Shown here: positions 1 through 64,000 of the stretch, piece after piece
Numbering within the stretch: position 1 is the stretch's first letter
How the letters are laid out: every line of letters begins with the position of its first letter
Sequence record: PX880101.1
Source: a phage
Direction: 5' to 3' (one strand)
DNA: 64,000 nucleotides
Notes under the pieces: model-generated
Seen by the model: only the letters and a program-made list of their open reading frames with translations
Database searches by the model: none
Told to the model about the DNA's origin: nothing
Program-made: the position numbers and the translations under genes

Positions 1-1
1 T

Positions 2-1141
2 GTGTGGCAAGGTAAGAAAATTGAGTCCAGCCACACCATCTCTTTACTGATTTCTGAACTGGATTCCTCTGATAACCTACTTCAAGGTGGTGAAGAAGTT
101 TGGATCAGTATGGGCGATAAGCTGCTTAAACCGGGTCATCAAGACTCTGTCTCTGTTAAAATTGATGACAAGTGGGAAACCGTAACGCCAGGATGGATCG
201 TAAATATCCCTTTGAAGGCAAACGAGCATAACGGTAAGACCTACTACAAAGGCTCACTGGCTAAGATGGTTAAGCTGGGTGCAGGAGAGACTCCAGCAGC
301 GACTCAGCAGCAAAAACCGCAACAAGGTGCACAATCACAAGGCCAGAAGCAGAAACCTCAGCAGAATGCCAATCAGGACGTTTTACGCATCTATGGTGAT
401 GTGACTCAGATTGTTGGCAACGTGGTTACTGTTAATGACCACAAGATTGGCGAAGGTGCTATGGTTGTAACTGATGAGCAGCTTAAAGACCTGGTGGTAG
501 GTGGTCGTGTTGCAGCCATTGTTGACAAAGACACCGGAAACATTATCAGTGGTTTCAAAGCCTATCCTCCTAAGGCAGAGAACGGTACTCAAGGCTCTGG
601 TGGCAAGCGTAAATCCTCTTACGACCCTATCGGTGTGGAAACGGGGCATAGCATCAATGCGTTGCAAATCATCCTGGATCGCGGGTTTAAGGTAGACGAC
701 CCACTAGGAGTGGCTAAAACACTACACGTAGTCACTATTGAGCTTAAGAAAGAGTATGCTCAAGCCACCAACCGAACTGAAGATGAAGTAGGTGCCAGTG
801 TCGGTAATGCGGTGTTGAACGCTTGTCGCCGTATTGACAAGAAAACGAAAGTTGATGATTTTGCAGCGGCAATTACTGCAGAAGCAAAAGATGTCTTGAC
901 TAATCTGGCTGAGCCGTTGTACGATTGGATCAAGAACGGTGCTGGGTCAACTGACCATCAAGAACCTCAGGCTGCCAAACAGGAAGCAGCTCCACAGCAA
1001 AACACTGTAGACGCTCCTCCTGTAAATGATGGGGAAGATGACCCGATGGATCAGAATCCAGCACAGTATGACTTCTGTGATGACATACCTTTCGCTCCGG
1101 TAGGTCTGCAATATGGTAAAAGTAGAATCTACGCATTGTAA
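2..1141 (+). CDS. hypothetical protein, probably 5'-truncated at window edge; Gln/Pro-rich linker in middle
   Basis: Long ORF open to the window start; no recognisable catalytic motif. Confidence 0.5.
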
Positions 1142-1736
1142 GAGGTGCATCAAGTGCGGAGAGGTGAAAAACCTCTCCGAGTTCTACAAACATCCAAAGA
1201 TGGCTGACGGTCATCTTAATAAGTGCAAAGAGTGCTGTAAGAAGGCCAGCAGAGAGGCTGACCAGTTTTCCCACGACTCTTCAGAAAAAGGTGTAATACG
1301 CGTGCTGTACAAGGCTCAAAAGTGCAACAGCAAGCAAAGAGGTCACCCTCCTCCGACTTACACCAAAAAAGAGTTTAAGGAGTGGCTATACCTGAACGGT
1401 TACAAAGAGTTGTATGATCAGTGGGTAGCCAGCGGATACGACAAAAGGAAAAAGCCTTCTTGTGACAGGATAGATGATTTCAAAGGGTACTCTTTTGATA
1501 ATATCCGTTTAACAACCTGGGGAGAAAATAAAGACAAGCAGACGGAGGATATTCTGTTGCATAGAAGCACCAGCGGTAGACGGTGTAAAAATGTAAGGAG
1601 GCTGGACATGAATGGCAACGTTCTTAAAGAATGGGTATCCCACAATTCTTGTAGAAGAGAAACCGGAATATGTGTTGATTACTACATTCATGAAAAAATT
1701 CCAGCTCCCGATGGATACCTCTATGAATACTTTTAG
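1113..1736 (+). CDS. Cys-rich (zinc-ribbon-like) basic protein; start codon uncertain
   Basis: N-terminal CxxC...CxxC pattern (CKRCIKCG...CKECC); overlaps end of upstream ORF. Confidence 0.4.
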
Positions 1737-1751
1737 CACCTAACTGACATA

Positions 1752-1779
1752 GCCCTGCCCGAAAGGGTGGGGCATTTTT
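1752..1779 (+). terminator. putative intrinsic terminator
   Basis: GC hairpin ccctgccc-gaaa-gggtgggg followed by T-run. Confidence 0.5.
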
Positions 1780-1798
1780 GTATAAGGAGATCTGAAAA

Positions 1799-2215
1799 AT
1801 GACATTAGAAGATATCATTGTTAAACCTGAGAACTATGACCAATACAACCTGTCAACTCAATCTGTAGACCTTGGATGCGCCACGGTCAGTGCGTGGATG
1901 GTTAACGGAAAAGAGCTGGATAAATGCTTAGAAGCTCACATGTCTATTAACAAGTTTCTGGATGAAAATACTCACTGGCTTGAGGGTGCAGGTGTATATG
2001 CTTCATGGTTGGAGAGTATGGGATTCGACTACCAATCTGAAGAGGGGTGGTGGAGCTATTTAGCTATCTGCCCAGAGACGCTGCAATGCTTCATGAAATA
2101 TTCTGAAGATTTGGAGTACCGGGCGGTGGTTGATAGTGCTATTGCCCGTTATAGCCGTAAACCTTTTTCCCACGACATTAAAACTGTGGAAGAATTTGTT
2201 GAAGTTTTCTGTTGA
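1799..2215 (+). CDS. hypothetical protein
   Basis: ORF preceded by aaggaga RBS. Confidence 0.5.
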   Translation: MTLEDIIVKPENYDQYNLSTQSVDLGCATVSAWMVNGKELDKCLEAHMSINKFLDENTHWLEGAGVYASWLESMGFDYQSEEGWWSYLAICPETLQCFMKYSEDLEYRAVVDSAIARYSRKPFSHDIKTVEEFVEVFC

Positions 2216-2311
2216 CACAAGTTGAAAGGTGTGCAATTATAACTTCATAGAACGGGAGGACGTGATGAACGAAGAAAACTGGGATGTATAACTAACAGGA
2301 GGCCACTGCCC

Positions 2312-2509
2312 ATGATTTATCGAATCCGTGTAAGAGAAGATGCACCAGGCTGTTACTTTGACTGGCGTGGGTGGTGGTTTCTCCACCCAATGGATGGACT
2401 CACAGATAGAATGCTGGAGGCTGCCCTTTATACAGATACCGACATAGAATATAATCTTTATCTGAAGGACGGTATAGATAACGGCCTGTTTGAAGCAATT
2501 CCTGTGTAA
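2312..2509 (+). CDS. hypothetical small protein
   Basis: ORF with aggagg RBS upstream. Confidence 0.4.
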   Translation: MIYRIRVREDAPGCYFDWRGWWFLHPMDGLTDRMLEAALYTDTDIEYNLYLKDGIDNGLFEAIPV

Positions 2510-2577
2510 GAGACTATGATAGCCATGTTTTATGATCTTCCTGTAGCACCACCACCTGTTGAACCCGGAGAACTAAG

Positions 2578-3003
2578 ATGATCTATGAAATGCCAAAACT
2601 GATTCGCGACGATGCCCAAAACGCCCACACCTTTATCATGGGCAAGCGCATGGATATTATTTGTCATAAAGACTTCTGGGAAGGGAGTTACTTCACAGAG
2701 TATTTTGGTAAACTGGACAATGGTCTGCTGATCCAGTTCTACACCGATGCGGAAAACAACATTCACTGGGAGTTCGAAACTGAAGATATCCATAAACTTT
2801 TCACCTTCCTCGGTATTAAGGTTGAGGCCAAGTTTGAAGAAGGTGAGTGCGACGATTGTGGATTCTATGAGGTAACAGATTTCTACCTTCCAAGTGGTAA
2901 AAATCTCTACTACGAAAGCCACTTCGGCAACTCAAATATGCCACAGTGTTGGGATGAGTTTTTGGAAATTGCAGAAGAGGAGCTGGAATACCGTGATTAT
3001 TGA
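2578..3003 (+). CDS. hypothetical acidic protein
   Basis: ORF; no motif recognised. Confidence 0.5.
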   Translation: MIYEMPKLIRDDAQNAHTFIMGKRMDIICHKDFWEGSYFTEYFGKLDNGLLIQFYTDAENNIHWEFETEDIHKLFTFLGIKVEAKFEEGECDDCGFYEVTDFYLPSGKNLYYESHFGNSNMPQCWDEFLEIAEEELEYRDY

Positions 3004-3451
3004 TACTGTAGAGGGAGATCTAATCTCCCTTTTCAAGAAAGGGGCAGGACACATGATCCACGGTTGCAACTGCTTTCACACAATGGGTGCAGGCATAGCG
3101 AAAGATATTGCCCGTGAGTTCCCTCAAGCATTGGCAGCAGACAAAGAGACTGCTTATGGTAATCTAGACAAGCTGGGTATGTTTTCTTGTTGGGAGCATT
3201 TTGCCAAGAACAAGGTTGTATATGGAATCAACCTATATACTCAGTTCTACCCAGGACCTAATGCTGAATACTTCTCAATCATGAAAGGCTTTGAGCGAGT
3301 CAACGAGGTATTCAAAGGTATGTCATTACCGTTCTACATTCCTAAAATCGGATGCGGTATTGGTGGTCTAAAGTGGGAACACGTGGAAGACGTCATTAAT
3401 CTTGCCACCACCGACATCGATGTGATCGTGGTGGAGTACAAAAAGTGTTGA
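2993..3451 (+). CDS. macro domain (ADP-ribose binding / processing) protein; proposed GTG start overlapping upstream stop
   Basis: N-terminal GDL...HGCNCFHTMGAGIAKDI resembles the macro-domain signature (GDIT...NAAN...GGGV..AI) from memory; GIGGL near C-terminus. Confidence 0.5.
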   Translation: MIIDTVEGDLISLFKKGAGHMIHGCNCFHTMGAGIAKDIAREFPQALAADKETAYGNLDKLGMFSCWEHFAKNKVVYGINLYTQFYPGPNAEYFSIMKGFERVNEVFKGMSLPFYIPKIGCGIGGLKWEHVEDVINLATTDIDVIVVEYKKC

Positions 3452-3702
3452 CGACCATCTTCTGAGGTGATATAGTTTCCACAACAACTAAGAGAGGAGA
3501 GCACTGTGGAGACTAAAATCTTAATTCTTGCTGTGGTAGATACAACCGAAGGAGCTATATTCGAATCTGCAGGAGGGTATTTCTACCTACCATACGGAAA
3601 AAGAACTTCCGAGCCAAGTAAAGATTCAATCCTCAAAGTGTTCCCGTGTGCTTTCTGGCTGGAGATTTTGGTATAAGATTGCAGAGGATTTTGGAGAGAA
3701 TT

Positions 3703-3897
3703 ATGAGAAACAAGAAAGAGCTTTACTCTGGCGAGTGGATTAACGATCAACAGATCGGAGAGGTAACCTGCTTCCGATGTTTTACCAGGTACAATATTAA
3801 AACTGCACCAAAAAGTGTTCCAAAGACTGACGGTTATTACATAAAAGAACCTCATTGCCCAAAATGTAAATGCCGATTGTACTGGAGCAATCTGTAA
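3703..3897 (+). CDS. small zinc-ribbon protein
   Basis: CFRC...CPKC pairs; ATG with ggagag RBS; the ORF-track start further upstream lacks an RBS. Confidence 0.4.
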   Translation: MRNKKELYSGEWINDQQIGEVTCFRCFTRYNIKTAPKSVPKTDGYYIKEPHCPKCKCRLYWSNL

Positions 3898-3901
3898 GAG
3901 G

Positions 3902-3929
3902 TTGACATCTGAAAACTGCAGTGTATAAT
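3902..3929 (+). promoter_or_regulatory. sigma70-like promoter (TTGACA-N16-TATAAT)
   Basis: Consensus -35 and -10 hexamers upstream of ORF 3961. Confidence 0.55.
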
Positions 3930-3960
3930 ATACGCATAAACTAACAGAGAGTGATGTATT

Positions 3961-4152
3961 ATGGTAATTTTTAACCGGGATGGTATCATAGTTAGACAGC
4001 ACCCGTTCCTTGAATACTATCAAATTGAGCAATGGTGCTACGGGGATTGCAGTCACTCCTATGGGCAAAGTTGGGGATATCGCACAGTTTTTGAATCAAC
4101 AGACCTTGACAAAGTAAGACAGAAAGTTTTAGAACTTATTAACAACAAGTGA
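3961..4152 (+). CDS. hypothetical small protein
   Basis: ORF downstream of consensus promoter. Confidence 0.4.
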   Translation: MVIFNRDGIIVRQHPFLEYYQIEQWCYGDCSHSYGQSWGYRTVFESTDLDKVRQKVLELINNK

Positions 4153-4161
4153 GTATGATAT

Positions 4162-4494
4162 ATGGTAACATTAGAAAGACGTAAAGCTATCGCCGCCACA
4201 CTGGCAGACATCTTTTGGGATTGCAACTTAAAAGATACCAGAAATTGTGGCGCATCTGTAGATGTATTATTCCCACGGCCCACCATTGTTGCAATGGGAA
4301 ACCTGTTAAACGTAGTGTACGGAGCATGGGACAAAGAAGGTGGATTCTATATCTGGCAACCTGACTACAGAGCCTGGAAAGAGGTAAGGGGTGCGGTTGA
4401 CTTTGGGCCTGCAAGTGCTAAGATGGATGGCTGGGAAATTTATGTTGGAAACGACATGAAGCTGAAAGGCGAGATTGTTTACTGGTTACCTTAA
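4162..4494 (+). CDS. hypothetical protein
   Basis: ORF. Confidence 0.45.
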   Translation: MVTLERRKAIAATLADIFWDCNLKDTRNCGASVDVLFPRPTIVAMGNLLNVVYGAWDKEGGFYIWQPDYRAWKEVRGAVDFGPASAKMDGWEIYVGNDMKLKGEIVYWLP

Positions 4495-4514
4495 GAAAGT
4501 GCAGGAGATAAAGT

Positions 4515-4760
4515 ATGAACAAAGGGTGGACATTTGTAGACGGAGTTAAAAACATGCCTCTAGGAAAGTATATCGTAGCCATGGCTGATGAGGATGGCAA
4601 TGTAGATTTCGGAGCTTGCGAGGTTGTTCTTGCAGGATCTGGTAACTATGTGAGTAAAACCGGGATAATTAACGGTCAGTTCTACTTTGATCACAACCCT
4701 GTTGTAGCGTATATGGCTATGCCAGAGTTCAAGTTCCCAAAGGAGGGTGCAGATGTTTAA
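4515..4760 (+). CDS. hypothetical protein
   Basis: ORF with ggagat RBS. Confidence 0.45.
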   Translation: MNKGWTFVDGVKNMPLGKYIVAMADEDGNVDFGACEVVLAGSGNYVSKTGIINGQFYFDHNPVVAYMAMPEFKFPKEGADV

Positions 4761-4950
4761 GCTTAAATCTGCATGGAACATCGCTGTGGGGGACGAGATC
4801 CGTATCCCAGGTGGAAAGACCATTATGAAGATATCTCGTATTGAGTACGAAGGTGACCGTGTATTCCACATCTTCGCAGAAGATGGTCGAGAAATTTATA
4901 TACAGGCAGGTTCTCACATTTATATCCGTAAGAAAGGGGACGACAAATGA
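4747..4950 (+). CDS. hypothetical protein
   Basis: ORF overlapping neighbours, consistent with translational coupling. Confidence 0.4.
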   Translation: MQMFKLKSAWNIAVGDEIRIPGGKTIMKISRIEYEGDRVFHIFAEDGREIYIQAGSHIYIRKKGDDK

Positions 4951-5276
4951 CAGAGATCATCATTTCAACTGCAGGGTATGTGTTCCTGACAATCATTGCA
5001 CTGACTATTTTGGTGACAGTGTATGGGTTTGTTATCCTTCCTATCCTTGAGACATTTAGTTTGTGTCGGTGTTGGAGAAAAGCTTACGGTCCACAACCAT
5101 GGAAGGACTGGCCCCACCTGGTGCGCTTAGCGTTCTCTTATGCTTACGATCACTCCAGTAGTGCATGCATAACCGGATACCACGCCCACAACTGGAGCTG
5201 GGAAGGATTGAGGAAATGGAATGTTACAAAGACCATACCTCTACGCATGTACAAACCTAAAAACAAAGACAGCTGA
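4947..5276 (+). CDS. putative membrane protein
   Basis: N-terminal hydrophobic stretch AGYVFLTIIALTILVTVYGFVILPIL. Confidence 0.4.
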   Translation: MTEIIISTAGYVFLTIIALTILVTVYGFVILPILETFSLCRCWRKAYGPQPWKDWPHLVRLAFSYAYDHSSSACITGYHAHNWSWEGLRKWNVTKTIPLRMYKPKNKDS

Positions 5277-5289
5277 TACTTGAAAATTC

Positions 5290-5790
5290 CTGGCATATCA
5301 AGTGTAAGGGGGATTTCTAAAATGGATTTCCTCCTTTTGATATTTCACCGGGCTGGATATTTTAAAATTCTTAGAAAATCAGAAAATGGATCGAAAACTA
5401 AAATGGATTTTTCAGAGTAGGCGCGACAAGCTGAATAACTCATCCTATCGTTTGCACCATATTCCAGGCCACCATTATAGATTTCCCACACATGCTAACC
5501 TCCCTCTACTAGAACTTCCTCCACTTGCCCTTAACCTTCTATGGTAACAATCTAACCACTATCTTGAAGTTGCGGTGCAGCTTTCCAAGTACTCGATCTA
5601 CTTTTCATTTCATGGCTTGGATTTTCTGAAAATTTTTCTCGATAAATTTCTCAGTACTCGATCTGTTTTTCGTTTTCTGAATCGGATTTTCTGGAAATCG
5701 TTCCGGATCTCGACCTGAAATTTTTGGGGACGAAATCGATTTTTCGTTTTCAGAAATGGATTTTTAAAATTTCTATATGGGAATATTTTA
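5290..5790. repeat. AT-rich iteron-like region (repeated aaaatggattt, ggattttctg, agtactcgatct, tttcgttttc units)
   Basis: Several short motifs each occur 2-4 times in direct orientation in an ORF-free stretch. Confidence 0.6.
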
Positions 5791-5879
5791 TGGGATACTG
5801 TTTTATAGGAAATTGTTACGGAGGGTAATTAGCATGCTAATTAAATTTATTAAATGCGAGGAGTTCTCATTTAGAATTT

Positions 5880-6100
5880 TGAATGATAATCATTCTCGTT
5901 TGCAGAATAACGGGCAGGCCCGGTGATTGTCTCCCGGCCCCTGTTGCCCCGGCTTGTTATTATAGTATCACACAGGACAAAGAAAGCAAGGATTTTTTGC
6001 ATAAATTTTTAAATGATAATGATAACCGTTCTCATTTTATGCAGCGCCCATCCCCGGTGGTTGTCTCCCCCGTCACCGGTGCCTGCCGTCCTTTCGATAG
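5880..6100. repeat. two tandem ~75 bp units sharing core GGTG(A/G)TTGTCTCCC
   Basis: Units beginning aatgataat...gcag...ccggtgattgtctccc occur twice in tandem; the ORF-track reading frame here is probably spurious. Confidence 0.6.
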
Positions 6101-6293
6101 GTATATTTTGCCACCTGGCGGGGCCGCTGTCAACACTTTTCAAAAAAAAATTTCTAACCTGATGCGCTGACCGCTGCAACCTGGCGGGGCCAGCCTGGCA
6201 GGGCCTAACTGACCAGGTAGGAGATAATGAAGGCTTGCAAACCTGGTGGGCCTATGCTATAGGATAGGTAACAATTGAAGAGGAGGTACAAAA

Positions 6294-6470
6294 ATGGAAG
6301 GTAATATGATCCCCCTGGAAAATGTAGCTATTAATGACACTGAGGCTATCGCCCTGGTTGAAAAGGCTATGGCGGGAGCGTTGGAACATAAAGAAGAGTA
6401 CGAAAAAATGATGGTTAACCTGGCAGGGGCGGCGGCTGGAGAATTCTACCCAAAAAATAATTTTAACTAA
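6294..6470 (+). CDS. hypothetical small protein (58 aa, below ORF-track cutoff)
   Basis: ATG 8 nt after gaggagg RBS; hand-translated MEGNMIPLENVAIN... to TAA at 6468. Confidence 0.4.
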   Translation: MEGNMIPLENVAINDTEAIALVEKAMAGALEHKEEYEKMMVNLAGAAAGEFYPKNNFN

Positions 6471-6555
6471 TGGTTGACAGCTCGGACAGTTCTTGTTATT
6501 CTTATCCTCGCAAGGTGAACAACACCACACCAATTAACAGAGAGGATAAAAAATC

Positions 6556-6753
6556 ATGAACGCCTACGGAATTAAAGTACGTCGCAACACTCGCCAGGTG
6601 GTCACCAATCAAGTGATTTGCCGGGTGGATGTAACCATCAACAACGGGCAAGGCCTTTATAAATTTCGTCGCGGTCATAGCTATACCCTGCAGCAGCTTA
6701 ACCGTTGCGCCCTGACAAAAGGTCAGATCAACCACTGGTTTAATAAAAAATAA
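6556..6753 (+). CDS. hypothetical small basic protein
   Basis: ORF with agagagg RBS. Confidence 0.5.
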   Translation: MNAYGIKVRRNTRQVVTNQVICRVDVTINNGQGLYKFRRGHSYTLQQLNRCALTKGQINHWFNKK

Positions 6754-6817
6754 ATATTGACACGTAGTCTGACACAAAATATACTTAAATCACAAAAGAC
6801 ACTAAGAGGATAAAATC

Positions 6818-7216
6818 ATGAAAACTACAACCTTTAATTTTGACAATGCCGACTTCTCTTTTTCTGATGTTAAGAATTGCCGCCGTGATCGTGGATTTTA
6901 CAAGGCTTATAATCTGGTTGGCCTAGACGATGATAATAATTTGCACGAAGTAGCGGAGATCCGGTACTATGCCGCCGCCAGCGGTAACACTAACTACTGC
7001 GTTTTTTGGATACACGACAACAAGAATAATAAGTACGGTTATACTGGTGGCAAGGCGAGCGGTCACGGTTATGATAAGGCCAATGCAGCACTTGAGAGCG
7101 CGTTAAATGCTATGGGGATCACTGCCAACGGCTGGATCTATGAAGATGAGTTTTTGTCAGCACTTGCTGCCCACCTGGGGTATAAAAAGCACATTGTGAC
7201 ATGCGCCCACGAATAA
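6818..7216 (+). CDS. hypothetical protein
   Basis: ORF with TTGACA-N17-TATACT promoter and aagagga RBS upstream. Confidence 0.55.
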   Translation: MKTTTFNFDNADFSFSDVKNCRRDRGFYKAYNLVGLDDDNNLHEVAEIRYYAAASGNTNYCVFWIHDNKNNKYGYTGGKASGHGYDKANAALESALNAMGITANGWIYEDEFLSALAAHLGYKKHIVTCAHE

Positions 7217-7226
7217 AAAAAAATTA

Positions 7227-7254
7227 TTGACACGCTGCAAAATTAAAGTAAACT
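7227..7254 (+). promoter_or_regulatory. sigma70-like promoter (TTGACA-N16-TAAACT)
   Basis: Hexamers read directly; followed by leader hairpin and RBS of ORF 7304. Confidence 0.55.
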
Positions 7255-7264
7255 AGACACAAAA

Positions 7265-7283
7265 GGCGGGAATGTTTCCCGCC
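7265..7283 (+). promoter_or_regulatory. 5' leader hairpin GGCGGGAA-tgt-TTCCCGCC (member of a recurring leader-hairpin family)
   Basis: Perfect 8 bp inverted repeat between promoter -10 and RBS. Confidence 0.5.
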
Positions 7284-7303
7284 AACACAAAGGAAAAAAG
7301 ATC

Positions 7304-7699
7304 ATGAATAAGAACGTACGCCGCATCATGAACGAACTGGCAAACGATGAAAAAATTATTGATATGCATTTGGTAAACATTTGCCGCCGTTGTGTAACAT
7401 ATAACAACCGCGCCGCAAAAGCGCGTGAGATGAACGCAAAAGGCACCTTAAAGCCCTTTCAGGTGGTTGTAAAATCTATAACCAGTGCAGCAGACCAGGC
7501 GCATGACCACAACAACGGGAGCACTAATATTGATCCGTCTTACGTAATGAAACGGATCCGGACTTGCAAGAATAAAGAGCAGGTGTATAACGTCATAGAT
7601 TGGTTGGACTCCCTGGGCGATGTGGTTTATAATAGGTTTTCTGCAGCTATCGAGATCCAGCTTGACAGACTGGACGGGAAAGTACTGAAAACTTACTAA
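7304..7699 (+). CDS. hypothetical protein
   Basis: ORF with promoter, leader hairpin and RBS. Confidence 0.55.
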   Translation: MNKNVRRIMNELANDEKIIDMHLVNICRRCVTYNNRAAKAREMNAKGTLKPFQVVVKSITSAADQAHDHNNGSTNIDPSYVMKRIRTCKNKEQVYNVIDWLDSLGDVVYNRFSAAIEIQLDRLDGKVLKTY

Positions 7700-7710
7700 G
7701 TTTATTTTTA

Positions 7711-7734
7711 GATGGCCTTGACGCCAGGGCCATC
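7711..7734 (+). promoter_or_regulatory. 24 bp palindrome GATGGCCTTGACGCCAGGGCCATC overlapping a -35 TTGAC (operator-like), copy 1
   Basis: 10 bp arms (9/10 match) around a 4 bp centre; near-identical 45 bp element repeated at 8330 and 12068. Confidence 0.5.
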
Positions 7735-7778
7735 AATAAAGTAAACTAATCCCAGTTAAGCTAAAAGGAGGCTTGAAG

Positions 7779-7898
7779 ATGAGCACTACACGCCAGCACA
7801 CAAAGGTAACTATTATCGTTTGCATCATTGGTTATATCCTGGCGCAAATGTTGATGGGTAGCGCCAACGGTGTCGCAAAATTTTTCTTAAACTTTTAA
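7779..7898 (+). CDS. small hydrophobic protein (39 aa)
   Basis: Strong aaaaggagg RBS; hand translation MSTTRQHTKVTIIVCIIGYILAQML... Confidence 0.35.
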   Translation: MSTTRQHTKVTIIVCIIGYILAQMLMGSANGVAKFFLNF

Positions 7899-7926
7899 TT
7901 GACAAGCTAACTTAGATCGGTATACT
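7899..7926 (+). promoter_or_regulatory. sigma70-like promoter (TTGACA-N16-TATACT)
   Basis: Consensus hexamers; followed by hairpin gggaa-aac-ttccc and RBS. Confidence 0.6.
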
Positions 7927-7976
7927 AAACACATCAACGGGAAAACTTCCCAGAACACACAAAAGGAGAAAACACC

Positions 7977-8318
7977 ATGACCACTATGACCGCCGCAGAA
8001 AAAGCTATTCAGATCGCTGCCCTGAAAAAACAGATCGCAGACCTTGAGAATAAGATCGATAACTTTGAAATCGACGAGGACAAGTACGACGAAAACTATG
8101 ATGAATGGTTAGACGAGATCTACGGCGAAATTATGATCGGAAACATTTCTTTTCTTCCGTCGCGTATCCTCAAGGAGCTAGATCCTATCGCTTACCGCTG
8201 CGGATTTAGCGACTACATCGACAGCCTGGATATTGAGGACGATGAAGAATACCAGGAATTACAGACAGAGTTGGAAGAAGCAAAAGAAGAGCTTGCGGAG
8301 CTGGAAGAAAACGAGTAA
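7977..8318 (+). CDS. hypothetical acidic coiled-coil protein
   Basis: ORF with aaaaggag RBS; Glu/Asp-rich. Confidence 0.55.
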   Translation: MTTMTAAEKAIQIAALKKQIADLENKIDNFEIDEDKYDENYDEWLDEIYGEIMIGNISFLPSRILKELDPIAYRCGFSDYIDSLDIEDDEEYQELQTELEEAKEELAELEENE

Positions 8319-8329
8319 GATTATTTTTA

Positions 8330-8353
8330 GATGGCCTTGACTCCAGGGCCATC
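8330..8353 (+). promoter_or_regulatory. 24 bp palindrome GATGGCCTTGACTCCAGGGCCATC, copy 2
   Basis: Same element as 7711, including the flanking ttatttttag...aataaagtaaact. Confidence 0.5.
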
Positions 8354-8407
8354 AATAAAGTAAACTTTATACTGTTAACACTGAACTAATGCATAGGAGT
8401 TAAAACC

Positions 8408-8653
8408 ATGGCAGCACTAATCACTAAATATTACGCCCCTACCAACACCAAAAGCGCCCGTATCATGGTAAAAGGCTTCGGACGTAAAAAGGTTTACACC
8501 TGGGATTATGCCTTAGACACGGAAGACAACTACACCAACGCGATGACAGATTTTATTAATGAGCTGAACACGCGGATCTTGACAAATTATAAAATTACCG
8601 ATATTGCCTATATAGGGGAAGGCGGGATCTGTTTTGTCGGTATCGTCAAATAA
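8408..8653 (+). CDS. hypothetical protein
   Basis: ORF with taggag RBS. Confidence 0.5.
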   Translation: MAALITKYYAPTNTKSARIMVKGFGRKKVYTWDYALDTEDNYTNAMTDFINELNTRILTNYKITDIAYIGEGGICFVGIVK

Positions 8654-8666
8654 ACTGTTTTTTCGG

Positions 8667-8688
8667 TGGTCCTGGTAGCAGGGCCATC
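8667..8688 (+). promoter_or_regulatory. divergent palindrome TGGTCCTGgtagCAGGGCCA, related to the GATGGCC element
   Basis: 8 bp inverted repeat, same position relative to the downstream gene. Confidence 0.4.
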
Positions 8689-8729
8689 TATAAAGATAGT
8701 TTATCAATACAATGAAAGGAGAAAGTAAC

Positions 8730-9083
8730 ATGATCAGTGGGGCAAGTTTTATTATTGGCGCTATTGCTACGGCTTTAATTGTAAACAAGATCCAATCTAA
8801 AAACGAAAAAGAGAGCAACGCGCTCACAGAATACCCATTTTGGATATTCAACGACAATGAAGACTACATTATCAAGTACAAGAATGAGAAGGGCGACCAG
8901 GTAACACCGCGACCGATCCCGGCCTACAAGATGCAAGAAACACTATACCGCCTAAAGGCTGGAGGCGCAAAAATCGTAGACTTTTGGGGATATGATTGCA
9001 AGGATCAGGAGGTTATAAAACGGCGTATCCGGGCTATTCAGGCCAATATTGAAGTTAGCAAGGGGGGAATATATGAAGATTAA
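8730..9083 (+). CDS. putative membrane protein
   Basis: ATG after aaaggag RBS; N-terminal hydrophobic segment ISGASFIIGAIATALIV; the earlier ORF-track ATG lies inside the RBS. Confidence 0.5.
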   Translation: MISGASFIIGAIATALIVNKIQSKNEKESNALTEYPFWIFNDNEDYIIKYKNEKGDQVTPRPIPAYKMQETLYRLKAGGAKIVDFWGYDCKDQEVIKRRIRAIQANIEVSKGGIYED

Positions 9084-9270
9084 TTTTGAGAAGATTGTAA
9101 AGCGATCTCATGATTCCGAAGAGCTGCCGGAACGCCGCCAGCGTAACAATAAACTGAATAAGCCAAAAAGATTTGGGAAGATCTGGCGGAATCATTATGA
9201 TCGTAAATTGCCGGGCCTCCTTTTGGAACGTGAACGGCAGGCGGAACGATACCGCCACAAAGGCAACTAA
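9073..9270 (+). CDS. small basic protein
   Basis: Internal ATG with aagggggg RBS; Arg/Lys-rich. Confidence 0.4.
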   Translation: MKINFEKIVKRSHDSEELPERRQRNNKLNKPKRFGKIWRNHYDRKLPGLLLERERQAERYRHKGN

Positions 9271-9277
9271 CAACCAA

Positions 9278-9307
9278 CGCCCCGCCATCGTGCGGGGCTT
9301 TTTATTT
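9278..9307 (+). terminator. intrinsic terminator
   Basis: Hairpin gccccgc-catcg-tgcgggg followed by ctttttatttc. Confidence 0.6.
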
Positions 9308-9510
9308 CTACCCTACGAATAGCGCCCCTGGTTGGCCCTGTAAGCGCCAAAAAGGCCCCACCTATGCAATCGCCCCCTTTAACCTGAAAACATCGCTTAG
9401 GGCCGTTTTATGGCGTTAAAAATATCATTGACAGTGATTTTATTTAAAGCTTGACATCTTAAACAGGTTAGCTATACTAACCACATCAAAGAGAGAAAGG
9501 AGTAAACGCC

Positions 9511-9771
9511 ATGCGTAAATTAAAAAATTTTGATAAAGTTGATGTTGTCCTGAATAATTTTTACTACTGCAACAACAAGGCCATTTGGTGGCGTGATAGT
9601 TCCACCGATAAAGTCAAGGCGCGCTTTCTCCAGGGGCACTGGCAAGGCCGCCCAGTGATTAAAATCATGGGGCAATTGGTAGCGTTTAAAAATTGCCGCC
9701 GTGTTGATGACGTTGAGGAGATTTTAAACATTTTGCGCCACAATAATTTAAAAAATAGTGTTGACAAGTAA
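9511..9771 (+). CDS. hypothetical protein
   Basis: ORF with TTGACA-N16-TATACT promoter and aaaggag RBS. Confidence 0.5.
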   Translation: MRKLKNFDKVDVVLNNFYYCNNKAIWWRDSSTDKVKARFLQGHWQGRPVIKIMGQLVAFKNCRRVDDVEEILNILRHNNLKNSVDK

Positions 9772-9788
9772 ATCTCAATAAGTATAAT
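9761..9788 (+). promoter_or_regulatory. sigma70-like promoter (TTGACA-N16-TATAAT)
   Basis: Consensus hexamers; followed by hairpin ggcgg-gaaaactta-ccgcc (9799-9817). Confidence 0.6.
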
Positions 9789-9845
9789 TAAACACACAGG
9801 CGGGAAAACTTACCGCCACTAACAAAGAAAACAGGAGAAAATATC

Positions 9846-10469
9846 ATGACCACCGTTAACATTACCACAGGTTACAATTTATCTTTCGACGTGCTGACCG
9901 ACGAACAAAAAGAAAAAGCCATTGAAATGGTACGCGAAAGAGAAGAACACAGCGGGGATGACTTTTTTGCAGAAAGTGTAATTGAACACTACAAAGAATA
10001 TATCTTTCCAGAGTACGGCCTTGAAGATACCGAAGTACATTGGTCCGGCTTTTGGTGCCAGGGTGACGGCGCGTCAATCAGTGCTGAAAACGTGGATTTA
10101 GAAAAATTTTTGCGTAAAGTAAAGGCCCTGACCAAGTTCCGATCAATTCGTCACTTGTTCGGCACAATGCACGATGGCGAGTTATCAGCCAGTGTTGAAC
10201 GCGACAAGTACAGCCATTACAGCCATGAAAACACTGTAAGCGGATACATTGATACCACCTGGCTAGATCTGACCGCCAAACAAGAAAACAAAGTGGAAGA
10301 CCTGGAAGAGCTGATCACCGAGACGGTACGGGAGCTATCCCGCAAGGTTTACGTAGACCTGGAGGAGGCCTATCTAGAACAGTTCACTACCGAAAACCTG
10401 ATCGGCCTTATTGAGGCCAATGATTGGCGGTTTGATGTGGATGAATATGGAGAGATGAGTTTTTCATAA
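9846..10469 (+). CDS. hypothetical protein
   Basis: ORF with promoter, leader hairpin and RBS. Confidence 0.55.
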   Translation: MTTVNITTGYNLSFDVLTDEQKEKAIEMVREREEHSGDDFFAESVIEHYKEYIFPEYGLEDTEVHWSGFWCQGDGASISAENVDLEKFLRKVKALTKFRSIRHLFGTMHDGELSASVERDKYSHYSHENTVSGYIDTTWLDLTAKQENKVEDLEELITETVRELSRKVYVDLEEAYLEQFTTENLIGLIEANDWRFDVDEYGEMSFS

Positions 10470-10560
10470 ATAAAGTGTTGCAATAATCTAAAAACCTGCT
10501 ATATTAAAACTCAAGGGGGGGCAAGACGTTTGCCCCACACAAAACAAAGAGGAAAACATT

Positions 10561-10941
10561 ATGAAAAACACTACTAAAGCTATTGACACCGTTATGTTTA
10601 ACCTGGTTACCTTTCGCGAGGATATGAAAGATCTTCCACGTGAAACAGTGTGCGATCACATTGAAAACTATCGCAAACTAATCAAAGAGTTGCCTTTAAA
10701 ACGTGACCAGTATGCGGCTAACGCTATGCTCAACGCCATGATCAAAAAGATGATTCAGTGTGATTTAACCCTGGCCTATGATTATGCAGGTGGTCGTTTT
10801 GCAGTATACAATCAGCCCGTGCCTGGTATGAGCACCACCGAAGAATTGCACGCGTTAAATCTGAAACAAGATGTATGGGATAACATGCCCCGCGTGGTGG
10901 TGTGGGCAGAAAGCGGAAAGATTTACGGCGATAATTTTTAA
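10561..10941 (+). CDS. hypothetical protein
   Basis: ORF with promoter, hairpin gggggcaagacgtttgcccc and aagagga RBS. Confidence 0.55.
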   Translation: MKNTTKAIDTVMFNLVTFREDMKDLPRETVCDHIENYRKLIKELPLKRDQYAANAMLNAMIKKMIQCDLTLAYDYAGGRFAVYNQPVPGMSTTEELHALNLKQDVWDNMPRVVVWAESGKIYGDNF

Positions 10942-10951
10942 TCAGGTAACA

Positions 10952-10978
10952 GGCGGCATATTTGCCGCCTTATTGTTA
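10952..10978 (+). terminator. intrinsic terminator
   Basis: Hairpin ggcggca-tat-ttgccgcc followed by ttattgtt. Confidence 0.5.
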
Positions 10979-11005
10979 AACAGAACTGCAAAAGAGGTAC
11001 ATAGA

Positions 11006-11377
11006 ATGGAATTTATTATTTTGGCTGTAGTAGTTGCCTTGTTCAACGCCTGGATCGCTGGCAAGATAGGTAGATCCGCTTTTCTATGGTTTGTTATATC
11101 TATTTTCCTGGGAGTGGTTGCAACTATTGTATTGGTTATCCTTGCAATTGTTGACAAGGGCGATAATAGAAAGGGTAAAGTGTTTTCCGACCTGTATGAC
11201 GCACAAACGTTTGTCAACGCCTATTATAGTGATCTTCCAGTCTCCCTACGCTGCAGCCTGGCACAACAGGTTTTTGATGAGGCTAAAACCAGAGACCAAG
11301 CCCATGAGATATGTTTAACTGAAGCGGATCGCCTATTTGAGAGGAATAGAAAATATGTGGACCAGCCGTTTAAATAA
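11006..11377 (+). CDS. membrane protein with two predicted TM helices
   Basis: ATG after aaagagg RBS; MEFIILAVVVALFNAWIAG and FLWFVISIFLGVVATIVLVILAIV. Confidence 0.5.
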   Translation: MEFIILAVVVALFNAWIAGKIGRSAFLWFVISIFLGVVATIVLVILAIVDKGDNRKGKVFSDLYDAQTFVNAYYSDLPVSLRCSLAQQVFDEAKTRDQAHEICLTEADRLFERNRKYVDQPFK

Positions 11378-11596
11378 CGCCACGTTAATTAATCCCTTTA
11401 GTGAAGATTTGAAGCCAGCCGCCTGGCGTGACGGATTCAATAACGAACGCTTTATTTTCAGGCCTGATCTTGAGGAATTTTATAACAATGGATCGAACAA
11501 CAGCGGAGATAATTTTTCTTGTGGTGTGCGTGGTGATAGGACTCCTGGGGGCCATTGTAAACCACGTCACTACTAACAGGAGGGAAGGGGGAGACG

Positions 11597-11716
11597 ATGA
11601 CAACCAAGGATAAGCCATGCGCTGATAAGGTGCGCCGTGTTATGGTATGGCTTGAGATTATCGCCCTTGAAATATTGTTAGGCGTAGGGATGTACTTTAT
11701 CGCTGTAAGTAACTAA
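11597..11716 (+). CDS. small membrane protein (39 aa)
   Basis: Strong aggagggaaggggg RBS; hydrophobic C-terminal half; terminator follows. Confidence 0.3.
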   Translation: MTTKDKPCADKVRRVMVWLEIIALEILLGVGMYFIAVSN

Positions 11717-11720
11717 GAGC

Positions 11721-11750
11721 GGCCCCCGATCATGGGGGCCTATCTTTTAA
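11721..11750 (+). terminator. intrinsic terminator
   Basis: Hairpin ggccccc-gatcat-gggggcc followed by tatcttttaaaaaattttt. Confidence 0.6.
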
Positions 11751-11854
11751 AAAATTTTTCTTCCGGGGTGTTGCAATCCGGTCCGGAATGTGGATAATAA
11801 CAATCAACGGGGAGCTAATCCCCACCACCACAAAAACCAGAAAGGAGAAACAAA

Positions 11855-12055
11855 ATGAGCAACAATATCCGCGTTATTAACTTCAAAAAAGAAGAAAAAA
11901 TTGCCGTGCTGATTGACGGTCAAGAAATCTTCAAGGGCGACTATGAAGATCATCAAACGGCGATTAGTATCACTCGCGTGATTGGTTATCATAATTTCTA
12001 CCCCCAAGGCGCTGAGGCAGCAGTTAAACGAATCAAAGAGATTGTAGGCCTGTAA
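11855..12055 (+). CDS. hypothetical small protein
   Basis: ORF with promoter, hairpin cggggagctaatccccacc and aaaggag RBS. Confidence 0.5.
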   Translation: MSNNIRVINFKKEEKIAVLIDGQEIFKGDYEDHQTAISITRVIGYHNFYPQGAEAAVKRIKEIVGL

Positions 12056-12067
12056 AATTTATTTTTA

Positions 12068-12091
12068 GATGGCCTTGACTTCAGGGCCATC
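12068..12091 (+). promoter_or_regulatory. 24 bp palindrome GATGGCCTTGACTTCAGGGCCATC, copy 3
   Basis: Third copy of the 45 bp element. Confidence 0.5.
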
Positions 12092-12148
12092 GATAAAGTA
12101 AATTTAAACCCTGTTAAAATACCACGCAGTTAACAAGGAGTGATAGAC

Positions 12149-12448
12149 ATGTTTATCCAGGCTAATAATCTTTATTTCTTTGATGGTCAGATCGTAGATG
12201 GTGTGGAAGTGGAGATCACCGGGTGCCCTGGCGGTCAGGCTATGACTTTTCGGAATAATGCCTTTGATGATTCTCATATCGTTATGAGAATGGAAGTTAC
12301 GAAGCTGGACGACAAGAAAACACTTATTGACTATTCTGTGAAAGATCATCCAGACTACCGCATGATCCATGGTGATTTGTGCATTGTTGACCGTGACAAG
12401 GTGGGCGGCATTGTGATCGCTATTGTGAACGATGTTTTCTCAAACTAA
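12149..12448 (+). CDS. hypothetical protein
   Basis: ATG 8 nt after aaggag RBS. Confidence 0.5.
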   Translation: MFIQANNLYFFDGQIVDGVEVEITGCPGGQAMTFRNNAFDDSHIVMRMEVTKLDDKKTLIDYSVKDHPDYRMIHGDLCIVDRDKVGGIVIAIVNDVFSN

Positions 12449-12840
12449 TTTCAGCAGGCGATTTTATGAAAGTCAAACTATATTACCTTAATGAGCTTAA
12501 CCCCCTTGCCCAGGTCCGCGCCCTAGCTAATACCTTGATTTGTGAGAAATCTGTATATTGTGTTGAGCTTAACACGTCTCAAAGGTGGTTACTTTGACAT
12601 CCATGCTGCAATCAACGGCCTGAATATGGAATTTATACGCTTACGTAACAGCCGCCGGAATCTGGCAAGAATGGAACAAGATCCGGCCCACCTTCGCAAG
12701 CTGGTTATTGAAAATCATCTGATGTTTAATGCCGAGGGGGATTATTACCATTTTCACCGCAAACGCTGGTACCGTGGCGGCAATACAGGCAAGAATGCAA
12801 AATAAGGCCCCTAGCAGGGCCTGCAGCAATATAATCACAT

Positions 12841-12875
12841 AAAGGCCATGCGGTTGCATGGCCTTTATTATTTTG
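12841..12875 (+). terminator. intrinsic terminator
   Basis: Hairpin aaaggccatgc-ggtt-gcatggccttt followed by attatttt. Confidence 0.6.
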
Positions 12876-13007
12876 GCGTTACAACGGCATACGGGGCGCT
12901 TAAAAAATTTTTAAAGAAGTACTTGCATCATTCCCGACAATATGGATAATAAGAGTTGTCGAGGGGGAGGCCCCCAATCGTTGACCAGATAGATAGGAGT
13001 TAAAATC

Positions 13008-13292
13008 ATGGCTATTGTTACCGCTGGCGATGTAGTAGAAATGGAAGCAAAATACTTAAAAGCGGGTATGCACATCCTACGGAATGATCAAGAGTTATTA
13101 TTAACGATGGTTGACTATAATCACGGCCAGGATTATCCAAGCATCGACTACTTTTTTGAGTATGTTGATGAAGAGTTGAAAGAGGATGAGGCCTATTGCG
13201 GTGAGTTCTGCAACTTCTTTTGTCCTGATGAGGTTGTAAAGGTTATTTATCAACCTGGCGTAGCTTTCCCGCTGCACGCTATCAATAAATAA
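13008..13292 (+). CDS. hypothetical acidic protein
   Basis: ORF with TTGCAT...GATAAT promoter, hairpin gggggaggccccc and taggag RBS. Confidence 0.5.
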   Translation: MAIVTAGDVVEMEAKYLKAGMHILRNDQELLLTMVDYNHGQDYPSIDYFFEYVDEELKEDEAYCGEFCNFFCPDEVVKVIYQPGVAFPLHAINK

Positions 13293-13347
13293 ACCTGGCG
13301 GGGCCGAAAAGGCCCCCAATTATGAAAATAAAGAGAGGCAAATCATC

Positions 13348-13581
13348 ATGATGGAACAAATTAAACGCGCCGAGGCTATTAATGGCAACGTGATCTATTT
13401 TGTCAGCAAAAACGAAAAAGGCGTACCATATGCGGCAGTAATAGTACAACCTGACGGCGATTATTGGTTTACTGTGTACGGCGCTTATTCTTTTGGGCGT
13501 CCAGTGCATGATAAAATTTTGAAAGTAGCGAACCCTACCGGGAAGAATATCACAGCAGAAAAATTTTTTGAAAATAGTTGA
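13348..13581 (+). CDS. hypothetical protein
   Basis: ORF with aaagagagg RBS. Confidence 0.5.
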   Translation: MMEQIKRAEAINGNVIYFVSKNEKGVPYAAVIVQPDGDYWFTVYGAYSFGRPVHDKILKVANPTGKNITAEKFFENS

Positions 13582-13605
13582 CATGACCATATAAGACTGT
13601 AATAT
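13578..13605 (+). promoter_or_regulatory. sigma70-like promoter (TTGACA-N16-TAATAT)
   Basis: Hexamers; followed by hairpin ggggcaacgaacccc and aagagga RBS. Confidence 0.55.
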
Positions 13606-13656
13606 ATAAATCAAAGGGGGCAACGAACCCCACCAACTACAAAGAGGATAAAAATC

Positions 13657-13836
13657 ATGGCTATTATTGCAAAGACTGAGATCGTAGGCTTAGATTCTAT
13701 TCTCCTCGCATATGAGGAAGCTATAGAAATGTATGTGGTTTCCTATGGTGAGTATATCCGTGAATATAAATCTATTGATCTGGCTTTTGAATGTTATATC
13801 CGCCAGGTTAATAAAGCGTACGATGATTATCGTTAA
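13657..13836 (+). CDS. hypothetical small protein (59 aa)
   Basis: ATG after aaagaggataaaaatc; hand translation MAIIAKTEIVGLDSILLAYEEAIEMYVVS... Confidence 0.4.
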   Translation: MAIIAKTEIVGLDSILLAYEEAIEMYVVSYGEYIREYKSIDLAFECYIRQVNKAYDDYR

Positions 13837-13923
13837 AATAGTTTGACAACAGCCATCTTACAAAGCATAATACATAAGGCGGTGGAATGGTCCGCCACCT
13901 GGAACAAAGAAGAGGTAAACACC

Positions 13924-14169
13924 ATGAAAAGCAATAAAGGTTATAACGGTTACAAAAACAAAACTCATTGGAATGTAAGCCTTTGGATTAATAACGATGA
14001 GTCATTGTACCGGTTGGCCCAAGGCTTTATTAACGCCAATGCTAATCGTAATGATGCGGCGCGGGATATGATGCTTTTTCTGGAGCTAACCGGACAAGAT
14101 AAGACCCCGGACGGCTTCAAGTACAGCACTACGGCGATCCGTGCCGCGATGGTTGGAATGAAACACTAA
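13924..14169 (+). CDS. hypothetical protein
   Basis: ATG after aagaagagg RBS, downstream of leader hairpin ggcgg-tggaatggt-ccgcc; the upstream ORF-track start would run through the hairpin. Confidence 0.5.
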   Translation: MKSNKGYNGYKNKTHWNVSLWINNDESLYRLAQGFINANANRNDAARDMMLFLELTGQDKTPDGFKYSTTAIRAAMVGMKH

Positions 14170-14360
14170 AAGCACATAGCTGCCTTACCCTGGGGCTGTG
14201 GTAGCGGCCCCATGAATAAGGTTACTAACAGAAGAGAATAAACACCGTGAAACAGAAATTAATCGATGCAGTGATCTTGGTTATTGCCCTGGGTATTGGC
14301 CTGATTGCAACCATGTCTAATATGATCTTGTCTTCCAACGGTATCTGGTGAGGTTGGCAA

Positions 14361-14576
14361 ATGATCACTAACAAAACAGGCAAAACGGAATTTTTACGCA
14401 ACTTACAGATCGGCAAGCCTGAGATCTGGTACTGCACTAAAACACCGCGTGACGAAATGAAAGACTTCACCGCCACGCTGCAACGGGTAAAGATATCTAT
14501 CACGCAGAAAAAGGCCTTACTAGTGGTGGAAGGGGAGATCCCCCAAACCGTTGTTATAGTTGAGCGTACAGCATAG
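14361..14576 (+). CDS. hypothetical small protein
   Basis: ORF. Confidence 0.4.
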   Translation: MITNKTGKTEFLRNLQIGKPEIWYCTKTPRDEMKDFTATLQRVKISITQKKALLVVEGEIPQTVVIVERTA

Positions 14577-14667
14577 TTTAATTTATACAGATACCTGAAA
14601 ATTAACCAACAAAGCATAAACAGGCGGTTACCGCCGCCTTAAACGTAGCAGAAAGAGGATAGACACA

Positions 14668-14952
14668 ATGAAAAAGATGATCGCAGTGGTTACCCTGGTT
14701 GTTGGACTTAATGCGCCTGTAATGGCTAAAGAGCTGGCAAAAGAGGTTAATCTAACGGATATTCATGCCGTCAATCAAATCGGGGTTACTTATCGCTTAT
14801 GCCTTGCCGCTAAAACTTTTAAGGACGGCACAACAGAGTACTACGGATTCGAGGGTATCCGGTGCGGTGAGCTTGCTCGCGACCTTAAGGAAGATCCAGA
14901 CCTGGAGGAACTGCCCATAACCGTGAACGGGAAAACTTACGTGAACCGTTAA
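14668..14952 (+). CDS. putative secreted or periplasmic small protein
   Basis: Signal-peptide-like MKKMIAVVTLVVGLNAPVMA; aagagga RBS; leader hairpin ggcgg-tta-ccgcc upstream. Confidence 0.5.
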   Translation: MKKMIAVVTLVVGLNAPVMAKELAKEVNLTDIHAVNQIGVTYRLCLAAKTFKDGTTEYYGFEGIRCGELARDLKEDPDLEELPITVNGKTYVNR

Positions 14953-14954
14953 CC

Positions 14955-15089
14955 ATGAGAAAGATAATTATTACCATGGGGATCGTGGCGGCAATGTTGG
15001 CGATCTTTCCCTTTATGGTTAGGTATGTGCTGATTAATGTTGTCCTGGTAGTCAGCGATCTGGTGTTATATATTAACTCATTGTTTTAG
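14955..15089 (+). CDS. small membrane protein (44 aa)
   Basis: ATG overlapping upstream stop; hydrophobic throughout. Confidence 0.3.
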   Translation: MRKIIITMGIVAAMLAIFPFMVRYVLINVVLVVSDLVLYINSLF

Positions 15090-15097
15090 GCGCGATA

Positions 15098-15289
15098 ATG
15101 ACAGCGGAAGAAGTTAAAAAAGTACTGGCGGTACTGCGTTATCATAATCATTGCAAGGTGAAGAATGATCCTGATTATCTTGATTCATCCCTTGAAGAGG
15201 ATACACTACAAGCCATAAGCAACATGCAAGAATTGCTTAAGCGTATGACAGAGAAAAACCGACCGGACTACATAGGGGGTAAAATATGA
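15098..15289 (+). CDS. hypothetical small protein
   Basis: ORF. Confidence 0.4.
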   Translation: MTAEEVKKVLAVLRYHNHCKVKNDPDYLDSSLEEDTLQAISNMQELLKRMTEKNRPDYIGGKI

Positions 15290-15597
15290 TCGCTATTACG
15301 CCAACCGTTTTAGATTGGTATCGGCAACGCATAGCGCCTCCGCTGGCTATCTTCAAAGATGCGGAAGCAAAACAACGCCGGATCTCAATACATGAGATCA
15401 TCAACCTTAACGCTGGAGGCACACCATACCGCCCAGGACCTGGCCGTGAGATGGACAATACATTGGCGATCCTGAAGATACGCCGTAAACGGTCCTCCCT
15501 TACGCTGGATTCATTACACACAATGCAGTCTCCGTTCCAGGTGACTGGGAAACGGATCGCCAGGTCCTGGACAAAGGCCAATGACCGGACCGTATAA
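15286..15597 (+). CDS. hypothetical protein
   Basis: ORF overlapping upstream stop by 4 nt. Confidence 0.4.
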   Translation: MIAITPTVLDWYRQRIAPPLAIFKDAEAKQRRISIHEIINLNAGGTPYRPGPGREMDNTLAILKIRRKRSSLTLDSLHTMQSPFQVTGKRIARSWTKANDRTV

Positions 15598-15651
15598 ATA
15601 AAAAGTGTTTTGGTACTGATTTTGGGGTTGACTTGTTCGGCCCCTTTTGCT

Positions 15652-15707
15652 ATTCTTATTAAACGGGCGGCACTTGGGAACAGGGGGAGACAATCACCAG
15701 GCCTGCC
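15652..15707 (-). repeat. inverted copy of the GGCAGGCC-GGTGATTGTCTCCC element seen at 5913-5958
   Basis: Reverse complement caggcaggcctggtgattgtctccccctgttccc closely matches gggcaggcccggtgattgtctcccggcccctgttgccc. Confidence 0.55.
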
Positions 15708-15816
15708 TGTCATATAAGAACTATAAAAACCGTTGACATCTGCCAGGGGGGTGGGGTAACATTTATCTTGAAGGGGCAAAGGTGCCCACACAACAACCAG
15801 AAGAGAGGAAAACACT

Positions 15817-16089
15817 ATGTCAAGCTGGATTAATCAAGAAGTCGAATCACGTTTTAATGCTATTTGGGATCTCATCGAAAAAGAAGACGGCACATCAAGC
15901 CCCTACCTCAACAATTTGGAATTCCATTTTGTGGAAGCGATGAACGCAGAACATGATCACGAAGGTGGTGCGGACGAGTTCGCTAAAGGGTATGGCTTCA
16001 ATAATGCCAACGAAATGATCGAGGCGGTTGTACTCCAGGCTGAGGAAGATTATCAATTAAAAACGCTTGAATTCTGCCGCCGTAAGTAA
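15817..16089 (+). CDS. hypothetical acidic protein
   Basis: ORF with promoter, hairpin ggggcaaaggtgccc and agagagg RBS. Confidence 0.5.
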   Translation: MSSWINQEVESRFNAIWDLIEKEDGTSSPYLNNLEFHFVEAMNAEHDHEGGADEFAKGYGFNNANEMIEAVVLQAEEDYQLKTLEFCRRK

Positions 16090-16149
16090 TAGGATAATGA
16101 CACGGGCCGGGAGGCCCACTAATCAGAACCACACAAAGAGGTAAACATC

Positions 16150-16413
16150 ATGAAACGTCTTGATCAGCTTAAACTAGTTCAGTACATGGCCTACAAAGTT
16201 CTTGAAGTCCAAAAAGGTAGCAAAAAAGAGGTTTGCGAGAAAGCATATAAGATCTTTACCCGTAAAAAAGATGATTGGATGTTACGCCAGACCAAAAAAG
16301 CCGATATCCTGGGATACCTGGAAGAAGAGATCCGACTTGAAGAACAAGAAGAGATCCGCCGTAGTGAGGCAGATTATCAGGCAGCTTGGGAAAACTGGAT
16401 GAGTAACAAATAA
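16150..16413 (+). CDS. hypothetical protein
   Basis: ORF with hairpin gggccgggaggccc and aaagagg RBS. Confidence 0.5.
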   Translation: MKRLDQLKLVQYMAYKVLEVQKGSKKEVCEKAYKIFTRKKDDWMLRQTKKADILGYLEEEIRLEEQEEIRRSEADYQAAWENWMSNK

Positions 16414-16480
16414 TACAACAAGTTACATGGTCAGGGGCAATAAAGCCCCTTGATCGCATAAAAAATTATGCTATCCTTGG

Positions 16481-16509
16481 TTGACAAGGATCGTCAGTTT
16501 TGCTATATT
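16481..16509 (+). promoter_or_regulatory. sigma70-like promoter (TTGACA-N17-TATATT)
   Basis: Hexamers upstream of ORF 16558. Confidence 0.55.
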
Positions 16510-16557
16510 CTTTTTGAAGGGAAGTTGTAAGAAAATTAACTAAGAGGTAAAAACACC

Positions 16558-16977
16558 ATGAACATTAAATCTAATAATCCGGCATATAGCTTTGATAACG
16601 CTTTTTGTCACGGTCCGGCGGCGAAAGGATTCGAAATCGATGGTAAACTAATTATTGTCAATGTTGACGGGGAAGAGGTTGCAGTATATCCGGTGGCAGA
16701 CGTAAAAAGCCGTTTACAATGCCGCATTGATGTTACCGCCTATCAGCTTGATCCGGTCCGCATAGTTGCCCTGGTCCTGGAAGAAGAAATTAAAGCCATG
16801 CACCATAGCAACAGATTTATTGGTGACGCGCAGGATAATATGAAAGTATGCCGCCATAAAGTTAATGAAGTGCTTAAAGAGTACGGCTATAAAGATCTTA
16901 TGATCAAACGTGAGGAAAAATTCCGCTACCGTAACGACCTGGCAAATCGAATCTATGAAATATACGAATCATTATAA
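16558..16977 (+). CDS. hypothetical protein
   Basis: ORF with aagagg RBS. Confidence 0.55.
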   Translation: MNIKSNNPAYSFDNAFCHGPAAKGFEIDGKLIIVNVDGEEVAVYPVADVKSRLQCRIDVTAYQLDPVRIVALVLEEEIKAMHHSNRFIGDAQDNMKVCRHKVNEVLKEYGYKDLMIKREEKFRYRNDLANRIYEIYESL

Positions 16978-16994
16978 TTTCTTAACTAAACTAT

Positions 16995-17024
16995 CAGGGG
17001 CTTTAAAAGGCCCCTTTCTTTTTG
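16995..17024 (+). terminator. intrinsic terminator ending the plus-strand small-gene array
   Basis: Hairpin aggggc-tttaaaa-gcccct followed by ttctttttg. Confidence 0.6.
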
Positions 17025-17599
17025 TCTGTATTTCTCCTACCACAAACGGCCCAGCCTGGCAAGTGGAATAATTGACTAGCCATCAATCCCACACACTGTA
17101 CAAATATACATGGAAAATAACTATTGCATAATTTTTCATTGTGTGGTAGCAAGTCCATTTTTACCCGTTTTCTCTCTCAAAATTGCACGTAATGCCGCTA
17201 TTGCACAAATTTTAACCTGATGCACATCTCCAATATCTTGTCAACAACTAAAAATCTTTATAAGTCATACACTTACACAGCATCGAAAGCGTGTTCTACG
17301 CGAAAAATCGAGTATAACTATAGCCGCCAGATCTCAGAATTCACGTACGCACGCCATTCTATAGCCTGCAAAGTATTTATTCCAACCACAGAATAACGGA
17401 ATAGTCAATACCTGCATAAAATAATTATTCGTGTAAACTGCATAACATAAATCAGCTCAGGTGTCAACATTTTTCGTAAACAGTCCGAAATTATCACGAT
17501 GAGTTATCATAAACAGAGAAATCTTTAGTCGTCTAATGTTTACTGTACATTACTATACTGACTGGAATCATTAGATGACTAAGAGAAAGATAAGAAATA

Positions 17600-18020
17600 A
17601 TTAATAATGTAATTATTTTACCTGTAACAATAAGGCAACTATGCAAACGAATGGCATGGCGCGACGGAGTCGCGACATAATATAAAAGCAGTAACCATCA
17701 CCCCCGTGATAGTTTGTCTGCAATCTATTAATCAGATCATAGTTGCCTTGTATTCAGTTAATCATGACATAATAAGCAAGGCAACTATAGATCTGCTAAT
17801 AGTTGCCCTGCTTTTATATTATGTCATAGAAACACCCGAAGGGGTGACCAAAGGTCACCTGGCATGGCCAGTGAAAGATTATTAACTTGTTAATTGTTAA
17901 CTTGCTAATTGTTTTCATGCAAACGAATGTCATGGCTTATCCTATCTGTGTAAACAGTTAAGGTGTAAACTATCCAGGCGTAAACAGTCTATGCGGGAAC
18001 AATCTATACGTGAACAGTGA
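17600..18020. repeat. cluster of direct and inverted repeats
   Basis: AGGCAACTAT x4 in both orientations; catgcaaacgaatg(g/t)catggc x2; palindrome ggtgacc-aaa-ggtcacc; five copies of a G(T/C)GTAAACAG-like iteron between 17945 and 18015. Confidence 0.6.
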
Positions 18021-18629
18021 AACATGAAATAATAACAATCGTTATTGTGTCGAAAGTGTATAAGGTGTCATAGTATGTCAGACAAGTTTTTCTCCTCTTT
18101 GTCAAGTGCTGCATGAAAATTTACAAACTGGTATGGTAGCATTTTTGCGGCCCTGTTTACATTCAGTTGTGTATGTATAACCCTTGTTGTGTGGGCGTTT
18201 AGACGTCTGGACGGTTGGAAGTCTACAGGTCAATATCTAATCTATTGGCTGCTAACTATATCCCACACAAATAGTAAGAAATACAATTGTTATGTGAGTA
18301 AACGGTAACTCATGTTATCAATCCCTGTATGGATCGCCAGTGGTGCGCATAATGGGTATTATGTTAAATTGCCCGTAATGATAACTATTCTCACAATGAT
18401 AGGTATTCTCATTCACTCCCACAAGATAGGTTGCAAATGTTGTGCCACTGTGTGAACGGCCTCACCTATTAATTTGCCTCACTGCCTCGATATTTGAGAA
18501 TTGTTATAAGAATGAGAAGTATTCCCATTTCGTCCGCCTGGCAGCACTCCAGTCGCTACCGCTCATGACAGGGCAGAACTGGGTCCATTCAGATATTTCT
18601 GGCTGACTCTTCAGGTCTGTGTGGGAAAA

Positions 18630-18810
18630 GCCAACCTCTCCGGCGGGGCAGGGGTAGGTCAATTAAAAAATTTACGTGGTGTATGAAGAGCCCTTCAGGT
18701 AAGGCATGTATTATGGGATGAAACACCCTTCAGGCAATGATATTTGTGGGTGGGATATTTGCTGGAAAGCCAGATATGACGGGACTCCTGGCGGGGCAGG
18801 GGTAGTACAG
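18630..18810. repeat. direct repeats (ggcggggcaggggtag x2; cccttcagg x2)
   Basis: Two ~17 bp units about 148 bp apart, plus a second repeated unit between them. Confidence 0.55.
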
Positions 18811-19500
18811 ACAGGGGAAATATGGTGGATGTAGTTGGGTGGATTGATCAGGCAGGTAGAGTATGGAATATGTTACAAGTATGTTAAATATGGAGGATGA
18901 ATATCTGTAGGATTTGTGTGTAAAATCAAAGACTTAAGTGGTGTTGTGGTATTTTCTATAAATAATTCAAGTTTAATAGGTAATATTTGTCTCTATCCGC
19001 TTTGTGTGGTAAACAAATTCAGATGGTGTTGGTTTACAAGTGTATACATAATATACAAATTAAAGATACAAGAAACCCCCCTCCCCCTTCGGCTACCATT
19101 CACCTTTTCCTCTGACTGGTACTTAAACACTTATTCAGACTCTTCAGGTTATCACCCATATATCATATGGCAGTGACTGGTGTCCTCCGGCCCCTCTTTC
19201 GTCACCCGTCCGCTTCGCCATGCTAATGCCATAGCCAACGGTTCGGTTGTTCACCCTGTTCACTCAGGTGTATCTCCATACCCCTTCAAACCGAAGAGAA
19301 CAGAAAACCCGAATTACTCGGTAAAAGAAAAGAGAAGAACTTAATTTTATCAGGATAGGCAAGAATGTCAAGGCATGACTGCTCACTAAACAAGCAAACA
19401 GTCATGTGTGGAAGGTAAGTGATTGTGGTGGTAGGAAATTTAGTTGAAAGATGTGTTATAGGTGCGCTTCCAGCACTTTAGCCGGGCAGCTAATTGTGTG

Positions 19501-19716
19501 TCAGTCCAGCGGTTCATCCTCTACTTCACTGAAATCAATGTTCATGGTCTCTTCCCAACCATCGATCTCAGCACAAGAGTGGAGTTCTTTAGGGTTTACT
19601 CCCAAAGCCTCAGCAACAGAGTCTATATTTAACACCTCTGGCAGGTATGATTCATCGAATTCAAGGTAAATCAGGCCACGAGTGTTGTCAGCTCCACCAA
19701 ATATTTCTATCTTCAT
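19501..19716 (-). CDS. small acidic protein (N-terminus MKIEIFG resembles paralog family A)
   Basis: ORF at the distal end of the minus-strand block. Confidence 0.4.
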   Translation of the reverse strand: MKIEIFGGADNTRGLIYLEFDESYLPEVLNIDSVAEALGVNPKELHSCAEIDGWEETMNIDFSEVEDEPLD

Positions 19717-19837
19717 AAAATCTCCTCTGGAAATGAGAGTGTGAACAGGGTTTTATACGTTCTAATGCACAGGAATTATACACGTTTTCCTCTTCAGGCC
19801 ATGCTTTAGCATGAGGAACCTGTGTGGGCTCGGTGCT

Positions 19838-20050
19838 TCATAGTCTACCACCCCTGAACTCTTCGTGCTCAGGCATAATAGAGAACCAGATATCTACGAT
19901 GTCTTCCCACGTTAGGTCATCAGCCTCAGGATCTACCTGGAGCGAAGATGGAGAATCTTCAGAATCGAAGTTTTCCTCTTTCACTGGCTCAGCCAAGGGA
20001 CATATAGTCACTCCTTTGGATGTCTCTTCAGATGCATGTGTGTTTATCAT
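19838..20050 (-). CDS. small acidic protein
   Basis: ORF, Asp/Glu-rich. Confidence 0.4.
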   Translation of the reverse strand: MINTHASEETSKGVTICPLAEPVKEENFDSEDSPSSLQVDPEADDLTWEDIVDIWFSIMPEHEEFRGGRL

Positions 20051-20354
20051 GTTCCACCCGTGAGTATTCCGGCAACAGCCGCTATGGACGTAATGATCAT
20101 CAGGATCACCACTAAAACTTCGGACAATGTTCTCATTGTGTACCTCATATTCTCCAAACTATGTGTGGATACTATCACGAGAGTGGCAATGTGTCAACAG
20201 AAACGCCGCGAGGGTTTGGTTAAAATCCGAGCGTATGGTGATTTGGGTCAAAACGGACGTGCGTTCTCGCTACGCTCGAAATATGGAGTTGTTTGTAGGA
20301 AGCTCTTAAACGCTCTGTAATGAGATTATCTGTCCAAGGTATGCAATCGTGCAC

Positions 20355-20387
20355 CAGATAAAGAAAAGGACGCCACAGAGCGTCCTA
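20355..20387 (-). terminator. putative intrinsic terminator on minus strand
   Basis: Palindrome aggacgccacagagcgtcct with a T-run on the minus strand. Confidence 0.45.
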
Positions 20388-20410
20388 GGTGTCTTAAATT
20401 TGATATTTTG

Positions 20411-20722
20411 CTATACCCATGAGGGCTTATCAAGGTTGGAGTAGCTGAAAGGTGTCAAAAGGTGACTGTCAAAATCCCTCAAACTATCCAAATCTTTTTC
20501 CTCGTCCTGACACCATCTGTGCCTACATTTATTGTTGTAGTGCATGGAATGCATGGCGTTCTGCAACTTAACAGGCACAAGTGATTCAGGAGTAGATAGT
20601 ATTGTTGGGTATGCCAGAACCACCTCAAACAGTGGAAACACATCGAAACTAAAGTCTACCTCTGCAGAGGTTGATGGCATATAGGAGTATTTAGCCGCCT
20701 TTGTAGACATAATCCACCTCAC
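20411..20722 (-). CDS. hypothetical protein
   Basis: ORF. Confidence 0.45.
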   Translation of the reverse strand: MRWIMSTKAAKYSYMPSTSAEVDFSFDVFPLFEVVLAYPTILSTPESLVPVKLQNAMHSMHYNNKCRHRWCQDEEKDLDSLRDFDSHLLTPFSYSNLDKPSWV

Positions 20723-21051
20723 ACAGGTTTGATAATACCTTTACCGAATAACTCTTCGTATCTAATCTTGTCCGGATCCCACTCCTGGATAATTTCGAAG
20801 ACAATATCCAACCCAGGAACAATCACTTCTCCAGTGTCAAGCTTAGCAAGAACAAAACCGGAAGGTTGAATGGTTTCCCAGTTACGGCGATCAGAATAAA
20901 ATACTTCGAAAATATCACCAACCTCAATCCGTTTCTGTTGCTCAAGATGCTCAAGGTTCTCTTTCATACGGATGCAACGGATTTTTCGTACAGGCCATAG
21001 ACCACCTGCATCACGTTCATTCAATTCTTTTACAGTGATCGGCATACCCAT
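20719..21051 (-). CDS. hypothetical protein
   Basis: ORF overlapping neighbour by 4 nt. Confidence 0.5.
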   Translation of the reverse strand: MGMPITVKELNERDAGGLWPVRKIRCIRMKENLEHLEQQKRIEVGDIFEVFYSDRRNWETIQPSGFVLAKLDTGEVIVPGLDIVFEIIQEWDPDKIRYEELFGKGIIKPV

Positions 21052-21106
21052 CTCAAATCTCCTTCATAGATAGTAAAAAGAGGGGCCTAAGCCCCCCTCT
21101 TTGTCA

Positions 21107-21412
21107 TTATTCTACAGAGCGTTTGAACAGAATGTCTGCCTCAGACATGTGCTCAACCTCTTCTTCGATTTTAGCTCGACGTTTTTCAGCCTCATATCGA
21201 ATATCGAACTCGGTAGCCACCAAAGATTTGATGAATTTAGGAGAATACAGATGATCCTGCTTCTCAACAAGAATGATATCCTTGATGGCATCTTTCAGAT
21301 CTTTAATCTGAAGCTGGAGTTCCACCAGTTCTTCGATTGTTTTGCGAAGGCGATCACGTTCTGCAGTGTCAGAAGGAAGAGAGGTGAACAGTTCAACTTT
21401 AGATTTAGCCAT
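21107..21412 (-). CDS. coiled-coil protein
   Basis: Heptad-like charged/hydrophobic pattern. Confidence 0.45.
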   Translation of the reverse strand: MAKSKVELFTSLPSDTAERDRLRKTIEELVELQLQIKDLKDAIKDIILVEKQDHLYSPKFIKSLVATEFDIRYEAEKRRAKIEEEVEHMSEADILFKRSVE

Positions 21413-21440
21413 AGTAAGAGTCTCCTTATGTTGTTTTAAA

Positions 21441-21758
21441 TTAACGTTCTACAAAAATACCGTTCAGTTCAATAACCAGGAATTTCTGGTCTTCACTATC
21501 GTCTCGTGCCAGCACCTCACAGACGTATCGGTCATCCCCATCATCATCGCAGTCAAATACAAGACTGAGGACTTTATCATGATAAACCTTCGCCACTACC
21601 GCCTCATAAGTATTGCCGATTGTGAATCCAAGATAATCTCCGATGCATTTGACAACAACATGGTCGCCAGCATTCAAGTCAATCTTCGTCATTACTGCGC
21701 TCCTTGGGTAATAATACTGTATGTAAAACTTTAACCAGAGATGTGAATAACGCCCCAA
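21441..21758 (-). CDS. hypothetical protein
   Basis: ORF. Confidence 0.45.
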   Translation of the reverse strand: MGRYSHLWLKFYIQYYYPRSAVMTKIDLNAGDHVVVKCIGDYLGFTIGNTYEAVVAKVYHDKVLSLVFDCDDDGDDRYVCEVLARDDSEDQKFLVIELNGIFVER

Positions 21759-21847
21759 AACACACCGATAGCGCTAAAACAGACAAGGCCATCATTAAAG
21801 CTTCAGTAAAATCAGTCACTCCTCACCTCTTGTTAGTCACTATACTG

Positions 21848-22111
21848 TCATTTATCCTTGCCGTCAAGAACTTTTTTAAATCTTTCAGGAATATCACCTG
21901 TTCTTAGATAGTTCATGACCTCACAAGGTTCCCACTTGAATTTCTTACAAAGCAGGGCGGCTGAGATTGTTTCATTGCGAAAAGAAAGGATATTAATATC
22001 CCATTCTGAGAACCCCAACTTCCGAAGGGTAGCTACAGAAATCCTCACCGCAACCCAGCAGCAAAAACATGCAACAAACGCCACTGCTATAACCCACATC
22101 AGGATGTTCAT
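21848..22111 (-). CDS. small membrane protein
   Basis: N-terminal TM segment ILMWVIAVAFVACFCCWVAV. Confidence 0.45.
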   Translation of the reverse strand: MNILMWVIAVAFVACFCCWVAVRISVATLRKLGFSEWDINILSFRNETISAALLCKKFKWEPCEVMNYLRTGDIPERFKKVLDGKDK

Positions 22112-22200
22112 ACAAGCACCTCACTGAAATACAAGACACAGTGTTAAGGTTACTGACCAGCAAATAATTAACAGTACCGTTGCAACCTTGGCAAGATTTA

Positions 22201-22488
22201 TCATAGTGCCTCTAAGATTTCATATCCTTCGGGTCGGAATACAAGCCACTCCGTGGCTCCGTTTGGTCGATACGCTTTATACAGAACAACCTGGTCTCGG
22301 CACATGCACATGGCTACATAGTTTTCATCCACACCTGCAGCCTGCATTGCATCTTCTTCTCCGGCAACTGCTTTGCTTACAACTTCCTTGGTAGGCAGGT
22401 GTGCGATCAGCTCGTCACCATCATTAATTCCAAAATGGCTGAGTTCGCCGTTGGTATCTTTAATCTTAATCTTAACCAGATCTTTCAT
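22201..22488 (-). CDS. hypothetical protein
   Basis: ORF; start overlaps upstream stop. Confidence 0.5.
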   Translation of the reverse strand: MKDLVKIKIKDTNGELSHFGINDGDELIAHLPTKEVVSKAVAGEEDAMQAAGVDENYVAMCMCRDQVVLYKAYRPNGATEWLVFRPEGYEILEAL

Positions 22489-22817
22489 TAGTCTTCCCCC
22501 AGGTTCAAAGGTCCTAAGATTTCATATGCCAGATTAGAAGTTACAAGAGGGTCTTCTGCGTCTTTAGTATTATACCACCCGTGAATAACCAGAGTCCCAC
22601 TTTGTTTCATGTCCAACTGGAACTCTTCTGCCGTTTCCTCATCCAGCTCCAAGATTTCCATAAGGTATTTGATGTTAGGGAGGTATGCAGCTGTTACAGT
22701 CCCCTCTACCAGACCTTCAGGCCAACCTACATCTGGATGACAAGTAGGAACCAGGTTGGTCAGCTTAATGGTGTACGCTTTTTCTGCACGAGCCTTCAGT
22801 AACGGGTCAATCTTCAT
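22488..22817 (-). CDS. hypothetical protein
   Basis: ORF; coupled to neighbours. Confidence 0.5.
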   Translation of the reverse strand: MKIDPLLKARAEKAYTIKLTNLVPTCHPDVGWPEGLVEGTVTAAYLPNIKYLMEILELDEETAEEFQLDMKQSGTLVIHGWYNTKDAEDPLVTSNLAYEILGPLNLGED

Positions 22818-23167
22818 TATTCGTCCTCCTCTTCGGTACCTGCTTCCAGTAATAAGTTAAGAATATCTTCTGCACAAGGCTCATAGAACTCTTGGCCTTC
22901 ATTATCGATGATTTTATAGTCATCTCCACGAATAATCAGGGGATCACTCTCAAAATTATCGAGACCTTTAACAACGACAACACGATCGATTGCCATCATT
23001 GTAAGAACTTTATCGACATCTTCCTCTGCTACACCATACTGCAGCAGAATGTCTTTGGTAGGAGGAACAGCATCCACCACAACACCGTTACCAAAACCTT
23101 CCGGGAGTTTAGCTAAAATATCTTCCGGAACCACATTCACATCAAAACCAGTAATTTCTACTTTCAT
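22817..23167 (-). CDS. small acidic protein (family A-like MKVEITG N-terminus)
   Basis: ORF; acidic C-terminus. Confidence 0.5.
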   Translation of the reverse strand: MKVEITGFDVNVVPEDILAKLPEGFGNGVVVDAVPPTKDILLQYGVAEEDVDKVLTMMAIDRVVVVKGLDNFESDPLIIRGDDYKIIDNEGQEFYEPCAEDILNLLLEAGTEEEDE

Positions 23168-23428
23168 TTACAGCACCTCTTCGTCAACTACTTCATAAAA
23201 ATGGCTTGGGATTGCAATAGCGTTCTCACCTTCACCCAAGAACACTGTCCCACTAACGATTAACATTAGAAGAACGTCTGCGATACCTTCCTCGGGGACG
23301 TTGCCAAAACCTTTGATCAGCTCGTAGGTTGGAATATTTACCTCTAAGATGTCACCATCTTTAGAACGGAAATCAACACCGTCCTGAATCTCTGCCGTTT
23401 CAAGGTTTTTCAATTTAATCTTCATCAA
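23168..23428 (-). CDS. paralog family A small acidic protein
   Basis: N-terminus MMKIKLKNL and C-terminus YEVVDEEVL shared with other family members. Confidence 0.5.
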   Translation of the reverse strand: MMKIKLKNLETAEIQDGVDFRSKDGDILEVNIPTYELIKGFGNVPEEGIADVLLMLIVSGTVFLGEGENAIAIPSHFYEVVDEEVL

Positions 23429-23504
23429 TCGGTCTCCTGTCTTGTTAAGATGAAGGTATTATTTCACACAGGGTTGGCGTTGTCAACACCTGTGTGCAAG
23501 AAAA

Positions 23505-23900
23505 TTACTGAAACAGTGCAGATAAATTACCTTCTGGTGGGAACTTATCTGCCAAAAACGGTGTTAGCACAGTAGCCTTCTGAAGATCTGGGGTCCACTC
23601 GTTGTTCAGAACATCCCAGTAGTACGCAATATTGCTGTGTGGGTGCCGCATTACGAACTTTTTCCCTTCGTAGTCATCTGAAACCTCTACAGAAGAAATA
23701 ACAACAGAATCTTCAAGGGTTTCTTCATAGAAAGATCCACCTTCAAATTTCCAACGAGATGCAAGAGCCCCTGCCTTGAACGCTGCAGATAACGGACTGT
23801 CGGCAAGAACATACATTTCTTGCACTCTGTCGCTGCGATCTTTGCTTCTTACGTTGTATACAGTATCTGAGCTATACTCAACACGGTATAGGCTTACCAT
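23505..23900 (-). CDS. paralog family B protein
   Basis: Shares AFKAGALASRWKFEGG and HPHSNIAYYWDVLNNEWTP with ORF 25712-26110. Confidence 0.5.
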   Translation of the reverse strand: MVSLYRVEYSSDTVYNVRSKDRSDRVQEMYVLADSPLSAAFKAGALASRWKFEGGSFYEETLEDSVVISSVEVSDDYEGKKFVMRHPHSNIAYYWDVLNNEWTPDLQKATVLTPFLADKFPPEGNLSALFQ

Positions 23901-24259
23901 TACCGCACCTCCTCAATAACTTCCACATCTGAACCTACCACAAATGCAAAAGGACAGGTTTCATGAAAGATATCCGGATCGCCGCCAAGCTTGCTAACAA
24001 TTTCTCCACCACTAATAAACACAAGCTCACCGATATTCATCAGATTGCTGAAATAGTACCCATAATGATTAAAGAATGCAGCAGGGTCAGGTAGACTAGT
24101 AGCCTCAAGCACTACATCGGTTGAGGTTACTTTCTTATCATAACCTCTCGCCTTTTGAGATGCAAGATCTGCAGAATCCTCAGGAGACCGGAGATGCACA
24201 GGAATTGTTTCACCAATAAAGCGTACTTTCATATTATCACCCAACAACCATAGCTTCAA
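23900..24259 (-). CDS. hypothetical protein with family A-like C-terminus (VGSDVEVIEEVR)
   Basis: ORF; C-terminal motif shared. Confidence 0.5.
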   Translation of the reverse strand: MKLWLLGDNMKVRFIGETIPVHLRSPEDSADLASQKARGYDKKVTSTDVVLEATSLPDPAAFFNHYGYYFSNLMNIGELVFISGGEIVSKLGGDPDIFHETCPFAFVVGSDVEVIEEVR

Positions 24260-24500
24260 AAGGAGTCATGAACGAATAAACGGCATCATCATCTGCTTCA
24301 GGGAATGCTCCCAAAGACTTCATGTCTGAGCCCTTGACAAATACAAGGTTTTGATCAAAAGCTTCTTGGGGGTCAATCCGATACATATTTCGTAGAATAT
24401 CGCTTACCTCCTCATCAAGAGGTGAGTATGCTGTGCACGTTTTTCCGATCAAGCTTTGAGAATCAGGGTAGCCACCTGAAGTTTTAAAATAAACAATCAT
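24237..24500 (-). CDS. hypothetical protein
   Basis: ORF. Confidence 0.45.
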   Translation of the reverse strand: MIVYFKTSGGYPDSQSLIGKTCTAYSPLDEEVSDILRNMYRIDPQEAFDQNLVFVKGSDMKSLGAFPEADDDAVYSFMTPFEAMVVG

Positions 24501-24591
24501 ATAGTATCACCTCTGGTAAGAGATTGGGATTCCTTTCCCATAAATAATTACAAATCTTCCTTAGCGAGGAAGTATGCTAATCCAAGCAGGA

Positions 24592-24861
24592 TTATTCCTC
24601 TACAATCTCATACACATCAGGAGTTACAATCAACTCTTCTCCATTACCAGGTGCAACAAACACCACCAAACCCTCAGGTGTGTGCTTTTTAGCCATCTCG
24701 ATAACATCTTCTCGCAGAGCTGGCTCCATCAGATCAAAACCTTCACCCAGGGCATCACGAACCACCTTCATATAGTCCACTGGTTGTGCTTCAACAATCA
24801 TGCCTTCAACCAGACCACAATTTTTGTCTGCCAGCTCAGTTTTGAATAATTTAATTTTCAT
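24592..24861 (-). CDS. paralog family A small acidic protein
   Basis: MKIKLFKTEL...PDVYEIVEE. Confidence 0.5.
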   Translation of the reverse strand: MKIKLFKTELADKNCGLVEGMIVEAQPVDYMKVVRDALGEGFDLMEPALREDVIEMAKKHTPEGLVVFVAPGNGEELIVTPDVYEIVEE

Positions 24862-24998
24862 TTAGAGGTCTCCTCAATTATTTGATATTAATAGCCGTAA
24901 CCTAACACATTAACTACAACTGCGATTGCAAACATAATTTCAAAGCATGCAATCTCTACATTTGGGACTAATTTCTTAATCACACCCATTGTAGCACC

Positions 24999-25319
24999 TC
25001 ATTCTCCAAAGTCAATCTTTACTTTGCCTTTCCCCTTACCTTTCTTTCCACCGCATTTAGCCAGCTGACGTGCTGCAACATCTACCATACGGTCAGTTGC
25101 CTCGTAAGCATCACTGCCTTTAGCCTTGGCAATAACTTCTTTTCCAGAATTGTCAAAAATGAACGCCATAACTTCCTGGTGATCATTTTCAACTTTTACA
25201 CTCACACGTGCATAGTTAACAGAGGGATGTAAACGCTCCAGCTTGGACATTTTGCGGGAAATAAAAGATACCATACCTTCTGTGATTTCTACATTGTTGC
25301 CAGTGATTTCAATTTGCAT
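24999..25319 (-). CDS. hpf: ribosome hibernation promoting factor / RaiA-like protein
   Basis: MQIEITGNNVEITEG...KLE...VSVKVE...AKG.DAYEA.D...ARQL closely resembles the E. coli HPF N-terminal signature as recalled from memory; Lys/Gly-rich tail. Confidence 0.65.
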   Translation of the reverse strand: MQIEITGNNVEITEGMVSFISRKMSKLERLHPSVNYARVSVKVENDHQEVMAFIFDNSGKEVIAKAKGSDAYEATDRMVDVAARQLAKCGGKKGKGKGKVKIDFGE

Positions 25320-25403
25320 AACGTGTTCCTTTTAAGGAAGAGGGAATAACTATCTCTCTTTGAAAACAATGATACTAAATCTGAAGCGTTGTGTCAACAG
25401 TTT

Positions 25404-25694
25404 TTACAGCTTGTTGTCGATAGTTTTTAAAATATCCACAGCAAGATCTGCCATTTTTCGAACATACTCTGCAAACTCAACAGGATCCTTGATCAAAGAA
25501 TTCACAGGGTCGTACCCTAGAGCGTTTAAAATGGCTGCAGCATCTACAACCTTCTCATCATTTGCGAAGATCTCTCCGTCAAACTTGTAGGTCCATTTTG
25601 AGTCAACCTTAGCAGAGCAGGGTTTGTCCATGCTTGTTACACCATCGTCTTTAAACTCTCCTGCGTTATCAATATTTAGAATTAAATCCATCAT
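25404..25694 (-). CDS. hypothetical protein
   Basis: ORF. Confidence 0.45.
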   Translation of the reverse strand: MMDLILNIDNAGEFKDDGVTSMDKPCSAKVDSKWTYKFDGEIFANDEKVVDAAAILNALGYDPVNSLIKDPVEFAEYVRKMADLAVDILKTIDNKL

Positions 25695-25711
25695 GGTGAC
25701 ACCTCACTGTT

Positions 25712-26110
25712 TCAGTTTAGCTTTTCTTCAACAACCCCATAACTTGGGGCAGAGTCAAGAGCTTTCTGGTTTAAAAGTGGCGTAGCAGAATCTGCAAACG
25801 GTGTCCAAGTTTTTGTTCTGGCATTCCAGTAATGCTTCACTCTGGAATCTGGATGCACTATAACAAAAACTTTTTCACTTGTCAACACATTAATTTCTTC
25901 TACACCCTTGCTGATAATTTCTCCGTCATAGCCCCCAGTCTGGTATCCTTCGTACCAGGTTCTTGCATAGGCATAGCCAGCCTGCCAGCATGCAGCCTCC
26001 TCCGAGGTGGAGACTACGTAGAAGTCTTTCTCAAATTCCGGAATACGCCCTTGCTTTACGCTCCAAGCTCCGCGAATTTTCATTGTTACTTTGAAAAGCT
26101 TGTTCTTCAT
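25712..26110 (-). CDS. paralog family B protein
   Basis: Shares CWQAGYAYARTWYEGY and HPDSRVKHYWNARTKTWTP with ORF 23505-23900. Confidence 0.5.
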   Translation of the reverse strand: MKNKLFKVTMKIRGAWSVKQGRIPEFEKDFYVVSTSEEAACWQAGYAYARTWYEGYQTGGYDGEIISKGVEEINVLTSEKVFVIVHPDSRVKHYWNARTKTWTPFADSATPLLNQKALDSAPSYGVVEEKLN

Positions 26111-26111
26111 A

Positions 26112-26366
26112 CTACCGCTCTACAATCTCTACGTCTGTTCCTACACCGAAGGCATAGTAATGTTCTTCCCCAAAGTAATACTTGGGGACACCCGCTTTGA
26201 TCAGATCTAACCCGCGAATAAATACCACACCGTGTGATACAGTGGAATGCTTCTGACGCACAGGATCGTTGTCAGGCAACCATTCAAAGTACACCGCAGG
26301 TACAACCTTTCCCTTCAGGAAGGATTGTCCCAAGTAGACGTTAGAATCAAGAATTTTAACCTTCAT
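26112..26366 (-). CDS. paralog family A small acidic protein
   Basis: MKVKILDSNVYLGQ...GTDVEIVER. Confidence 0.55.
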   Translation of the reverse strand: MKVKILDSNVYLGQSFLKGKVVPAVYFEWLPDNDPVRQKHSTVSHGVVFIRGLDLIKAGVPKYYFGEEHYYAFGVGTDVEIVER

Positions 26367-26583
26367 TCTCGTCCTCCACTATCTCTACATCCTCACCAAG
26401 GGCAAAGTTGTAGGTCCACTGGCTGTCAAAGCAGTCCTGAGATGCACCAGCGGCAATAAGATCTGCACCTTTTATTTTTAAAAGGTCAGGATAATCTTCG
26501 TTAGGGATAGCGGTAAACACTTTCCCCACTAAGGGCTCCTGACCAATATAGAAGCTTGAATCTAAAACTTTAACTTTCATCAA
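26356..26583 (-). CDS. paralog family A small acidic protein
   Basis: MMKVKVLDSSFYIGQ...GEDVEIVEDENEG; tandem with 26112-26366. Confidence 0.55.
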   Translation of the reverse strand: MMKVKVLDSSFYIGQEPLVGKVFTAIPNEDYPDLLKIKGADLIAAGASQDCFDSQWTYNFALGEDVEIVEDENEG

Positions 26584-26867
26584 CGGTCTCCCTCAGGCGG
26601 TTGTGGGACGTAAACACTGTTACGAATATCGTCAGCAGTGTAGTAATAAGTGGTTCCAACCCTATCTCGGGCTGCAATGTACTCTGCTATACCAACAAGT
26701 GCCATTGATTTGGTGGCGTATCTTCCCCACTCGTTAGCTCCCCAGTAGAATTTAGACCAGTAGGGAATAAGACCGAACAAATATACCTTTTGACGAACTT
26801 CCCAGTAAGTGCCTTTTCCGACAAGTTTAAACTCTACTTCACTACTGTTAATCTTTTTCATTATCAA
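26580..26867 (-). CDS. hypothetical protein
   Basis: ORF; 4 nt overlap with neighbours. Confidence 0.45.
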   Translation of the reverse strand: MIMKKINSSEVEFKLVGKGTYWEVRQKVYLFGLIPYWSKFYWGANEWGRYATKSMALVGIAEYIAARDRVGTTYYYTADDIRNSVYVPQPPEGDR

Positions 26868-27160
26868 TCTCCCTCTACCGTGGTCGGATTGTCAGTAAGA
26901 AATTGAGCATTGGCTGGAGGCACGCCTGACATTTTCCACACAACCATAAGTTTATAACCAGGCACTCTATTAAGTGCAGATCGAGTAGAGTTTGTGCACG
27001 TATACTTTCGCTTTCCAAACCCGTTCTCCATCATAATCCAGTACCCAGTATCTTTGTCACCAGGTATCGGTAGACCACCTTCATCAACCCACTGAATTGA
27101 CCACGGCACGATGGCTACAGCTTTATATTTAAACTTTTTAAACCACTCAAAAAGTTTCAT
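26864..27160 (-). CDS. hypothetical protein
   Basis: ORF. Confidence 0.45.
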   Translation of the reverse strand: MKLFEWFKKFKYKAVAIVPWSIQWVDEGGLPIPGDKDTGYWIMMENGFGKRKYTCTNSTRSALNRVPGYKLMVVWKMSGVPPANAQFLTDNPTTVEGD

Positions 27161-27255
27161 AATTCAGCCCCGCATAGACATAATCACTATAAACAGGCAA
27201 ACAATGAATCCGAATGCCACGCCACCCATAAACGTTAATATTGATGCAATCATAG

Positions 27256-27519
27256 TCAATCAGCCTCGCCTGGCAACTCTTCTACCTTAACATGCCGAAA
27301 AGTGTTACCGTAATGGTTGATCCATGACATCAGCTCACTTTCTTGCTCTTCCTCTGGGATGAACTCTCGAATACTGACAAGTTTTAAGAAAACCCAATCA
27401 CAATCTGCACCCATTCTACCAGACAGACAATAGTGCTTCATAAAAACCCTCCCGCCCGGTTTAGAATATTGCTTCTTCCATTGCGCCTGAGAGCAACAAA
27501 GAGGCAATCTGGCTAACAT
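27256..27519 (-). CDS. hypothetical protein
   Basis: ORF. Confidence 0.4.
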   Translation of the reverse strand: MLARLPLCCSQAQWKKQYSKPGGRVFMKHYCLSGRMGADCDWVFLKLVSIREFIPEEEQESELMSWINHYGNTFRHVKVEELPGEAD

Positions 27520-27651
27520 TCATCTCAGACTCTACTTCCTCCCCTTTGAAAGGTTCGCGGCAGAATAGGACTGTTTCAGGACTTTTACTTCGAACAATAT
27601 AATACAAATCATTCAATGTGTTGTAGTAATAAGTGTTAAAACGTAAGTTTT

Positions 27652-27939
27652 TCATTTTCTAGTCCCCTTCTTAGATTTTTGTGCAGAAACGCTTTCTGCA
27701 ATACGAGACAGGCGTTCTTCTGAAGCTTTACCTATCCCAGGTTTCTTGAGCGGGTTATCTTTATGACCGCAATCCAATTGGATATTGGATACCTCCCCAA
27801 TCTTGTAAGTCAATTCTAGCAAAAGGTTGTCGTCCTTGTCAAATGTTTTTACGATAAATTTTTTATCGTTCTCCTGAACTTCATATCTGGTACCTGCAGT
27901 ATACAGCATGGTGCCATCAGCATAGGATATCCAGATCAT
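27652..27939 (-). CDS. hypothetical protein
   Basis: ORF. Confidence 0.45.
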   Translation of the reverse strand: MIWISYADGTMLYTAGTRYEVQENDKKFIVKTFDKDDNLLLELTYKIGEVSNIQLDCGHKDNPLKKPGIGKASEERLSRIAESVSAQKSKKGTRK

Positions 27940-28283
27940 TGAGCCTCCTTTTGCTGCAACAGCATTAACTCTTTGTTAGAGATCTTTACTGCTGTTTTTA
28001 TTGTTCCATCTTCACGAAACCACGACCAGAACTCTACAGTGTCACCACTATCAAGTAAAGCATACCCATGGTAAAAATCTTTGTCCTTAGACAGTTTCTC
28101 ATCGATATCTGCATCGACACATTCGTGATCCATAGCATTTTGCCTGAACGCATCGGTTATGCCAATGCACGCCTTGCTCTCAAGACTGGTATATCCGATA
28201 TCTTTTAATTCAGTTTCCCAAGTCCAGTACCCTATAAAAGCTAAAACAGCTACCCACAGTAATAACGTTTTAATCTTTGGCAT
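27936..28283 (-). CDS. membrane-anchored or secreted protein
   Basis: N-terminal signal/anchor IKTLLLWVAVLAFIGYW. Confidence 0.45.
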   Translation of the reverse strand: MPKIKTLLLWVAVLAFIGYWTWETELKDIGYTSLESKACIGITDAFRQNAMDHECVDADIDEKLSKDKDFYHGYALLDSGDTVEFWSWFREDGTIKTAVKISNKELMLLQQKEAQ

Positions 28284-28345
28284 TCTCTCTACCTCTTTCT
28301 TAGTTTATTTCACTATGGCACATCCTTTGTGCCATATCTCAACTA

Positions 28346-28816
28346 CTACTTAAATAGTAGTTCAAAATAGTGCAAAATTAACAGAAGTTGAACTACACCT
28401 AGTGCAACGGCGAGTATGTTAATCTTAGAATCGAAAAACTTCTTAACTTTTACTCTAAAAGGTTCCTTAATGTCCTTTACGATCCTATCTATAGATGACC
28501 TCATATCCCTGATTACCATCCTGAACATTAAAGACGGATGCTCCCCCATCTCTGTAACGGAATCGAAAACATACTCTCTTCGGTCATAAGGGCCGCCAGC
28601 TCTGCGTATTAACCTCTCCACAGAGACCTCGAACGTCACACCTGTAACGTAATCATCTATAACAAGTCGTGACGGGTCTTTACCTTTACTATCAAGAGGT
28701 ATCAAAGTTATCTTTCCAGATTTTGTTAAAATTTCCCCTTTTTCAAGCAAGGTGTACCAATGCTCTCTGCCAAGACTGTTGAGGCACGTTTTTACATATT
28801 TAACAAACATCGTCAC
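28346..28816 (-). CDS. hypothetical protein with C-terminal TM segment
   Basis: ORF; hydrophobic C-terminus NILAVALGVVQLLLILHYF. Confidence 0.45.
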   Translation of the reverse strand: MTMFVKYVKTCLNSLGREHWYTLLEKGEILTKSGKITLIPLDSKGKDPSRLVIDDYVTGVTFEVSVERLIRRAGGPYDRREYVFDSVTEMGEHPSLMFRMVIRDMRSSIDRIVKDIKEPFRVKVKKFFDSKINILAVALGVVQLLLILHYFELLFK

Positions 28817-29016
28817 CCCTCATCGCACGTCTGATATAACCACTCTATAAAATCTTGATACCATTCGCCCTCTGAGCGCTCCGTAGGCCAATAATCTTCA
28901 CCCTCTCGTGCATTAAAATCTGAGTATTCAACTTTCCACTCCTTTACCAGCTCGTGGAGAAGGTTTTCAGCCTGCTCTAAAGATTTATTTTTTACCATTG
29001 CTGTCTCCTTTTTCAA
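28813..29016 (-). CDS. hypothetical small protein
   Basis: ORF. Confidence 0.4.
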   Translation of the reverse strand: MKKETAMVKNKSLEQAENLLHELVKEWKVEYSDFNAREGEDYWPTERSEGEWYQDFIEWLYQTCDEG

Positions 29017-29217
29017 GATAGTTATACATCAGAACTGCACCACCTAAGATGGCTACCAGTAACAATATCCCAGATAGCATCTCAATAAACATGGCTTGAA
29101 ACACTGGAAGGTCTCCCTAAATTAACGCACCATTTTAAATACATGCTCTTTTCCCATAAAGGTGCCTGGCTAAGATCTGCGTAGAACGCAATCTCTTTAA
29201 GAACAGTATAGATAGTT

Positions 29218-29445
29218 TTAGGTGCGGTCTCCATCCCTACTCTCCTTCCTGATATTCTTGTAGTAATCAACTAGGCACATTATTACGATGAAGATAACAA
29301 CAGGCCAAAAAGGTGCAGCAGTGATGATGGTGATAAAATCATCAAACTTCACCCTTCGTCTGGACACGATGCATACACCTGTCAAGAATACCGCTGTTAT
29401 AACGGACATTACCAGGTAACCTATTAGCACAACATTTATACTCAT
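29218..29445 (-). CDS. small membrane protein (two TM segments)
   Basis: VVLIGYLVMSVITAVFLTGVCIV and ITAAPFWPVVIFIVIMCLV. Confidence 0.4.
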   Translation of the reverse strand: MSINVVLIGYLVMSVITAVFLTGVCIVSRRRVKFDDFITIITAAPFWPVVIFIVIMCLVDYYKNIRKESRDGDRT

Positions 29446-29475
29446 TGGTCCTCCCTTTGTAGGTTAAATTGTATA

Positions 29476-30009
29476 CTACAAATGGTCGCTGAGGGTGTCA
29501 AGAAAATTATCCCGTTCTTTCTCAGAGTTTTCATGTGTGTAGCTGAAAAACATATCGAGAATAACCTTATTGATATATTCCAGCTCCTCTGTGTTCAGAT
29601 GCTTAGCAGGATCTACAATGACATCCCAAATATCATACAGACCACACTCATGATACCCATAACGCCACTCAATTGTCAAGCTGAGCGGCAAATCTTTACC
29701 TTCACAAACAACCTTCCATCTACATATGTTGGTATCTGGTCGTACCTGTGCACGGTACACCTGCACAAAATCCAATTTGAATTTGAGGTACTCGTCATAC
29801 AATTTAAGCACAAAGCTCTCGATTTGTGGAGACACTTTTGCAGCAAACTGTGCGTATTTGTACTTGCACTGGATGATCTTTCTGCGTTTTGCAGTTAAAT
29901 TTTTTGCCGCCAGTTGTTCTTCAGTGTATCTCCACCTACGATCAACAAACGCAACAGGGTCTTTGTCCCCATATAGGTCTTCCCAGTTAATCAGAAGCAT
30001 ACCTGTCAC
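29476..30009 (-). CDS. hypothetical protein
   Basis: ORF. Confidence 0.5.
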   Translation of the reverse strand: MTGMLLINWEDLYGDKDPVAFVDRRWRYTEEQLAAKNLTAKRRKIIQCKYKYAQFAAKVSPQIESFVLKLYDEYLKFKLDFVQVYRAQVRPDTNICRWKVVCEGKDLPLSLTIEWRYGYHECGLYDIWDVIVDPAKHLNTEELEYINKVILDMFFSYTHENSEKERDNFLDTLSDHL

Positions 30010-30239
30010 TCCTCCACAACTTCAAGGCCTTTACCGCCTCGCTCTGGCAGATTACTTAAAGATAGGTAATACATATAATCAGGAGAGATCCTGCCAGACT
30101 CTGCACCTGCAGCTAGTAAATCCTTCCCTTTAACCAGGACAACATTCTCGTTTGCAGATAGCCGTTTTGCTTCCACAATTTTACCAACACAGTCAACCAA
30201 GGAAGGGTACCCTAAATCTGTAAGAAATTTAACTTTCAT
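30006..30239 (-). CDS. paralog family A small acidic protein
   Basis: MKVKFLTDLGY...GLEVVEE. Confidence 0.5.
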   Translation of the reverse strand: MKVKFLTDLGYPSLVDCVGKIVEAKRLSANENVVLVKGKDLLAAGAESGRISPDYMYYLSLSNLPERGGKGLEVVEE

Positions 30240-30276
30240 GCTACCTCCTACCTACCGTCCCTGGTAAGATAAATTA

Positions 30277-30675
30277 TTACTGAACAGAGCGCGGTGCTGG
30301 GAAGGATAACTCTTCTAAAGAGAAGATTTCATTTCCTACCACCCAAGTTGCTGGGTCATCTGGATCAACAGGTTGGATAATCATTACCTCATCCGCCTCG
30401 CACACACGTTTCCCACCCATAGTAGCGTCAGCCACTAACATACGCGGCTCTTCAGAAATGCACAGGTAGCCACCTCGGCCCACTGTTCCTTCCACGGGAT
30501 CCTGCCCTTTGACCACAATGAATACCTTCTCTCCTGTGGCGATATTACTTTTCACACTAACAGTTTGACCAACTTTAGATGTACCGATCTTGGTGGCTTC
30601 AAACATTAAATCCCGAATTACTGTTGCATAGTTGCCGGACACTTTCTTACCTTCTTTAGTAATCTCAATCTTCAT
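30277..30675 (-). CDS. hypothetical protein
   Basis: ORF. Confidence 0.45.
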   Translation of the reverse strand: MKIEITKEGKKVSGNYATVIRDLMFEATKIGTSKVGQTVSVKSNIATGEKVFIVVKGQDPVEGTVGRGGYLCISEEPRMLVADATMGGKRVCEADEVMIIQPVDPDDPATWVVGNEIFSLEELSFPAPRSVQ

Positions 30676-30947
30676 AATCTAGGCTCCTTAAATGAATCTA
30701 TGTAATCAATTAAATCCCAAGCATCGCGATGGGCTGTCAGAGGGTATACTTCTCCGAGAGGGATCATAGCAATAAGTCTATCAAAAACCCAGTCTGGACG
30801 CAACATTTTATGGTGATATTCCCACTCACCTTCCACAGATTTTTTCTCAGTGATCAGGATCTCTGTGTAGTGTTTCGCCTGTCTTGAGTAGATTGAAAAT
30901 GACTTGTACATAAATGACCCCCTCTTGTTGAAAACAACAATACACAA
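30672..30947 (-). CDS. hypothetical protein
   Basis: ORF. Confidence 0.45.
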   Translation of the reverse strand: MCIVVFNKRGSFMYKSFSIYSRQAKHYTEILITEKKSVEGEWEYHHKMLRPDWVFDRLIAMIPLGEVYPLTAHRDAWDLIDYIDSFKEPRL

Positions 30948-31262
30948 CTACCAGGTTACTGTCAAGTAGGCAACCGTATTATTTTTCTCTGGGGAGATGC
31001 CAACAACATCTACCTGCAGACCTCCTGCCCTTAAATCTCCAACAATGTGCGGGAAGTAATCTGAGAGATGCGAGGGTAGATTTATCGAAAATCCGCACCC
31101 CAGAAAGCCTGCTAACGCTTTATTTTGTATCTCCCCTACAATCGCATCATAAATGGAGTTAAGCTCGTCAGGGAGCGTTACAGGACGTTTTAGCGCTAAC
31201 TGGTGTAATTTGTCCTTAGCACTCATTTTCATTTCAGGTCTACCTCTGGTGGTGCCAACCAC
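30948..31262 (-). CDS. hypothetical protein
   Basis: ORF. Confidence 0.45.
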   Translation of the reverse strand: MVGTTRGRPEMKMSAKDKLHQLALKRPVTLPDELNSIYDAIVGEIQNKALAGFLGCGFSINLPSHLSDYFPHIVGDLRAGGLQVDVVGISPEKNNTVAYLTVTW

Positions 31263-31762
31263 ATAAATGGCGGCAAGCCTAAACGGTTTTTCTTATCCCA
31301 CACAAAATATGCATATGCTTGCCCGTCAGTTCTGCCATTTGATTGAAAAGATGGACGCTTAGATATTGTGATCACAGTGGTAGGTGCATTATCAAGCCAC
31401 CATTCAAATCTGGCTTTGCTTTCCAGAAAATTAAGACGCAAAAGCATAATAACTACGTCAGCATCTTTCAACGCCTTGTCTACAAACTCACGAGCCAAAC
31501 TGTATGGTGGGTTGGTGATAATACAGTCAACATGGTTGTATTCTGTATTCAGATAGTCAACACCTTCTTGGATTTCTCCCCATGCAGATCCTAACGGCAT
31601 ACGGGAGTAGAACACACCTGAGGCACTATTCCTGCAAGGCTCTAAGTAGGTCCAGTCTTCTGGGAACGGAATAAGGTCATACAGCCCTTCTGCACACCAC
31701 TCCGGTGTCACATACTCATCGTAGGCGTTACGTTGTTCATCAGGTTTTCGAGCACAAGTCAT
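31229..31762 (-). CDS. putative small DNA N6-adenine methyltransferase
   Basis: NPPY tetrapeptide (IITNPPYSLAREF), the catalytic motif IV of amino-methyltransferases. Confidence 0.5.
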   Translation of the reverse strand: MTCARKPDEQRNAYDEYVTPEWCAEGLYDLIPFPEDWTYLEPCRNSASGVFYSRMPLGSAWGEIQEGVDYLNTEYNHVDCIITNPPYSLAREFVDKALKDADVVIMLLRLNFLESKARFEWWLDNAPTTVITISKRPSFQSNGRTDGQAYAYFVWDKKNRLGLPPFMWLAPPEVDLK

Positions 31763-31775
31763 GCAAATCTCCAGA

Positions 31776-31802
31776 TCATAAAAGCCCTCCGAAGAGGGCT
31801 TT
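31776..31802 (-). terminator. putative intrinsic terminator or attenuator on minus strand
   Basis: Hairpin agccctc-cgaa-gagggct with flanking T/A runs. Confidence 0.45.
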
Positions 31803-31813
31803 AGAATTAATGT

Positions 31814-32863
31814 TTAAGCTTCTTCGACAATCCCTGCACCCAGGATTTTTTCATTGAGCTCTTTTGCTGTTTTAATAATATTGTCCACCAGACGCTTGCG
31901 AGTCTTATCTTTTACCTTAACCTCTTCACCGCCGTTCAGGGTTGTCTTCAATTGGGACAGAATGTCTTGAAGTTCAACGACAGAGAATCGCTGCAGATCT
32001 TCTGAGGTAATCTCGCCTAAGGCAATCTTAACGGTCTCACCACTTTCCATCTGCAGGTTCAGGAACACAGTGTGAACATCACCTTTCGAACCACCCGCTT
32101 TTGCAGATTCAACAGCATGAACTAGCTCATCTAAAGAGGTGCACTGGTGAATCTCCGGAAGACCTGCTTCACCTAGCACACCTTCTTCATCACCTTTTGC
32201 CAAAAGCTTTTTAGGTTTTTGTCCGTTCTGGATGCGTTGTATGTTGCCTTCATCCAGAATGATAGCTCCAGTTCGAGCTGCCAGCTCCTCTCCGTCCAAC
32301 CACACTTCGCCACCAGCTGTGATGGATGCGATCTCATCTTCTGTCAGCACCCAACCGTAGTATTTTTCGATCAGGCGTTCGAAACGTTTTTTCCAGTAGC
32401 TGACCTGAGTATTCATGTTCACACCATTGCCATAAGTGCCGCCTTGATAGTAGTGGAACATAAACTCTGTGTCCGGAGCCACAGTGCGTTCTTTGCAACC
32501 CAGCCATAGGATTGTTCCAGCAGAGCAGCACATCCCTTCAGCATGTGCAACAACGCTTGCCTGAGACTCGCGGAATGCCTGTAGATAAGCCATTGCAATG
32601 TGCACGCAACCCCCAGGGCTATTGATGATCACACGAATGCTTTCTTCCGGCTGAGCCATACGGATCGTCTGCAGACGAGACATATGATCCTGCAGGTCCT
32701 CCAAATCGTCGATATAAAGAACGTGGTCAACAACAGGTGTTGGGTAGCTGTATGTTTCCATAATACCACCCGGCATACCAAACATTTTATTACTCATAGG
32801 TTCGAAACCGTTCTGTTTTTCTTTCATGCCGTGTACCATGGTGCTGCGAGGTGTTAAATTCAT
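31814..32863 (-). CDS. ClpP-family (S14) serine protease homolog with ~150 aa C-terminal extension
   Basis: INSPGG motif and GMCCSAG active-site-serine context typical of ClpP and prohead proteases; C-terminal region charged, predicted helical. Confidence 0.6.
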   Translation of the reverse strand: MNLTPRSTMVHGMKEKQNGFEPMSNKMFGMPGGIMETYSYPTPVVDHVLYIDDLEDLQDHMSRLQTIRMAQPEESIRVIINSPGGCVHIAMAYLQAFRESQASVVAHAEGMCCSAGTILWLGCKERTVAPDTEFMFHYYQGGTYGNGVNMNTQVSYWKKRFERLIEKYYGWVLTEDEIASITAGGEVWLDGEELAARTGAIILDEGNIQRIQNGQKPKKLLAKGDEEGVLGEAGLPEIHQCTSLDELVHAVESAKAGGSKGDVHTVFLNLQMESGETVKIALGEITSEDLQRFSVVELQDILSQLKTTLNGGEEVKVKDKTRKRLVDNIIKTAKELNEKILGAGIVEEA

Positions 32864-32923
32864 GAGAAATCCTTAATATTGGAAGTTGAAAGCTATTTAT
32901 TTAAACCTGATTCACATTTACCT

Positions 32924-33235
32924 TTATTTAGCAATCACTATGGAATACTTACGATTGTCAGAAGCATCACAACTCAATGATTGCCAGTCTACCACATACC
33001 ACGTATCATTGTCAACAATTACTTTATCGCCTGTTCTGTAGCAGATGCTGCTTTCAATAATTCGAGACTCGATAAAGAATCTGTGTCGGCGCTCACGTAG
33101 CAACGCTAAGTTGATTATGTTACCACCGCTGTCCTTGATCCACACATTCTTGGATCCTTTATTTGCCAAAATTGTCTCGCCGTTATAGACAAACAGGCAG
33201 TATATTTTATTCAGTTTCTCTTGTATTGTAGCCAT
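32924..33235 (-). CDS. hypothetical protein
   Basis: ORF. Confidence 0.45.
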   Translation of the reverse strand: MATIQEKLNKIYCLFVYNGETILANKGSKNVWIKDSGGNIINLALLRERRHRFFIESRIIESSICYRTGDKVIVDNDTWYVVDWQSLSCDASDNRKYSIVIAK

Positions 33236-33336
33236 ACTGTCCTTCTCTCTGTTTTGTCCGATAATAATATCTAAAGTTTACCTATTTGTCAACAACTGTT
33301 TTAGATATTTAAGGGTGGAATAACCACCCTTCTGTA

Positions 33337-34125
33337 TTACTCGGAAACAGGGGTCCAAATATGATTTGCACGATCCTCAATAAGATTGAGTGCGATCTGA
33401 CGACCCAACCCAGAACGAACGACATCGTCTGGACTATCAAAGCTGATCATTCCAACCTCAGGATCTGGATGACGAGTAAAGAAATCCGTCACCCATGCAA
33501 GGCCAGATTTACCAGGGATGTCACGTTGGCTATTATCACCCATAATTACAAGGGTGGCTTGATCAGAGATCCTTGTGATAATTGACAACATTTCTTCAGG
33601 GTTAGTTTGCTGTGCCTCGTCAATCAGGACAAAGCATCGCTCATCGAAACTACGACCACGAATGCTTTCAACTTCACAAATCTCGATACGGCTGTTCTGA
33701 CCGTCTCCCAGCATTGCGGCAAAAGCACCTTTGCCAACACGACGACAAATCGTGTCCATCATGCTTCGAAGATAGGGCCACAGTTTCTGCATTGCATTTC
33801 CAGGTTTAAATCCTGAAGTCTTTCCTGTCTGAACGTAAGGACGTGCAACAATAATCTTATCAATCTCGTTCTTACGCAGAAGATCACCTGCATATGCAGA
33901 TGCCATGAATGTCTTACCGGATCCAAACACACCGTTTACAATAATAATCTTACGTGACCCTAGATAATCAAGATACTTTTGCTGCTTCTTATTCATTGGT
34001 CGGAGAGCTGGAGCGGTGTGCTCTCTTTCGTCAGCAAATTTCTCAGCAGCCTTACGCAGGCGATCAGATTTGCGAGCCTCTCTAGCTTCATCACGCATGC
34101 GCTTTGTTTCTTTAGCTCGACCCAT
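33337..34125 (-). CDS. phoH: PhoH-like ATPase
   Basis: Walker A GVFGSGKTF, Walker B VLIDEAQ, overall PhoH-like arrangement. Confidence 0.8.
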   Translation of the reverse strand: MGRAKETKRMRDEAREARKSDRLRKAAEKFADEREHTAPALRPMNKKQQKYLDYLGSRKIIIVNGVFGSGKTFMASAYAGDLLRKNEIDKIIVARPYVQTGKTSGFKPGNAMQKLWPYLRSMMDTICRRVGKGAFAAMLGDGQNSRIEICEVESIRGRSFDERCFVLIDEAQQTNPEEMLSIITRISDQATLVIMGDNSQRDIPGKSGLAWVTDFFTRHPDPEVGMISFDSPDDVVRSGLGRQIALNLIEDRANHIWTPVSE

Positions 34126-34163
34126 GTTGGGACTCCTTTCAGATTGAGATGTGCCAAGTACTT

Positions 34164-34514
34164 TTACTGCAACAGTTTTTCAATAGCCGCTTCCATGCTG
34201 CTTGCAACAGCCTGAACTCGGATATTCATCTCTTCTTGGTGGATCAGCTCCTTAAGCTCTTTAATGGTAAATTCTTTAGAGAAACCTTCCACCATAATCT
34301 TGTGCAAGGCTTCTTGCGTGTCTACTTGCAAGAACTTTTCCAGTTTGTTGGCAGAGGCTTCTAAATCAGCCCGAATACGAGGGTCATCTGTGCGATTCAG
34401 CATTAGGCGTAAGCCATCAAGATTAGTAGAAATAGCATCTGCATGTTGAGTAACTAACCGTGGCAAAATGAGATCTACAAACTTATTAGCCAAATCGATA
34501 CGTTCTTGTGTCAC
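34164..34514 (-). CDS. hypothetical protein
   Basis: ORF. Confidence 0.45.
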   Translation of the reverse strand: MTQERIDLANKFVDLILPRLVTQHADAISTNLDGLRLMLNRTDDPRIRADLEASANKLEKFLQVDTQEALHKIMVEGFSKEFTIKELKELIHQEEMNIRVQAVASSMEAAIEKLLQ

Positions 34515-34686
34515 TGTTGCACCCCCTCTTCATCTTCATGATGTTTCTTTTCACGCTTGTGTTTTTTCTTAAGCTCAAGCGCAATCTCTTTCTTGTACGC
34601 CTTCTTCAAGGCTTTTTTAGCCATTTGGCACCTCCTCTGCTTTCATTACGGCAATTATAACCAACTCAACAAAGCTTTGTCAACAA

Positions 34687-35160
34687 CTAGTCTACCTGAA
34701 CCCAACCGCCTGATACTTTTTTAAACATTCTTTGGTTATCACTGCCTCGGAACGGTTTCTTGGTTGGTAAATCTTTTACATACTTACCGTCAATGATGAT
34801 ATCAGCCAGTTTAAGAACATCACTAGAGATATGGTCAAATGTGAACCCAGTATATACAAGAATAGTTTTCTTGTCACCAAATTTTTCCTTAATTTTCTCC
34901 ATCAGGCTAATAATATCTGGCTCATTATAGTATGCTAAGGGTTCTCCACCCAGTAGAGAGATACCGCACACAGACGGGTTATCTAAATCTGACAAGATTT
35001 TTTGCAAGTCTTCTTCAGTGAACTTCCTCCCCTTATCTTTTGACCAAAATGCCTGATTAAAGCAACCAGGGCAAGCGTGTGGGCACCCAGATACCCACAA
35101 GGCAGTTCTAATACCTGGTCCTTCGGTGTAAGATATTTCTGTGTATCCAGCAATGTTCAT
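34687..35160 (-). CDS. nrdG: anaerobic ribonucleotide reductase activating protein (radical SAM)
   Basis: Cys cluster GCPHACPGC near N-terminus, size ~157 aa, adjacent to nrdD. Confidence 0.8.
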   Translation of the reverse strand: MNIAGYTEISYTEGPGIRTALWVSGCPHACPGCFNQAFWSKDKGRKFTEEDLQKILSDLDNPSVCGISLLGGEPLAYYNEPDIISLMEKIKEKFGDKKTILVYTGFTFDHISSDVLKLADIIIDGKYVKDLPTKKPFRGSDNQRMFKKVSGGWVQVD

Positions 35161-35273
35161 AGATACTCCGCATCACATTTAGGGCAATGCCAAATAAAAT
35201 CGTCTAGTGCCTTGCACCAACGAAGATTACAACTACAGCCGCACTTGCAAATTTTATAAATACCTGATGACAT
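35157..35273 (-). CDS. small Cys-rich zinc-ribbon protein (38 codons) between nrdD and nrdG
   Basis: Hand translation MSSGIYKICKCGCSCNLRWCKALDDFIWHCPKCDAEYL; stop overlaps nrdG start (ATGA). Confidence 0.35.
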   Translation of the reverse strand: MSSGIYKICKCGCSCNLRWCKALDDFIWHCPKCDAEYL

Positions 35274-35336
35274 ACTGCACCTCCTAGCTCACTGTGTGTC
35301 AATAATATGCCACATCCTTGTGGCTTTTGTCAAGAA

Positions 35337-37460
35337 TCAGCAACCACAACTTCCGTAGTGCTTAACTCGCTCGATAACTTCCGCTTGCTTACCTTTATTG
35401 TAAGGACGGGAGTTAGGACTGGAAAGGTATCCAGACACACGTCGAATTACACTGATCGTTCCCTCTTCATGGTTTCCACACTCTGGGCATACAAAGCCTT
35501 TAGCTGTTGCACTGAACTCACCAGAGAAACCACACTTGAGACATTTATCCACAGGTTGGTTAATACCAAAATACATAATGTGTTTATACCCGAAGTCAAC
35601 AAGAGCCTCTAAAGCATCCAGGTTGTTTTTCAGGTTAGGTGTTTCTACGTATCCGATGTTGCCACCAGAGGAGATCATAGCAAAACCTTCCTCATACTCC
35701 CACTTATCAAAAGGAGAGCTATTTATCCATACTGGCTGATGGAAACTGTTGGTGAGATATTCATGCTCGTGCTTCAACACTTCCGGATATTCACGATCCA
35801 GACAGGTTGCAGCTTTATAGCATAGACTCTCAGAAGGAGTGCCGTACAAGCTAAATGCTAGTCTACTTTCCTTCTTGTATCGCTCACAAGCATCTCTCAT
35901 GTGCTGAAGGATTCCAAGAGCTAAAGCCTTGTCACCCTCTCTGCCCAAAATCTGACAGGTTTCATACACACCGATATACCCAATACTGATGGAAGCGTAC
36001 CCGTCATAGAAGAGTTTATCAATACTCTCTTCAGGATCCAGGCGAGCAAGAGCGCCTTCACACCACATGATGGGGTTCTGCCCTGCCTTTGTTCCTTTTA
36101 GACGATTAACCCTTACAAGGTGAGCCTCGTATGCAAGATCCAAGTATTCGTCAAGAACTGCAAAGAAATCAACACCTTCCGTCTTGGCTTTTGCCGCAAT
36201 CATTGGCAGGTTAAGGCTAACAACGCCTAAGTTAAATCTGCCAAGGTATTTCTCCTCGCCTGTTTCCAAGTCATTGTATTTGCTAAGAAAACTCCTGCAA
36301 CCCATGCTAGTTACTTTGCCATCTGTCGAGCCTGTCACTTTTCTATTTAGTGGTACAGATACGAAGTCAGGATAGATACGTTCTGCACAGCATTCCAGAG
36401 CTAATCGTTTCAAATCATAGTTAGGATCCCCAGGGTTCATGTTGACACCCTCTTCCAGGAAGAACAGCACTTTAGGGAACACAGGTGTGATACGTTCTTC
36501 ACCAAGACCCATTTTGTGGACTTTCAGGTAGTTTTTGGTAATCATTCTACCAAAGACCGAGGTATCCAGTCCTAAACTCAATGTGATGAATGGAGTTTGC
36601 CCGTTGACAGAAGTTAACGTGTTGATTTGATAGAGCAAAGTCTGCATGCTGTCAAATACGTCTTTATCTGTCATTTGCATTGCAACAGTTTCAGCATCCG
36701 GCAACCAATGTTCCTGGCAAAATTTAAGGTTCTTCTCATAGGTTGCTTCAGCATACTGTGCCAGATAATGATCAATATGGCTCATAGTCTGACCACCATA
36801 TTGAGCACTAGCTACCGCACTAGAGATTTGGCTAAGGATTGTTGTTGCAACCCCTATTGACTTCGGCTTACTGACATAGGCGTTACCAATGTTGAATCCG
36901 TTTTCCAACATATCTGGATAATTTACCAAACAACAGTTTGTTAACGGACTGATCAAGTAGTCAAGATCATGCACATGGATGAATCCTTTATTGTGCTCTT
37001 CGGAGACACGGTCTGGCAGGATCTGTGTTGATGCAAGGTGTTTGCTAAGAATACCTGCAAGCAGGTCGCGATGAGTGTGTACATGATTAGTAGGCTTATT
37101 TGCGTTTTCTTTTGTAAATTCATCACAAGTTCGATCCAAGAAGCCACTAATATCTGCAAGCAGTTTTCCACCTGCCTCTCTGTTATTATCTCTTGTCTGT
37201 CTATACTGGATGTATTCTCTGGCTGCACATTTTAAACCCATATCCATAAGAGCATCTTCAACAAGGATATGGATATTTTTTACAGAGATCGTGCACTGGT
37301 CGGTTGGTAGATTGTTAGCAACAACTTCATTAACCGCGCAGGCGATCCGGTAAGCTTCTTCTTCAGTATGTCCAGACTCAAGTAAGGCGGACTCTGCCGC
37401 CTTGATCACCTTAATTCCGTTATAGAACTCTTCTCTACCGTCCCGTTTTACAACTTTCAC
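35337..37460 (-). CDS. nrdD: anaerobic ribonucleoside-triphosphate reductase (class III)
   Basis: C-terminal glycyl-radical motif RRVSGYL, zinc ribbon CLKCG...CPECG, N-terminal ATP-cone, 707 aa. Confidence 0.9.
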   Translation of the reverse strand: MKVVKRDGREEFYNGIKVIKAAESALLESGHTEEEAYRIACAVNEVVANNLPTDQCTISVKNIHILVEDALMDMGLKCAAREYIQYRQTRDNNREAGGKLLADISGFLDRTCDEFTKENANKPTNHVHTHRDLLAGILSKHLASTQILPDRVSEEHNKGFIHVHDLDYLISPLTNCCLVNYPDMLENGFNIGNAYVSKPKSIGVATTILSQISSAVASAQYGGQTMSHIDHYLAQYAEATYEKNLKFCQEHWLPDAETVAMQMTDKDVFDSMQTLLYQINTLTSVNGQTPFITLSLGLDTSVFGRMITKNYLKVHKMGLGEERITPVFPKVLFFLEEGVNMNPGDPNYDLKRLALECCAERIYPDFVSVPLNRKVTGSTDGKVTSMGCRSFLSKYNDLETGEEKYLGRFNLGVVSLNLPMIAAKAKTEGVDFFAVLDEYLDLAYEAHLVRVNRLKGTKAGQNPIMWCEGALARLDPEESIDKLFYDGYASISIGYIGVYETCQILGREGDKALALGILQHMRDACERYKKESRLAFSLYGTPSESLCYKAATCLDREYPEVLKHEHEYLTNSFHQPVWINSSPFDKWEYEEGFAMISSGGNIGYVETPNLKNNLDALEALVDFGYKHIMYFGINQPVDKCLKCGFSGEFSATAKGFVCPECGNHEEGTISVIRRVSGYLSSPNSRPYNKGKQAEVIERVKHYGSCGC

Positions 37461-37735
37461 TTTTTCTCTCCAAAACCATTCTTAACAAAAGAGATGAAAT
37501 CGTCGGCACCGCCTATATGGACACTGTCAAGATCGCTTTCTAAGAAGATCTGCGGCAACGTTCTGGGGACAATTGGACTGCACTTCTCAATAAGCTCTTC
37601 TTTTGTGTAGCCCTCGCCAAGTGTCTTATATACAAAAGGCAGACCTTTGCTGATTGCAAATTCTTTTGCTCTGACACAATGTGGGCAGTTATCCTTACCG
37701 TAAATGATGATGAAAAAAGATTTTTCGCAGCTCAT
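37457..37735 (-). CDS. glutaredoxin / NrdH-like redoxin
   Basis: CPHC active site in thioredoxin-fold context (IIIYGKDNCPHCVRAK); overlaps nrdD start by 4 nt. Confidence 0.7.
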   Translation of the reverse strand: MSCEKSFFIIIYGKDNCPHCVRAKEFAISKGLPFVYKTLGEGYTKEELIEKCSPIVPRTLPQIFLESDLDSVHIGGADDFISFVKNGFGEKK

Positions 37736-37738
37736 ATA

Positions 37739-38827
37739 TTAAAACTCCCAAATTTCTTCTTCAGCGTCGTTAACAGTTGTGTTGACGCGGTAGTCAGTGT
37801 TCGACATTTCTTGGTTCGCCGTCTGTTGTAATGAAGGTTTCATCCACACCTGCATGAACGGTAGCGGGTCCTTTGTTGGCGGCACAAAGTCTTTGTCGAT
37901 GTCGTAGTAATCATAAATCGGTGAGCAGTTATAGTCAACCCACTCTTTAAGCAACGGTGAGTTAAGACCTATAATCGCTCTTCCTTCGCTGAAAATATAG
38001 TCACTCCAACCGTACTCTTTGGTTCGTACTTCATCAAAAATCTCTTTTAACTCCCCCTTTATCTCAAGGAAGCTTTTCTCCCATGCGGGATCATTAAGCA
38101 AGATATCAATGATGGCAAAATCACCTTTCGAATGTAGCATTTCGTCAAGCATGATTTTTTGAACAAGCTGCGCCACCTGAACAAAGATACCCTGTTCAGC
38201 TACTGCGAAAGTGCATGCAAAACTTGCAATAAACTCAATACTTTCCAGAGCTAAAAGCGCAAAAAGCGCTCTAAGAATGCATTTCCGCACAATATCTTCT
38301 TCAACACTAGAAGGATCCAAGCGGTATTTTGCACCAATAACCTCAAGCTCTTGCATGTATTTGACAATAACGCCGGATCTGCTCAGAACGTTTTGGTTTT
38401 CCTGAATCTCTTCTATAATCTCACGGGCATTGGGGAGGCATTGTCTAACAATCTCTGAGTAAGTTAGTGCGTGAAGAACTTCAATCTCTGACTGTTTCAT
38501 CAATAGAGTGAAAAGCTCACTATTAGTGATGAATGGTGAAAAGAGGCAGATGATCGATCTTGCCGCAACGCTATCAGCCTCCCATTGCCACATCAAGGTC
38601 TGCACCATCACGTCATAAGTTGACTTTGAGCATGTTACAAAATCTGAAATAGATTGCGACAAATCCACTTCATCCTCTGCCCAATCTTGCTCTTTTTGTT
38701 TTTTGTATAGTTCAAACAGTTGTGGATATTTTTTGTTGATAGAGTCGTACATACCCATTTGCTGTCCCAGAAACAGCGGATAGTCACCAGTTTTATGAGC
38801 GGTGTTCTCAGCATTAAATACAGCCAT
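37739..38827 (-). CDS. nrdB: ribonucleotide reductase class Ia small subunit
   Basis: Ferritin-like R2 pattern with conserved E/H residues; start set at ATG after agaggtag RBS rather than the upstream M that would overlap nrdA. Confidence 0.85.
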   Translation of the reverse strand: MAVFNAENTAHKTGDYPLFLGQQMGMYDSINKKYPQLFELYKKQKEQDWAEDEVDLSQSISDFVTCSKSTYDVMVQTLMWQWEADSVAARSIICLFSPFITNSELFTLLMKQSEIEVLHALTYSEIVRQCLPNAREIIEEIQENQNVLSRSGVIVKYMQELEVIGAKYRLDPSSVEEDIVRKCILRALFALLALESIEFIASFACTFAVAEQGIFVQVAQLVQKIMLDEMLHSKGDFAIIDILLNDPAWEKSFLEIKGELKEIFDEVRTKEYGWSDYIFSEGRAIIGLNSPLLKEWVDYNCSPIYDYYDIDKDFVPPTKDPLPFMQVWMKPSLQQTANQEMSNTDYRVNTTVNDAEEEIWEF

Positions 38828-38844
38828 TATTCTACCTCTAAAAT

Positions 38845-38858
38845 GGGGCCGAAGCCCC
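38845..38858 (-). promoter_or_regulatory. intergenic hairpin between nrdA stop and nrdB start
   Basis: ggggccgaagcccc perfect stem-loop. Confidence 0.4.
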
Positions 38859-38865
38859 TTTAAAA

Positions 38866-41181
38866 TTATAGTGCACAGCTTTCGCAATACGGATCTTCAA
38901 CTGAACTATCTGCAATCAAAGGATAGTTCTTTCTGGTTTCATCTTCAGCCTGTTTCTTGGCATGAAGTTCCTCTGCCAAGGAGTCACCAGCACCAACCCT
39001 AGAGTTTAAATAATACCATGTCTTCATCCCGAATTTAGTGGCACGGATAAGGTACCCTAACTGCTCCTTCATTGAAATTTTACCATCTTTCAACTTGGTG
39101 TAGTCTATGTATAAATCCGCGCTGATTGCCTGACCTGTGAATTTTTGAATCACGGCATACATATCGATCATGTCGTTAGTATCAACGTCCCAAGCCGAGG
39201 TGTAATACTCTTTCAACTCATCATAGTCAGGAACGATAAACAGCACCTGCCCTTGTGGCGACTTTTTAAAGATAATGTGCTCACGGACAGGATAAACCCC
39301 GTTAGTGGTGTTTGTTGCCAGCGAAGAGCTTTCATTAGGCATATATGCTTCAAGAACGCTATTACGTAGCCCACCATTCTCAATGATTTCTTTACGTAAC
39401 CCTTCCCAATCCTGTTTAAGAGAAGGATCTTTCACCACGCTATCGACCTCTTTGTTATAGGTGTCGATTGGTAACCAACCTTCTGGATATTTTGTTTTAT
39501 GCATCCACTCGCAGACACCACGCTCTTTTGCCAACCGTAAACTTGCCTTATGCAAGCTGTAGCTGTGAAGTTCTGCAAGATCGTGAACGAGCTGTTTACT
39601 TTCAGGAGACCCGTAAGTAACCTTGTGGCTGGCAATAAAATGTGCAACATTGGTAAGGCCAACCCCGATGGATCTGCGTTTTTTAACTGTGCTTTCCATA
39701 TTTTCATACGGATATGTCATGATTTCCATAACATTGTCAATCATAAGCACCGTATAGTATGCAACATCCTCATACTCCTCTGGAGTAACCCTCCCAGCTA
39801 CAAGAGATGACAGGAAGCACAATGCAACCTCTCCATCATCAGCATCGTACTTGAAGATATTACGCATATCTGAATAGCCTTTTGTCGGGAGGGCTATTTC
39901 TGCACACAGGTTGCTTGAATAGATCACATCTTTAAAAGGTGTATGTCTATTCATCTCATCTGTCCAGTATACGTACAGCCTTCCCACCTCAGTGCGCTGC
40001 GTGATCAGTTCAACAGCAAGATCTCTAGCTCGGATCCATGTTTTAGGAATACTGTCATCTTTAGCAATACGATCAACCTCTGCATCAAACTCCTCCATAG
40101 ACATGGTGAAGATACCCTCATGCAGTTGAGGCGCGTGCTTATAAGAAACAAGCATCCAATCTAAATTCTTAGCCACACGGTTGATAAACGACCTATTAAT
40201 ACCGATGGAGTAGTCCATGGTGTTGATTCTTTTTGAAGCAACAGTCATAGGGTTTCTCAAACGGATTAGCTCATCAATCTGCGGGTCCAGTGCAAGGAAT
40301 GATACTGTTGCAGAACCACCACGTGATTGTTGTCTGTTCTCCTTAACCCCAGCATCAATACCTCGATAATATGGAATCTTACCCATATGTTTAATAGTGT
40401 TACCACGAACACCATCGCCTGCAGATCTTGAGGATAAGTAGTAGCCGATACCTGCTTGGTTAACCGTCATTGTGTACGCAACTTCACGTGCCACACCAAT
40501 AGATTTTGCTGTATCGTCAGCTTTTATTACACAACAAGATGCATACCCTGTCTTACCTGTGCGCAGCCCGTTTAAGTACGGTGTTGGGGCATTGATCTTT
40601 AAGTCGGACAGATAAGTGTATAATTTTACAACATCGTTGATACGACGTTCTTTCGGCATATTCTTCATGACAGCCATTGCTATCCCCATAAACATCATCT
40701 GGGGAGATTCAAACAAGGTGTCTTTAAGAGTATCCTTGATCCCGTATTTGTCGCGAAACTGTTTAAGGACTGCATAGCCATAACCGAGATCTTTACTGTG
40801 GTCAATAACAGCGTCTAAAGTGTTTAGCTCGGTAAAGCTATAACCCATATCCTCCCAATAACCTTTCTCAACCATGTCATTGTAAAATGATGGTAAGGAA
40901 GGGATCTTTGTAAACCCTCCAAAAGCCTCTTTATAGATCTGACCAATAAGAACACGACCAGCCATACGGGAATGTGCTTCGTCTTTACGGCTAACACAAG
41001 AGTCTATAATAGCTTGGTTAACTTCTTTGGTTGTACATCCATCATACAACCGCTTGTAGGCATCCAGTGCAATATGTGACCAATTGCCGTTACCATCGTC
41101 ACCGAAAATAGCTGCCTTATTTAAACGTTCTGGATCGAATGCCACTTCACATCCGTTGCTTTTAATTACCTTGGTGATCAA
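38866..41181 (-). CDS. nrdA: ribonucleotide reductase class Ia large subunit
   Basis: N-terminal ATP-cone, active-site NLCAEIALPT motif, 771 aa. Confidence 0.9.
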   Translation of the reverse strand: MITKVIKSNGCEVAFDPERLNKAAIFGDDGNGNWSHIALDAYKRLYDGCTTKEVNQAIIDSCVSRKDEAHSRMAGRVLIGQIYKEAFGGFTKIPSLPSFYNDMVEKGYWEDMGYSFTELNTLDAVIDHSKDLGYGYAVLKQFRDKYGIKDTLKDTLFESPQMMFMGIAMAVMKNMPKERRINDVVKLYTYLSDLKINAPTPYLNGLRTGKTGYASCCVIKADDTAKSIGVAREVAYTMTVNQAGIGYYLSSRSAGDGVRGNTIKHMGKIPYYRGIDAGVKENRQQSRGGSATVSFLALDPQIDELIRLRNPMTVASKRINTMDYSIGINRSFINRVAKNLDWMLVSYKHAPQLHEGIFTMSMEEFDAEVDRIAKDDSIPKTWIRARDLAVELITQRTEVGRLYVYWTDEMNRHTPFKDVIYSSNLCAEIALPTKGYSDMRNIFKYDADDGEVALCFLSSLVAGRVTPEEYEDVAYYTVLMIDNVMEIMTYPYENMESTVKKRRSIGVGLTNVAHFIASHKVTYGSPESKQLVHDLAELHSYSLHKASLRLAKERGVCEWMHKTKYPEGWLPIDTYNKEVDSVVKDPSLKQDWEGLRKEIIENGGLRNSVLEAYMPNESSSLATNTTNGVYPVREHIIFKKSPQGQVLFIVPDYDELKEYYTSAWDVDTNDMIDMYAVIQKFTGQAISADLYIDYTKLKDGKISMKEQLGYLIRATKFGMKTWYYLNSRVGAGDSLAEELHAKKQAEDETRKNYPLIADSSVEDPYCESCAL

Positions 41182-41486
41182 TTTGCTTCCTCCACTTCAC
41201 TAACGTATTTATCAAGGCAGGTATCAGTATCTTGCTGGATAAAAGTATCCTCTTCTACAGAGATATTTATAATTTTACCTGTATACTCGTCATAATAGAC
41301 ATCATCATACATTTTAATATCGTTTGTCAGGCCATTGAACCAAAGCCAACCAACATACTCTGCCCGACTTGCAAAACCAAGATCCTTCCACTTGGAGTTA
41401 TGACTCATCTTCACCACCTTAGCTTTCAATACCGAATAATTTTTCCAGGCGATGCAGATCTTCAAAATTGAAAGGTTCATCAACAA
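41178..41486 (-). CDS. hypothetical protein
   Basis: ORF; 4 nt overlap with nrdA. Confidence 0.4.
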   Translation of the reverse strand: MLMNLSILKICIAWKNYSVLKAKVVKMSHNSKWKDLGFASRAEYVGWLWFNGLTNDIKMYDDVYYDEYTGKIINISVEEDTFIQQDTDTCLDKYVSEVEEAN

Positions 41487-41919
41487 TATGAATATCTTCA
41501 GCCTTTTCAGATTGTTTTGTATACTTTCTTACATTAACACGATCCTCTACAGGGATATCATACGGGAGATCTTGAACAAGCATTGCCTCACCAGGTGCTT
41601 TATCTACATCTAAAATATCTACACCGTTATACATTTGTGGGTATCTAAAGTCTGCACGCATGACACCAGCAAATACATCTGCCTTTCGATAATGTGTTGG
41701 CTTATTTTTGCATCGAACGTTTTTTCCACGAAGAACATCAATACTTTTTAAATCAAACCCTACGGCAAAGAGTGCAGCTCGGAGACCGTTTCGTGTGCGA
41801 ACGTTAAACCCGGGGACGGTAGATAGAAAATCTAAAGTAACTGAAATAAATGTCTTTTTAGGAATCATAACATTACTCATATCTGTCTCCATTTCTGGCT
41901 CACCAACAAAGTGAGCCAT
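41419..41919 (-). CDS. hypothetical protein
   Basis: ORF. Confidence 0.45.
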   Translation of the reverse strand: MAHFVGEPEMETDMSNVMIPKKTFISVTLDFLSTVPGFNVRTRNGLRAALFAVGFDLKSIDVLRGKNVRCKNKPTHYRKADVFAGVMRADFRYPQMYNGVDILDVDKAPGEAMLVQDLPYDIPVEDRVNVRKYTKQSEKAEDIHIVDEPFNFEDLHRLEKLFGIES

Positions 41920-41978
41920 TATTATAGATTATCTAATACTATTAGTCAACACAAAAGTTACCTATCGCTGTGATAGGA

Positions 41979-42962
41979 TTAACCTTTCACGAAGTGGTTA
42001 TTAAGCAGTTGTCTGTGCTGAACCCACCCACAAAAGTTGGCAGACCAGAATTTACCATCACGGTCTTGATGGGTTACACCTTCCTGCCAAGTACTGATGT
42101 CTTGTGTGATTTCACATGAAGACAGGTAGTAGTTTAAACGTTCCATTGCGTTATCGTGATCCATAGGTGTTGCCTGGTGCTCGTAAGGGCTTGCATGAAT
42201 ACGATCCCCACCAATCAATTTTTTAGCCACACTATCTGCCTTTTCAAACGTGCTGTCAATATTTCGATAAGATACTTGTGCACAGCAACTAGCACTGATA
42301 GACAGAGCTTCTTTAGTATCGAGAATGCAGAGCTTTCCTTCTGTGTCACGTACAGCGTAGTTAAACTCTCCGTCCAAATAAACGTGCTCTACATATGGGG
42401 TGTGCCATTGACCCGGTTTAAGGATTTCAGGAGTGCTATTCTCAAGAGCCTCCCACATACAATTAGCTAACATCTGAATCGTAGGATCCGCATCGTGCCA
42501 GCAACGGAGGTGGAAAAAATTATTCCACTCGGTGCTTGTTACAACTGTTTTCATGCGCTGGAACGGCTCCACTAAGCGGTTACATACTTGCTTATGGTAA
42601 CCAGCAAGGGCGAACTTCTCTGCATGCCAAGCGGCGTTTTTTGCAGCTTCTTTCCAAAACTCTTCAGGAGTTAGCTCCATGTCAGTGTACTCTACACGGA
42701 TCTTTTGATCGTGTTCCCCACCATCTTCCATTCCTCGCTTATTTACACCGAAGCGAACTGGCATTGCCGGATTCTCCACAATCTGTTGCAGCATCTTGCC
42801 GACAGGTACTGCACGGGAAGACATGGCGTTTCGGCTGAACACTCGGTGCGTCATAAGCTCTGAGTGAATAATTCGAGGGTACTCTAGTTCAAAAGTGGTG
42901 ATACGCTTACCTTTCTCGGAAATGCTGTCAGCAATAATCTTTGCAGTGCACAGTTTTAGCAT
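41979..42962 (-). CDS. putative flavin-dependent thymidylate synthase (ThyX-like, divergent)
   Basis: THRVFSRNAMSS fits the ThyX RHR-x7-S signature with T in place of the first R; longer than typical ThyX. Confidence 0.4.
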   Translation of the reverse strand: MLKLCTAKIIADSISEKGKRITTFELEYPRIIHSELMTHRVFSRNAMSSRAVPVGKMLQQIVENPAMPVRFGVNKRGMEDGGEHDQKIRVEYTDMELTPEEFWKEAAKNAAWHAEKFALAGYHKQVCNRLVEPFQRMKTVVTSTEWNNFFHLRCWHDADPTIQMLANCMWEALENSTPEILKPGQWHTPYVEHVYLDGEFNYAVRDTEGKLCILDTKEALSISASCCAQVSYRNIDSTFEKADSVAKKLIGGDRIHASPYEHQATPMDHDNAMERLNYYLSSCEITQDISTWQEGVTHQDRDGKFWSANFCGWVQHRQLLNNHFVKG

Positions 42963-43162
42963 TATTTAGCTCTCCTTGTTTTAATTTTGGAAATTTCGTC
43001 TGGGTTTATGTTGGCCTTAAATGCAAGGTATCTGTTGAACATGTCAGAGCACATATCTTGGGTGATCCTAGAGGCATACACTAGCTTACCTCCTAGATCA
43101 TACACCTCTAGCCAGTCACCGTATCTGACTACAGGATCGCCACCTTTAGAACATCTGCCCAT
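42962..43162 (-). CDS. hypothetical small protein
   Basis: ORF. Confidence 0.4.
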   Translation of the reverse strand: MGRCSKGGDPVVRYGDWLEVYDLGGKLVYASRITQDMCSDMFNRYLAFKANINPDEISKIKTRRAK

Positions 43163-43163
43163 T

Positions 43164-43757
43164 TCAAATACCTTCTAAAAATTTTCCTATTTTATACCAG
43201 CTATTAGCGGTATAGTCAACACTGACCTTTAACTCCTCGAATTGCTCATAAGGCGTATCTTTTAGGATTTTAATAACTTCAGGTCGTGAAGCGAATTGGT
43301 TCAGGTATTCATGCCTGTCGTCAATTATAACATCTACAGCCACATTCCCTTTGAAATGTGTGGCGTAGAAGCCGTGGCCCTGGGTGTGATCGTCCAGATC
43401 CATAAAATCACTGGTCCAACGCTTTAAGAACCTTGATTTAGATGCAAGGTGACCTTTCTTGCATACCGAGATAAATGCAAGCTTGTGACCACGAGCCACC
43501 AAATCTTTCATAACCTCAATAGCCCCCTCTTCAGGCTTAAGGAAGTCGTAGAGGAACGGATCACTCCAGAAATCAAAAGGTCCTATGATGTTTTCTTTGG
43601 GACGATCAGGCCAATACTTTGACAGATCGTAATACATTAGCCCATTAGAAGGTTTAGCCACTGTCTTACTGGCTGGACCATACAAACGCTCCAACCACTC
43701 CCACCATGCTGTTCCTGAATCTACCAGTGTCAGATCTACATCAATTCCGATTAACAT
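43164..43757 (-). CDS. HAD-superfamily 5'(3')-deoxyribonucleotidase-like protein
   Basis: N-terminal DxDxT motif (IGIDVDLTLVD). Confidence 0.55.
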   Translation of the reverse strand: MLIGIDVDLTLVDSGTAWWEWLERLYGPASKTVAKPSNGLMYYDLSKYWPDRPKENIIGPFDFWSDPFLYDFLKPEEGAIEVMKDLVARGHKLAFISVCKKGHLASKSRFLKRWTSDFMDLDDHTQGHGFYATHFKGNVAVDVIIDDRHEYLNQFASRPEVIKILKDTPYEQFEELKVSVDYTANSWYKIGKFLEGI

Positions 43758-44368
43758 TCTTCTTGGGCCTCTTTAGCATCAATATACTTGCACACAATCT
43801 CCGATGCACACTCCCAAGGTGCACCTTCAGGGTTTACAACATCAAACTCAACCCCTTTTATTCCGTTCTTTTCCAGACTTAGATAGGTTCTGGAATCATT
43901 TCCCCAGTCATATCCTACACGGTGAATACGGAACAACAACAGATCTCCACCTGTGCTGTATGCGTACTCGCTAAGGCATGCCAGCTCCTCTTTGAATCCC
44001 CCATCGGAGTAAACAATAACCCCTTTACCTTCAGGGAAATCTTTCTTCAAAGATGCGACTGCGGCTTTACCGAAAGCATCTTCACCAAAGATAGGTTTAA
44101 TCAGATTTTCACTACAATGGATCATCCATTCTCGCGGAGAAACATGCTTGCCGTCTATCATTAAGAAAGGGCAAGGCTCTTCTTTGTAGTGGCGGTCATA
44201 AAGTGCATTCCAGAGTTGAGGAGTTACACCAGCTGCCTTAATTGCCACGCTGAAGAGCATCTCCTTAACCTCACGGTGGTGTGAGTTAGGAATAGCTTCC
44301 AACAAGAGATCTGCAATGTGATCCTTACCACTGCTGGGTGGGGCGTTAAGAACAATAATATCCATCAA
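43751..44368 (-). CDS. P-loop nucleotide (dNMP) kinase-like protein
   Basis: Walker A NAPPSSGKD at N-terminus; located within the nucleotide metabolism cluster. Confidence 0.5.
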   Translation of the reverse strand: MMDIIVLNAPPSSGKDHIADLLLEAIPNSHHREVKEMLFSVAIKAAGVTPQLWNALYDRHYKEEPCPFLMIDGKHVSPREWMIHCSENLIKPIFGEDAFGKAAVASLKKDFPEGKGVIVYSDGGFKEELACLSEYAYSTGGDLLLFRIHRVGYDWGNDSRTYLSLEKNGIKGVEFDVVNPEGAPWECASEIVCKYIDAKEAQEEC

Positions 44369-44568
44369 AAACCTCCGTGGTATTCTTCAACTGCATCAAT
44401 AATACTTTTACACTTATCTACCAGCTCGTTAGCCACTACAGCATCGTCTTCCCAAACAGCTTCCTCAATCTGATCAAGCAATGATCGCATCTTACCCATC
44501 ATTTCTGGGATAAAGTTTTCTGAAAAGCTGTCTGGAATTGTTAACTTTAGTGTCATTGCGGTCTCCAA
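44365..44568 (-). CDS. hypothetical small protein
   Basis: ORF. Confidence 0.4.
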   Translation of the reverse strand: METAMTLKLTIPDSFSENFIPEMMGKMRSLLDQIEEAVWEDDAVVANELVDKCKSIIDAVEEYHGGF

Positions 44569-44583
44569 TCATACTATGCGTTA

Positions 44584-45042
44584 TTAGAAGTTTGTTTTTA
44601 CACGTCCCTTTTCATCAACTTCGTTGTTAGCTAAAAGCGTTACAAAGTCTGTGAAACGGACATGAAGAACTCTTTTCTTGTCAAGGTATCCTAAAGCCAC
44701 CCCTGAGAAATTTAGCATCAAAGGGGCTAAAGAAGCTCTAGCACTGAAATGCTGTTGTTCTACCCTTCCAACACCCTTAGTATAGGATGGGTTGAGATTG
44801 TAAGTTCTGAATCCAAGTTTTGTTGGAGCTTTAGAATTAAAAACAACTTTGTAGCGTTTCTTACTCAACTTATGCTCCAGGATAAGCATTCCCTTATCGC
44901 CCTTGATAAGTTGAAAATCTGTAAAGTGCTCTTTTAAGACGAAAGGTAGTGCCAGTCCCATCGCCTGCCCCCTTTGTACCGCTGTCTCACCAAAAGCTTT
45001 TGCATCAGTAAGTTCTTTGGTCAAGTCTATGCTTTTGATCAT
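44584..45042 (-). CDS. hypothetical protein
   Basis: ORF. Confidence 0.45.
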   Translation of the reverse strand: MIKSIDLTKELTDAKAFGETAVQRGQAMGLALPFVLKEHFTDFQLIKGDKGMLILEHKLSKKRYKVVFNSKAPTKLGFRTYNLNPSYTKGVGRVEQQHFSARASLAPLMLNFSGVALGYLDKKRVLHVRFTDFVTLLANNEVDEKGRVKTNF

Positions 45043-45853
45043 ACCTAGTCTCCAAAATGTATTGTAGTTCTTTCTTACCTATACTCTTCATTCCGGCAGT
45101 CTTACCTGCTTCTTCTTGAAAGGAAGAATAGCATTCAGCAAACACTCTGTCAACACCGTCAACTAAAGATTTTATGAAATATGTTGATTCTTCAGATTTT
45201 GGGTCATCCTCCCCCAATACTTTTCCAGCATTATACCCAACACGTCTTACACAGAAGTCGTAGTCATCTGGAGTGCTAAAAGAAAATAACCTATTCTCCC
45301 CAATCTCTACAGGATCCCTATTGCACTCCTTTTTCTCCCAAATTTGGAAAACACATGGCACGTCATAAGGTTTGCCATTAAGTAAAAACGAATTCTTAGG
45401 GCACCTTTCGCTGTAGACAAGGTGCATCGACATGTCCAGTTTGTTTGCAAAAAATATTTTTTCAAATGTCCGTGGCAAGATGAAGGCTATAGCCCCTCCA
45501 AGCTCTAGCAATGATGCACAATGGTTGAAGAATTTGCAAGCTAAAGATGAATTCTTGCCAAATGGTGGGTTACCTATGAAGACATCTGCCTTGGGATGAA
45601 CCTCCAAGAAGTTTGCCTGAATGCACGGTGTTGGTCCTTCAAATTCAGGATCTGGTACTAAATCGTACGACAGTATCTCTGAAAATAGTTTTGAAAAAGA
45701 ACCCCTTCCAGCAGAAGGCTCAACGTATGCACAATTCCCATACTTATCTTTTACTTTACCAACAAGATATTCTGCATACTCAGGGTTTGTGTAATATTTG
45801 TCGTTGGACTCTTTCTTGCTCAAAGTGCCTCCAAAAGGAAAAGGGAGGCGCAA
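45005..45853 (-). CDS. DNA N6-adenine methyltransferase
   Basis: SAM-binding-like EPSAGRGSF and catalytic NPPF (FIGNPPFGKN). Confidence 0.6.
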   Translation of the reverse strand: MRLPFPFGGTLSKKESNDKYYTNPEYAEYLVGKVKDKYGNCAYVEPSAGRGSFSKLFSEILSYDLVPDPEFEGPTPCIQANFLEVHPKADVFIGNPPFGKNSSLACKFFNHCASLLELGGAIAFILPRTFEKIFFANKLDMSMHLVYSERCPKNSFLLNGKPYDVPCVFQIWEKKECNRDPVEIGENRLFSFSTPDDYDFCVRRVGYNAGKVLGEDDPKSEESTYFIKSLVDGVDRVFAECYSSFQEEAGKTAGMKSIGKKELQYILETRYDQKHRLDQRTY

Positions 45854-45868
45854 GCCTCCCTATAATTG

Positions 45869-46852
45869 TTAGATTATCTGAATCAGGGTGTTTTTCATTT
45901 CTTCTCTGGTACGGATGTTGTTACGGTCACGAACAACAGATCCACAACCTTCGCAGCGGTATGTTTTAAATGCACTCAGCTGAGTATATGCCAAAGCTTC
46001 TTCCTCGTGAAGGTGTTCTCCACCACAGCGTGGGCAACGAACCTTTGGCTCCTCGTCCTGGTAGTACAATGACATGTTTGGGTGCTGCTTAGCAAACGGG
46101 CGAGCCAGCAAATACAGTCCTTCCAGAGACAGGATATCACCAACATTATACTCCCGCATCTGTTTAAATGCCTCAAGATCGCCATGGACACACTTGATCC
46201 ACATTTCAAATGTGTGATCAATCAGTTTCTGTCTGGCCAGTTGGAAGTATTTGCATGCATACTCCAAAGTGTTTGCATTCAAACGGAATGCCTTCTTGAT
46301 CATTTTAAGGGTGTCAACCTCTTTGTAGGGGCTTGTTGGAGGCAACCCGTGAAATGCAAATCGTTGGTTGGCCCACCCGCAGTCAAAACCTGAATTGTGG
46401 GCTACTGCGACATCGCATTTATCCAGATAATACCACAAATCCTGAATCAATTCGAGATCATTGTGAATATCCTCATCCCACATTTTGTAATCGGGAAGAG
46501 CGCAGTCAACCACACTAGGGCTGTCTAACCACTTACCTGCGAAAGTTAGCATATAAGGCATAACTTCAATACCACAGGTTTGAATGTTGGTCTTATAGTG
46601 CCCAAAGAACCAGCCGTTTGTTGGGGATGTCTCTGTATCATACACCCAAACTTTAGCGCCTTTGTGCTCTTCAAGGAAGCGCTCCGTTGCTTCTCCTACA
46701 ATCTCTGACATATTCTCTTGTGCACGTTTAAGCTGTAGTCGGATCCAGCTCTCACGTGACTCACGGCCTAAAAATTCACGAGCAATTTGTCTATTAGTGT
46801 ATCCCTGTTGCTTTAGTGTTAAAATTTGCTCAAGAGTTAACTTTGTCATCAT
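45869..46852 (-). CDS. DnaQ-like (DEDD) 3'-5' exonuclease with N-terminal HTH and C-terminal zinc ribbon
   Basis: Exo I VWVYDTETS, Exo II HNSGFDCGW, N-terminal LTLEQILTLKQQGYTNRQIAREF, C-terminal CPRCGG...CEGCG. Confidence 0.5.
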   Translation of the reverse strand: MMTKLTLEQILTLKQQGYTNRQIAREFLGRESRESWIRLQLKRAQENMSEIVGEATERFLEEHKGAKVWVYDTETSPTNGWFFGHYKTNIQTCGIEVMPYMLTFAGKWLDSPSVVDCALPDYKMWDEDIHNDLELIQDLWYYLDKCDVAVAHNSGFDCGWANQRFAFHGLPPTSPYKEVDTLKMIKKAFRLNANTLEYACKYFQLARQKLIDHTFEMWIKCVHGDLEAFKQMREYNVGDILSLEGLYLLARPFAKQHPNMSLYYQDEEPKVRCPRCGGEHLHEEEALAYTQLSAFKTYRCEGCGSVVRDRNNIRTREEMKNTLIQII

Positions 46853-46864
46853 CGTTAAGATTCC

Positions 46865-47086
46865 TTAGTAAAACTGAAGAATGTCTTTTAAAGCGAAGTC
46901 ACGATATTCGCCCTTGTCTACATCGAAGGCACGCATCAACCACTGCTCTTCTTTATGATACTCTGTAGAGCCAAACCATAAATTAGGCTCAGTAACGCAG
47001 CGATCTGCAACAACACCTTTCCAGTTACGGTATTTCATCCTGATCAGGACTGAGTCGCAAGGATTGAATACCTTTTTCATCCCCAT
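46865..47086 (-). CDS. hypothetical small protein
   Basis: ORF. Confidence 0.4.
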   Translation of the reverse strand: MGMKKVFNPCDSVLIRMKYRNWKGVVADRCVTEPNLWFGSTEYHKEEQWLMRAFDVDKGEYRDFALKDILQFY

Positions 47087-47630
47087 AGAAATCTCTCTCC
47101 TCAGTTTTCTTTATAAACTCCTGCATGTAGAACTCAATAGCCTCATGCTTGGTGCACTCCGGATTAATGACAAGATTGAGATCTGATTCTGCTCGTGCAA
47201 TGATCGTAGCTTTAGAGCATCTCCTCAAGAACTTTGTCATATCATCTCTGTAGTTTTTGTGGAGCGGGAAGTCGCTGTAGTCTTTCTCCAAATAGTCAGC
47301 CATCCGGCGCAACGCCTCTGATAAACTGCAATCTGTATACTCGTTACAGTATTTCATCCAGTATTTAAGCACATACCCCTCAAAGGTATTAGTGCATTGA
47401 GACAAAACACCCCTGCAACGACCAGTCAGATGATCATGATCTAAACAAGGCTTACGAAGTGGCTCGCACAAGATTGGATCAAGACCATCCTGCTCCTCTG
47501 ACAATTCTTTTCGAAAGTTGGCTATGTCCTTAGAATCTTTTAACCACCCGTTATGAACGGGAGCTTTGACAGCTTTCTTTCTTATTTTACGCTTTGCGAT
47601 AATCCCTCCAGATGCGCCCTGCCTATCCAA
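47025..47630 (-). CDS. endonuclease VII-like (T4 gp49 family) junction-resolving nuclease
   Basis: CLDHDHLTGRCRGVLSQCTNTFEG resembles the endo VII HNH-type core (C..C...DHDH..G..RG.LC..CN..EG) as recalled. Confidence 0.6.
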   Translation of the reverse strand: MDRQGASGGIIAKRKIRKKAVKAPVHNGWLKDSKDIANFRKELSEEQDGLDPILCEPLRKPCLDHDHLTGRCRGVLSQCTNTFEGYVLKYWMKYCNEYTDCSLSEALRRMADYLEKDYSDFPLHKNYRDDMTKFLRRCSKATIIARAESDLNLVINPECTKHEAIEFYMQEFIKKTEERDFYGDEKGIQSLRLSPDQDEIP

Positions 47631-48211
47631 TAAGCATCTGCAAGATCGGCCTTACCTTGTACCAAATTGATCCCATCTAGGAACCCAGGTTCAGATACTT
47701 CGCAGGCCTTAACCATCAACTTTTTATCCATCGTAACAGGTTTCTTCACAGTATGCTCTTTACCTGTCCTTTTGTCAAGCTTTTTCTTCTCCTCAAAAGC
47801 AAGTTCCTCAGGAAGATGACTACGAGCAAACTTTTTGGCAGTTGTTGGTGTCACTGTGTGAACCTTAAACAGGCCGTCATTTTCACAATCAGCTAAAGCA
47901 TCCCAAAGCATAACTTCGAGACCGTAAAACAACCCAGCCAGTTCACGTGTGGCATCCCCGCGTGATCCAAAGGAAAGCCCTTCCATAACCACGGTGTCAA
48001 CGTGGTGCGTGTGGATATAATATCTGACCTGTTTGCAGATCCAGTCAATACGCTCAGCAGCTGTTGCAAAAGAAACCGTCCCTGGTTTCTTCTCTTTTGC
48101 AGATGAGCTTTGAGTTCGTAACACAACCTTGTGAACAGGCTTTCCATCGTCCCATACAACGCAAGCTGTGTGTGTCAACGACTGGTCTATGGATAATAGA
48201 CGCTCTCTCAT
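47582..48211 (-). CDS. putative RuvC-like Holliday junction resolvase
   Basis: N-terminal LLSIDQSLTHTACVVW resembles the RuvC start ILGIDPG..TG.GV; candidate acidic residues VVMEGLSFG and ADLADAYW. Confidence 0.4.
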   Translation of the reverse strand: MRERLLSIDQSLTHTACVVWDDGKPVHKVVLRTQSSSAKEKKPGTVSFATAAERIDWICKQVRYYIHTHHVDTVVMEGLSFGSRGDATRELAGLFYGLEVMLWDALADCENDGLFKVHTVTPTTAKKFARSHLPEELAFEEKKKLDKRTGKEHTVKKPVTMDKKLMVKACEVSEPGFLDGINLVQGKADLADAYWIGRAHLEGLSQSVK

Positions 48212-48543
48212 GCTTCCTCATCCTCCTCTCCTTCATCAGGAGCATAAGCCTTATCTTTGAACAGGACGAGAGAGCAAAGCTTAACATCTGTTTCCACACT
48301 GGTGAACATGCATAACCGCTCGCCCTCAATCAGCTCACAATCCTCTTTTAAAACAGCAGACCATACACGGTCATCTGCGTAATCATCCGTGTACAGGATG
48401 TATGAAATGGTGTCATCTTCGTACAACCGCCACATACCTGTGGCAACAATAAATGTATTTTTTGTTTTAATGGTCCCTGTTGTATGATCATCCTCAAAAA
48501 CAGCTTCCATAATTGCATTATCTACAGAATTTTTAGTCATCAA
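48208..48543 (-). CDS. hypothetical protein
   Basis: ORF. Confidence 0.45.
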   Translation of the reverse strand: MMTKNSVDNAIMEAVFEDDHTTGTIKTKNTFIVATGMWRLYEDDTISYILYTDDYADDRVWSAVLKEDCELIEGERLCMFTSVETDVKLCSLVLFKDKAYAPDEGEEDEEA

Positions 48544-49679
48544 ATTGCTCCAACATTTCTAAGAACGTTAACAAGTTTTGTTTGATCATTGAATGTTCGC
48601 TTCATATACAAACAGTCAAAAATTATACTCATCCATTGACCTACGGAAATTCTACGATCAACACCATTGAAGTCAGTATACTTAACAACACCTTTCGGGA
48701 ACCACTTCTTGTACTGATCAATAATAGCCACCCACATCTCCTTTGGAGTGCTGCACTGAGACAGTAGGTAGAATGCTGAGGCATCCCCGAACTTACCCTT
48801 ACCGATAAGTCCTTGATACGGCTTGATATTGTCAGCAGAGTCACCACACAGCATTTGGTATCCGAAGAACAGCATTCCGTAACCACCAACCTCTCCATTA
48901 GGCTTCATGAAGATGTTCCCCATACCGTTATCGATCAGCATAGGGGTTTCCCTTACAAAATCTCCCTTATCGTTTCGCATGGGATCGAACACAAGCCCCG
49001 GTAGTGTTCTTTGGTCCTTATCAATAGAGATAATAAACTTGTTGAACTTACCTGTTTTTTGGTAGTGGTTCCAACCTTCAAATTGCTGAATAGCTAACCA
49101 GTCGTCAGCCTCGATACCGTTGATCACTTGAGCATTATACTGCTTTTGGAGATACTGTCTTGCATCTCCAAGCAGCAGTGGTCGAAGAGTATTGTTACGG
49201 TTGGCCTTGTATCTTTCCGGCATTGGAAGATCTAGTCTGAAGTTACCTGTGCCTCCCAACACCCCGACACATCGCTCTTCCGGAATACCCAGATAGTTAA
49301 GAACTGCATTAGCTTTACACTTAATTGTGTGTAAGCAGTTCTCTACAGGATCAGGGGTTTGGATATCCAAGACATCGAAATCTTCTCGTGTCCACGGAAT
49401 AAACTCCTTGCCAGCCTTTTTACATGCAGCTTCACGGTTGGTATTCTCAGCTTTTAACCAACCACCAACGGTGTTCTTCTGCCGCCCCCAGAACTCTGTT
49501 CGTGTTTTAAACATCTTCTTACGTCCGGAGGCTTTGTGTGTTACCTCAATTGTCCTTTTTTCACAACTTGCTGCAGCTTGATATGCAACCTGATCGAAGT
49601 CATAATAAACTATAGCGTCAGGTTCAAGAAGATCAGCCAGACAATCTATGGACTCAATAAGTGGATATTCTCTACTCAA
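48540..49679 (-). CDS. 5'-3' exonuclease / flap endonuclease (FEN / RNase H family)
   Basis: GIEADDWLAIQ and SIDKDQRTL motifs characteristic of the 5' nuclease family. Confidence 0.6.
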   Translation of the reverse strand: MSREYPLIESIDCLADLLEPDAIVYYDFDQVAYQAAASCEKRTIEVTHKASGRKKMFKTRTEFWGRQKNTVGGWLKAENTNREAACKKAGKEFIPWTREDFDVLDIQTPDPVENCLHTIKCKANAVLNYLGIPEERCVGVLGGTGNFRLDLPMPERYKANRNNTLRPLLLGDARQYLQKQYNAQVINGIEADDWLAIQQFEGWNHYQKTGKFNKFIISIDKDQRTLPGLVFDPMRNDKGDFVRETPMLIDNGMGNIFMKPNGEVGGYGMLFFGYQMLCGDSADNIKPYQGLIGKGKFGDASAFYLLSQCSTPKEMWVAIIDQYKKWFPKGVVKYTDFNGVDRRISVGQWMSIIFDCLYMKRTFNDQTKLVNVLRNVGAI

Positions 49680-49980
49680 AGACCCTCCTGTTAGTTATTC
49701 TGCAAGATGGTTGGATGCTGTAATGGAATGCATCATCACTCTCTGCAATAAGTGACTCAACATCCCAATACTTTTCAAAAAGGAACGGATTAGACCCCCA
49801 GTGGTGGGTTATTTTCATCAAGGAGTCTGGTATCATATAACCACAGATCTTAATTACATCGCCAGGTTGAATTGTGTTTTCATGAAGGTTGCTTGCCTTC
49901 TTCAGAATCATACCTTTATGATTCTCGTTTGCATACAACTGGACAATATCTTTATCTTCAACAATAAAAATTTTAAGCAT
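49672..49980 (-). CDS. hypothetical protein
   Basis: ORF. Confidence 0.4.
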   Translation of the reverse strand: MLKIFIVEDKDIVQLYANENHKGMILKKASNLHENTIQPGDVIKICGYMIPDSLMKITHHWGSNPFLFEKYWDVESLIAESDDAFHYSIQPSCRITNRRVFE

Positions 49981-50039
49981 ATCTAGTTCTCCTAGTTTAT
50001 AGATATCTGACCGATAATATCAGATTAATAACACTTTTG

Positions 50040-50333
50040 TCAAGACTTTTTAGTCTTTCTTGGAGAGCTTTTTGTTGATCTTTTCCTTTTGTGGTAGATT
50101 CCAAGTGCAGCGTTTTCTTGGGCGCACGTTTTAACAGTTCTCAGACAAGAACTTTCAGCTTTAGGCAGGTTTAACTCCCACCAACCAAGCCAGTAAAGTT
50201 CTGATTCAGACAACTGCTCAGATTCAGCCTTCCGATACAGGGCTTGCATACCTCTGATGATATCGTCCAGAGGTGTATCGAATACAAAAGCTGTCTTATC
50301 AAATTTCTCTTTTGCAGGTTTCTTAGCCATCAA
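50040..50333 (-). CDS. small basic protein
   Basis: Lys/Arg-rich termini. Confidence 0.4.
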   Translation of the reverse strand: MMAKKPAKEKFDKTAFVFDTPLDDIIRGMQALYRKAESEQLSESELYWLGWWELNLPKAESSCLRTVKTCAQENAALGIYHKRKRSTKSSPRKTKKS

Positions 50334-50787
50334 GGTAACCCTCTATCCACGAAAAGTCAGTCTTCCATTCTGGAACTTTACTAAGCTCACGCCACTCTGC
50401 AAAGCAGTCTCGGTAATACGCCTCTGCCATACCTTTGGTGATCTTATTCACCTTAGCCAACTGATTAACTGCTTGAGCATACTTTCCACGGATATTTGCT
50501 AACCCAGGATGCACAGATGTGTGACAATCTGGGCACAACGCTATCAGTCCGACAAGCCGGATCACTCCCTCTTCGAAAGTGTAAAGTTCATGACACTCCA
50601 CTGGATGTTTGCTGCCTTTACCTCCGCACACCTCACAAGTGTAGTTGGCTTCTCTGTAGCACTTCTTACGGATCTTATCCCACTCACTCTTCTTCACAGC
50701 GTTTCGTAGGTTATTATACCAAGCTGTTTCTGGGATCAGTTGCACAATAAGCCTGCGTTCAGACTTCATTAAACGTCCGTCTTCCAC
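50323..50787 (-). CDS. Cys/His-rich putative zinc-binding protein (HNH-like assignment not supported)
   Basis: CEVCGG...ECHEL...CPDCH cluster. Confidence 0.4.
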   Translation of the reverse strand: MEDGRLMKSERRLIVQLIPETAWYNNLRNAVKKSEWDKIRKKCYREANYTCEVCGGKGSKHPVECHELYTFEEGVIRLVGLIALCPDCHTSVHPGLANIRGKYAQAVNQLAKVNKITKGMAEAYYRDCFAEWRELSKVPEWKTDFSWIEGYLDG

Positions 50788-50796
50788 GTATTCTCC

Positions 50797-51003
50797 TCAT
50801 TCAAAGAAATGGGTGCGAGGACAAGATCCAGCCTCGCCTTGTTTCACAAGCTCGTAGAGCTCACCTTGACTTGTCTCATAAAGGCAAATACGTTTACCAT
50901 TGTCCCGATATACATCGACAAGATACGCTGTTTCACCTGCAAACACGACACCACAGGCCAGACATGCTGCCATGAACAAAATTGCCAACAGAAAATCTTT
51001 CAT
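50797..51003 (-). CDS. small secreted or lipoprotein-like protein adjacent to endolysin
   Basis: N-terminal signal-like LLAILFMAACLACGVVFAG. Confidence 0.4.
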   Translation of the reverse strand: MKDFLLAILFMAACLACGVVFAGETAYLVDVYRDNGKRICLYETSQGELYELVKQGEAGSCPRTHFFE

Positions 51004-51066
51004 GGTTAAACCCTCCTAAACATTTTATGAGGCAACAATACCACGTCCGTGTGGTTATGTCAATGA

Positions 51067-51537
51067 TCAATCAAGGACAACACCGCCTGCCTTTTTAAAC
51101 ACCTCGATCAACTTCTCAATCTTCTGTTCATGCTGACCATATCCAGCACCAGGTAACGAAGCCCAGCGGGAACGGCATTTATGGATAGCCTCGTGGATAC
51201 GCCCTTCGTCAATGTCGGCGAGAGCCTTGCACTCACGGATCAGTTGCAACGCAATCTTGTCCTGACTGGCAGGGCCAAAATCTGGCAATCCTAACTGTTC
51301 CATGTAGTGTTTAGCAAACTTCTCCAAAACCTGGTAACGCCCAGCAGCGGAGGAGGTAAGTTTAGCATTTAGCTTAACGTACACACCTGGATGCTTGCTG
51401 TAATCGCTAAACAGCTTGCCACCAACTATGACATCATAGCCCCGATCCTTGGTGGGTTGTCTACCATTATCTGTGCCTTCTGAATATGCGATCATATCCA
51501 AGAAAGCTTTTCGTTGAACATTTTTATCAAGTTTCAT
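51067..51537 (-). CDS. endolysin, lambda R-like lytic transglycosylase
   Basis: MIAYSEGTDNGRQPTKDRGYDVIVGG...ASLPGAGYGQHEQ matches phage lambda R sequence recalled from memory. Confidence 0.8.
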   Translation of the reverse strand: MKLDKNVQRKAFLDMIAYSEGTDNGRQPTKDRGYDVIVGGKLFSDYSKHPGVYVKLNAKLTSSAAGRYQVLEKFAKHYMEQLGLPDFGPASQDKIALQLIRECKALADIDEGRIHEAIHKCRSRWASLPGAGYGQHEQKIEKLIEVFKKAGGVVLD

Positions 51538-51661
51538 TTTTCATACTCTCCAGTTTACTCATAACTAACCAGATCAACAACACTACACAGTGTGGTTATG
51601 TAGGTGCCAATTGAAAAACCATCATTCGATTGGCTACCGTTACCTACTAAACCTTCCTACA

Positions 51662-52945
51662 TCATTCCAGAACCTCCCAAGTGTCTGGGTCAACATTTCG
51701 GACGCATATACCGACAGGGAATTGGTAGTTGTTGTCTTCTGTCCTTGATTGATATTTGAAGGTGACAAACTTGCCGATCATTTCCTGCATCCTGTCATAG
51801 CTACGCTCCTCGTGCGTGCCTTTCATCTTCATTTTAACAATAACACCTTCCTTGTCAACACAGATAAGAACACCTTCATCATTCTTATCTTTCTCAACGT
51901 CAATAACTTTCACCTCTGCGTCGTTGAACTTTTTCCATTTCAATGCTTCAGATGTTCGCTGACCGTACTCGTATTTACCGCAGAAATTACGCATGATAGT
52001 ACCTTCATATCCTTCGGACATGAATATACCAACAGATTCTTCGCAATGATCAACTGTGTACGCAAGCTCTGCGTCAACAACCTTGATATGGTCAAGCATC
52101 AGAGTGGTAACGGTATCCTCTGCATCCATAAGATCCTTGCAGCGTCCAGACTCTGTTTCTGGATCCCACCACACCTTGTCGCTAGGAATATCAAAAATGT
52201 GATACTCCAGATCGTAGCTACAGTACCCACCGTAACGCAAATCATCACGAACAGGCTCAACATCGACAGGAATATCTACCTTGTTGAAGTTTTTGTATGT
52301 TGATAAGCCTGCCTTAATTGCTGCATGACGGCGTTTTTTATCTGCCTCATAGTCTTTATCGATCTCGGCCTGAATCTCTTCCTGTGTGCGCCACCGTTTA
52401 GCAAGAGACACTATTTTCTGCAAAGGAAGACCATGAATGTATAGTTCCCCATCAAGTTGTTTAATCCCAGTGGTAGAATGGAAAGAACGAAGTTGCTCTA
52501 AAAGCTTTCCTTGAATAGGGTAGGACTTATTACCACGGGAAATAAATTTAGGCTCACCATTTTGGAAAACAACAAGCAGACGAAGGCCATCTAACTTACG
52601 CAAGATCCAGCAAGGTAATTTAAGTGCCTTGCCACGCTTCAGGTAGTCATGCACCAGCATGGGTAAAAGATCAACACCCTGCTCGCAATCTTCCATGTTT
52701 TCAACATACCCCAGACGGACTTGTTTTTCCCACTTGCTGATAGCCTCAAGCTCGGCCTGTTGCTCAGCTGTAGTCTCGTTGGCACGACCTACGTTCTTAG
52801 GTGTGCATACCGTCTCTTTGTACTGCAGTTTACCATCAAGCTTGCCAAACTCTACGATAACCTTATCACCATCCGTGAATACTTTCCACTGTTGGTAGCT
52901 GCCATCTTTATTCAGTGCGTACAGTGTTGTTTTGATCTGATGCAT
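51662..52945 (-). CDS. ATP-dependent DNA ligase
   Basis: Nucleotidyltransferase motifs: I LRKLDG, III LDGELYIHG, IV EGYEGTIMRN, V LKWKKF. Confidence 0.6.
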   Translation of the reverse strand: MHQIKTTLYALNKDGSYQQWKVFTDGDKVIVEFGKLDGKLQYKETVCTPKNVGRANETTAEQQAELEAISKWEKQVRLGYVENMEDCEQGVDLLPMLVHDYLKRGKALKLPCWILRKLDGLRLLVVFQNGEPKFISRGNKSYPIQGKLLEQLRSFHSTTGIKQLDGELYIHGLPLQKIVSLAKRWRTQEEIQAEIDKDYEADKKRRHAAIKAGLSTYKNFNKVDIPVDVEPVRDDLRYGGYCSYDLEYHIFDIPSDKVWWDPETESGRCKDLMDAEDTVTTLMLDHIKVVDAELAYTVDHCEESVGIFMSEGYEGTIMRNFCGKYEYGQRTSEALKWKKFNDAEVKVIDVEKDKNDEGVLICVDKEGVIVKMKMKGTHEERSYDRMQEMIGKFVTFKYQSRTEDNNYQFPVGICVRNVDPDTWEVLE

Positions 52946-53214
52946 TACTCGGTCTCTTCCTTAAAAATTTTAAACATCTCTTCTTTACTCATTACCAACC
53001 AGTCTCCCATAAAGTCAACTAGCCAATCTCCCTGGTACAAGACAAGGTTACCAAAAGGCTCGACAAGCTCACACATGCGACGAAGATCTCTGGTCCGAAC
53101 AGGTGACGATGTAAACACACCTGTATCAATCCACCGTTGCAGATCAGATACTGATGAAGAGCTTCCGTCAAACTGATGTGCTTCTACAGGTTTAGCAAGA
53201 TTAAATAACGGCAT
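52945..53214 (-). CDS. hypothetical small protein
   Basis: ORF. Confidence 0.4.
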   Translation of the reverse strand: MPLFNLAKPVEAHQFDGSSSSVSDLQRWIDTGVFTSSPVRTRDLRRMCELVEPFGNLVLYQGDWLVDFMGDWLVMSKEEMFKIFKEETE

Positions 53215-53509
53215 TGCAGTCCTCCTTCTGTAGTAGGTCTTTTATAGGATAAACAAGTAAGTGTGGGTCGTAATAACGTATAGTCCTATTCTGCCACACT
53301 ATGAACTTTATTACAACCAAATTTACAATATCTTTATCACCATGTAGCCCAACACACACATTTGTCCATATTTTGTGGTTGAAGACCTTGCTATCGATGT
53401 AGATTTTAGTGTCAAACTTATCTTCCATTCTACCAATAAGTTTGATCAGCTCCTTCATCTGGTCGCCAAACACAGCATCTTTTTCAAGATCTCTGGAATG
53501 CTTGTACAT
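53201..53509 (-). CDS. hypothetical protein
   Basis: ORF. Confidence 0.4.
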   Translation of the reverse strand: MYKHSRDLEKDAVFGDQMKELIKLIGRMEDKFDTKIYIDSKVFNHKIWTNVCVGLHGDKDIVNLVVIKFIVWQNRTIRYYDPHLLVYPIKDLLQKEDCNAVI

Positions 53510-53571
53510 AACTGACTACCTCACTGCATACTTTCCATAATAAGTAAAGCCGGGTAATCCCGGCTATGTTG

Positions 53572-54285
53572 TTAAATATACTCTGTTACATCCTTGAAGC
53601 TCGAAGGCTTCATAATCTTACCTTTACTGTCAAGGAATATAATAACTTTATTGCCGTTGTAGAACTCCTCTTTAGCAACGAAACCTTCGTAGCGACCACC
53701 AAAACGACGCTCAAGATCTTTAATCTCCAACTCGATGAGTTGTTCAGCAGGCATATCTGCACTGGCACCGTGTGAATGCCGTAGATGGTTGATCCGTGCA
53801 AACTTACTGTCATTAGATTTTAGAACCTTCCGCATCATCCCACACACATCCCCGCTAAGCTGGAACAGCAAAGCTGTTGATAACTCCGCTAGTCGGTAAG
53901 ATGACGCTCTTTGCTTGGATGTGTTTTTCGCAGCGATCAGTGTATCATAGAACTCACCGATCTTGAACTTAAGACCTCGCGGATTATCAAACAGGTTTGA
54001 CCACTTTTCGTGGTTATCATTAACAAGATAAGCTGCATAACTTGTGACAACGTGAAGATCGCAGGCCTCTTTTAGCAGGTGATCTCCACCATCACCTTTC
54101 TCCAGCTCTTCCAAAACCTCATTGAACTCTTCCTCAATGAAGCTAAGCTGTAATTCGAATGGTGTGTATGATTTTTTCACTTTAGCTGCCACACGGTTCC
54201 AGTTTTCCACCCAGTTGGCAGACCAAAGGTAGTTTTCAGGCTGGGACAGTTTTTCCAGGTTGTCGATCAGTTTAGTATTCAGCAT
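53572..54285 (-). CDS. hypothetical protein, possibly MazG-like NTP pyrophosphohydrolase
   Basis: EEEFNEVLEELEKGD...LLKEACDL resembles the MazG EExxE...D pattern; weak. Confidence 0.3.
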   Translation of the reverse strand: MLNTKLIDNLEKLSQPENYLWSANWVENWNRVAAKVKKSYTPFELQLSFIEEEFNEVLEELEKGDGGDHLLKEACDLHVVTSYAAYLVNDNHEKWSNLFDNPRGLKFKIGEFYDTLIAAKNTSKQRASSYRLAELSTALLFQLSGDVCGMMRKVLKSNDSKFARINHLRHSHGASADMPAEQLIELEIKDLERRFGGRYEGFVAKEEFYNGNKVIIFLDSKGKIMKPSSFKDVTEYI

Positions 54286-54298
54286 TAAAGGTCTCCTT

Positions 54299-55060
54299 TT
54301 AAAGTTCCATAAAGTTTTCTACAGTTTCAATAAATGCTTTATCAGAGAAAGCGTCAACAGCACCGTTAAACCATACAGGGATCCCGCGATCCTCATATTG
54401 ATAAAGGTCGCTACGTGAAATGCCACTTCCATCTGCACTCTGCGAATCATACTTGTTTACAATCAGCAGTTTTGTGCCTTTACAAGTAGCAGGAAACAAT
54501 TCCCAGTTAAAATTAATAACTGTGTTAGAACAACCTACCAGGATCACCATATCATTGCTTGTGAGAGATGTCAACAGGTCATACATGTCTGTATACTTAG
54601 GAGCAACCTCACCGAAGAACACTACATTGGGCTTAACCCAGGTATACTTGCCTGTATCTACCTCCGTGTATCCGATATTTTTAATTACATCATTACCTTC
54701 AGCATCTTCGTAGGTGATTTCAGGCAAATACCCGTGGACATGTAAAATATCTTCATGTTTTACACCAGCACGCTCCAGCAAATCATCTACATTGGTAGTA
54801 AGGTTGATCACACGACCAGACCAGCGGGAATACCACTCAGCGATCCGAAGATGTGCAAGGTTAGGATCAACACTGCCCAGAGCTACACGACGTGCATTGT
54901 AAAAGTCATGCACCTTATAGTAGTTCTTGGCAAAGGTGTGGATGTTGCACACCTCATCGATGCTGAAATTCTCCCACATTGCAGTGCTACCAGATCGGAA
55001 AGTGGGAATACCAGATTCAGCGCTCAAACCAGCACCGGAGATAATAATCAGTCGTCGCAT
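54299..55060 (-). CDS. Sir2-family (sirtuin-like) NAD-dependent enzyme
   Basis: GAGLSAESGIPTFRS and NVVFFGE match sirtuin signatures; no CxxC zinc ribbon seen. Confidence 0.7.
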   Translation of the reverse strand: MRRLIIISGAGLSAESGIPTFRSGSTAMWENFSIDEVCNIHTFAKNYYKVHDFYNARRVALGSVDPNLAHLRIAEWYSRWSGRVINLTTNVDDLLERAGVKHEDILHVHGYLPEITYEDAEGNDVIKNIGYTEVDTGKYTWVKPNVVFFGEVAPKYTDMYDLLTSLTSNDMVILVGCSNTVINFNWELFPATCKGTKLLIVNKYDSQSADGSGISRSDLYQYEDRGIPVWFNGAVDAFSDKAFIETVENFMEL

Positions 55061-55068
55061 AAGTGTCC

Positions 55069-55449
55069 TCAGTAGATGTTTTGTTTAATCTCTATTCCAA
55101 ACTTCTTGAATGAGTCAGCAGCAAGCATAAATTTACGAGCTGCCGATGGATTAGAAGTATGCACGAAAATAATCACGTTGTCAATAAGTGGTGGCTTTCC
55201 GAATACAAGTTTCTCCTCTAGCGCAGAGAAGCAGTCGTACCCTTCAAGCACTTCACCTAGATCATTGTCAAAATGCCACTCAGAAACGCGCCTGTAGAGC
55301 TTTCTATTATCGTTAATAAAATCCATGAACTCAGAAGAGTTCTTCAGCCAAAGAGCATCTTGGATTCCGTAATTTGACGGATCTCTCAAGTCATCTAGCC
55401 ACACAATCAACTTCTTCATTGCATATAGTCCTCGTTGTGAAAATAGCAA
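55069..55449 (-). CDS. hypothetical protein
   Basis: ORF. Confidence 0.4.
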   Translation of the reverse strand: MLFSQRGLYAMKKLIVWLDDLRDPSNYGIQDALWLKNSSEFMDFINDNRKLYRRVSEWHFDNDLGEVLEGYDCFSALEEKLVFGKPPLIDNVIIFVHTSNPSAARKFMLAADSFKKFGIEIKQNIY

Positions 55450-56333
55450 TCAAGTATCTCACGGCGTTCCTGCTCCAGGAGGCAGTTCCACACATCTTCT
55501 GTGTAATTGCTACGAATGAAGTTTACCATGCCATAAAACTCTTCGTCAATACGTTTAAAGATATCATCATCCCAAATCTTCCAAGCTTTACCCCTCATTA
55601 CGGCCTTCCGTGCCAAATAGTATGGAGACTTGATCTTCAGCTGCAGGTCATAAGGGTAGTAAGGCTTACGGATCATATACCCTTCGCCCCTTGTTTCTGC
55701 AGCTAATTCTTTTGCATAGCTGAACGGGATTTCACGCACAGTGTGAGGACGTTTTGCACCAAGGTATTTGGCAATCCCATCTAAAGCTGCTTCTGGTAGC
55801 ATTATTCCAGAATCATTATATCTGCAACCTATCAAATATGCGCCATGGTCTTCTTGAACAATATGCGGATCTGAAGGGTGACAAATTTCAAACATGAATG
55901 TCATGTTTTCATTGCCCATAACCTTCTTGATAAGATCTAAATTACCACATTGCTCTTGGATGGTTTCCTTTGCAAGGTTACAATATGGAGAATCAAGAGA
56001 CCCGGTTGTTGAGAACAATAGGTCACCTTTATGAGATGATACCACACCAAGGAATCCGTTCTTTTTCTCTACCGCAGTCACAAGCTTATTGTCAGGCAGG
56101 TTGGTGGAGTTTTCTCCCAAGTTAAACACTTTTGTGAAGGGCCATGCCACAACATTTCCTTCATTACCTACAACAATGCCTCGGCACTCCAGTAAACGAG
56201 GGGACAAATGCCATAAATTGTTGTAAAATACTTTTCTAGCATATTTATAGATCTTTAACCCGAGATCTGGGTAATACCTACTGGTTACAAGACCTTTGTC
56301 AACTAGGTCGTCTGCATTAAAATACTTCATCAT
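55416..56333 (-). CDS. putative RNA ligase (Rnl2-like nucleotidyltransferase)
   Basis: Candidate motifs I EKKNG, III FMFEI, IV EGYMIRKP, V LKIKS; no DNA-ligase OB fold evident. Confidence 0.45.
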   Translation of the reverse strand: MMKYFNADDLVDKGLVTSRYYPDLGLKIYKYARKVFYNNLWHLSPRLLECRGIVVGNEGNVVAWPFTKVFNLGENSTNLPDNKLVTAVEKKNGFLGVVSSHKGDLLFSTTGSLDSPYCNLAKETIQEQCGNLDLIKKVMGNENMTFMFEICHPSDPHIVQEDHGAYLIGCRYNDSGIMLPEAALDGIAKYLGAKRPHTVREIPFSYAKELAAETRGEGYMIRKPYYPYDLQLKIKSPYYLARKAVMRGKAWKIWDDDIFKRIDEEFYGMVNFIRSNYTEDVWNCLLEQERREILDCYFHNEDYMQ

Positions 56334-56395
56334 ACGTTCCTCATTTGTCGTTTTGTCAGTCTATCCTGTCACACAAATAACCTAGTGTCAACACT

Positions 56396-56424
56396 TGAAA
56401 TTAACAAAACAGTTAGATATACTA
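56396..56424 (+). promoter_or_regulatory. sigma70-like promoter (TTGAAA-N17-TATACT)
   Basis: Hexamers upstream of the kinase gene. Confidence 0.45.
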
Positions 56425-56451
56425 TCGTTGAAATTAAAACGGAGGGTCACT

Positions 56452-56862
56452 ATGTCTAAAATGCTATATATCGTGCGTGGTCTACCAAGGTCTGGCAAAT
56501 CAACACTGGCAAATGCGCTATCTTTAGAGGGTCTGTATCCACATTTTGAGAACGACATGTTCTGGTATGACGATGACGGCAATTACAACTGGGATGCAAG
56601 TAAAGTAACACTCGCAGCGAAATGGTGCAAAGATAACGTAGAAGATATGATGCGTATGGGATACGACCGTATCGTGGTAAGTAATACGTTTACAAAAGAA
56701 AAACATGTGCAGGAATATGTTGACATGGCAATCAGTCATGGGTATAGTTATACCGTGATCGTGGTTGAAAACCGCCACGGTAATAAAAGCATTCATGATG
56801 TTCCAGACAAGGTTGTGGATCGTATGGAACGCCAGCTTAAAAACTGCATTAAACTTAAATGA
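56452..56862 (+). CDS. P-loop polynucleotide-kinase-like protein
   Basis: Walker A GLPRSGKST at N-terminus; start set at ATG after ggaggg RBS. Confidence 0.5.
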   Translation: MSKMLYIVRGLPRSGKSTLANALSLEGLYPHFENDMFWYDDDGNYNWDASKVTLAAKWCKDNVEDMMRMGYDRIVVSNTFTKEKHVQEYVDMAISHGYSYTVIVVENRHGNKSIHDVPDKVVDRMERQLKNCIKLK

Positions 56863-56869
56863 GGAATGT

Positions 56870-57424
56870 ATGAAATACTTTGTAACAAGCGACACACACT
56901 TTCTCCACCAGCGGGTCATGGAGTTTGATTCATGTCAAAAACACAGATCTCAGTATGATCACAATCTTGACAGTATGAATGCGGGAATCATCGCCGAATG
57001 GAACTCTGTTGTGTCACCTGCAGACACTGTGTTCCACTTGGGAGATATTGCGTGCACTAATGATAAGAATATCAACAACTTACTTCCAGATATTCTAAAT
57101 ATGTTGAACGGACATATTATTCTTGTTCGTGGCAACCATGACACAAGGACGACTGTCAGAATTATGAAAGAGTTCGGTCATGAGGTTGTAGATTATTACG
57201 AGCTTCGCCACAACAAGAATTTGATCTGTATGAGCCATTACCAATTTGCAAAGTGGAACAGAAAGCCTCACGGATCAGTCCAACTGTTCGGTCATGCTCA
57301 CGGAACCACACAACAGTTGTTTGGCAGGCAGCTTGATGTCGGTTGGGATGTGTGGGGGAGACTCTTACCATTAGAAGAGGCATACCGTATTGCAATGAGT
57401 TTTGCTATTGACAGCGGGGAGTAA
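56870..57424 (+). CDS. calcineurin-like metallophosphoesterase
   Basis: SDTHF, GDIA and GNHD motifs; start set at MKYFVTSDTHF rather than the upstream in-frame M inside the kinase gene. Confidence 0.6.
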   Translation: MKYFVTSDTHFLHQRVMEFDSCQKHRSQYDHNLDSMNAGIIAEWNSVVSPADTVFHLGDIACTNDKNINNLLPDILNMLNGHIILVRGNHDTRTTVRIMKEFGHEVVDYYELRHNKNLICMSHYQFAKWNRKPHGSVQLFGHAHGTTQQLFGRQLDVGWDVWGRLLPLEEAYRIAMSFAIDSGE

Positions 57425-57471
57425 TCCCTGCTATTTTAAAGAAAATTGCCACACAAGGAGAATCAGGAGAT

Positions 57472-57822
57472 ATGAAAGATGGGGATAAGCTGCTATATCT
57501 TAAAGTCCCCCTTGAAATACTGTCTATGTCAAAAGTTTTGAATGACACAACTGGAGAGGTTGTTGTTCTTGACTTGTATGACAAGATCGTATACTGCTAC
57601 CTGCACAACTGGTATAAGCTTGGAGGAAATTCACGCTTCACACCCAGCACAAGGAAAATTGCAGCAGATGTTGGGATAAAGAAAACAAAAGCAGCAGCGT
57701 GCGTTAAAACTTTAGAGTGTGCAGGGGTGGTTGAAATATCCACACAAGGGAGAGGTAAAAGATGCACATTTTCCAAAGTTTTGCCACCAGAAGAAGTTAT
57801 TCGGATGTCAACAACTGGTTAG
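57472..57822 (+). CDS. hypothetical protein, possible HTH DNA-binding
   Basis: C-terminal STRKIAADVGIKKTKAAACVKTLECAGVV resembles a helix-turn-helix; lies just upstream of the palindromic iteron array. Confidence 0.4.
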   Translation: MKDGDKLLYLKVPLEILSMSKVLNDTTGEVVVLDLYDKIVYCYLHNWYKLGGNSRFTPSTRKIAADVGIKKTKAAACVKTLECAGVVEISTQGRGKRCTFSKVLPPEEVIRMSTTG

Positions 57823-57896
57823 ACCAGTAAAAACTTAAATATCTGTACTATAAGGATTCGTATGTTTTATGTTCGCTCTAGAATAGAGGTCAGTAA

Positions 57897-57979
57897 CTGT
57901 CCGTGATACGGACACTACTGTCCGTCACGCGGACACATCTGCCCGTAATACGGACACTAACTGTCCGTGATACGGACAC
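57897..57979. repeat. four tandem ~19 bp units each containing inverted repeat GTCCGT-N-ACGGAC, ~21 bp period
   Basis: ctgtccgtgatacggacac at 57897, 57918 (variant), 57938 (variant), 57961. Confidence 0.7.
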
Positions 57980-58120
57980 ATAAAGAATATAACTAAAATA
58001 ACTAAATAATAAAAAAATAAAAGATCTAGTACTTATGGTACTAAAGTACATATACTTAACTTATGTAGAATATACCAGATCCTAAGTACCATGTTTTAAA
58101 TTTATTACTTACTATAGGTA

Positions 58121-58370
58121 GTGTCGGCCCTTCATTGGCACTCGCCTACGAGGGGCGAGATGCCGGGCCTCCATAGTGCACACATGCAGGTCTGTTAACA
58201 TGTGTGGGAGCGAAGCGATAGAGCAGGCCAAAGGCCGAGCACTAATGTGGACCACCGACGAAAGCTTGCCAGCGCCGTAAGGAGTCGGTTGAGAGCCTCC
58301 CGCGCGAGTTTGGATAAAGTTTATGTGTGGAAACGGACAATGAGGCCCCTAAATCGCTCCACAGCCATAT
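58121..58370 (+). other. GC-rich ORF-free island, candidate structured non-coding RNA
   Basis: Sharp GC-rich island without a long ORF between an AT-rich stretch and gene 58467; several local inverted repeats. Confidence 0.3.
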
Positions 58371-58466
58371 AAACTATACCAAGTAAGGCAATCGCACCAG
58401 TTCGATAGAAAAGCTCGTTACAAAGCGATACAGTGAGTTTTTCTATAACTTGAAGAGGAGGCAGCT

Positions 58467-59045
58467 ATGAGTCCACGCAAAGATGACCGTGAAAAGATTG
58501 CAAAACGTTATCAGAATGAAGAACAGATGGAGAAAACTTTCAAGTGGAAGCCAGGTTTCCAGCGTAATCATTCTAACGCTCGTGATCGTAAGCATCCGGA
58601 TAAGTGGCTAACACCGCCAAATGATGGCATACAGGTTGGTAATGAGAAGGAGCTGTCACCAGGAAAAGATGGCAACTACATTCGCACTAAGGAAGCAGGT
58701 CCAAAGGATGACAGCTATCTTGTAGATAAGGTTCTTGATGGTATTGATGTAGATGTTGACACTTCACGAAACCTTTTTCTTGGTTGGTATCGTACAGGGT
58801 TTTTCGACATCAAGGCTATTCGTCGTGTTTGTGATATTAAAAAGTCTGCCTATGATGATGACTCTCTACATCGCACTCTGAGACAATACTCAGAGAGATA
58901 CGGTCATCCAGTTATCACTCTTGACGATATTAACGAAGTGATGTATCATGCAGAGGTTGTTGCAGGTAGATTCGGTGATGCATATCTCGGTATTCTTTCT
59001 GCAAAAGATGAGGTAATGTTAAATAAAATTTACTATGAACGCTGA
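58467..59045 (+). CDS. hypothetical protein
   Basis: ORF with gaggagg RBS. Confidence 0.5.
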   Translation: MSPRKDDREKIAKRYQNEEQMEKTFKWKPGFQRNHSNARDRKHPDKWLTPPNDGIQVGNEKELSPGKDGNYIRTKEAGPKDDSYLVDKVLDGIDVDVDTSRNLFLGWYRTGFFDIKAIRRVCDIKKSAYDDDSLHRTLRQYSERYGHPVITLDDINEVMYHAEVVAGRFGDAYLGILSAKDEVMLNKIYYER

Positions 59046-59244
59046 GGGGCGCTTAATGAACAACCCGGTAGCAAAGAACTGTAATAAGTTCAACAAGTCT
59101 GCAATTCACACTGACAGGAAAAAGAGCTGGTCTCCTGACATTGACGAGGAGCTTGAGAGTTACTTTGAAGACCTGGTCACCAATGCAGATGAGGTTGCGA
59201 TTAAAGAATACGCAGACAGGAAGGATAAGGCCGGAATCTGTTGA
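59035..59244 (+). CDS. hypothetical small protein
   Basis: ORF; start uncertain. Confidence 0.35.
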   Translation: MNAEGRLMNNPVAKNCNKFNKSAIHTDRKKSWSPDIDEELESYFEDLVTNADEVAIKEYADRKDKAGIC

Positions 59245-59320
59245 CAAAAATAGTGTTACCTGATAAGATCTGCAATATGATGTGATGCAATTTTAACTTA
59301 CGAGGTCTACAGGTAATGCT

Positions 59321-59563
59321 ATGTTTAAGGTTAAGCTCGTTTTTCGTTCCATGAATGAGGATTATTTAGAAGATGAAGGTGAATTTCGTGCACTGGATGA
59401 TGCAATAGATTTTGCCAACGACTTAGCTTGTATGAATACAGGTTATGGGCTATGTTGTTGGGATGGTGGTGTTCAGATCGGTGATAGCAAGATCTTCTAC
59501 TTCTACCCTGAGCCTGATAACAAACAAATTAAGTATGTTTTATTTATTTGTGCTTTACAATGA
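59321..59563 (+). CDS. hypothetical protein
   Basis: ORF with TTGACA...-10 promoter-like sequence upstream. Confidence 0.45.
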   Translation: MFKVKLVFRSMNEDYLEDEGEFRALDDAIDFANDLACMNTGYGLCCWDGGVQIGDSKIFYFYPEPDNKQIKYVLFICALQ

Positions 59564-59852
59564 GGTTGTTTTCGTGTATCATGATGAATATCCAATTTAA
59601 AGATGAATTTGATGGCTTTATCTCTGGATGCTTTGAAACAGGGTTCAGAGAAGACTGAGTTCCCCTTAGAGGGCTTGATAGTGCACCACACTTAAAATGG
59701 TAGGGGCAGCCAGCACATGACGATGTGACCCCAGCCAACCTGTAACAAGGTCGAGCCGAAGCGCGGGTAATAGGCCTCTGGTAACCCACTTGTTGGGTCT
59801 TGCTGGTCCAGGACGCTGGACAAGTCGCAGGGAATACCACCCTGCGGCGAAC

Positions 59853-59881
59853 TTGACAATCAGTATTTGCTATGATAAAAT
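59853..59881 (+). promoter_or_regulatory. sigma70-like promoter (TTGACA-N17-TAAAAT)
   Basis: Hexamers upstream of ORF 59910. Confidence 0.5.
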
Positions 59882-59909
59882 CCACCTATCACGTGATAAT
59901 GGAGGAAAC

Positions 59910-60248
59910 ATGGCGGATACAACTAAAAAGCGTCGCCGTAGAGGCAGACCTCTGAAAGAGGAGTCCAACGCCATTCAGCTAGAGAAGAACATCCTTGATA
60001 TGAAGGAATCTTTTATAGCGATGGTTCCAGAAGCTCACAAAGTTTTAAGAGAGCTGATGTTGGACCCGAAAACCAAACAAAATATTCGTCAAAGCATTGC
60101 AGAGTATGTTCTTGATAAGGCAGACCGAATGCAGGAAGAATATGATGAGATGTTTGGTGAAGAGGAAGAGGTGGTAGTGGAAGAGGCTGAAAAACCAGCA
60201 CCTTTTATGCCATTTACTACAGAAATACAGCCTGTTAGCAATAGCTAA
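59910..60248 (+). CDS. small DNA-binding-like protein (RRRRGRP N-terminus, acidic C-terminus); possibly terminase small subunit
   Basis: ATG after ggagga RBS; KKRRRRGRPLKEE; the ORF-track start further upstream lacks an RBS. Confidence 0.4.
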   Translation: MADTTKKRRRRGRPLKEESNAIQLEKNILDMKESFIAMVPEAHKVLRELMLDPKTKQNIRQSIAEYVLDKADRMQEEYDEMFGEEEEVVVEEAEKPAPFMPFTTEIQPVSNS

Positions 60249-60257
60249 AATATTTTC

Positions 60258-60286
60258 TTGACAAACTTTGCTTAACAGTGTAATAT
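60258..60286 (+). promoter_or_regulatory. sigma70-like promoter (TTGACA-N17-TAATAT) for the tRNA cluster
   Basis: Consensus hexamers ~60 bp upstream of the first tRNA. Confidence 0.55.
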
Positions 60287-60344
60287 TGTAAACATGGTCT
60301 CCCACCTTTTCTGGCGGCTAAGGTGTAAAAGAAAGCCACCCAGT

Positions 60345-60419
60345 GCCCTGTTAGCTTAGTGGATAAAGCAGCGGCCTTCTAAGCCGTTGACACTGGTTCG
60401 AGTCCAGTACGGGGTGCCA
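60345..60419 (+). tRNA. tRNA-Arg (anticodon TCT)
   Basis: Hand-folded cloverleaf: acceptor GCCCTGT/ACGGGGT with G-U pairs, loop CTTCTAA, T-loop TTCGAGT, encoded CCA. Confidence 0.75.
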
Positions 60420-60423
60420 AATT

Positions 60424-60510
60424 GGGGAGTTATCCCGTAGAGGTAGCGGTGTAGACTGTAAATCTATTGTCATTGCGACTCGGGTGGTTCGACTCCACCA
60501 CTCCCCACCA
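60424..60510 (+). tRNA. tRNA-Tyr (anticodon GTA)
   Basis: Acceptor GGGGAGT/ACTCCCC, loop CTGTAAA, long variable arm, T-loop TTCGACT, CCA. Confidence 0.8.
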
Positions 60511-60624
60511 AATTTATATTTTTAGATGCATAAATAATACAGATAATGGCATTGATATTTATCGTCGTTTATACTAGTCACTAACTGCTCGAAAATCAGT
60601 GTCATTATCAGTATAATTTATAAA

Positions 60625-60715
60625 GGAGGGTAGGGAGCAATGGTGCTCAAGCGGTCTTGAAAACCGTCCCGTTGGGTATGACTCGATGATGGTTCGATTC
60701 CATTACTCTCCGCCA
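60625..60715 (+). tRNA. tRNA-Ser (anticodon TGA)
   Basis: Acceptor GGAGGGT/ACTCTCC, loop CTTGAAA, long variable arm, T-loop TTCGATT, CCA. Confidence 0.7.
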
Positions 60716-60813
60716 CATTGTTGACCTTGTAATTAAGCGAAAGCCGGAAGCAGAACCGGATTATCAAATGTTACAGTCGTCATCGCCGACTAGCAACATG
60801 GTCAACATACTGA

Positions 60814-60912
60814 GCTAGGTAAGCCCTTTGGCAAGGGCGAGGATTTTTAATCCTGAAAATAGACGAGGTAGTAGTTGAATACATAGGTGGTTCGATTCCA
60901 TCACCTAGCACC
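60814..60912 (+). tRNA. aberrant tRNA-like element (possible Lys-TTT loop) with ~29 nt insertion before the T-arm
   Basis: Perfect acceptor GCTAGGT/ACCTAGC, D-arm GCCC-TTTGGCAA-GGGC, T-loop GGTTCGATTCC, but oversized variable region and imperfect anticodon stem; no encoded CCA. Confidence 0.35.
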
Positions 60913-60917
60913 TTTTT

Positions 60918-60993
60918 GCTGATGTAGCACAATCGGTAGTGCAATTGATTTGTAATCAATAGGTTGTAGGTTCAAGTCCTGCCATCAGCACCA
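60918..60993 (+). tRNA. tRNA-Thr (anticodon TGT)
   Basis: Acceptor GCTGATG/CATCAGC, D-arm GCAC/GTGC, loop TTTGTAA, T-loop TTCAAGT, CCA. Confidence 0.8.
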
Positions 60994-60994
60994 A

Positions 60995-61069
60995 GGCCCT
61001 GTAGCTGGAAGGTTCAAGCAAGCGACTCATAATCGCCAGACGGTGGTTCAATTCCACCCAGGGCCACCA
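60995..61069 (+). tRNA. tRNA-Met (anticodon CAT; could be Ile-lysidine type)
   Basis: Acceptor GGCCCTG/CAGGGCC, loop CTCATAA, T-loop TTCAATT, CCA; no initiator-type features. Confidence 0.7.
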
Positions 61070-61080
61070 AATAATAAATA

Positions 61081-61157
61081 CTCCGCGTAGCTCAGCTTGG
61101 TAGAGCGCCTGATTTGGGATCAGGAGGTCGAGTGTTCGAATCACTCCGTGGAGACCA
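61081..61157 (+). tRNA. tRNA-Pro (anticodon TGG)
   Basis: Acceptor CTCCGCG/CGTGGAG (C1:G72), D-arm GCTC/GAGC, loop TTTGGGA, T-loop TTCGAAT, CCA. Confidence 0.75.
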
Positions 61158-61205
61158 CTTTCAGTTATACTTTAAACATATATATAAACAAAAGGAACCT
61201 TTAAA

Positions 61206-61475
61206 ATGTATACACTTAAAATTGTAGAGCGTGTAAATCCAACCCATACCGTAGATTTTCGTGACGATTTCAATCCTCTGGCTGTAAATCTTCGAGAGTC
61301 ATATCATGAACTCAGCTGCGATGCAGTGGTGGTCTTTTTTGAAGACAACTCTGAAGGGGCGGTAGCTTGTGTTGTTGATAGTGAGCAGAAGTTTTATATT
61401 TACAGAGATGTAGATGCATACTTGATGAATGAAAACGCAGTTACTGTTAGAATCATCCACCGAGTGCCTCGATAA
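61206..61475 (+). CDS. hypothetical protein
   Basis: ORF with aaggaa RBS just after the tRNA cluster. Confidence 0.45.
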   Translation: MYTLKIVERVNPTHTVDFRDDFNPLAVNLRESYHELSCDAVVVFFEDNSEGAVACVVDSEQKFYIYRDVDAYLMNENAVTVRIIHRVPR

Positions 61476-61580
61476 GTATTAGTCTCCTTTTAGTTAGTTT
61501 CGATCTATTTAGGTTACTCAATTTTAACCCGCCCCGTTAGCTGTATAGCTGCGGGGTTTTTTCGTTTCTGGAGCCTTAAA

Positions 61581-61979
61581 ATGATTTCAGGTTTAACATG
61601 GCTGAGTAGGTATAGAGGGATCATAAAAGGTTTAGTTTTTGCAGCGGCTATAGGTACAGCTTATCTTGGGGCCGTGTATTGGTTTAACTCTAAGCTTAAT
61701 GAAGCCTACCAAGAAGGTGTGTTAGCAACAGAGTTGAAGTGGGAACGGATCCTTGATCAGCAACAAAAGCAGGCCGACAAAATTAAAATGGGCCACGCAG
61801 AGGAGGTTAAAAACCTTGAAAAATCCCTTTCTGATCTACAGGATAAATTAAATATAGCTGAGAGGGCAGGTAGAGAAAAGCAGATTATCTACCTCCAATC
61901 ACCTGAAGGTAAGAAGTCAACACTTCCTGATCAGCTTATAGATATTTATAATGAGAGTATCAATCAGGAGGATCGATGA
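61581..61979 (+). CDS. putative i-spanin (Rz-like)
   Basis: N-terminal TM segment GLVFAAAIGTAYLGAVYWF followed by charged coiled-coil; next gene is a Pro-rich lipoprotein. Confidence 0.5.
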   Translation: MISGLTWLSRYRGIIKGLVFAAAIGTAYLGAVYWFNSKLNEAYQEGVLATELKWERILDQQQKQADKIKMGHAEEVKNLEKSLSDLQDKLNIAERAGREKQIIYLQSPEGKKSTLPDQLIDIYNESINQEDR

Positions 61980-62263
61980 GAGTTGCCACACTGTTTATTG
62001 CGTGCTTGTTATTATGTGGGTGTGCAACCAGCGTTGAGAGAGAATACAAGATTGACCCTCCGGATGTAGGAAGGTTGATTGTTAAACCCCCAGAAGGTGC
62101 CATGAAACCACCTGCTAAAGCTATGCCTTTGAAGAAAGGTGCGCCAGATGCAGTGAATTCTGGCATTATGAGGGATAATAATCTGTCTTGTAGCAATGAT
62201 AGAGCTAAATTGATCATTTTGCAAGACTATATTAGAACACTGTTTCCAAAGGAGAGAGGTTAA
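61976..62263 (+). CDS. putative o-spanin (Rz1-like outer-membrane lipoprotein)
   Basis: Signal peptide with lipobox-like LLCGC, proline-rich mature part; start overlaps upstream stop. Confidence 0.5.
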   Translation: MRVATLFIACLLLCGCATSVEREYKIDPPDVGRLIVKPPEGAMKPPAKAMPLKKGAPDAVNSGIMRDNNLSCSNDRAKLIILQDYIRTLFPKERG

Positions 62264-63810
62264 TGTCTAAGATTTACGGACCGTGTTCTGAAAAGCAGAA
62301 GATGATCCTCGAAAACGATGCAGATATCTTGGTAATCGGCGGTGCCGCAGGGTCTGGCAAGTCGTTCCTCTTGCAGTTGATGCCACTTAAAATTATTGAT
62401 GACCCCCACAGCTCTGTGGTTATGTTCCGAAGAACAACCCCACAGTTGGAAGGTGAGGGTGGACTATGGCCTAAAGCAGTAGCTATTTATAGTGATCTGC
62501 CTGAAAACATTAAGCCAAAGTTCAGAGAGAAGGATCATAAGTTCATTTTTCCACGGTTTGATCCGAACACTGGTAAGTGGGATAGAAGCAAAAAGGGAGC
62601 TGTTGTAAAATACTGCCATATGGAGTATGTGCAAGATAAGCTTAACCATCAGGGGCTTGAGTACACCATGGTTTGCTTCGATGAGGGCACGCAGTTCGAA
62701 TGGGAGCAGATAGACTACCTGATGTCTCGTCTGCGATCTCAGTCAAAGTATCCATCAAGAATGGTTATCAGCTGTAACCCCGATTCAGAACACATGCTTG
62801 CCAAACTGGTTAGATGGTGGTTGGACGATGAAGGGTATCCAGATCCGGAGAAATGCGGTAAGAAAAGATATTTTATCCGACGCGACGGGGAATTTATCTG
62901 GGGAGATTCTAAAGAAGAGTTGATAGAGAAATACACCACGGTTAACGGACTTGGTGTAGAGATCAAGCCAAGACCGTTGTCATTCTCGTTCATAGGCGCA
63001 ACAATATTCGATAATCCTGTCTGTTTGAGAGACAACCCAGAATACCTTGCTTTCCTCGAAGGTCTACCAGAGCTGGAAAAAGCTCAGCTTCTCCATGGTA
63101 ACTGGTTTGCAAAGCCTGAGGGTGCAAACTATTTTCAAAGATCTTTCCTTCGTGATGCCGATAGAGTACCTCTTGGGTCAGTATCTTGCAGGGCATGGGA
63201 TAAGGCAGGAACCGAGAGAACTTCCGGTAATAAATTTCCTGACTTTACTGCCAGTATTAAGGTAAGTAAAGATAGCGACGGCTTTTATTACCTGTCCGGT
63301 GATTATTGTCCTGAGAACGTGGATGACGGGAGGTATTCCACAGGTCTGGAAGGCAAGTTCTGTAAAAAGGCTGGTGAACGAGATGTGATCATCAGGAAAC
63401 AGGCGCAGTTCGATGGTGATGATTGCATAATCGTCTTCTCTGTAGACCCAGGGCAGGCAGGTAAGAGTGAGTTCTTAACCTCCTCCAGATCCTTGCTTGC
63501 CGAAGGGTTCAGGGTTGAAGAAGACCCAATGCCTTCCAACAAGTCTAAACTGACAAGGTTCTCACCTTTTGCCAATCTTGCCCAACAAGGAATGGTGAGG
63601 ATTGTAAAATCCAGTTTCCATCCTGATACTCTGGAAGCATTTCTGACTGAACTTGAAAAATTCAACGGGGAAAGATCAACATTTAACAGAAAAGACGACT
63701 GGGCCGACTGCGTAGCTTCTGCGATTAATTTCCTGGAGAAAGAGGAGGTAGCACTTCCTTGTGTGATTCCATCAATCTCATCACCTTCTATGTTCAAGCG
63801 TTTTATCTAA
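62263..63810 (+). CDS. terminase large subunit
   Basis: Walker A ILVIGGAAGSGKS, Walker B MVCFDEGTQ, C-terminal nuclease-like acidic residues, 515 aa. Confidence 0.8.
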   Translation: MSKIYGPCSEKQKMILENDADILVIGGAAGSGKSFLLQLMPLKIIDDPHSSVVMFRRTTPQLEGEGGLWPKAVAIYSDLPENIKPKFREKDHKFIFPRFDPNTGKWDRSKKGAVVKYCHMEYVQDKLNHQGLEYTMVCFDEGTQFEWEQIDYLMSRLRSQSKYPSRMVISCNPDSEHMLAKLVRWWLDDEGYPDPEKCGKKRYFIRRDGEFIWGDSKEELIEKYTTVNGLGVEIKPRPLSFSFIGATIFDNPVCLRDNPEYLAFLEGLPELEKAQLLHGNWFAKPEGANYFQRSFLRDADRVPLGSVSCRAWDKAGTERTSGNKFPDFTASIKVSKDSDGFYYLSGDYCPENVDDGRYSTGLEGKFCKKAGERDVIIRKQAQFDGDDCIIVFSVDPGQAGKSEFLTSSRSLLAEGFRVEEDPMPSNKSKLTRFSPFANLAQQGMVRIVKSSFHPDTLEAFLTELEKFNGERSTFNRKDDWADCVASAINFLEKEEVALPCVIPSISSPSMFKRFI

Positions 63811-63910
63811 GTGTTGCCAATCTTAATTAGATGTGGTACAATAAAGTAATTGGAGATACTAGCCCTCTGACGAGGGCTATTTTGTTATACTGTTTTGAGG
63901 GGTAAAGCTT

Positions 63911-64000
63911 GTGTCCAAAAAGAACCGCAGGAAACACAACGCCACAGCCAAAACTGTGAATAAATCTGGGAACGCAGGCGCACCAACTCATAATGTTCGT
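63911..64000 (+). CDS. start of downstream gene, 3'-truncated (possibly portal)
   Basis: GTG after gagggg RBS; open to window end. Confidence 0.3.
   Translation, partial: MSKKNRRKHNATAKTVNKSGNAGAPTHNVR

Follow-up and report, generated by a model that had tools for sequence, protein, structure and literature searches.

A conserved phage cassette with a RuvC-family resolvase and an endonuclease VII-like nuclease, the latter with a likely AUC start

T4 endonuclease VII is toxic, and its gene, gene 49, is under translational (post-transcriptional) control. The structural zinc ligands of the protein, gp49, are the four cysteines C23, C26, C58, and C61 (1en7 structure). Phages commonly have one type of junction resolvase or the other. 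EndoVII-like and RuvC-like resolvases are nearly complementary in their distribution among jumbo phages (PMC7824862), and four parent-progeny pairs of mycobacteriophages are listed with one or the other (PMC10893344). As for translational starts, AUA, AUC, AUU, and CUG initiate at 1–2% of AUG in E. coli, and the only confirmed non-canonical starts in this species are those of infC and pcnB, both AUU (bioRxiv 10.1101/063800).

The DNA analyzed here, hereafter the window, is a stretch of 64,000 nucleotides from a phage (PX880101.1). Its sequence matches that of Escherichia phage A6-1 (PQ510733.1; Vequintavirus, rV5-like) with 100% identity, and there are 121 near-identical Vequintavirus-like records. 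Three nuclease ORFs, all on the minus strand and exactly at the coordinates given in a preliminary description of this DNA, are located in the replication and nucleotide-metabolism region of this rV5-like E. coli myophage. In the order of minus-strand transcription, the cassette comprises a FEN-type 5'-3' exonuclease, an ORF of 111 aa, a RuvC-family protein, an EndoVII-like protein, a small ORF, and a DnaQ-like exonuclease.

The nucleases of the cassette and their neighbors

The RuvC-family Holliday junction resolvase gene (47582..48211, minus strand; 209 aa, ATG start) was recognized with the profile phrog_159 (E = 6.7e-39). As a single sequence, the protein showed nothing meaningful in Pfam and NCBIfam, where it stays below thresholds, or among PDB sequences, and its identity became clear only with the PHROG profile, an alignment of the family, and a structure model. 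The AF2 model (pLDDT 91.5, pTM 0.88) has RuvC structures at ranks 1–10 of the Foldseek search against PDB, with E-values down to 8e-8 and target-normalised TM of 0.68–0.76. The best match is the RuvC-HJ structure 4ld0 from T. thermophilus (E = 8e-8, TMt 0.74), and further matches include RuvC from D. radiodurans, P. aeruginosa, phage bIL67, and E. coli as well as Ydc2 (identifiers including 7xhj, 6lw3, 4ktw, and 1hjr). The structural matches in BFVD are phage RuvC-like resolvases. The D-E-D-D tetrad is intact; across 21 homologs, E77 never varies and the conservation of D9, D189, and D192 is 90% or higher, and the N-terminal D and E align with those of D. radiodurans RuvC. Distant homologs carry PF02075, including P0019 and P0021 of the 21-homolog alignment. 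A lysine-rich beta-hairpin insertion of ~30 residues (about 131–160) is missing from the minimal homologs P0019–P0022. By these comparisons, the protein is a member of a divergent subfamily of the RuvC family. In most records the gene is called "RNaseH" or "hypothetical". The former label was rejected, as no RNase H structure is found among the top 50 structural matches.

The T4 gp49-type endonuclease VII gene, as re-delimited below, occupies 47025..47600 on the minus strand (191 codons); the mechanical maximum of the ORF is 47025–47630, 201 aa from TTG 47630. It matches PF02945 (E = 1.5e-7, 31.6 bits against a cutoff of 23.6) and phrog_423 (E = 6.4e-37, residues 29–176 of the 201-aa ORF). The similarity to T4 endonuclease VII (1e7d) has an E-value of 3.3e-4 with the single sequence and 1.6e-14 with the family profile, which covers T4 residues 9–155 of 157. 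The AF2 monomer model has a pLDDT of 86.9, falling below 50 after residue 172, and its only significant Foldseek matches in PDB are to T4 endoVII. Their TM is 0.35–0.43, so the fold match is not strong on its own; such low values are expected when the reference for a monomer model is a domain-swapped dimer.

The preliminary description had called these two genes RuvC-like and endonuclease VII-like, and had suggested that one of them may be misassigned. Neither is, since both calls survive profile search (phrog_159 for the former; PF02945, phrog_423, and 1e7d for the latter) as well as structure prediction with AF2 and Foldseek.

The catalytic LDHDH motif of the EndoVII-like protein (47430..47444, minus strand) contains the equivalents of T4 D40, H41, and H43. 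Residues D54, H55, H57, N71, and E74 (in the numbering from ATC) align with T4 D40, H41, H43, N62, and E65, the residues of the beta-beta-alpha-metal site, and are invariant in 25 homologs. The positions of the T4 zinc ligands C23, C26, C58, and C61 are occupied by D41, L44, S67, and T70 in the window protein, all four are non-Cys in the family consensus, and the remaining cysteines (C45, C52, C62, and C69) are not conserved in the clade. The protein has a basic N-terminal tail, AKRKIRKKAVKAPV (47556..47597, minus strand), and a Lys/Arg-rich stretch is present at the same place in every lineage examined; the family profile aligns to T4 only from profile position 27 onward. Judging from these alignments, the Cys4 zinc site has disappeared in this clade of EndoVII proteins, and an N-terminal tail rich in Lys and Arg has been acquired. 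The loss of the zinc site may make the behavior of the EndoVII-like protein different from that of T4 gp49, and the fold would have to be kept stable without the metal that T4 gp49 needs.

The replacement of all four zinc ligands in the family consensus and the basic extension not found in T4 are also what would be expected if the EndoVII-like protein were no junction resolvase in this lineage but had been repurposed, for example for nicking, mismatch cleavage, degradation of host DNA, or anti-defence, leaving the RuvC-like protein as the sole resolvase. Such a reading would restore the usual pattern of one resolvase per phage (PMC7824862, PMC10893344). It is nevertheless unlikely: the entire T4 gp49 architecture aligns (T4 9–155), including the C-terminal helical region, the five catalytic residues are all invariant, the gene remains beside RuvC and replication genes in all lineages, and nothing points to an alternative substrate.

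The FEN-family 5'-3' exonuclease/flap endonuclease gene (48540..49679, minus strand; 379 aa) has a TTG start preceded by GGAGG and 4 nt, and matches phrog_107 (E = 5.7e-71). The single sequence has no Pfam match, and the search against PDB sequences was also empty. The profile of the family (22 homologs) matches T5 flap endonuclease (1exn/1ut5/5hmm), Taq 5' nuclease, and 9l56 with E-values from 1.3e-5 to 0.012. PF02739 is present in 10 of the 22 aligned homologs. The acidic residues D27, D29, E190, D192, D193, D220, D222, D280, and D283 are invariant, in keeping with the metal ligands of a PIN-like N-terminal nuclease domain. For the C-terminal helix-3-turn-helix DNA-binding motif, PF01367 matches 1 of the 22 homologs, and the alignment to 9l56 passes through the G-D-x-x-D-N region. 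In alignments with their respective families, all three nucleases retain the catalytic residues.

The FEN identity confirms what the preliminary description had proposed for the neighbor of the resolvases, but the exonuclease gene is not directly adjacent to them: the conserved ORF of 111 aa (48208..48543, minus strand) intervenes before the RuvC-like gene. It matches phrog_7583 (unknown function, E = 4.8e-57) and has no match in Pfam or NCBIfam; a counterpart is annotated at this position in SSE121, 4MG, and SSBI34. The label "putative exodeoxyribonuclease" attached to this ORF in some records finds no support in these profile results. On the other side of the resolvases, the small downstream ORF (46865..47086, minus strand; phrog_3715, E = 2.6e-26) overlaps the 3' end of the EndoVII-like gene. 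It encodes 73 aa from the first ATG and 57 aa from ATG 47038; the annotation in MiataMamis is the short form. Its Pfam matches, WYL/SH3-like, are weak and sub-threshold.

The translational start of the EndoVII-like gene

Public gene calls for EndoVII in more than 100 rV5-like genomes disagree: three different starts are in use, and the length of the protein ranges between 129 and 201 aa. The preliminary description reported an overlap of about 50 nt between the two resolvase genes. This is true of the longest ORFs, 47025–47630 (TTG) and 47582–48211 (ATG), which overlap by 49 nt because the longest ORF was taken, from the first possible TTG at 47630; the conserved start signal described here gives 19 nt instead. 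The 49-nt overlap is thus probably an artefact of ORF calling.

A Shine-Dalgarno sequence, GGAGG, for the EndoVII-like gene is located within the last codons of the RuvC-like gene (47605..47609, minus strand), and is followed after 4 nt by ATC (AUC; 47598..47600, minus strand), the near-cognate start proposed from the comparison of lineages. GGAGG or GGGGG is kept at this site across 17 distinct junctions, although the C-terminal residues of RuvC encoded there vary (LEG, MEG, LED, KEV, and others). Directly before the conserved basic stretch, ATC is found in every lineage with RuvC directly upstream, or ATA in L007 and L022. The spacing from the Shine-Dalgarno sequence to ATC/ATA is 4 nt (6 nt in L040), and the FEN gene and other long ORFs of the window also have a spacing of 4 nt. 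No ATG, GTG, or TTG occurs upstream of the basic stretch, back to the in-frame stop, at 11 junctions. At the site homologous to ATC, L041 and the Certrevirus-like group carry ATG or GTG. Stop-start overlaps of the form TAATC or TAATA occur in L014, L022, and L040, and in L040 an in-frame TAA is present two codons before ATC. Against this start, the Vibrio phage L008 has ATC without a good Shine-Dalgarno sequence and with upstream ATG codons, and L010–L013 have GTG four codons upstream of ATC.

Among Seunavirus-like genomes, variable sites upstream of the first canonical start are biased to the third codon position: the counts by codon position are 0/2/8 in the 45 nt upstream and 5/3/21 downstream. 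This points to coding constraint upstream, although the test has just 10 variable sites, taken from 5 different sequences.

The first canonical start in the open frame of the window is TTG 47630, inside the RuvC codons for "DAYW". If it were the true start, the overlap of 49 nt would be real and the protein would have 201 aa, as annotated in A6-1, navn, and MiataMamis; analogous TTG or ATG codons are found in FBKp34 and Vibrio phage 495E54-1. Yet it has no Shine-Dalgarno sequence upstream, and RuvC coding explains the presence of this TTG, which is part of TAT-TGG (Y-W) in a conserved RuvC motif. An equivalent canonical start is absent from the 11 junctions mentioned above, and L009, a relative with 91% identity, has an in-frame TAG three codons after the TTG equivalent. 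The extra residues of this longer form (DRQGASGG) lack conservation, and the stretch carries substitutions in L002 and L009 that leave the RuvC protein unchanged but alter the product of the EndoVII frame. It is quite improbable that TTG 47630 is the genuine start, while the codon remains available in the window and could be used as well.

T4 gene 49 makes a shorter nested product, and a comparable start at the internal TTG 47504 would give 159 aa and no overlap with RuvC. This start is annotated in phage Mangalyan (OR449013.1), and ATG or TTG is present at this position in the Vequintavirus and L010–L013 groups. It lacks a Shine-Dalgarno sequence, however, is conserved in the closest genera only, cuts the predicted helix 23–36, drops the part aligned to T4 residues 9–20, and loses family-conserved residues including the nearly invariant R30 and the W-V/L-K..IA..R segment. 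As the main start it is very unlikely; at most, TTG 47504 is a secondary nested start.

Shine-Dalgarno-like elements stimulate -1 frameshifting in dnaX. GGAGG could correspondingly be a stimulator and not a ribosome-binding site, with a programmed -1 frameshift near the end of RuvC producing a RuvC-EndoVII fusion. In most lineages EndoVII is indeed read in the -1 frame of RuvC, and this frame extends open into RuvC with no canonical start; in the window sequence GTA-AAA-TAA, tRNA-Lys could slip on A-AAA beside the stop. But no slippery heptamer is conserved, and none is found in L010–L013, L018, or L007; the frame offset is +1 in L008 and L041; the in-frame TAA of L040 interrupts the frame; the RuvC stop overlaps ATC/ATA itself in L014, L022, and L040; and the Certrevirus-like group has a different upstream gene and a plain Shine-Dalgarno sequence with GTG. 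On account of the variable offset, the in-frame stops, the missing slippery site, and the canonical starts at homologous sites, frameshifting was rejected as a conserved mechanism, and we consider it highly improbable. The one apparent natural fusion, a single-frame RuvC-EndoVII match from the Salmonella phage GE_vB_MG, was also discarded; it results from homopolymer length errors (A5 to A4 and G3 to G2) in this UNVERIFIED record, and in GEC_vB_MG, the other record of the same phage, RuvC and EndoVII are in separate frames.

Initiation at AUC 47600, with an overlap of 19 nt with RuvC, is most likely on the comparative evidence, which gives a single consistent EndoVII gene model across rV5-like genomes. 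No paper describing an AUC start in a phage gene was found in open-access text.

Expression and roles of the two resolvases

A near-cognate AUC start would keep the level of EndoVII low and tied to the translation of RuvC, because AUC and AUA initiate at about 1–2% of AUG. Ribosomes finishing RuvC would produce a small, fixed fraction of EndoVII, and such weak, coupled expression would restrain a toxic structure-specific nuclease, in parallel with the post-transcriptional control of T4 gene 49. Folding of the 101-nt region gave no sign of a hairpin like that of T4 gene 49 that would sequester the Shine-Dalgarno sequence, as its stability does not exceed that of shuffled controls (z = -0.43). 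That the conserved AUC/AUA start and the Shine-Dalgarno sequence in the end of RuvC yield a small fixed fraction of EndoVII, and so a stoichiometrically coupled resolvase pair, has in our estimation slightly better than an even chance. If the start is real, it represents a simple route to a low level of a toxic nuclease coupled to its partner gene. It would also be a rare natural start other than AUG, GUG, or UUG conserved across several phage genera, in a phage whose host has only two confirmed non-canonical starts.

RuvC and EndoVII genes were found together in one place, adjacent and co-oriented, in 256 phage records, while 303 records have the RuvC-like family. The pair spans Vequintavirinae, Stephanstirmvirinae, and some Aeromonas, Vibrio, and Pseudoalteromonas phages. 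In IMG/VR, EndoVII is present within the 2.5-kb flanks of 23 of 62 RuvC-like loci. The carriage of two resolvase types, which the preliminary description regarded as unusual, is so against wider phages (PMC7824862, PMC10893344), whereas within this lineage the pair is the rule. The labels "RuvC-like Holliday junction resolvase" and "endonuclease VII" are already present side by side in several GenBank records. No paper on the rV5-like RuvC/EndoVII pair was found in open-access text. There is nothing exceptional in the annotated pair itself; what is new is the likely AUC start, together with the putative EndoVII variant without zinc.

The stable co-retention of a RuvC-type and an EndoVII-type enzyme contrasts with the mostly complementary distribution in other phages, and thus suggests different jobs for the two. 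Specialization is plausible, since conserved co-retention argues against redundancy. The two junction nucleases would then not be redundant: by extrapolation from bacterial and phage RuvC, the RuvC-like dimer would resolve true Holliday junctions arising from recombination-dependent replication, and by extrapolation from T4 gp49, the EndoVII-like protein would act broadly in debranching, ridding concatemers of Y-junctions, loops, and leftover junctions either ahead of packaging or while it proceeds. The FEN protein would remove primers and 5' flaps. Host-DNA degradation, the other role raised in the preliminary description, is not specifically favored by anything in this analysis. The account as a whole, a conserved cassette with non-redundant junction nucleases and a coupled EndoVII started at AUC, is considered reasonably probable.

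Comparison with known systems

The RuvC-like protein shares the RNase H-like fold, the D-E-D-D residues, and the C-terminal D-x-A-D-A motif with bacterial and bIL67 RuvC (4ld0, 1hjr, and 4ktw; PF02075), and differs from them in staying below the Pfam and NCBIfam thresholds and in its lysine-rich beta-hairpin insertion. As in poxviruses and jumbo phages, its gene is without RuvA/RuvB partners in the region examined. The profile of the FEN protein aligns across the catalytic core of T5 D15 FEN and the Pol I 5' nuclease (1exn, 5hmm, and 1taq; PF02739/PF01367), and the acidic clusters are kept together with K/R residues typical of the active site. The phage protein exceeds T5 FEN in length by ~90 residues, and a large insertion follows its first acidic cluster.

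The proposed start resembles those of infC and pcnB (AUU) and the control of T4 gene 49 in that a weak start with a strong Shine-Dalgarno sequence would limit a dose-sensitive protein, and the way in which the start overlaps the stop codon of the gene before it recalls classical UAAUG coupling. Unlike infC and pcnB, the codon would be AUC or AUA, not AUU, and the start appears to be conserved across several phage genera, not in one gene of one species.

The EndoVII-like protein is collinear with T4 gp49 over the full length (1en7, 1e7d, and 2qnc; PF02945), is similar in size, keeps the five catalytic residues, and has a conserved C-terminal helical region including the YL(K/E)xDY segment. It differs in the replacement of the four zinc cysteines, in the addition of an N-terminal Lys/Arg-rich tail of ~15–25 residues and of an acidic, poorly predicted C-terminal extension, and in a start that is probably AUC or AUA instead of AUG. 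Its gene adjoins a second resolvase gene, whereas T4 is without a second resolvase.

Organization of the nuclease cassette

As judged from their sequences, three intact nucleases of known families are encoded in the cassette: a flap endonuclease (FEN), a RuvC-like protein, and an endonuclease VII (EndoVII)-like protein. Over its 3 kb, the region matches Escherichia phage A6-1 (PQ510733.1) at 100% identity, and 120 further records, essentially all from rV5-like phages (Vequintavirus), are 90-99% identical to it. Every gene of the region is on the minus strand. In the order of transcription, they are the FEN ORF (379 aa, 48540-49679), a 111-aa ORF (48208-48543), the RuvC-like ORF (209 aa, 47582-48211), the EndoVII-like ORF (201 aa in its longest form, 47025-47630), a 73-aa ORF (46865-47086), and a DnaQ-like exonuclease gene (45869-46852). 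The GC skew turns from positive to negative at ~20 kb and back to positive at ~56 kb, which places the cassette in a minus-strand gene block that spans positions ~20-56 kb. The ORF listing agrees with the preliminary description on the nuclease ORFs and their coordinates. The exonuclease, described there as lying beside the two resolvases, is not directly adjacent to the RuvC-like gene; the 111-aa ORF is located in between.

The 111-aa ORF has no match in Pfam or NCBIfam, and its sole match is PHROG 7583, a family of unknown function. An ORF is annotated at this position also in the related phages SSE121, 4MG, and SSBI34. The phages A6-1 and navn call it "putative exodeoxyribonuclease", a label that looks like an annotation carry-over from the neighbouring gene. 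The 73-aa ORF belongs to PHROG 3715 and shows weak WYL/SH3-like Pfam matches below the threshold. It overlaps the 3' end of the EndoVII-like gene by 62 nt, 56 nt, or 14 nt, depending on its start (ATG 47086, ATG 47080, or ATG 47038), and the C-terminal ~20 residues of the EndoVII-like protein within this overlap are modeled by AF2 with pLDDT below 50.

The FEN ORF belongs to PHROG 107 (exonuclease, E = 5.7e-71), while its single sequence has no match in Pfam or PDB. The distant members of its set of 70 relatives carry PF02739 and PF01367. A profile built from 22 sequences matches the T5 flap endonuclease (1exn, 1ut5, 5hmm) and the 5' nuclease of Taq polymerase, as well as 9l56, described as "5'-3' exonuclease family protein". 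Nine acidic residues are invariant. The first two are D27 and D29, and their invariance indicates that the long form starting from TTG 49679 is correct. GGAGG is present 4 nt upstream of this TTG. The FEN of MiataMamis (locus L071, 519-1493) is annotated 55 codons shorter (324 aa) and lacks D27 and D29 of the first acidic cluster; the better model is the long form starting from TTG, with its GGAGG and 4-nt spacing.

Two small ORFs upstream of FEN, 49672-49980 and 50040-50333 (both minus strand), are annotated as "transposase-like protein". The former matches the 102-residue PHROG 14449 perfectly ("transposase", E = 2e-72) but has no Pfam transposase domain. At 97-102 aa, both are too small for transposases.

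Twenty GenBank records of the series MG0656xx (e.g., MG065646.1, MG065647.1, and MG065676.1) match positions 46800-49800 with ~98-99% identity. They are unannotated, titled "Campylobacter phage ...", and list Campylobacter jejuni as the host. They look as though E. coli rV5-like phages had been deposited with a Campylobacter name or host.

The RuvC-like protein and its pairing with EndoVII

The single sequence of the RuvC-like protein has no match in Pfam, NCBIfam, or PDB sequences. It belongs to PHROG 159 (RuvC-like Holliday junction resolvase, E = 6.7e-39), and the most distant of the 22 relatives found by database search carry PF02075, the Pfam RuvC domain. The alignment shows an invariant E77 and a near-invariant D9, D189, and D192; D189 and D192 are part of a D-L-A-D-A motif. 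The AlphaFold model from the family alignment is confident (pLDDT 91.5, pTM 0.88). Its best PDB match is Thermus thermophilus RuvC on a Holliday junction (E = 8e-8, target TM 0.74), followed by the resolvases of D. radiodurans, P. aeruginosa, lactococcal phage bIL67, and E. coli, and by yeast Ydc2. In the viral structure library, the model likewise matches phage RuvC-like resolvases. RNase H is absent from the top 50 PDB matches, and "RNaseH", as several GenBank records label the gene, is therefore a superfamily-level name only. The suspicion that one of the two resolvases is misassigned is not borne out: the RuvC-like call stands in both profile and structure comparisons, and the EndoVII-like call is equally sound (see below).

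The protein differs from minimal RuvC by a lysine-rich insertion of ~30 residues (~131-160; EELAFEEKKKLDKRTGKEHTVKKPVTMDKK at residues ~135-164, window 47808-47720, minus strand), which is predicted to form a beta-hairpin and is kept across the phage clade. This insertion may represent an extra DNA-binding element.

The frequency of the pair was estimated by tblastn with both proteins joined end to end, where one place covering at least 80% of the query indicates adjacent genes on one strand. The adjacent pair was found in 256 phage records, while the RuvC-like family is present in 303 records altogether. The carriers are Vequintavirus, Seunavirus, Certrevirus-like phages, one Stephanstirmvirinae phage, and some Aeromonas, Vibrio, and Pseudoalteromonas phages; the pair is thus co-retained across genera. 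In IMG/VR, EndoVII is found in the flanks of 23 of 62 RuvC-like loci, and the loci without EndoVII encode more distant RuvC-like proteins. EndoVII without a RuvC-like protein of this family is seen in T4-like, Autographiviridae-like, and jumbo phages. For jumbo phages, a comparative study describes the EndoVII-like and RuvC-like types as distributed in a nearly complementary way (PMC7824862), and the mycobacteriophages listed in PMC10893344 have one resolvase type or the other. Carrying both types, regarded as unusual in the preliminary description, is indeed atypical for phages in general, but it is the norm in the lineage of the window. The co-occurrence is conserved and already known from the annotation of some records (Mangalyan, MiataMamis, and vB_Kpn_K54_rec4 in GenBank); no paper discussing the pair of rV5-like phages was found in open-access text.

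Certrevirus-like phages (SSBI34, CR9, and their relatives), and only this group, have an extra gene between the two (~640 nt, ~210 aa; 1837-2475 in locus L006 and ~3130-3650 in loci L028-L034), to which no function is assigned. In L038, the IMG/VR copy of Raoultella phage Ro1 (MG250486.1), the RuvC-like match (2501-3190) ends at query residue 154 into TGA, and the EndoVII frame is +1 instead of -1, though its junction sequence does not differ from that of L027. The frameshift in this RuvC-like gene reflects either a pseudogene or an indel introduced in assembly.

Translation start of the EndoVII-like gene

The annotated starts of EndoVII conflict: TTG 47630 in A6-1, navn, and MiataMamis, TTG 47504 in Mangalyan, and a GTG downstream of a basic stretch in Seunavirus records. 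Seventeen distinct RuvC/EndoVII junctions were compared. In junctions with RuvC immediately upstream, a GGAGG or GGGGG element is separated by 4 nt (6 nt in locus L040) from an ATC, after which the basic stretch begins at once; ATA replaces ATC in L007 and L022. The basic stretch is GGIIAKRKIRKK in the window, GGSIRRKRVRSP in SSE121, GGYIRKRKVKAR in L010, GGCIARKTFKRK in FBKp34, and TGGFITVRRKRK in L017. The G-rich element is conserved as nucleotides, while the RuvC residues it encodes vary (LEG, MEG, LED, KEV). The same GGAGG with 4-nt spacing precedes other long ORFs of the phage, including FEN. In 11 junctions, the interval from the upstream in-frame stop to the basic stretch contains no ATG, GTG, or TTG.

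Neither TTG 47630 nor TTG 47504 is preceded by a Shine-Dalgarno (SD) sequence. With TTG 47504 as the start, conserved residues would be lost and a predicted helix interrupted. Three codons past the equivalent of TTG 47630, an in-frame TAG is present in L009, whose EndoVII is 91% identical to that of the window. L040 has an in-frame TAA two codons ahead of ATC. In junctions whose start lies outside RuvC, the homologous site after the SD is taken by a canonical codon: EndoVII starts with GTG or ATG in the Certrevirus-like group with the extra gene, and with ATG in L041 (MVKRRSK...). In five distinct Seunavirus-like sequences, the variable sites in the 45 nt from the RuvC stop to the first canonical start are distributed 0/2/8 over codon positions 1/2/3 (binomial p ~0.003, hand calculation), compared with 5/3/21 in the undisputed coding region downstream. 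No significant RNA structure was found around the start.

A -1 frameshift joining RuvC-like to EndoVII-like was considered, as EndoVII is offset by -1 in most lineages and an A-AAA-TAA context is present in the window. The slippery site is, however, not conserved, the offset is +1 in L041 and in the Vibrio phage locus L008, and canonical starts occur at homologous sites. The in-frame stop of L040 and the stop-start overlaps (TAATC or TAATA in L014, L022, and L040) leave no space for a shift. These overlaps resemble TAATG, the classical coupling motif, except that the codon is near-cognate. A single-frame RuvC-EndoVII fusion appears in GE_vB_MG (L072, MG969411.1, an UNVERIFIED Salmonella phage). 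It differs from L073 (MW006477.1) in homopolymers, A5 to A4 just ahead of the RuvC stop and G3 to G2 within EndoVII, and we take the fusion to be a sequencing error rather than natural.

Thus, translation of the EndoVII-like gene most likely starts at ATC 47600-47598, giving a protein of 191 residues and an overlap of 19 nt with the RuvC-like gene. The two longest ORFs do share 49 nt, as originally noticed, but this overlap is most likely an artefact of longest-ORF calling. The two genes are co-oriented, and the putative ribosome-binding site of EndoVII is inside the RuvC-like gene. Initiation from AUA, AUC, AUU, or CUG in E. coli reaches ~1-2% of the level of AUG, and the confirmed non-canonical starts are those of infC and pcnB only, both AUU (bioRxiv 10.1101/063800). 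With so weak a start codon, which ribosomes that terminate on RuvC may read, the toxic EndoVII would be kept at a low level linked to the output of RuvC.

The EndoVII-like protein compared with T4 endonuclease VII

The EndoVII-like protein exceeds the PF02945 cutoff (31.6 bits versus 23.6) and belongs to PHROG 423 (endonuclease VII, E = 6.4e-37). T4 endonuclease VII in PDB was found with the single sequence (E = 3.3e-4) and with a profile of 25 homologs (E = 1.6e-14), the latter covering T4 residues 9-155 of 157. By these alignments, it is a full-length gp49-type protein beyond a mere H-N-H motif. The invariant D54, H55, H57, N71, and E74 (numbered from ATC) correspond to T4 D40, H41, H43, N62, and E65. 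T4 endonuclease VII is also the sole significant PDB match (E = 1e-5) of the AF2 model (pLDDT 86.9); the low TM-score is expected from comparing a compact monomer model with a domain-swapped crystal dimer.

From the properties of their families, it is likely that the RuvC-like protein resolves Holliday junctions from recombination-dependent replication, that the EndoVII-like protein, like T4 gp49, removes branches from concatemers for packaging, and that FEN acts on 5' flaps and primers. Two elements are new, both by sequence comparison: a probable conserved AUC/AUA start and what is probably a zinc-less, basic-tailed EndoVII clade. The four zinc-binding cysteines of T4 gp49 (C23, C26, C58, and C61) align with D41, L44, S67, and T70. 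The family consensus has no cysteine at these positions, and the cysteines present in individual members are not conserved. T4 gp49 in turn lacks the Lys/Arg-rich N-terminal stretch present in the EndoVII-like proteins of every lineage. The loss of the zinc site and the gain of the basic tail, relative to T4 gp49, may alter DNA binding or partner contacts.

Follow-up and report, generated by a model that had tools for sequence, protein, structure and literature searches.

The open reading frame at positions 54299-55060 of the window, i.e. the whole 64,000-nucleotide stretch of phage DNA that was analysed, is predicted from its conserved residues and modelled fold to encode a sirtuin that consumes NAD+, is catalytically competent and belongs to a subfamily specific to phages. 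An RNA-ligase-like neighbour, already seen but not read in this way in the first-pass annotation of this DNA, points to a published RNA end-healing and sealing cassette of which the sirtuin is a member. We tentatively propose, with a probability of roughly 0.4, that the enzyme is a Tpt1-like remover of RNA 2'-phosphate within a phage RNA (tRNA) break-repair cassette.

The window belongs to an rV5-like Escherichia coli phage of the genus Vequintavirus and is 99.9% identical to phages A6-1, I29 and MaxTheCat. The phage sirtuin, its zinc loss and the RNA-repair neighbourhood in this genus are already known. The zinc-less form was reported in 2016 by Skliros et al., who also listed homologues in T5 and other enterobacterial phages (PMC5107563), and the neighbourhood, prototyped by rV5, was published in 2022 by Iyer, Burroughs, Anantharaman and Aravind, who predicted an RNA-repair system dependent on NAD+ (PMC9503650). 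The literature searched yielded computational papers only, and no enzyme assay or knockout of a phage sirtuin of this kind. The sequence finding adds little, as this gene is annotated in hundreds of phage genomes; the present analysis independently reproduced the genomic basis of the 2022 hypothesis and contributes the exact gene junctions, a signature of the clade (Gln replaced by Thr, and the zinc cysteines lost), linkage counts elsewhere and counter-examples in which the linkage is missing. The features concerned are the following:

2993..3451, plus strand: macro-domain protein, TARG1/DarG/Poa1p-like, 152 aa, GTG start; unlinked to the cassette
51662..52945, minus strand: ATP-dependent DNA ligase, 427 aa (Pfam DNA_ligase_A_M and OB_2; PHROG 114)
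53548..53565, no strand assigned: GC-rich hairpin AGCCGGG-TAAT-CCCGGCT, directly after the MazG-like gene
53572..54285, minus strand: MazG-superfamily-like nucleotide pyrophosphohydrolase, 237 aa (PHROG 671, E 1.9e-21; no Pfam match)
54299..55060, minus strand: Sir2-like protein, a zinc-less, class-III-like (CobB/SIRT5-like) sirtuin, 253 aa
55069..55419, minus strand: cREC (cyclic-phosphate-processing receiver domain), 116 aa (Pfam cREC_REC PF20274, E 5.7e-14); start set at 55419 as annotated in a relative with 100% identity
55416..56333, minus strand: Rnl1-like ATP-dependent RNA ligase, 305 aa (Pfam RNA_lig_T4_1, E 1e-14; PHROG 562, E 8.6e-66)
56452..56862, plus strand: P-loop polynucleotide-kinase-like protein, 136 aa (Pfam AAA_33, E 2.8e-8; PHROG 2071 and PHROG 505 'polynucleotide kinase')
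56870..57424, plus strand: calcineurin-like metallophosphoesterase, 184 aa (Pfam Metallophos and Metallophos_2)
60345..61157, plus strand: cluster of seven phage tRNA genes (ARAGORN; Rfam tRNA matches), 3 kb beyond the cassette

Profile search and structure prediction both bore out the sirtuin call of the first-pass annotation. Pfam SIR2 (PF02146), the sole Pfam match, scored 98.2 bits (cut-off: 24; E 6.9e-28) in a match that spans positions 1-178 of the 180-position profile, PHROG 2162 'Sir2 (NAD-dependent deacetylase)', a family found in 1012 phage records, matched with an E value of 1.5e-108, and the translation contains both SGAGLSAESGIPTFRSG and PNVVFFGE. The AlphaFold2 model (mean pLDDT 90.2, pTM 0.88) has a Rossmann NAD-binding fold with a small domain and was matched by Foldseek to CobB, Sir2Af1, SIRT5 and SIRT2 (E 1e-18 to 1e-14). 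The top PDB fold match was E. coli CobB (E 1e-18; TM 0.74-0.84), then Sir2Af1 and SIRT5, and CobB and SIRT5 were the best PDB matches by sequence as well, at 24-27% identity and with GAGxSxxSGIPTFR, FYxxRR, NxD, HG and FGE in common. Residues invariant in the clade are GAG, S13, F21-R22, Y54/R57, N90, D92, H109-G110, FFxE, G176/S178 and N202; across 120 homologues, H109, N90, D92, G9-A10-G11, S13 and F21-R22 show little or no variation, and the catalytic His is kept in 149 of 150 cluster representatives.

The nearest relatives by sequence and structure are bona fide protein deacylases, which counts against the repair role. The main rival of the Tpt1-like reading, albeit one that we consider unlikely, is a CobB-like NAD+-dependent protein lysine deacylase (deacetylase/desuccinylase), resetting the acylation of host or phage proteins. 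It would account for the invariance of all catalytic residues and of the class-III Tyr-x-x-Arg pair (Y54 and R57), which aligns with FYNARR of CobB and FYHYRR of SIRT5; in these two enzymes the pair binds the acidic group. In several phage lineages the sirtuin has replication genes around it and no RNA-repair genes close by, and sister genera and a jumbo phage have nicotinamide-recycling genes (NAMPT/NMNAT) near it. Possible targets would be acetyl-CoA synthetase, through activation, or the replication and repair enzymes encoded alongside; activation of acetyl-CoA synthetase by a phage sirtuin, and with it the deacylase role, has already been proposed in print (Skliros et al. 2016, PMC5107563).

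Several findings nevertheless speak against a deacylase. The host already provides CobB, and the scores of the phage protein against the NCBIfam CobB equivalog and subfamily models fall far below the cut-offs (NF001753: 122.6 vs 243 bits; NF040867: 104 vs 320), as they do for five more NCBIfam models. The clade also departs from canonical sirtuins in sequence. The absence of a zinc ribbon stated in the first-pass annotation proved to be a clade-wide property: the Cys4 ribbon of the small domain is missing from the phage sirtuin and from all 120 close homologues, each of which has 0-1 Cys between the catalytic HG and FGE, the segment that holds the cysteines of CobB. Thr89, invariant in the clade, replaces the Gln of TQNxD, a position occupied by Thr or Ala in 6/6 sirtuin sequences from five phage lineages. 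Over 150 cluster representatives the loss of the zinc module and the Gln-to-Thr change are associated (odds ratio ~29), with 36 Thr-type sequences having fewer than three Cys against 80 Gln-type sequences having at least three. A further difference from CobB and SIRT5 is GCSNxVINF in place of GTSxxVxP, besides the other genomic context; and a deacylase leaves unexplained the repeated independent pairing of the sirtuin with cREC, 2H, HAD_SAK and Nudix proteins.

A defence NADase of the ThsA/DSR-like kind, or of the SIR2-HerA or SIR2-pAgo type, was rejected because no PADLOC family, defence-type SIR2 effector models included, matched the sirtuin at E≤0.001.

The genes around the sirtuin are tightly packed, and in the direction of transcription the order is Rnl1-like RNA ligase, cREC, Sir2, MazG-like. 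The RNA ligase stop overlaps the cREC start (ATGA), 8 nt separate the cREC stop from the Sir2 ATG, and 13 nt separate the Sir2 stop from the start of the MazG-like gene, which is preceded by a Shine-Dalgarno sequence (AAGGAG). The first-pass annotation had placed Sir2 next to the RNA-ligase-like gene; both do lie in the same run, with cREC standing between them. It had also placed Sir2 downstream of the DNA ligase, whereas the true order is the reverse, the DNA ligase being downstream of Sir2 in transcription and separated from the MazG-like gene by two small ORFs (52945-53214 and 53201-53509). The hairpin at 53548-53565 may be the point at which an Rnl1-cREC-Sir2-MazG transcription unit ends; it is weak evidence of a terminator because the terminator total was not over the shuffle expectation, as was found for the promoter and terminator scans alike (21 vs 17.5±4.1; 7 vs 5.9±2.0). 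The kinase and phosphoesterase genes diverge from the RNA ligase gene across a 118 bp spacer, and the counterpart of the former is annotated as a polynucleotide kinase in a relative. Against the NCBIfam T4 RnlA family, the RNA ligase scored only 38.8 bits (cut-off: 242).

This gene set is identical to the type 2 neighbourhood of Iyer et al. (PMC9503650, section 3.7.3; prototypes Escherichia phage rV5 and Proteus phage Mydo), which consists of a sirtuin, a T4-like RNA ligase, cREC, a nucleotide kinase, a pyrophosphatase of the MazG superfamily (the gene of the 53572..54285 type is named MazG there) and a calcineurin-like phosphoesterase. All six genes lie within 53572-57424 and no material difference was seen, so that the cassette of the window is that system.

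In related phages the association is recurrent and falls short of universal. Rnl1, kinase, phosphoesterase, MazG and DNA ligase genes occur within 5.4 kb of the sirtuin in 15/15 Vequintavirinae-like loci, the phosphoesterase keeping company with the cassette in all of them and the DNA ligase accompanying it in related genera. Synteny inside the Vequintavirinae may be plain inheritance. In Mydovirus the sirtuin has 43-56% identity, the gene order is shuffled so that the kinase abuts Sir2, and all genes lie on a single strand. Sirtuins of this clade are also found together, in two unrelated groups of phages, with other enzymes of RNA ends or cyclic phosphates: T5-like loci carry HAD_SAK_2 (the 'Swiss-army-knife RNA repair' phosphatase, E 2.9e-20) 0.8-1.3 kb downstream of the sirtuin in 29/32 cases, and the jumbo phage PHA46 has the order 2H/Acb1-like phosphoesterase, Sir2, one gene without assignment, Nudix, cREC. 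The RNA-repair link is made less universal by phAPEC8-like loci, where the neighbours are PHROGs of no known function and a DNA methyltransferase, and by two ~90 kb phages; neither these nor Vibrio phage K566 have recognisable RNA-repair genes beside the sirtuin. Neither Rnl1 nor cREC could be detected in T5-like phage EC122, whose genome is complete, and the one divergent cREC locus examined (55 cREC homologues were retrieved) has cREC, DNA ligase and MazG, and lacks Sir2, the RNA ligase and the kinase.

The same neighbourhoods bear on another alternative, in which the sirtuin would serve phage NAD+ metabolism as an NAD+ glycohydrolase or transferase, either producing an ADP-ribose derivative in soluble form or turning over NAD+, with the neighbouring phosphoesterases and Nudix/MazG proteins acting on small molecules only and not on RNA. 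Genes for NAMPT, PRPP synthetase or NMNAT-Nudix are found 2-8 kb from the sirtuin in Mydovirus-like loci, in loci L063 and L064 and in PHA46, the 2H/Acb1-like, Nudix, cREC and MazG partners are all able to act on nucleotides, and annotation from the time of KVP40 suggested NAD+ hydrolysis (PMC5107563). The sirtuins of Vibrio phages KVP40, phiSt2 and phiGrn1, called 'Sir2/CobB', are likewise zinc-less and are transcribed during infection (PMC5107563); they are paired with NAMPT/NMNAT, whereas this genus has the RNA ligase cassette and no NAD+ salvage genes. A tblastn search (E<1e-3) of one complete genome of the genus found no NAMPT, PRPP synthetase, Nudix, 2H, NADAR or HAD_SAK, and a Pfam scan of 20 larger hypothetical ORFs of the window found no further NAD or ADP-ribose genes. 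The RNA ligase and polynucleotide kinase of the cassette moreover argue for a polynucleotide substrate, and canonical sirtuins are poor free NADases. We regard a role in NAD+ metabolism as very improbable.

The second domain named in the first-pass annotation, a macro domain at 2993-3451, was confirmed by Pfam Macro (PF01661; 26.9 bits, cut-off: 22), by PHROG 335 (E 2.5e-60) and by a macro-fold model (pLDDT 95.1) whose best match was TARG1 (E 1.4e-9; TM 0.79-0.86), with DarG and Poa1p close behind. Its GTG start is preceded by the Shine-Dalgarno-like GAAGAGGAG. The best NCBIfam/PADLOC match was the DarG macro (E 1e-12), far under the cut-off (DarG equivalog: 47.7 vs 250 bits), and the catalytic Lys of TARG1 (K84) and DarG (K80) gives way to Gln, invariant and part of an NxYTQ motif, as it does in SCO6735. 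The family occurs in 2743 phage records, T4-like phages among them, and ~41% of myoviruses carry a macro (PMC9503650).

The first-pass interpretation is supported only in part. Its two domain calls were right, and it went on to read Sir2 and macro as an NAD+/ADP-ribose module for host takeover or against NAD+-depleting or ADP-ribosylating defences. In such a module, Sir2 would ADP-ribosylate targets or make O-acyl-ADP-ribose and the macro protein would reverse the modification or hydrolyse the product. Both domains are present and well folded in the models, nearly all of ~120 Vequintavirus records have both genes, and, given its resemblance to the DarG macro, the macro protein alone might plausibly act against DNA ADP-ribosylation of the DarT type. 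Sirtuins linked to a macrodomain (SirTM) form a recognised ADP-ribosylation pair (PMC9503650). Neither linkage nor distribution supports a module here, however. A distance of 51 kb separates the two genes, which lie on opposite strands and belong to different gene blocks, and of ~66 related loci only one has a macro homologue no more than 10 kb from the sirtuin. The phyletic patterns are uncoupled (2743 vs 1012 records): T4-like phages, which carry the macro, were absent from the sampled sirtuin matches, and the complete genome of T5-like EC122 has the sirtuin and no macro at tblastn E<1. Apart from the presence of both proteins in one genome, the likeness to SirTM fails, since the phage pair has no operonic linkage, its phyletic patterns are independent and its sirtuin is class-III-like and not class M, the 60 best matches of this sirtuin by sequence and 50 best by fold including no SirTM structure; a SirTM-type pairing was rejected on the grounds of linkage and distribution. 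The macro also lacks the TARG1/DarG catalytic Lys. The suggested countering of NAD+-depleting defences is unlikely for an enzyme that itself consumes NAD+ and would not offset the depletion, and the PADLOC search revealed no similarity of the sirtuin to defence SIR2 proteins. A dedicated module is accordingly rated very improbable, and a looser biochemical link between Sir2 and macro is possible because a Poa1p/TARG1-type macro could convert ADP-ribose 1''-phosphate to ADP-ribose.

For the Tpt1-like reading, we infer every enzymatic step from the directly observed fold, conserved catalytic residues, gene order and conservation. Host anticodon or other metal-independent nucleases would leave 2',3'-cyclic phosphate and 5'-OH ends; cREC and/or the metallophosphoesterase would open or trim the cyclic phosphate, the P-loop kinase would phosphorylate the 5'-OH and the Rnl1-like ligase would seal the break. 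The sirtuin would then strip the residual 2'-phosphate by transferring ADP-ribose from NAD+ onto it, whereupon the ADP-ribose 2''-OH, activated by His109, would displace the phosphate and yield ADP-ribose 1'',2''-cyclic phosphate and nicotinamide, i.e. Tpt1/KptA chemistry on a different fold. Degradation of the by-product might fall to cREC and the MazG-like protein, possibly joined by the distant macro protein.

What favours this tentative proposal is the gene packing, the conservation of the cassette, the pairing in two unrelated phage groups and the nearby tRNA genes, together with the invariant NAD+-cleavage residues and general-base His, the equally invariant Y54/R57 pair, which in SIRT5 and CobB binds an acidic group, the sub-cut-off CobB scores and the lack of a defence-SIR2 match. 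The recurrent cyclic-phosphate phosphodiesterase partners would also fit an ADP-ribose>p product better than O-acyl-ADP-ribose. On the other side, the association is not universal, EC122 gave no trace of Rnl1 or cREC, the T4-type Pnkp/Rnl1 pathway needs no 2'-phosphate removal, and we know of no sirtuin that acts on RNA phosphate. The clade is uniformly acidic (median pI 5.1), which is unexpected for an RNA-binding enzyme and is suggestive, not decisive.

Any likeness to Tpt1/KptA would be functional analogy and not family membership, because the folds are unrelated: the phage sirtuin has a Rossmann fold and no ART-fold PTS_2-RNA domain. By analogy, the two would share ADP-ribosyl transfer from NAD+ to a phosphate oxygen and 2''-OH attack giving ADP-ribose>p. 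They also resemble each other in having RNA ligase, kinase and cyclic phosphodiesterase as neighbours. The Tpt1/KptA by-product is handled by Cpd1 (2H) and Poa1p (macro), and the phage macro resembles Poa1p, although its gene is unlinked. A broader idea, which we hold to be doubtful, is that the phage has rebuilt eukaryotic-type tRNA splicing and repair (Trl1, Tpt1, Cpd1, Poa1p) wholly from non-orthologous parts: the Rnl1-like ligase, a P-loop kinase that stands alone, cREC acting as cyclic phosphodiesterase, the zinc-less sirtuin in the role of NAD+-dependent 2'-phosphotransferase and, as ADP-ribose 1''-phosphate phosphatase, the unlinked TARG1/Poa1p-like macro. If so, this would be the first sirtuin shown with a nucleic-acid phosphate acceptor, an idea that dates from 2022 and of which the demonstration alone would be new.

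If the sirtuin does remove RNA 2'-phosphate, sirtuin chemistry would reach from acyl-lysine to nucleic-acid phosphate, Tpt1 activity would have a second, unrelated fold and the survival of large phages under tRNA-cleaving defences would be accounted for. The function is directly testable because the BASEL collection holds near-identical, genetically tractable phages (MaxTheCat, AlexBoehm and EduardKellenberger).

Over the 2.9 kb surrounding the Sir2-like ORF, the sequence had 99.9% identity to the Escherichia phages A6-1, I29 and MaxTheCat, the last of these classified in the Vequintavirinae (Vequintavirus, the rV5-like myoviruses), and it was found in 121 records. In near-identical records the gene is labelled 'sirtuin domain NAD-dependent deacetylase' or 'putative Sir2-like protein'. 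The genes considered here are the following.

Predicted genes of the sirtuin cassette and its surroundings, with the macro-domain ORF
2993-3451, plus strand: macro-domain ORF, GTG start behind a strong Shine-Dalgarno sequence
51662-52945, minus strand: ATP-dependent DNA ligase, last of the minus-strand run
between DNA ligase and MazG-like gene, minus strand: two small ORFs
53572-54285, minus strand: MazG-like pyrophosphohydrolase, after Sir2
54299-55060, minus strand: Sir2-like ORF, 253 aa, motifs SGAGLSAESGIPTFRSG and PNVVFFGE
55069-55419, minus strand: cyclic-phosphate-processing receiver domain (cREC), between RNA ligase and Sir2
55416-56333, minus strand: Rnl1-like RNA ligase, first of the minus-strand run
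56452-56862, divergent from RNA ligase: P-loop polynucleotide-kinase-like gene
56870-57424, divergent from RNA ligase, beyond the kinase: calcineurin-like phosphoesterase
60345-61157, beyond the phosphoesterase: seven tRNA genes

The ORF matched the whole Pfam SIR2 profile (98.2 bits, E = 6.9e-28) and PHROG 2162, 'Sir2 (NAD-dependent deacetylase)' (E = 1.5e-108), but scored below every NCBIfam CobB cut-off and matched none of the defence-type SIR2 models of PADLOC. The AlphaFold2 model, built from 60 homologues, was confident (pLDDT 90.2, pTM 0.88), and its nearest solved structures were the class III sirtuins E. coli CobB (E = 1e-18, TM 0.74-0.84), Sir2Af1 and SIRT5, consistent with a sequence search of the PDB (CobB 3e-21, SIRT5 6e-21). 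The SIR2 call of the first-pass annotation is thus borne out, as is its remark that a zinc ribbon is missing: the zinc-binding cysteine quartet is absent clade-wide, 120 of 120 close homologues having at most one Cys in the segment from HG to FGE, and this segment was modelled as a confident beta-hairpin. The Gln of TQNxD is replaced by Thr across the clade and by Thr or Ala in all six phage-lineage sequences (five lineages). Both changes tended to co-occur among the best 150 cluster representatives drawn from 1.84 billion proteins, with an odds ratio of ~29, uncorrected for relatedness (Thr with <3 Cys, 36; Gln with >=3 Cys, 80; mixed classes, 11 and 9).

Residues of the NAD pocket and catalytic site are invariant or nearly so in the same 120 homologues (G9-A10-G11, S13, S16-G17, F21-R22, P66-N67-H70, N90, D92, H109-G110, F148-F149-E151, G176/S178 and N202), as is a Tyr54-x-x-Arg57 pair whose counterpart is FYNARR in CobB and FYHYRR in SIRT5. 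This deacylase-like active site and the acidity of the family (median pI 5.1) both speak against a role in RNA repair, and a CobB-like protein deacylase is a serious rival, which we hold to be possible.

The gene neighbourhood points elsewhere. The stop of the RNA ligase overlaps the start of cREC, only 8 nt separate cREC from Sir2, and 13 nt separate Sir2 from the MazG-like gene, which is preceded by AAGGAG and followed by a GC-rich hairpin, although terminator-like sites overall are not enriched. The RNA ligase had been noticed earlier, but cREC, the kinase and the phosphoesterase had been overlooked; together the four are a complete predicted RNA end-healing and sealing set. Sigma-70-like sites in the 118-bp divergent spacer between RNA ligase and kinase (56334-56451) are all on the plus strand, where there are several (e.g. 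56395-56423, TTGAAA/TATACT); promoter-like counts overall are not above chance.

Linkage was surveyed in 59 viral-contig loci and several phage records, searched locally with the proteins of the window. RNA ligase, kinase, phosphoesterase, MazG-like gene and DNA ligase all lay <=5.4 kb from the sirtuin in 15 of 15 Vequintavirinae-like loci; in Mydovirus the order differs and all genes are on one strand. In place of a ligase, 29 of 32 T5-like loci carry a 'Swiss-army-knife RNA repair' phosphatase, HAD_SAK_2 (Pfam E = 2.9e-20), on the strand of the sirtuin and 0.8-1.3 kb downstream of it. Flanking the sirtuin of jumbo phage PHA46 are a 2H/Acb1-like phosphoesterase, a Nudt16-like Nudix protein and cREC; NAMPT and an NMNAT-Nudix gene lie upstream. 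Homologues of these two upstream genes and of PRPP synthetase are absent from the window and from MaxTheCat, whose genome is complete, and we think it improbable that Sir2 has a small-molecule NAD+/ADP-ribose role. A 152.7-kb Stephanstirmvirinae-like metagenomic contig (L071, 5376-14662) retains the arrangement of NAMPT, PRPP synthetase, cREC, DNA ligase and MazG-like gene; sirtuin, RNA ligase and kinase were not found within 10 kb, and cREC is therefore not strictly dependent on the sirtuin.

We favour RNA repair, in which the sirtuin removes an RNA 2'-phosphate with NAD+, at a probability of roughly 0.4. In such a pathway, 2',3'-cyclic phosphates would be resolved by cREC and/or the phosphoesterase, the 5'-OH phosphorylated by the P-loop kinase and the break sealed by the Rnl1-like ligase. 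The sirtuin would then take off the residual 2'-phosphate with NAD+, giving ADP-ribose 1'',2''-cyclic phosphate in a reaction whose second step would have His109 as general base; cREC and the MazG-like protein, perhaps together with the unlinked Poa1p-like macro protein, could degrade the by-product. By analogy, the sirtuin and Tpt1 mechanisms appear formally parallel, an oxygen nucleophile attacking C1'' of NAD+ before attack by the 2''-OH. Since the recurrent partners are cyclic-phosphate enzymes, we infer a cyclic-phosphate product in preference to O-acyl-ADP-ribose. Against this, the T4-type Pnkp/Rnl1 pathway requires no 2'-phosphate removal, and some sirtuin-bearing lineages lack the linkage: apart from a DNA methyltransferase, the neighbours in phAPEC8-like loci all belonged to unknown families, and the neighbourhoods of two ~90-kb phages and Vibrio phage K566 had no recognisable partners.

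The macro-domain call also held, with a Pfam Macro score of 26.9 bits (cut-off 22), a PHROG 335 match and a model (pLDDT 95.1) closest to TARG1, DarG and Poa1p. Because both proteins matched their profiles and have the expected predicted folds, the first-pass observation of a sirtuin and a macro domain in one phage is confirmed. Their proposed coupling in an NAD+/ADP-ribose module for host takeover or anti-defence did not fare as well, and we consider it unlikely. The genes are 51 kb apart on opposite strands, macro lying within a block of small genes, and their distributions differ. Members of the macro family were found in 2743 phage records, among them T4-like phages (there beside vs), none of which was among the sampled sirtuin carriers, and macro domains are present in 41% of myoviruses (PMC9503650). 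In T5-like EC122, whose genome is complete, the sirtuin is present, and macro, Rnl1 and cREC were not found; among the loci surveyed, only one related locus has macro <=10 kb from the sirtuin. The nearest named relative of the protein is the DarG macro domain, but an invariant Gln, also found in SCO6735, occupies the position where TARG1 and DarG have their catalytic Lys. Identity to the MaxTheCat protein (L005 3077-3535) is 83%, against 99-100% for the cassette proteins, which places macro in a mosaic region. Across phage records identities fall in distinct bands, with 95-99% in 39 records and 80-90% in 73, and the sequences suggest allelic exchange in the surrounding gene block.

Zinc-less Sir2/CobB proteins were described in Vibrio phages by Skliros et al. 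2016 (PMC5107563), who showed transcription, listed homologues in T5 and other phages and suggested that the enzyme deacetylates proteins, in coupling with NAMPT/NMNAT. Three types of sirtuin neighbourhood were distinguished by Iyer et al. 2022 (PMC9503650), all independently recovered here; the second, 'prototyped by Escherichia phage V5', combines a T4-like tRNA ligase with cREC, a nucleotide kinase, MazG and a calcineurin-like phosphoesterase. These authors noted the sirtuins as uncoupled from the macro domain and proposed KptA/Tpt1-like removal of RNA 2'-phosphate. Published work thus already covers this family, its lack of zinc-binding cysteines and, for this genus, the exact neighbourhood; the features, though real, are ordinary as a discovery. 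No experimental test of phage sirtuin function was found in the literature searched; the remaining interest is the biochemistry of the sirtuin, directly testable in phages of the BASEL collection, which contains MaxTheCat.

In sister genera (Mydovirus and others), NAMPT and PRPP synthetase lie 2.5-8 kb from the cassette (Mydovirus KPP-1, L004 583-3130; also L027, L028, L030, L035, L048, L051, L056, L062 and L064), and the PHA46 pair is at L067 557-3739; such neighbours would recycle nicotinamide released by a sirtuin. 'COG3236 / GTP cyclohydrolase II', which we take to be the NADAR ADP-ribosyl hydrolase domain, is annotated in KPP-1 (L004 14037-14558) and EC122 (L065 45055-45504), and no homologue was detectable in the window or MaxTheCat.

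Within the tRNA cluster, the tRNA-like gene at 60814-60912 (+) is unusually long (99 nt), with a 4-base ARAGORN 'anticodon' (atcc) and an Rfam tRNA score of only 35.5 bits; a relative's annotation gives tRNA-Lys(AAA). Since tRNA-Lys is what the anticodon nuclease PrrC classically cleaves, this may be relevant in view of the repair cassette 3 kb away.

Positions 17000-19450 form ~2.4 kb without an ORF >86 aa, of lower GC (0.36-0.39) than their surroundings (0.42-0.47), at the junction of plus- and minus-strand gene blocks where GC skew switches sign. Perfect repeats in the stretch are an inverted one of 18 nt (17674-17691/17808-17825) and a direct one of 16 nt, GGCGGGGCAGGGGTAG, at 18642 and 18790. 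The equivalent MaxTheCat region is likewise without annotation, and the stretch may serve as an origin or encode non-coding RNA.

Follow-up and report, generated by a model that had tools for sequence, protein, structure and literature searches.

A tRNA-linked gene set of an rV5-like Escherichia coli phage resembling a split T4 Pnkp/Rnl1 system for RNA healing and sealing

Background

Three genes lying beside the tRNA cluster of an rV5-like E. coli phage raise the question of whether they encode a system for the repair of cleaved RNA, and how such a system would relate to that of phage T4. A first-pass annotation of a 64,000-nt stretch of record PX880101.1 (the whole of which is referred to below as the window) had read them as an Rnl2-like ligase, a small P-loop polynucleotide kinase and a metallophosphoesterase (MPE), together resembling the T4 tRNA repair set. 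Defences that cleave tRNA (PrrC, RloC, PARIS, retron or toxin tRNases) are recognised as common, and to our knowledge the experimentally known phage counter-measures are essentially T4 Pnkp/Rnl1 and replacement tRNAs. In the T4 system, Pnkp and Rnl1 are reported to repair damage by the PrrC anticodon nuclease.

The cassette is already annotated, and a published prediction of its function exists for phage V5. The labels "RNA ligase" and "polynucleotide kinase" are present in BASEL phage records, and an NAD+-using RNA repair system was predicted computationally by Iyer, Burroughs, Anantharaman and Aravind (2022; PMC9503650), who state that their predictions come without experimental characterisation. 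Their sirtuin-centred phage RNA-repair neighbourhood of type 2, with Escherichia phage V5 and Proteus phage Mydo as prototypes, is the same locus: its six components (sirtuin, T4-like tRNA ligase, cREC, nucleotide kinase, MazG-like protein and calcineurin-like phosphoesterase) are all found in the window within 53572-57424.

Locus and genomic context

The three genes were found intact and conserved within 55416-57424, with every motif that the first-pass annotation had quoted. They encode a 305-aa RNA ligase on the minus strand (55416-56333) and, on the plus strand, a 136-aa P-loop kinase (56452-56862) and a 184-aa MPE (56870-57424). The divergent arrangement of the ligase and the kinase-MPE pair is as had been described, the two being separated by a spacer of 118 bp (56334-56451). 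A promoter-like site for the kinase-MPE unit, recognised purely by its match to the consensus, lies on the plus strand at 56395-56423 (TTGAAA-17-TATACT), and on the minus strand the spacer has a perfect TTGACA, without a good -10 hexamer.

Escherichia phage A6-1 matches the window at 100% identity, and phage V5 (DQ832317) matches the cassette region at about 97%. Of 120 phage records with matches to the 4-kb cassette region, 118 cover at least 80% of it, with identities of 90-100% in nearly all, and homologues of ligase, kinase and MPE at 30-50% identity keep every catalytic residue. These ORFs were considered real rather than chance because of this conservation, the retained catalytic residues and Pfam matches above the gathering cut-offs.

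The placement beside a tRNA cluster also held: seven phage tRNA genes (60345-61157, plus strand; ARAGORN and Rfam RF00005) begin 2.9 kb past the MPE gene, namely Arg-TCT, Tyr-GTA, Ser-TGA, Lys-TTT, Thr-TGT, CAT and Pro-TGG. They form the context of the cassette and are likely its substrates or partners. The tRNA-Lys is odd, being 97 nt long with about 30 extra nucleotides at the position of the variable arm; the remaining six look ordinary.

Family assignment of the ligase, kinase and phosphoesterase

The ligase belongs to the Rnl1/tRNA-ligase clade (that of T4 RnlA), as established by Pfam, by profile search against the PDB and by predicted fold, and not to the Rnl2 family first proposed. It matches RNA_lig_T4_1 (PF09511) over the whole profile (1-227 of 227; 55.4 bits at E 1e-14, gathering cut-off 28.3) and phrog_562 (E 9e-66), and its family profile (A1) matches T4 Rnl1 (2C5U; E 4.3e-15) across T4 residues 51-250. 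In Foldseek searches with its AF2 model (pLDDT 92), the best match was T4 Rnl1 (3.9e-12), followed by fungal Trl1-LIG and Rnl3 (both about 1e-11), with Naegleria Rnl5 (about 1e-5) and T4 Rnl2 (1.4e-5, TM 0.39) far behind. Rnl2-family identity was rejected on the strength of this much weaker fold match and of the lack of any match of the ligase to PF09414 at E <= 0.01; a search of the 64-kb window with the PF09414-type HMM likewise found nothing. With a separate ATP-dependent DNA ligase encoded at 51662-52945 (profile matches), the protein is not the DNA ligase of the phage.

The catalytic apparatus of an ATP-dependent ligase is complete: motif I (EKKNG; K90-x-N92-G93), motif III (F148/E149), motif IV (EGYMIRKP; E217-G218) and motif V (KxK; K233/K235), preceded by the Rnl1-specific R51 and K68-x-F70. 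These align with the ECRG, EKFF, KEDG, FEF, EGY and KIK segments of T4 Rnl1, and R51, K68, F70, K90, N92, G93, E149, E217, G218, K233 and K235 are invariant among 27 sequences. The difference from T4 Rnl1 (374 aa) lies at the C-terminus, where the sequence match ends near T4 residue 250 and a short helical region replaces the T4 C-domain of about 120 aa. By profile comparison and NCBIfam, the ligase thus lacks the C-terminal tRNA-specificity domain of T4 Rnl1; it scores 38.8 bits against the T4 RnlA equivalog TIGR02308, far under the cut-off of 242.25, and matches positions 32-251 of 373 only.

The kinase, whose ORF spans 56395-56862, is taken to start at the ATG at 56452, which has a GGAGG ribosome-binding site. 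It matches AAA_33 (E 1.6e-8; 35.4 bits, cut-off 27), phrog_2071 (1.5e-56) and phrog_505 "polynucleotide kinase" (1e-8). Its family profile (A2) matches the kinase domain of T4 Pnk (1LY1/1LTQ; 2e-11, profile positions 1-129) and, likewise over nearly the full length, Pnkp1 (4XRP; 3.4e-11) and CthPnk (4GP7; 7.5e-11), with PSTK (2e-9) and PNKP (8e-7) lower; a higher-ranked match to AK9 covers the P-loop only. The protein thus groups with RNA-repair kinases and is a predicted 5'-OH polynucleotide kinase, in line with the first-pass reading. Invariant in 28 sequences are G10, G15, K16 and T18 of the P-loop (GLPRSGKST) and D35, which aligns with the general base of T4 Pnk (D35; Cth D38). The position of the substrate-contacting R38 of T4 Pnk is unconserved across the family and holds Trp in the window protein; that of R126 holds Lys, and an Arg (ENRHG) aligns with T4 R122 in a segment that varies across the family. 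At 136 aa the protein consists of the kinase domain alone, and the HAD (DxDxT) 3'-phosphatase domain is absent from it.

Kinase and candidate phosphatase are therefore separate proteins, the second being an MPE and not a HAD enzyme, as had been proposed. The MPE, translated from the ATG at 56870 within the ORF 56765-57424, matches Pfam Metallophos (26.2 bits, cut-off 21.5) and has the motifs SDTHF, GDIA and GNHD. All five metal-binding motifs of a binuclear enzyme (DxH, GD, GNH[DE], H and GHxH) were found, with invariant residues (D8/H10, G58/D59, G88/N89/H90, H123 and G141/H142/H144); the near-invariant C-terminal His-His of the phage MPE family is missing in the window protein. Assignment to the lambda-phosphatase/CthPnkp type was rejected, since its closest affinity in sequence or structure is not to these enzymes, and the protein falls instead in a family like Aquifex aeolicus AQ_1665 (PDB 1XM7), to which sequence and fold match strongly. 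AQ_1665 is a structural-genomics MPE without known function or substrate, from which no function can be transferred; among characterised proteins, those structurally nearest to the phage MPE are the phosphodiesterases MJ0936, YfcE and GpdQ. A literature search found no experimental papers on the cassette enzymes or on the AQ_1665-like family. From its gene context, the MPE is a candidate healer of 2',3'-cyclic-phosphate or 3'-phosphate ends. The profile searches suggested at the outset thus matched for AAA_33 and Metallophos, and for RNA ligase in PF09511 but not in PF09414.

Further genes of the ligase operon

The three-gene extent first given to the cassette was right for those genes but missed three others, cREC, Sir2 and MazG-like, that come after the ligase in a single compact unit on the minus strand. 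The first (55069-55419, 116 aa), whose ATG overlaps the ligase stop codon (ATGA), is a cREC (cyclic-phosphate-processing receiver-like) protein matching PF20274 cREC_REC (E 5.7e-14) and phrog_1479 (5e-34); its function is a published prediction (PMC9503650). The window thus holds two candidate 3'-healing enzymes, MPE and cREC. The second gene (54299-55060, 253 aa) encodes a Sir2-family NAD+-dependent enzyme (Pfam SIR2, E 6.9e-28; phrog_2162, 1.5e-108) with E. coli CobB (1S5P; E 3e-21) as its best PDB match. Its HG catalytic motif is kept, the usual zinc-binding cysteines are absent, and it falls below every cut-off of the NCBIfam deacylase models. The last gene of the unit (53572-54285, 237 aa) encodes a candidate MazG-like nucleotide pyrophosphohydrolase by its match to phrog_671 "nucleotide pyrophosphohydrolase" (E 1.9e-21); no Pfam, NCBIfam or PDB sequence match was obtained for it, and a MazG-superfamily member is listed in this neighbourhood by Iyer et al. 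(2022; PMC9503650). Directly after its stop codon, a G+C-rich hairpin (53548-53565; AGCCGGG-TAAT-CCCGGCT; 7 pairs, 6 of them G-C) was detected by a terminator-like scan on both strands. It has a weak T-run and is the probable end of the transcription unit.

Comparison with known repair systems and proposed reactions

The ligase has the catalytic motifs of T4 Rnl1, the kinase is homologous to the kinase domain of Pnkp (P-loop and general-base Asp), and the chemistry to be expected is the same, i.e. 5' phosphorylation, 3' dephosphorylation and sealing. Whereas T4 Pnkp carries a fused HAD phosphatase domain, the phage kinase stands alone, and MPE and/or cREC would replace the phosphatase; the Sir2 and MazG-like genes have no counterpart in the T4 pathway. 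Outside phages, the kinase is homologous to those of Clostridium thermocellum Pnkp (with Hen1) and Capnocytophaga Pnkp1-Rnl-Hen1. The study of C. thermocellum Pnkp (PMC2190708) established RNA end-healing by a binuclear MPE, with 2',3'-cyclic phosphodiesterase and phosphomonoesterase activities. The fold match of the ligase to Trl1-LIG, the ligase domain of the fungal and plant tRNA ligase Trl1, is nearly equal to that with T4 Rnl1 (Foldseek about 1e-11, TM 0.60-0.64). Trl1 is a fusion of ligase, kinase and 2H cyclic phosphodiesterase, and Tpt1, which acts with it in splicing through a 2'-phosphate junction, is an ART-fold enzyme and not a sirtuin; a predicted cREC-Sir2 branch would mirror this CPDase-Tpt1 logic.

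The cassette genes are read here as a heal-and-seal repair module for RNA, most likely tRNA, with a probability of about 0.65. The protein families, the retained catalytic residues, the operon structure and the conserved linkage of the genes to one another and to tRNAs are directly supported; every enzymatic step, the tRNA substrate and an anti-defence purpose are what we infer. Counting against this reading are the unconserved R38 position of the kinase, the low RnlA equivalog score and shortened C-terminus of the ligase, and the presence of two candidate 3' healers, as do the incomplete MPE linkage and the neighbouring DNA ligases described below. A cut by a host ribonuclease in the anticodon loop of a tRNA would produce a 2',3'-cyclic phosphate end and a 5'-OH end. 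The kinase would phosphorylate the 5'-OH, the binuclear MPE would open and remove the cyclic or 3' phosphate to leave a 3'-OH, and the ligase, adenylylated on Lys90, would activate the 5' phosphate and reseal the loop. An alternative route through the cREC, Sir2 and MazG-like proteins was proposed by Iyer et al. (2022; PMC9503650). In rV5-like phages cREC would convert the cyclic phosphate into a 2'-phosphate by opening it; Sir2, using NAD+ as Tpt1/KptA does, would take this off, and the resulting ADP-ribose product would be cleared by other enzymes.

Conservation of the module and alternative explanations

Conservation of the linkage was surveyed from the ligase in 49 non-redundant loci whose flanks each extend for 3 kb or more. 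Within 3 kb, 41 loci have the kinase and 42 the MPE, with 37 having both partners and 46 at least one. Gene order varies, and the partners almost always share one strand. In the kinase-anchored survey, the MPE was found in 45 of 67 loci and an RNA ligase in 49 of 67. Kinase, MPE and ligase thus form a widely conserved core. This reverses the emphasis of Iyer et al., who centre on the sirtuin and call the phosphoesterase "occasional". Around three distant MPE homologues (32-35% identity), no Rnl1-like ligase was found within 5 kb, and the linkage is therefore not reciprocal at depth.

Proximity to tRNA genes is also recurrent: of the 37 related loci scanned, 26 have them no further than about 10 kb from the ligase, and in two (L057 and L080) the module is within the tRNA array itself. 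This placement would also suit a housekeeping role, in which the same enzymes and chemistry mature or recycle phage tRNAs or transcripts, for example by joining pieces left by phage or host processing nucleases, so that the purpose alone would differ. Retention in essentially all Vequintavirus genomes, unlike a variable accessory gene, and the aberrant tRNA-Lys of the window speak for such a role. However, neither a splicing endonuclease nor a bulge-helix-bulge-like motif was found, the other tRNAs of the cluster are unexceptional, and the phage precedent, T4 Pnkp/Rnl1, is a counter-defence; we consider housekeeping unlikely.

In 23 of the 49 loci a DNA ligase is encoded no more than 3 kb from the RNA ligase, and the region is therefore also a general block of nucleic-acid metabolism. 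Kinase and MPE might accordingly process DNA ends (5'-OH, 3'-phosphate nicks or damaged termini) for that enzyme, with the Rnl1-like protein incidental. Yet a DNA ligase accompanies the kinase in 12 of all 80 kinase-anchored loci, a link less common than that with RNA ligases, and it is to RNA ligase, not DNA ligase, that the kinase is fused. Kinase and ligase form a single polypeptide in 9 loci (3 of 63 non-redundant ligase clusters), as in locus L041, with AAA_33 at residues 2-101 and RNA_lig_T4_1 at 170-353. Where the Rnl1 type is absent, another RNA ligase family replaces it: in 20 kinase-anchored loci the partner is of the PF09414 type with an OB fold, once (L132) in the order MPE, kinase, ligase and PolyA_pol/CCA-type nucleotidyltransferase. 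Together with the nearby tRNA genes, this leaves processing of DNA ends decidedly unlikely.

A further explanation holds that MPE, cREC, Sir2 and MazG-like proteins degrade nucleotide or ADP-ribose-derived immune signals or manage NAD+, independently of ligase and kinase, and that adjacency reflects an early-gene counter-defence island. It would fit the phosphodiesterases that neighbour the MPE in structure, a prediction by the Aravind group that cREC acts on cyclic ADP-ribose phosphate (PMC9503650), and a locus (L085) with two MPE paralogues in the company of genes like those for NAMPT and PRPP synthetase, about 2 kb from cREC and an AAA_33 kinase. Against it, the MPE is tightly coupled to the PNK-like kinase and RNA ligases across numerous lineages, with gene order varying and ORFs frequently overlapping, and the Sir2, cREC and MazG-like genes are confined to the rV5/phi92-like lineage while the kinase-MPE-ligase trio is general; we regard this explanation as improbable. 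Least plausible is a tail-fibre attachment factor like T4 gp63 beside unrelated nucleotide-metabolism enzymes, since the label "RNA ligase and tail fiber protein attachment catalyst" in PHROG and many GenBank records was transferred from T4 by homology, whereas the ligase has catalytic residues invariant across its family, lies among nucleic-acid enzymes and tRNAs and not tail genes, and is in some phages fused to the kinase.

Families and comparative genomics thus partly support the original idea of a tRNA-linked, split T4 Pnkp/Rnl1-like healing-and-sealing set: protein families, gene linkage, fusions and tRNA context point to it, the Rnl2 label did not survive, and the set is not newly recognised, given Iyer et al. 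(2022). A more specific model, which we find doubtful as a whole, would make the AQ_1665-type MPE the 3' healer of a widespread "split Pnkp" module, in which kinase and MPE can be combined with either of two RNA ligase families within phage tRNA arrays, and to which rV5-like phages would add a cREC yielding 2'-phosphate and a zinc-less sirtuin removing this RNA 2'-phosphate with NAD+. If this is so, the phage protein would be the first RNA-directed sirtuin, taking the place of Tpt1/KptA without being homologous to it.

Implications

Experiments are practical because the BASEL collection has isogenic Vequintavirus phages on E. coli K-12. If the module works as predicted, replacement of Tpt1 by a sirtuin in the removal of RNA 2'-phosphate would be directly testable in rV5-like phages, the whole AQ_1665-like MPE family would gain a function, and tRNA repair would prove a common counter-defence among large phages, extending well beyond those that are T4-like.

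Locus and gene layout

The sequence belongs to an rV5-like myovirus (Vequintavirus). Region 54000-58000 is 100% identical to that of Escherichia phage A6-1 and ~97% identical to that of phage V5, and at least 80% of it is carried by 118 of the 120 matching phage records. Eighteen GenBank records named "Campylobacter phage" (MG065635, MG065653 and 16 more), 16 of them with C. jejuni as host, also match this E. coli rV5-like region, at ~98% identity for the records listed (e.g. MG065635, MG065653), which points to contaminated deposits or an incorrect host label.

The first-pass annotation had placed an RNA-repair-like cassette at 55416-57424, beside a tRNA cluster, and its three genes are real: an intact ligase gene (55416-56333, minus strand, 305 aa), a P-loop kinase gene (56452-56862, plus strand, 136 aa) and a metallophosphoesterase (MPE) gene (56870-57424, plus strand, 184 aa) that starts 7 nt past the kinase stop. 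For the kinase, translation was taken to begin at the ATG preceded by a GGAGG site rather than at the raw ORF's TTG further upstream. The motifs quoted for the three proteins (EKKNG and EGYMIRKP; GLPRSGKST; SDTHF, GDIA and GNHD) are all present, the ligase is divergent from the kinase-MPE pair, with a 118-bp spacer between them, and the seven tRNA genes (60345-61157) lie 2.9 kb past the MPE.

The ligase opens a compact minus-strand unit, whose further members had been missed. It is followed by a cyclic-phosphate-processing receiver-like protein, cREC (55069-55419, minus strand; PF20274, E 6e-14), the start of which overlaps the ligase stop (ATGA), by a Sir2-family protein (54299-55060, minus strand; E 7e-28) 8 nt after cREC, and by a MazG-like protein (53572-54285, minus strand; phrog_671, E 2e-21) 13 nt after Sir2, with a G+C-rich hairpin (53548-53565) directly past the MazG-like stop codon. 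The kinase-MPE unit has a plausible promoter according to a sigma-70 scan, which found none for the ligase operon. Within the window each component is present as a single copy, and no second RNA ligase type was found. The NCBIfam search returned no equivalog for any cassette component; the PADLOC scan gave no informative match, and hence no sign that the locus serves defence instead of counter-defence.

Family assignment of the ligase and the kinase

The HMM searches proposed at first pass matched the ligase to RNA_lig_T4_1 (55.4 bits, cut-off 28.3) and the kinase to AAA_33 (E 1.6e-8). For both proteins, single-sequence phmmer searches against the PDB gave nothing meaningful, and family profiles were required. 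The ligase profile, built from 27 family members with 40-49% identity to the query, matched residues 51-250 of T4 Rnl1 (2C5U; E 4e-15). T4 Rnl1 was also the closest structure to the AlphaFold model (pLDDT 92; Foldseek 3.9e-12), followed at ~1e-11 by fungal Trl1 ligase domains and Rnl3. The residues invariant in the family, R51, K68, F70, K90/N92/G93 (motif I), E149, E217/G218 (motif IV) and K233/K235 (motif V), align with the catalytic segments of T4 Rnl1. The ligase is thus Rnl1-type and not Rnl2-type as had been proposed, the latter assignment being ruled out by the missing PF09414 match in the Pfam search and by a Foldseek score of just 1.4e-5 for T4 Rnl2. Nor is it a T4 RnlA equivalog (38.8 bits, cut-off 242): the phage protein falls short of T4 Rnl1 by 69 residues, and only a short helical tail takes the place of the T4 C-terminal domain. 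A separate gene encodes an ATP-dependent DNA ligase (51662-52945), and the ligase under study is therefore not the DNA ligase of the phage.

The kinase also matched phrog_505 ("polynucleotide kinase"), and a profile of 28 kinase-family sequences matched, over almost its entire length, the T4 Pnk kinase domain (2e-11), Capnocytophaga Pnkp1 (3e-11) and C. thermocellum Pnk (7.5e-11), followed by L-seryl-tRNA(Sec) kinase and mammalian PNKP. The P-loop and Asp35 are invariant, Asp35 aligning with the T4 general base D35; an equivalent of T4 R38 is not conserved in the family alignment. On this profile evidence the protein is a polynucleotide-kinase relative, as annotated, and it carries no phosphatase domain, in keeping with the separate kinase described at first pass.

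The metallophosphoesterase

All metal-ligand motifs of the MPE are invariant in two independent alignments. It belongs to a distinct, uncharacterised family, and may be considered a candidate 3'-healing enzyme. The description "calcineurin-like" is therefore correct at the superfamily level only, and assignment to the lambda-phosphatase/CthPnkp type was rejected. Homology transfers no biochemical function to the MPE, and nothing points to a protein phosphatase. The family C-terminus bears a near-invariant His-His (...DHH/HH), which is kept by the closest relatives outside the rV5 lineage (e.g. viral-contig locus L007, 50% identity); the window protein, as is general across that lineage, ends in ...FAIDSGE (57395-57424), without His-His.

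Gene-neighbourhood surveys

For the ligase-anchored survey, 80 viral-contig loci were fetched (36-90% identity), and the window proteins served to build iterated HMMs with which the ORFs of these loci were searched. After the ligases were collapsed at 90% identity, 49 loci offered 3 kb or more of flanking sequence on each side. In the 3 kb to either side of the ligase, the kinase was found in 41/49 loci, the MPE in 42/49, both in 37/49 and either in 46/49; Sir2, cREC and MazG-like genes were found in 9/49, 8/49 and 3/49, respectively, and were limited to rV5/phi92-like relatives. Kinase and MPE lie nearly always on the ligase strand, in ORFs that frequently abut or overlap, and four gene orders were seen, the divergent layout of the window being found in the rV5 lineage only. 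Kinase and ligase form a single polypeptide in nine loci (in L041, residues 2-101 match AAA_33 and residues 170-353 match RNA_lig_T4_1), and no replacement phosphatase adjoining these fusions was detected by Pfam.

The kinase-anchored survey added another 80 loci, of which 67 had good flanks. The MPE was present in 45/67, a Rnl1-like ligase in 33/67, another RNA ligase (PF09414 with a PHA02142 OB domain) in 20/67, and either ligase type in 49/67. At L132:5332-8398, an MPE of the type of Aquifex aeolicus AQ_1665, a PNK-like kinase, a PF09414 ligase (PHA02142 OB domain N-terminal) and a PolyA_pol/CCA-type nucleotidyltransferase are co-directional and abutting. Such exchange of the ligase for one of another RNA ligase family, with kinase and MPE kept, argues that the pair would constitute an RNA end-healing unit.

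The MPE-anchored test of linkage was weaker than the other two: beside three distant homologues on phage contigs (32-35% identity), located by exact-protein look-up, no Rnl1-like ligase was found within 5 kb in any case, and at this depth the association thus does not hold in reverse. At L085:63-9778, two AQ_1665-type MPE paralogues lie among NAMPT-like and PRPP-synthetase-like genes, with a cREC and AAA_33 kinase pair ~2 kb downstream, a neighbourhood in which these enzymes may take part in NAD+ salvage or reconstitution by the phage and not in RNA ligation.

Sir2 and cREC

The Sir2 protein aligns with E. coli CobB (E 3e-21). Its catalytic His, GAGxS motif and HG motif are retained, but the zinc-binding cysteines typical of canonical sirtuins are all absent, and it missed all NCBIfam deacylase cut-offs. 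The cREC family was defined in the 2021 jumbo-phage paper of the Iyer et al. group. In three loci (L152, L155, L156), kinase (~5900-6378), Rnl1-like ligase (6369-7442) and cREC (7402-7890) ORFs overlap and no MPE lies within 6 kb, which hints that cREC can take over 3' end healing from the MPE.

tRNA context

tRNA genes were found within ~10 kb of the ligase in 26 of the 37 related loci scanned; as a rough estimate, the chance that a randomly placed 20-kb stretch of a 90-150 kb genome takes in its single tRNA cluster would be perhaps 15-25%. At L057 and L080 the module is flanked on either side by a block of one large tRNA array.

Several related loci also carry phage tmRNAs. These genes and suppressor-type tRNAs (anticodons CTA, called "Pyl", and TTA, called "Stop") lie within 10 kb of the repair module (L041:16168-16570, L042, L046, L064 and L080; L045:13165-13237, L046:17172-17247, L050:14740-14816 and L064:14668-14740).

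The window cluster contains a 97-nt tRNA (60814-60910, plus strand) with a UUU (Lys) anticodon loop and ~30 extra nt at the variable-arm position that form no convincing hairpin. It is reported by ARAGORN as "tRNA-???" with a 4-base anticodon, scores just 35.5 bits with Rfam, and is conserved among rV5-like phages, whose records label it tRNA-Lys, tRNA-OTHER, tRNA-TERM or not at all. Since PrrC and PARIS target tRNA-Lys(UUU), the unusual form could serve to evade such nucleases, or be that of a precursor requiring processing. The CAT-anticodon tRNA at 60995-61069 (plus strand), "Met" according to ARAGORN, is given in the record of BASEL phage AlexBoehm as a tRNA-Ile reading ATA, in which case it would be lysidine-modified.

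Proposed repair pathway and relation to known systems

The conserved core is the kinase-MPE-ligase trio rather than the sirtuin, an emphasis added by the present analysis; the trio is tied to tRNA arrays, occurs with kinase-ligase fusions, and has a ligase exchangeable for one of another RNA ligase family. Most likely, the trio would heal and seal tRNA in four steps: a host tRNase would leave a 2',3'-cyclic phosphate and a 5'-OH, the kinase would restore the 5'-phosphate, the MPE would turn the opposite end, a cyclic or 3' phosphate, into a 3'-OH, and the Rnl1-type ligase would reseal the loop via Lys90-AMP. The repair cassette proposed at first pass thus holds in outline, with another ligase family and a larger gene content, and is not new.

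Such contexts were reportedly described by Burroughs and Aravind in 2016, probably for the first time. The cassette is already present in the literature: its genes are labelled "RNA ligase", "polynucleotide kinase" and "putative phosphoesterase" in BASEL Vequintavirus records, and a 2025 Pakpunavirus paper drew the same annotation-level inference for an adjacent PNK without phosphatase domain and an RNA ligase. T4 Pnkp/Rnl1 follows the same repair logic as the proposed module, and in C. thermocellum Pnkp an MPE likewise supplies the phosphatase (PMC2190708); the phage module differs from the latter in its three separate proteins and its MPE family. For the RNA ligase, kinase and sirtuin of rV5/Vequintavirinae, the literature search returned computational or annotation-level statements and no experimental work, and none was found on the sensitivity of these phages to anticodon nucleases; the cassette lends itself well to experimental study.
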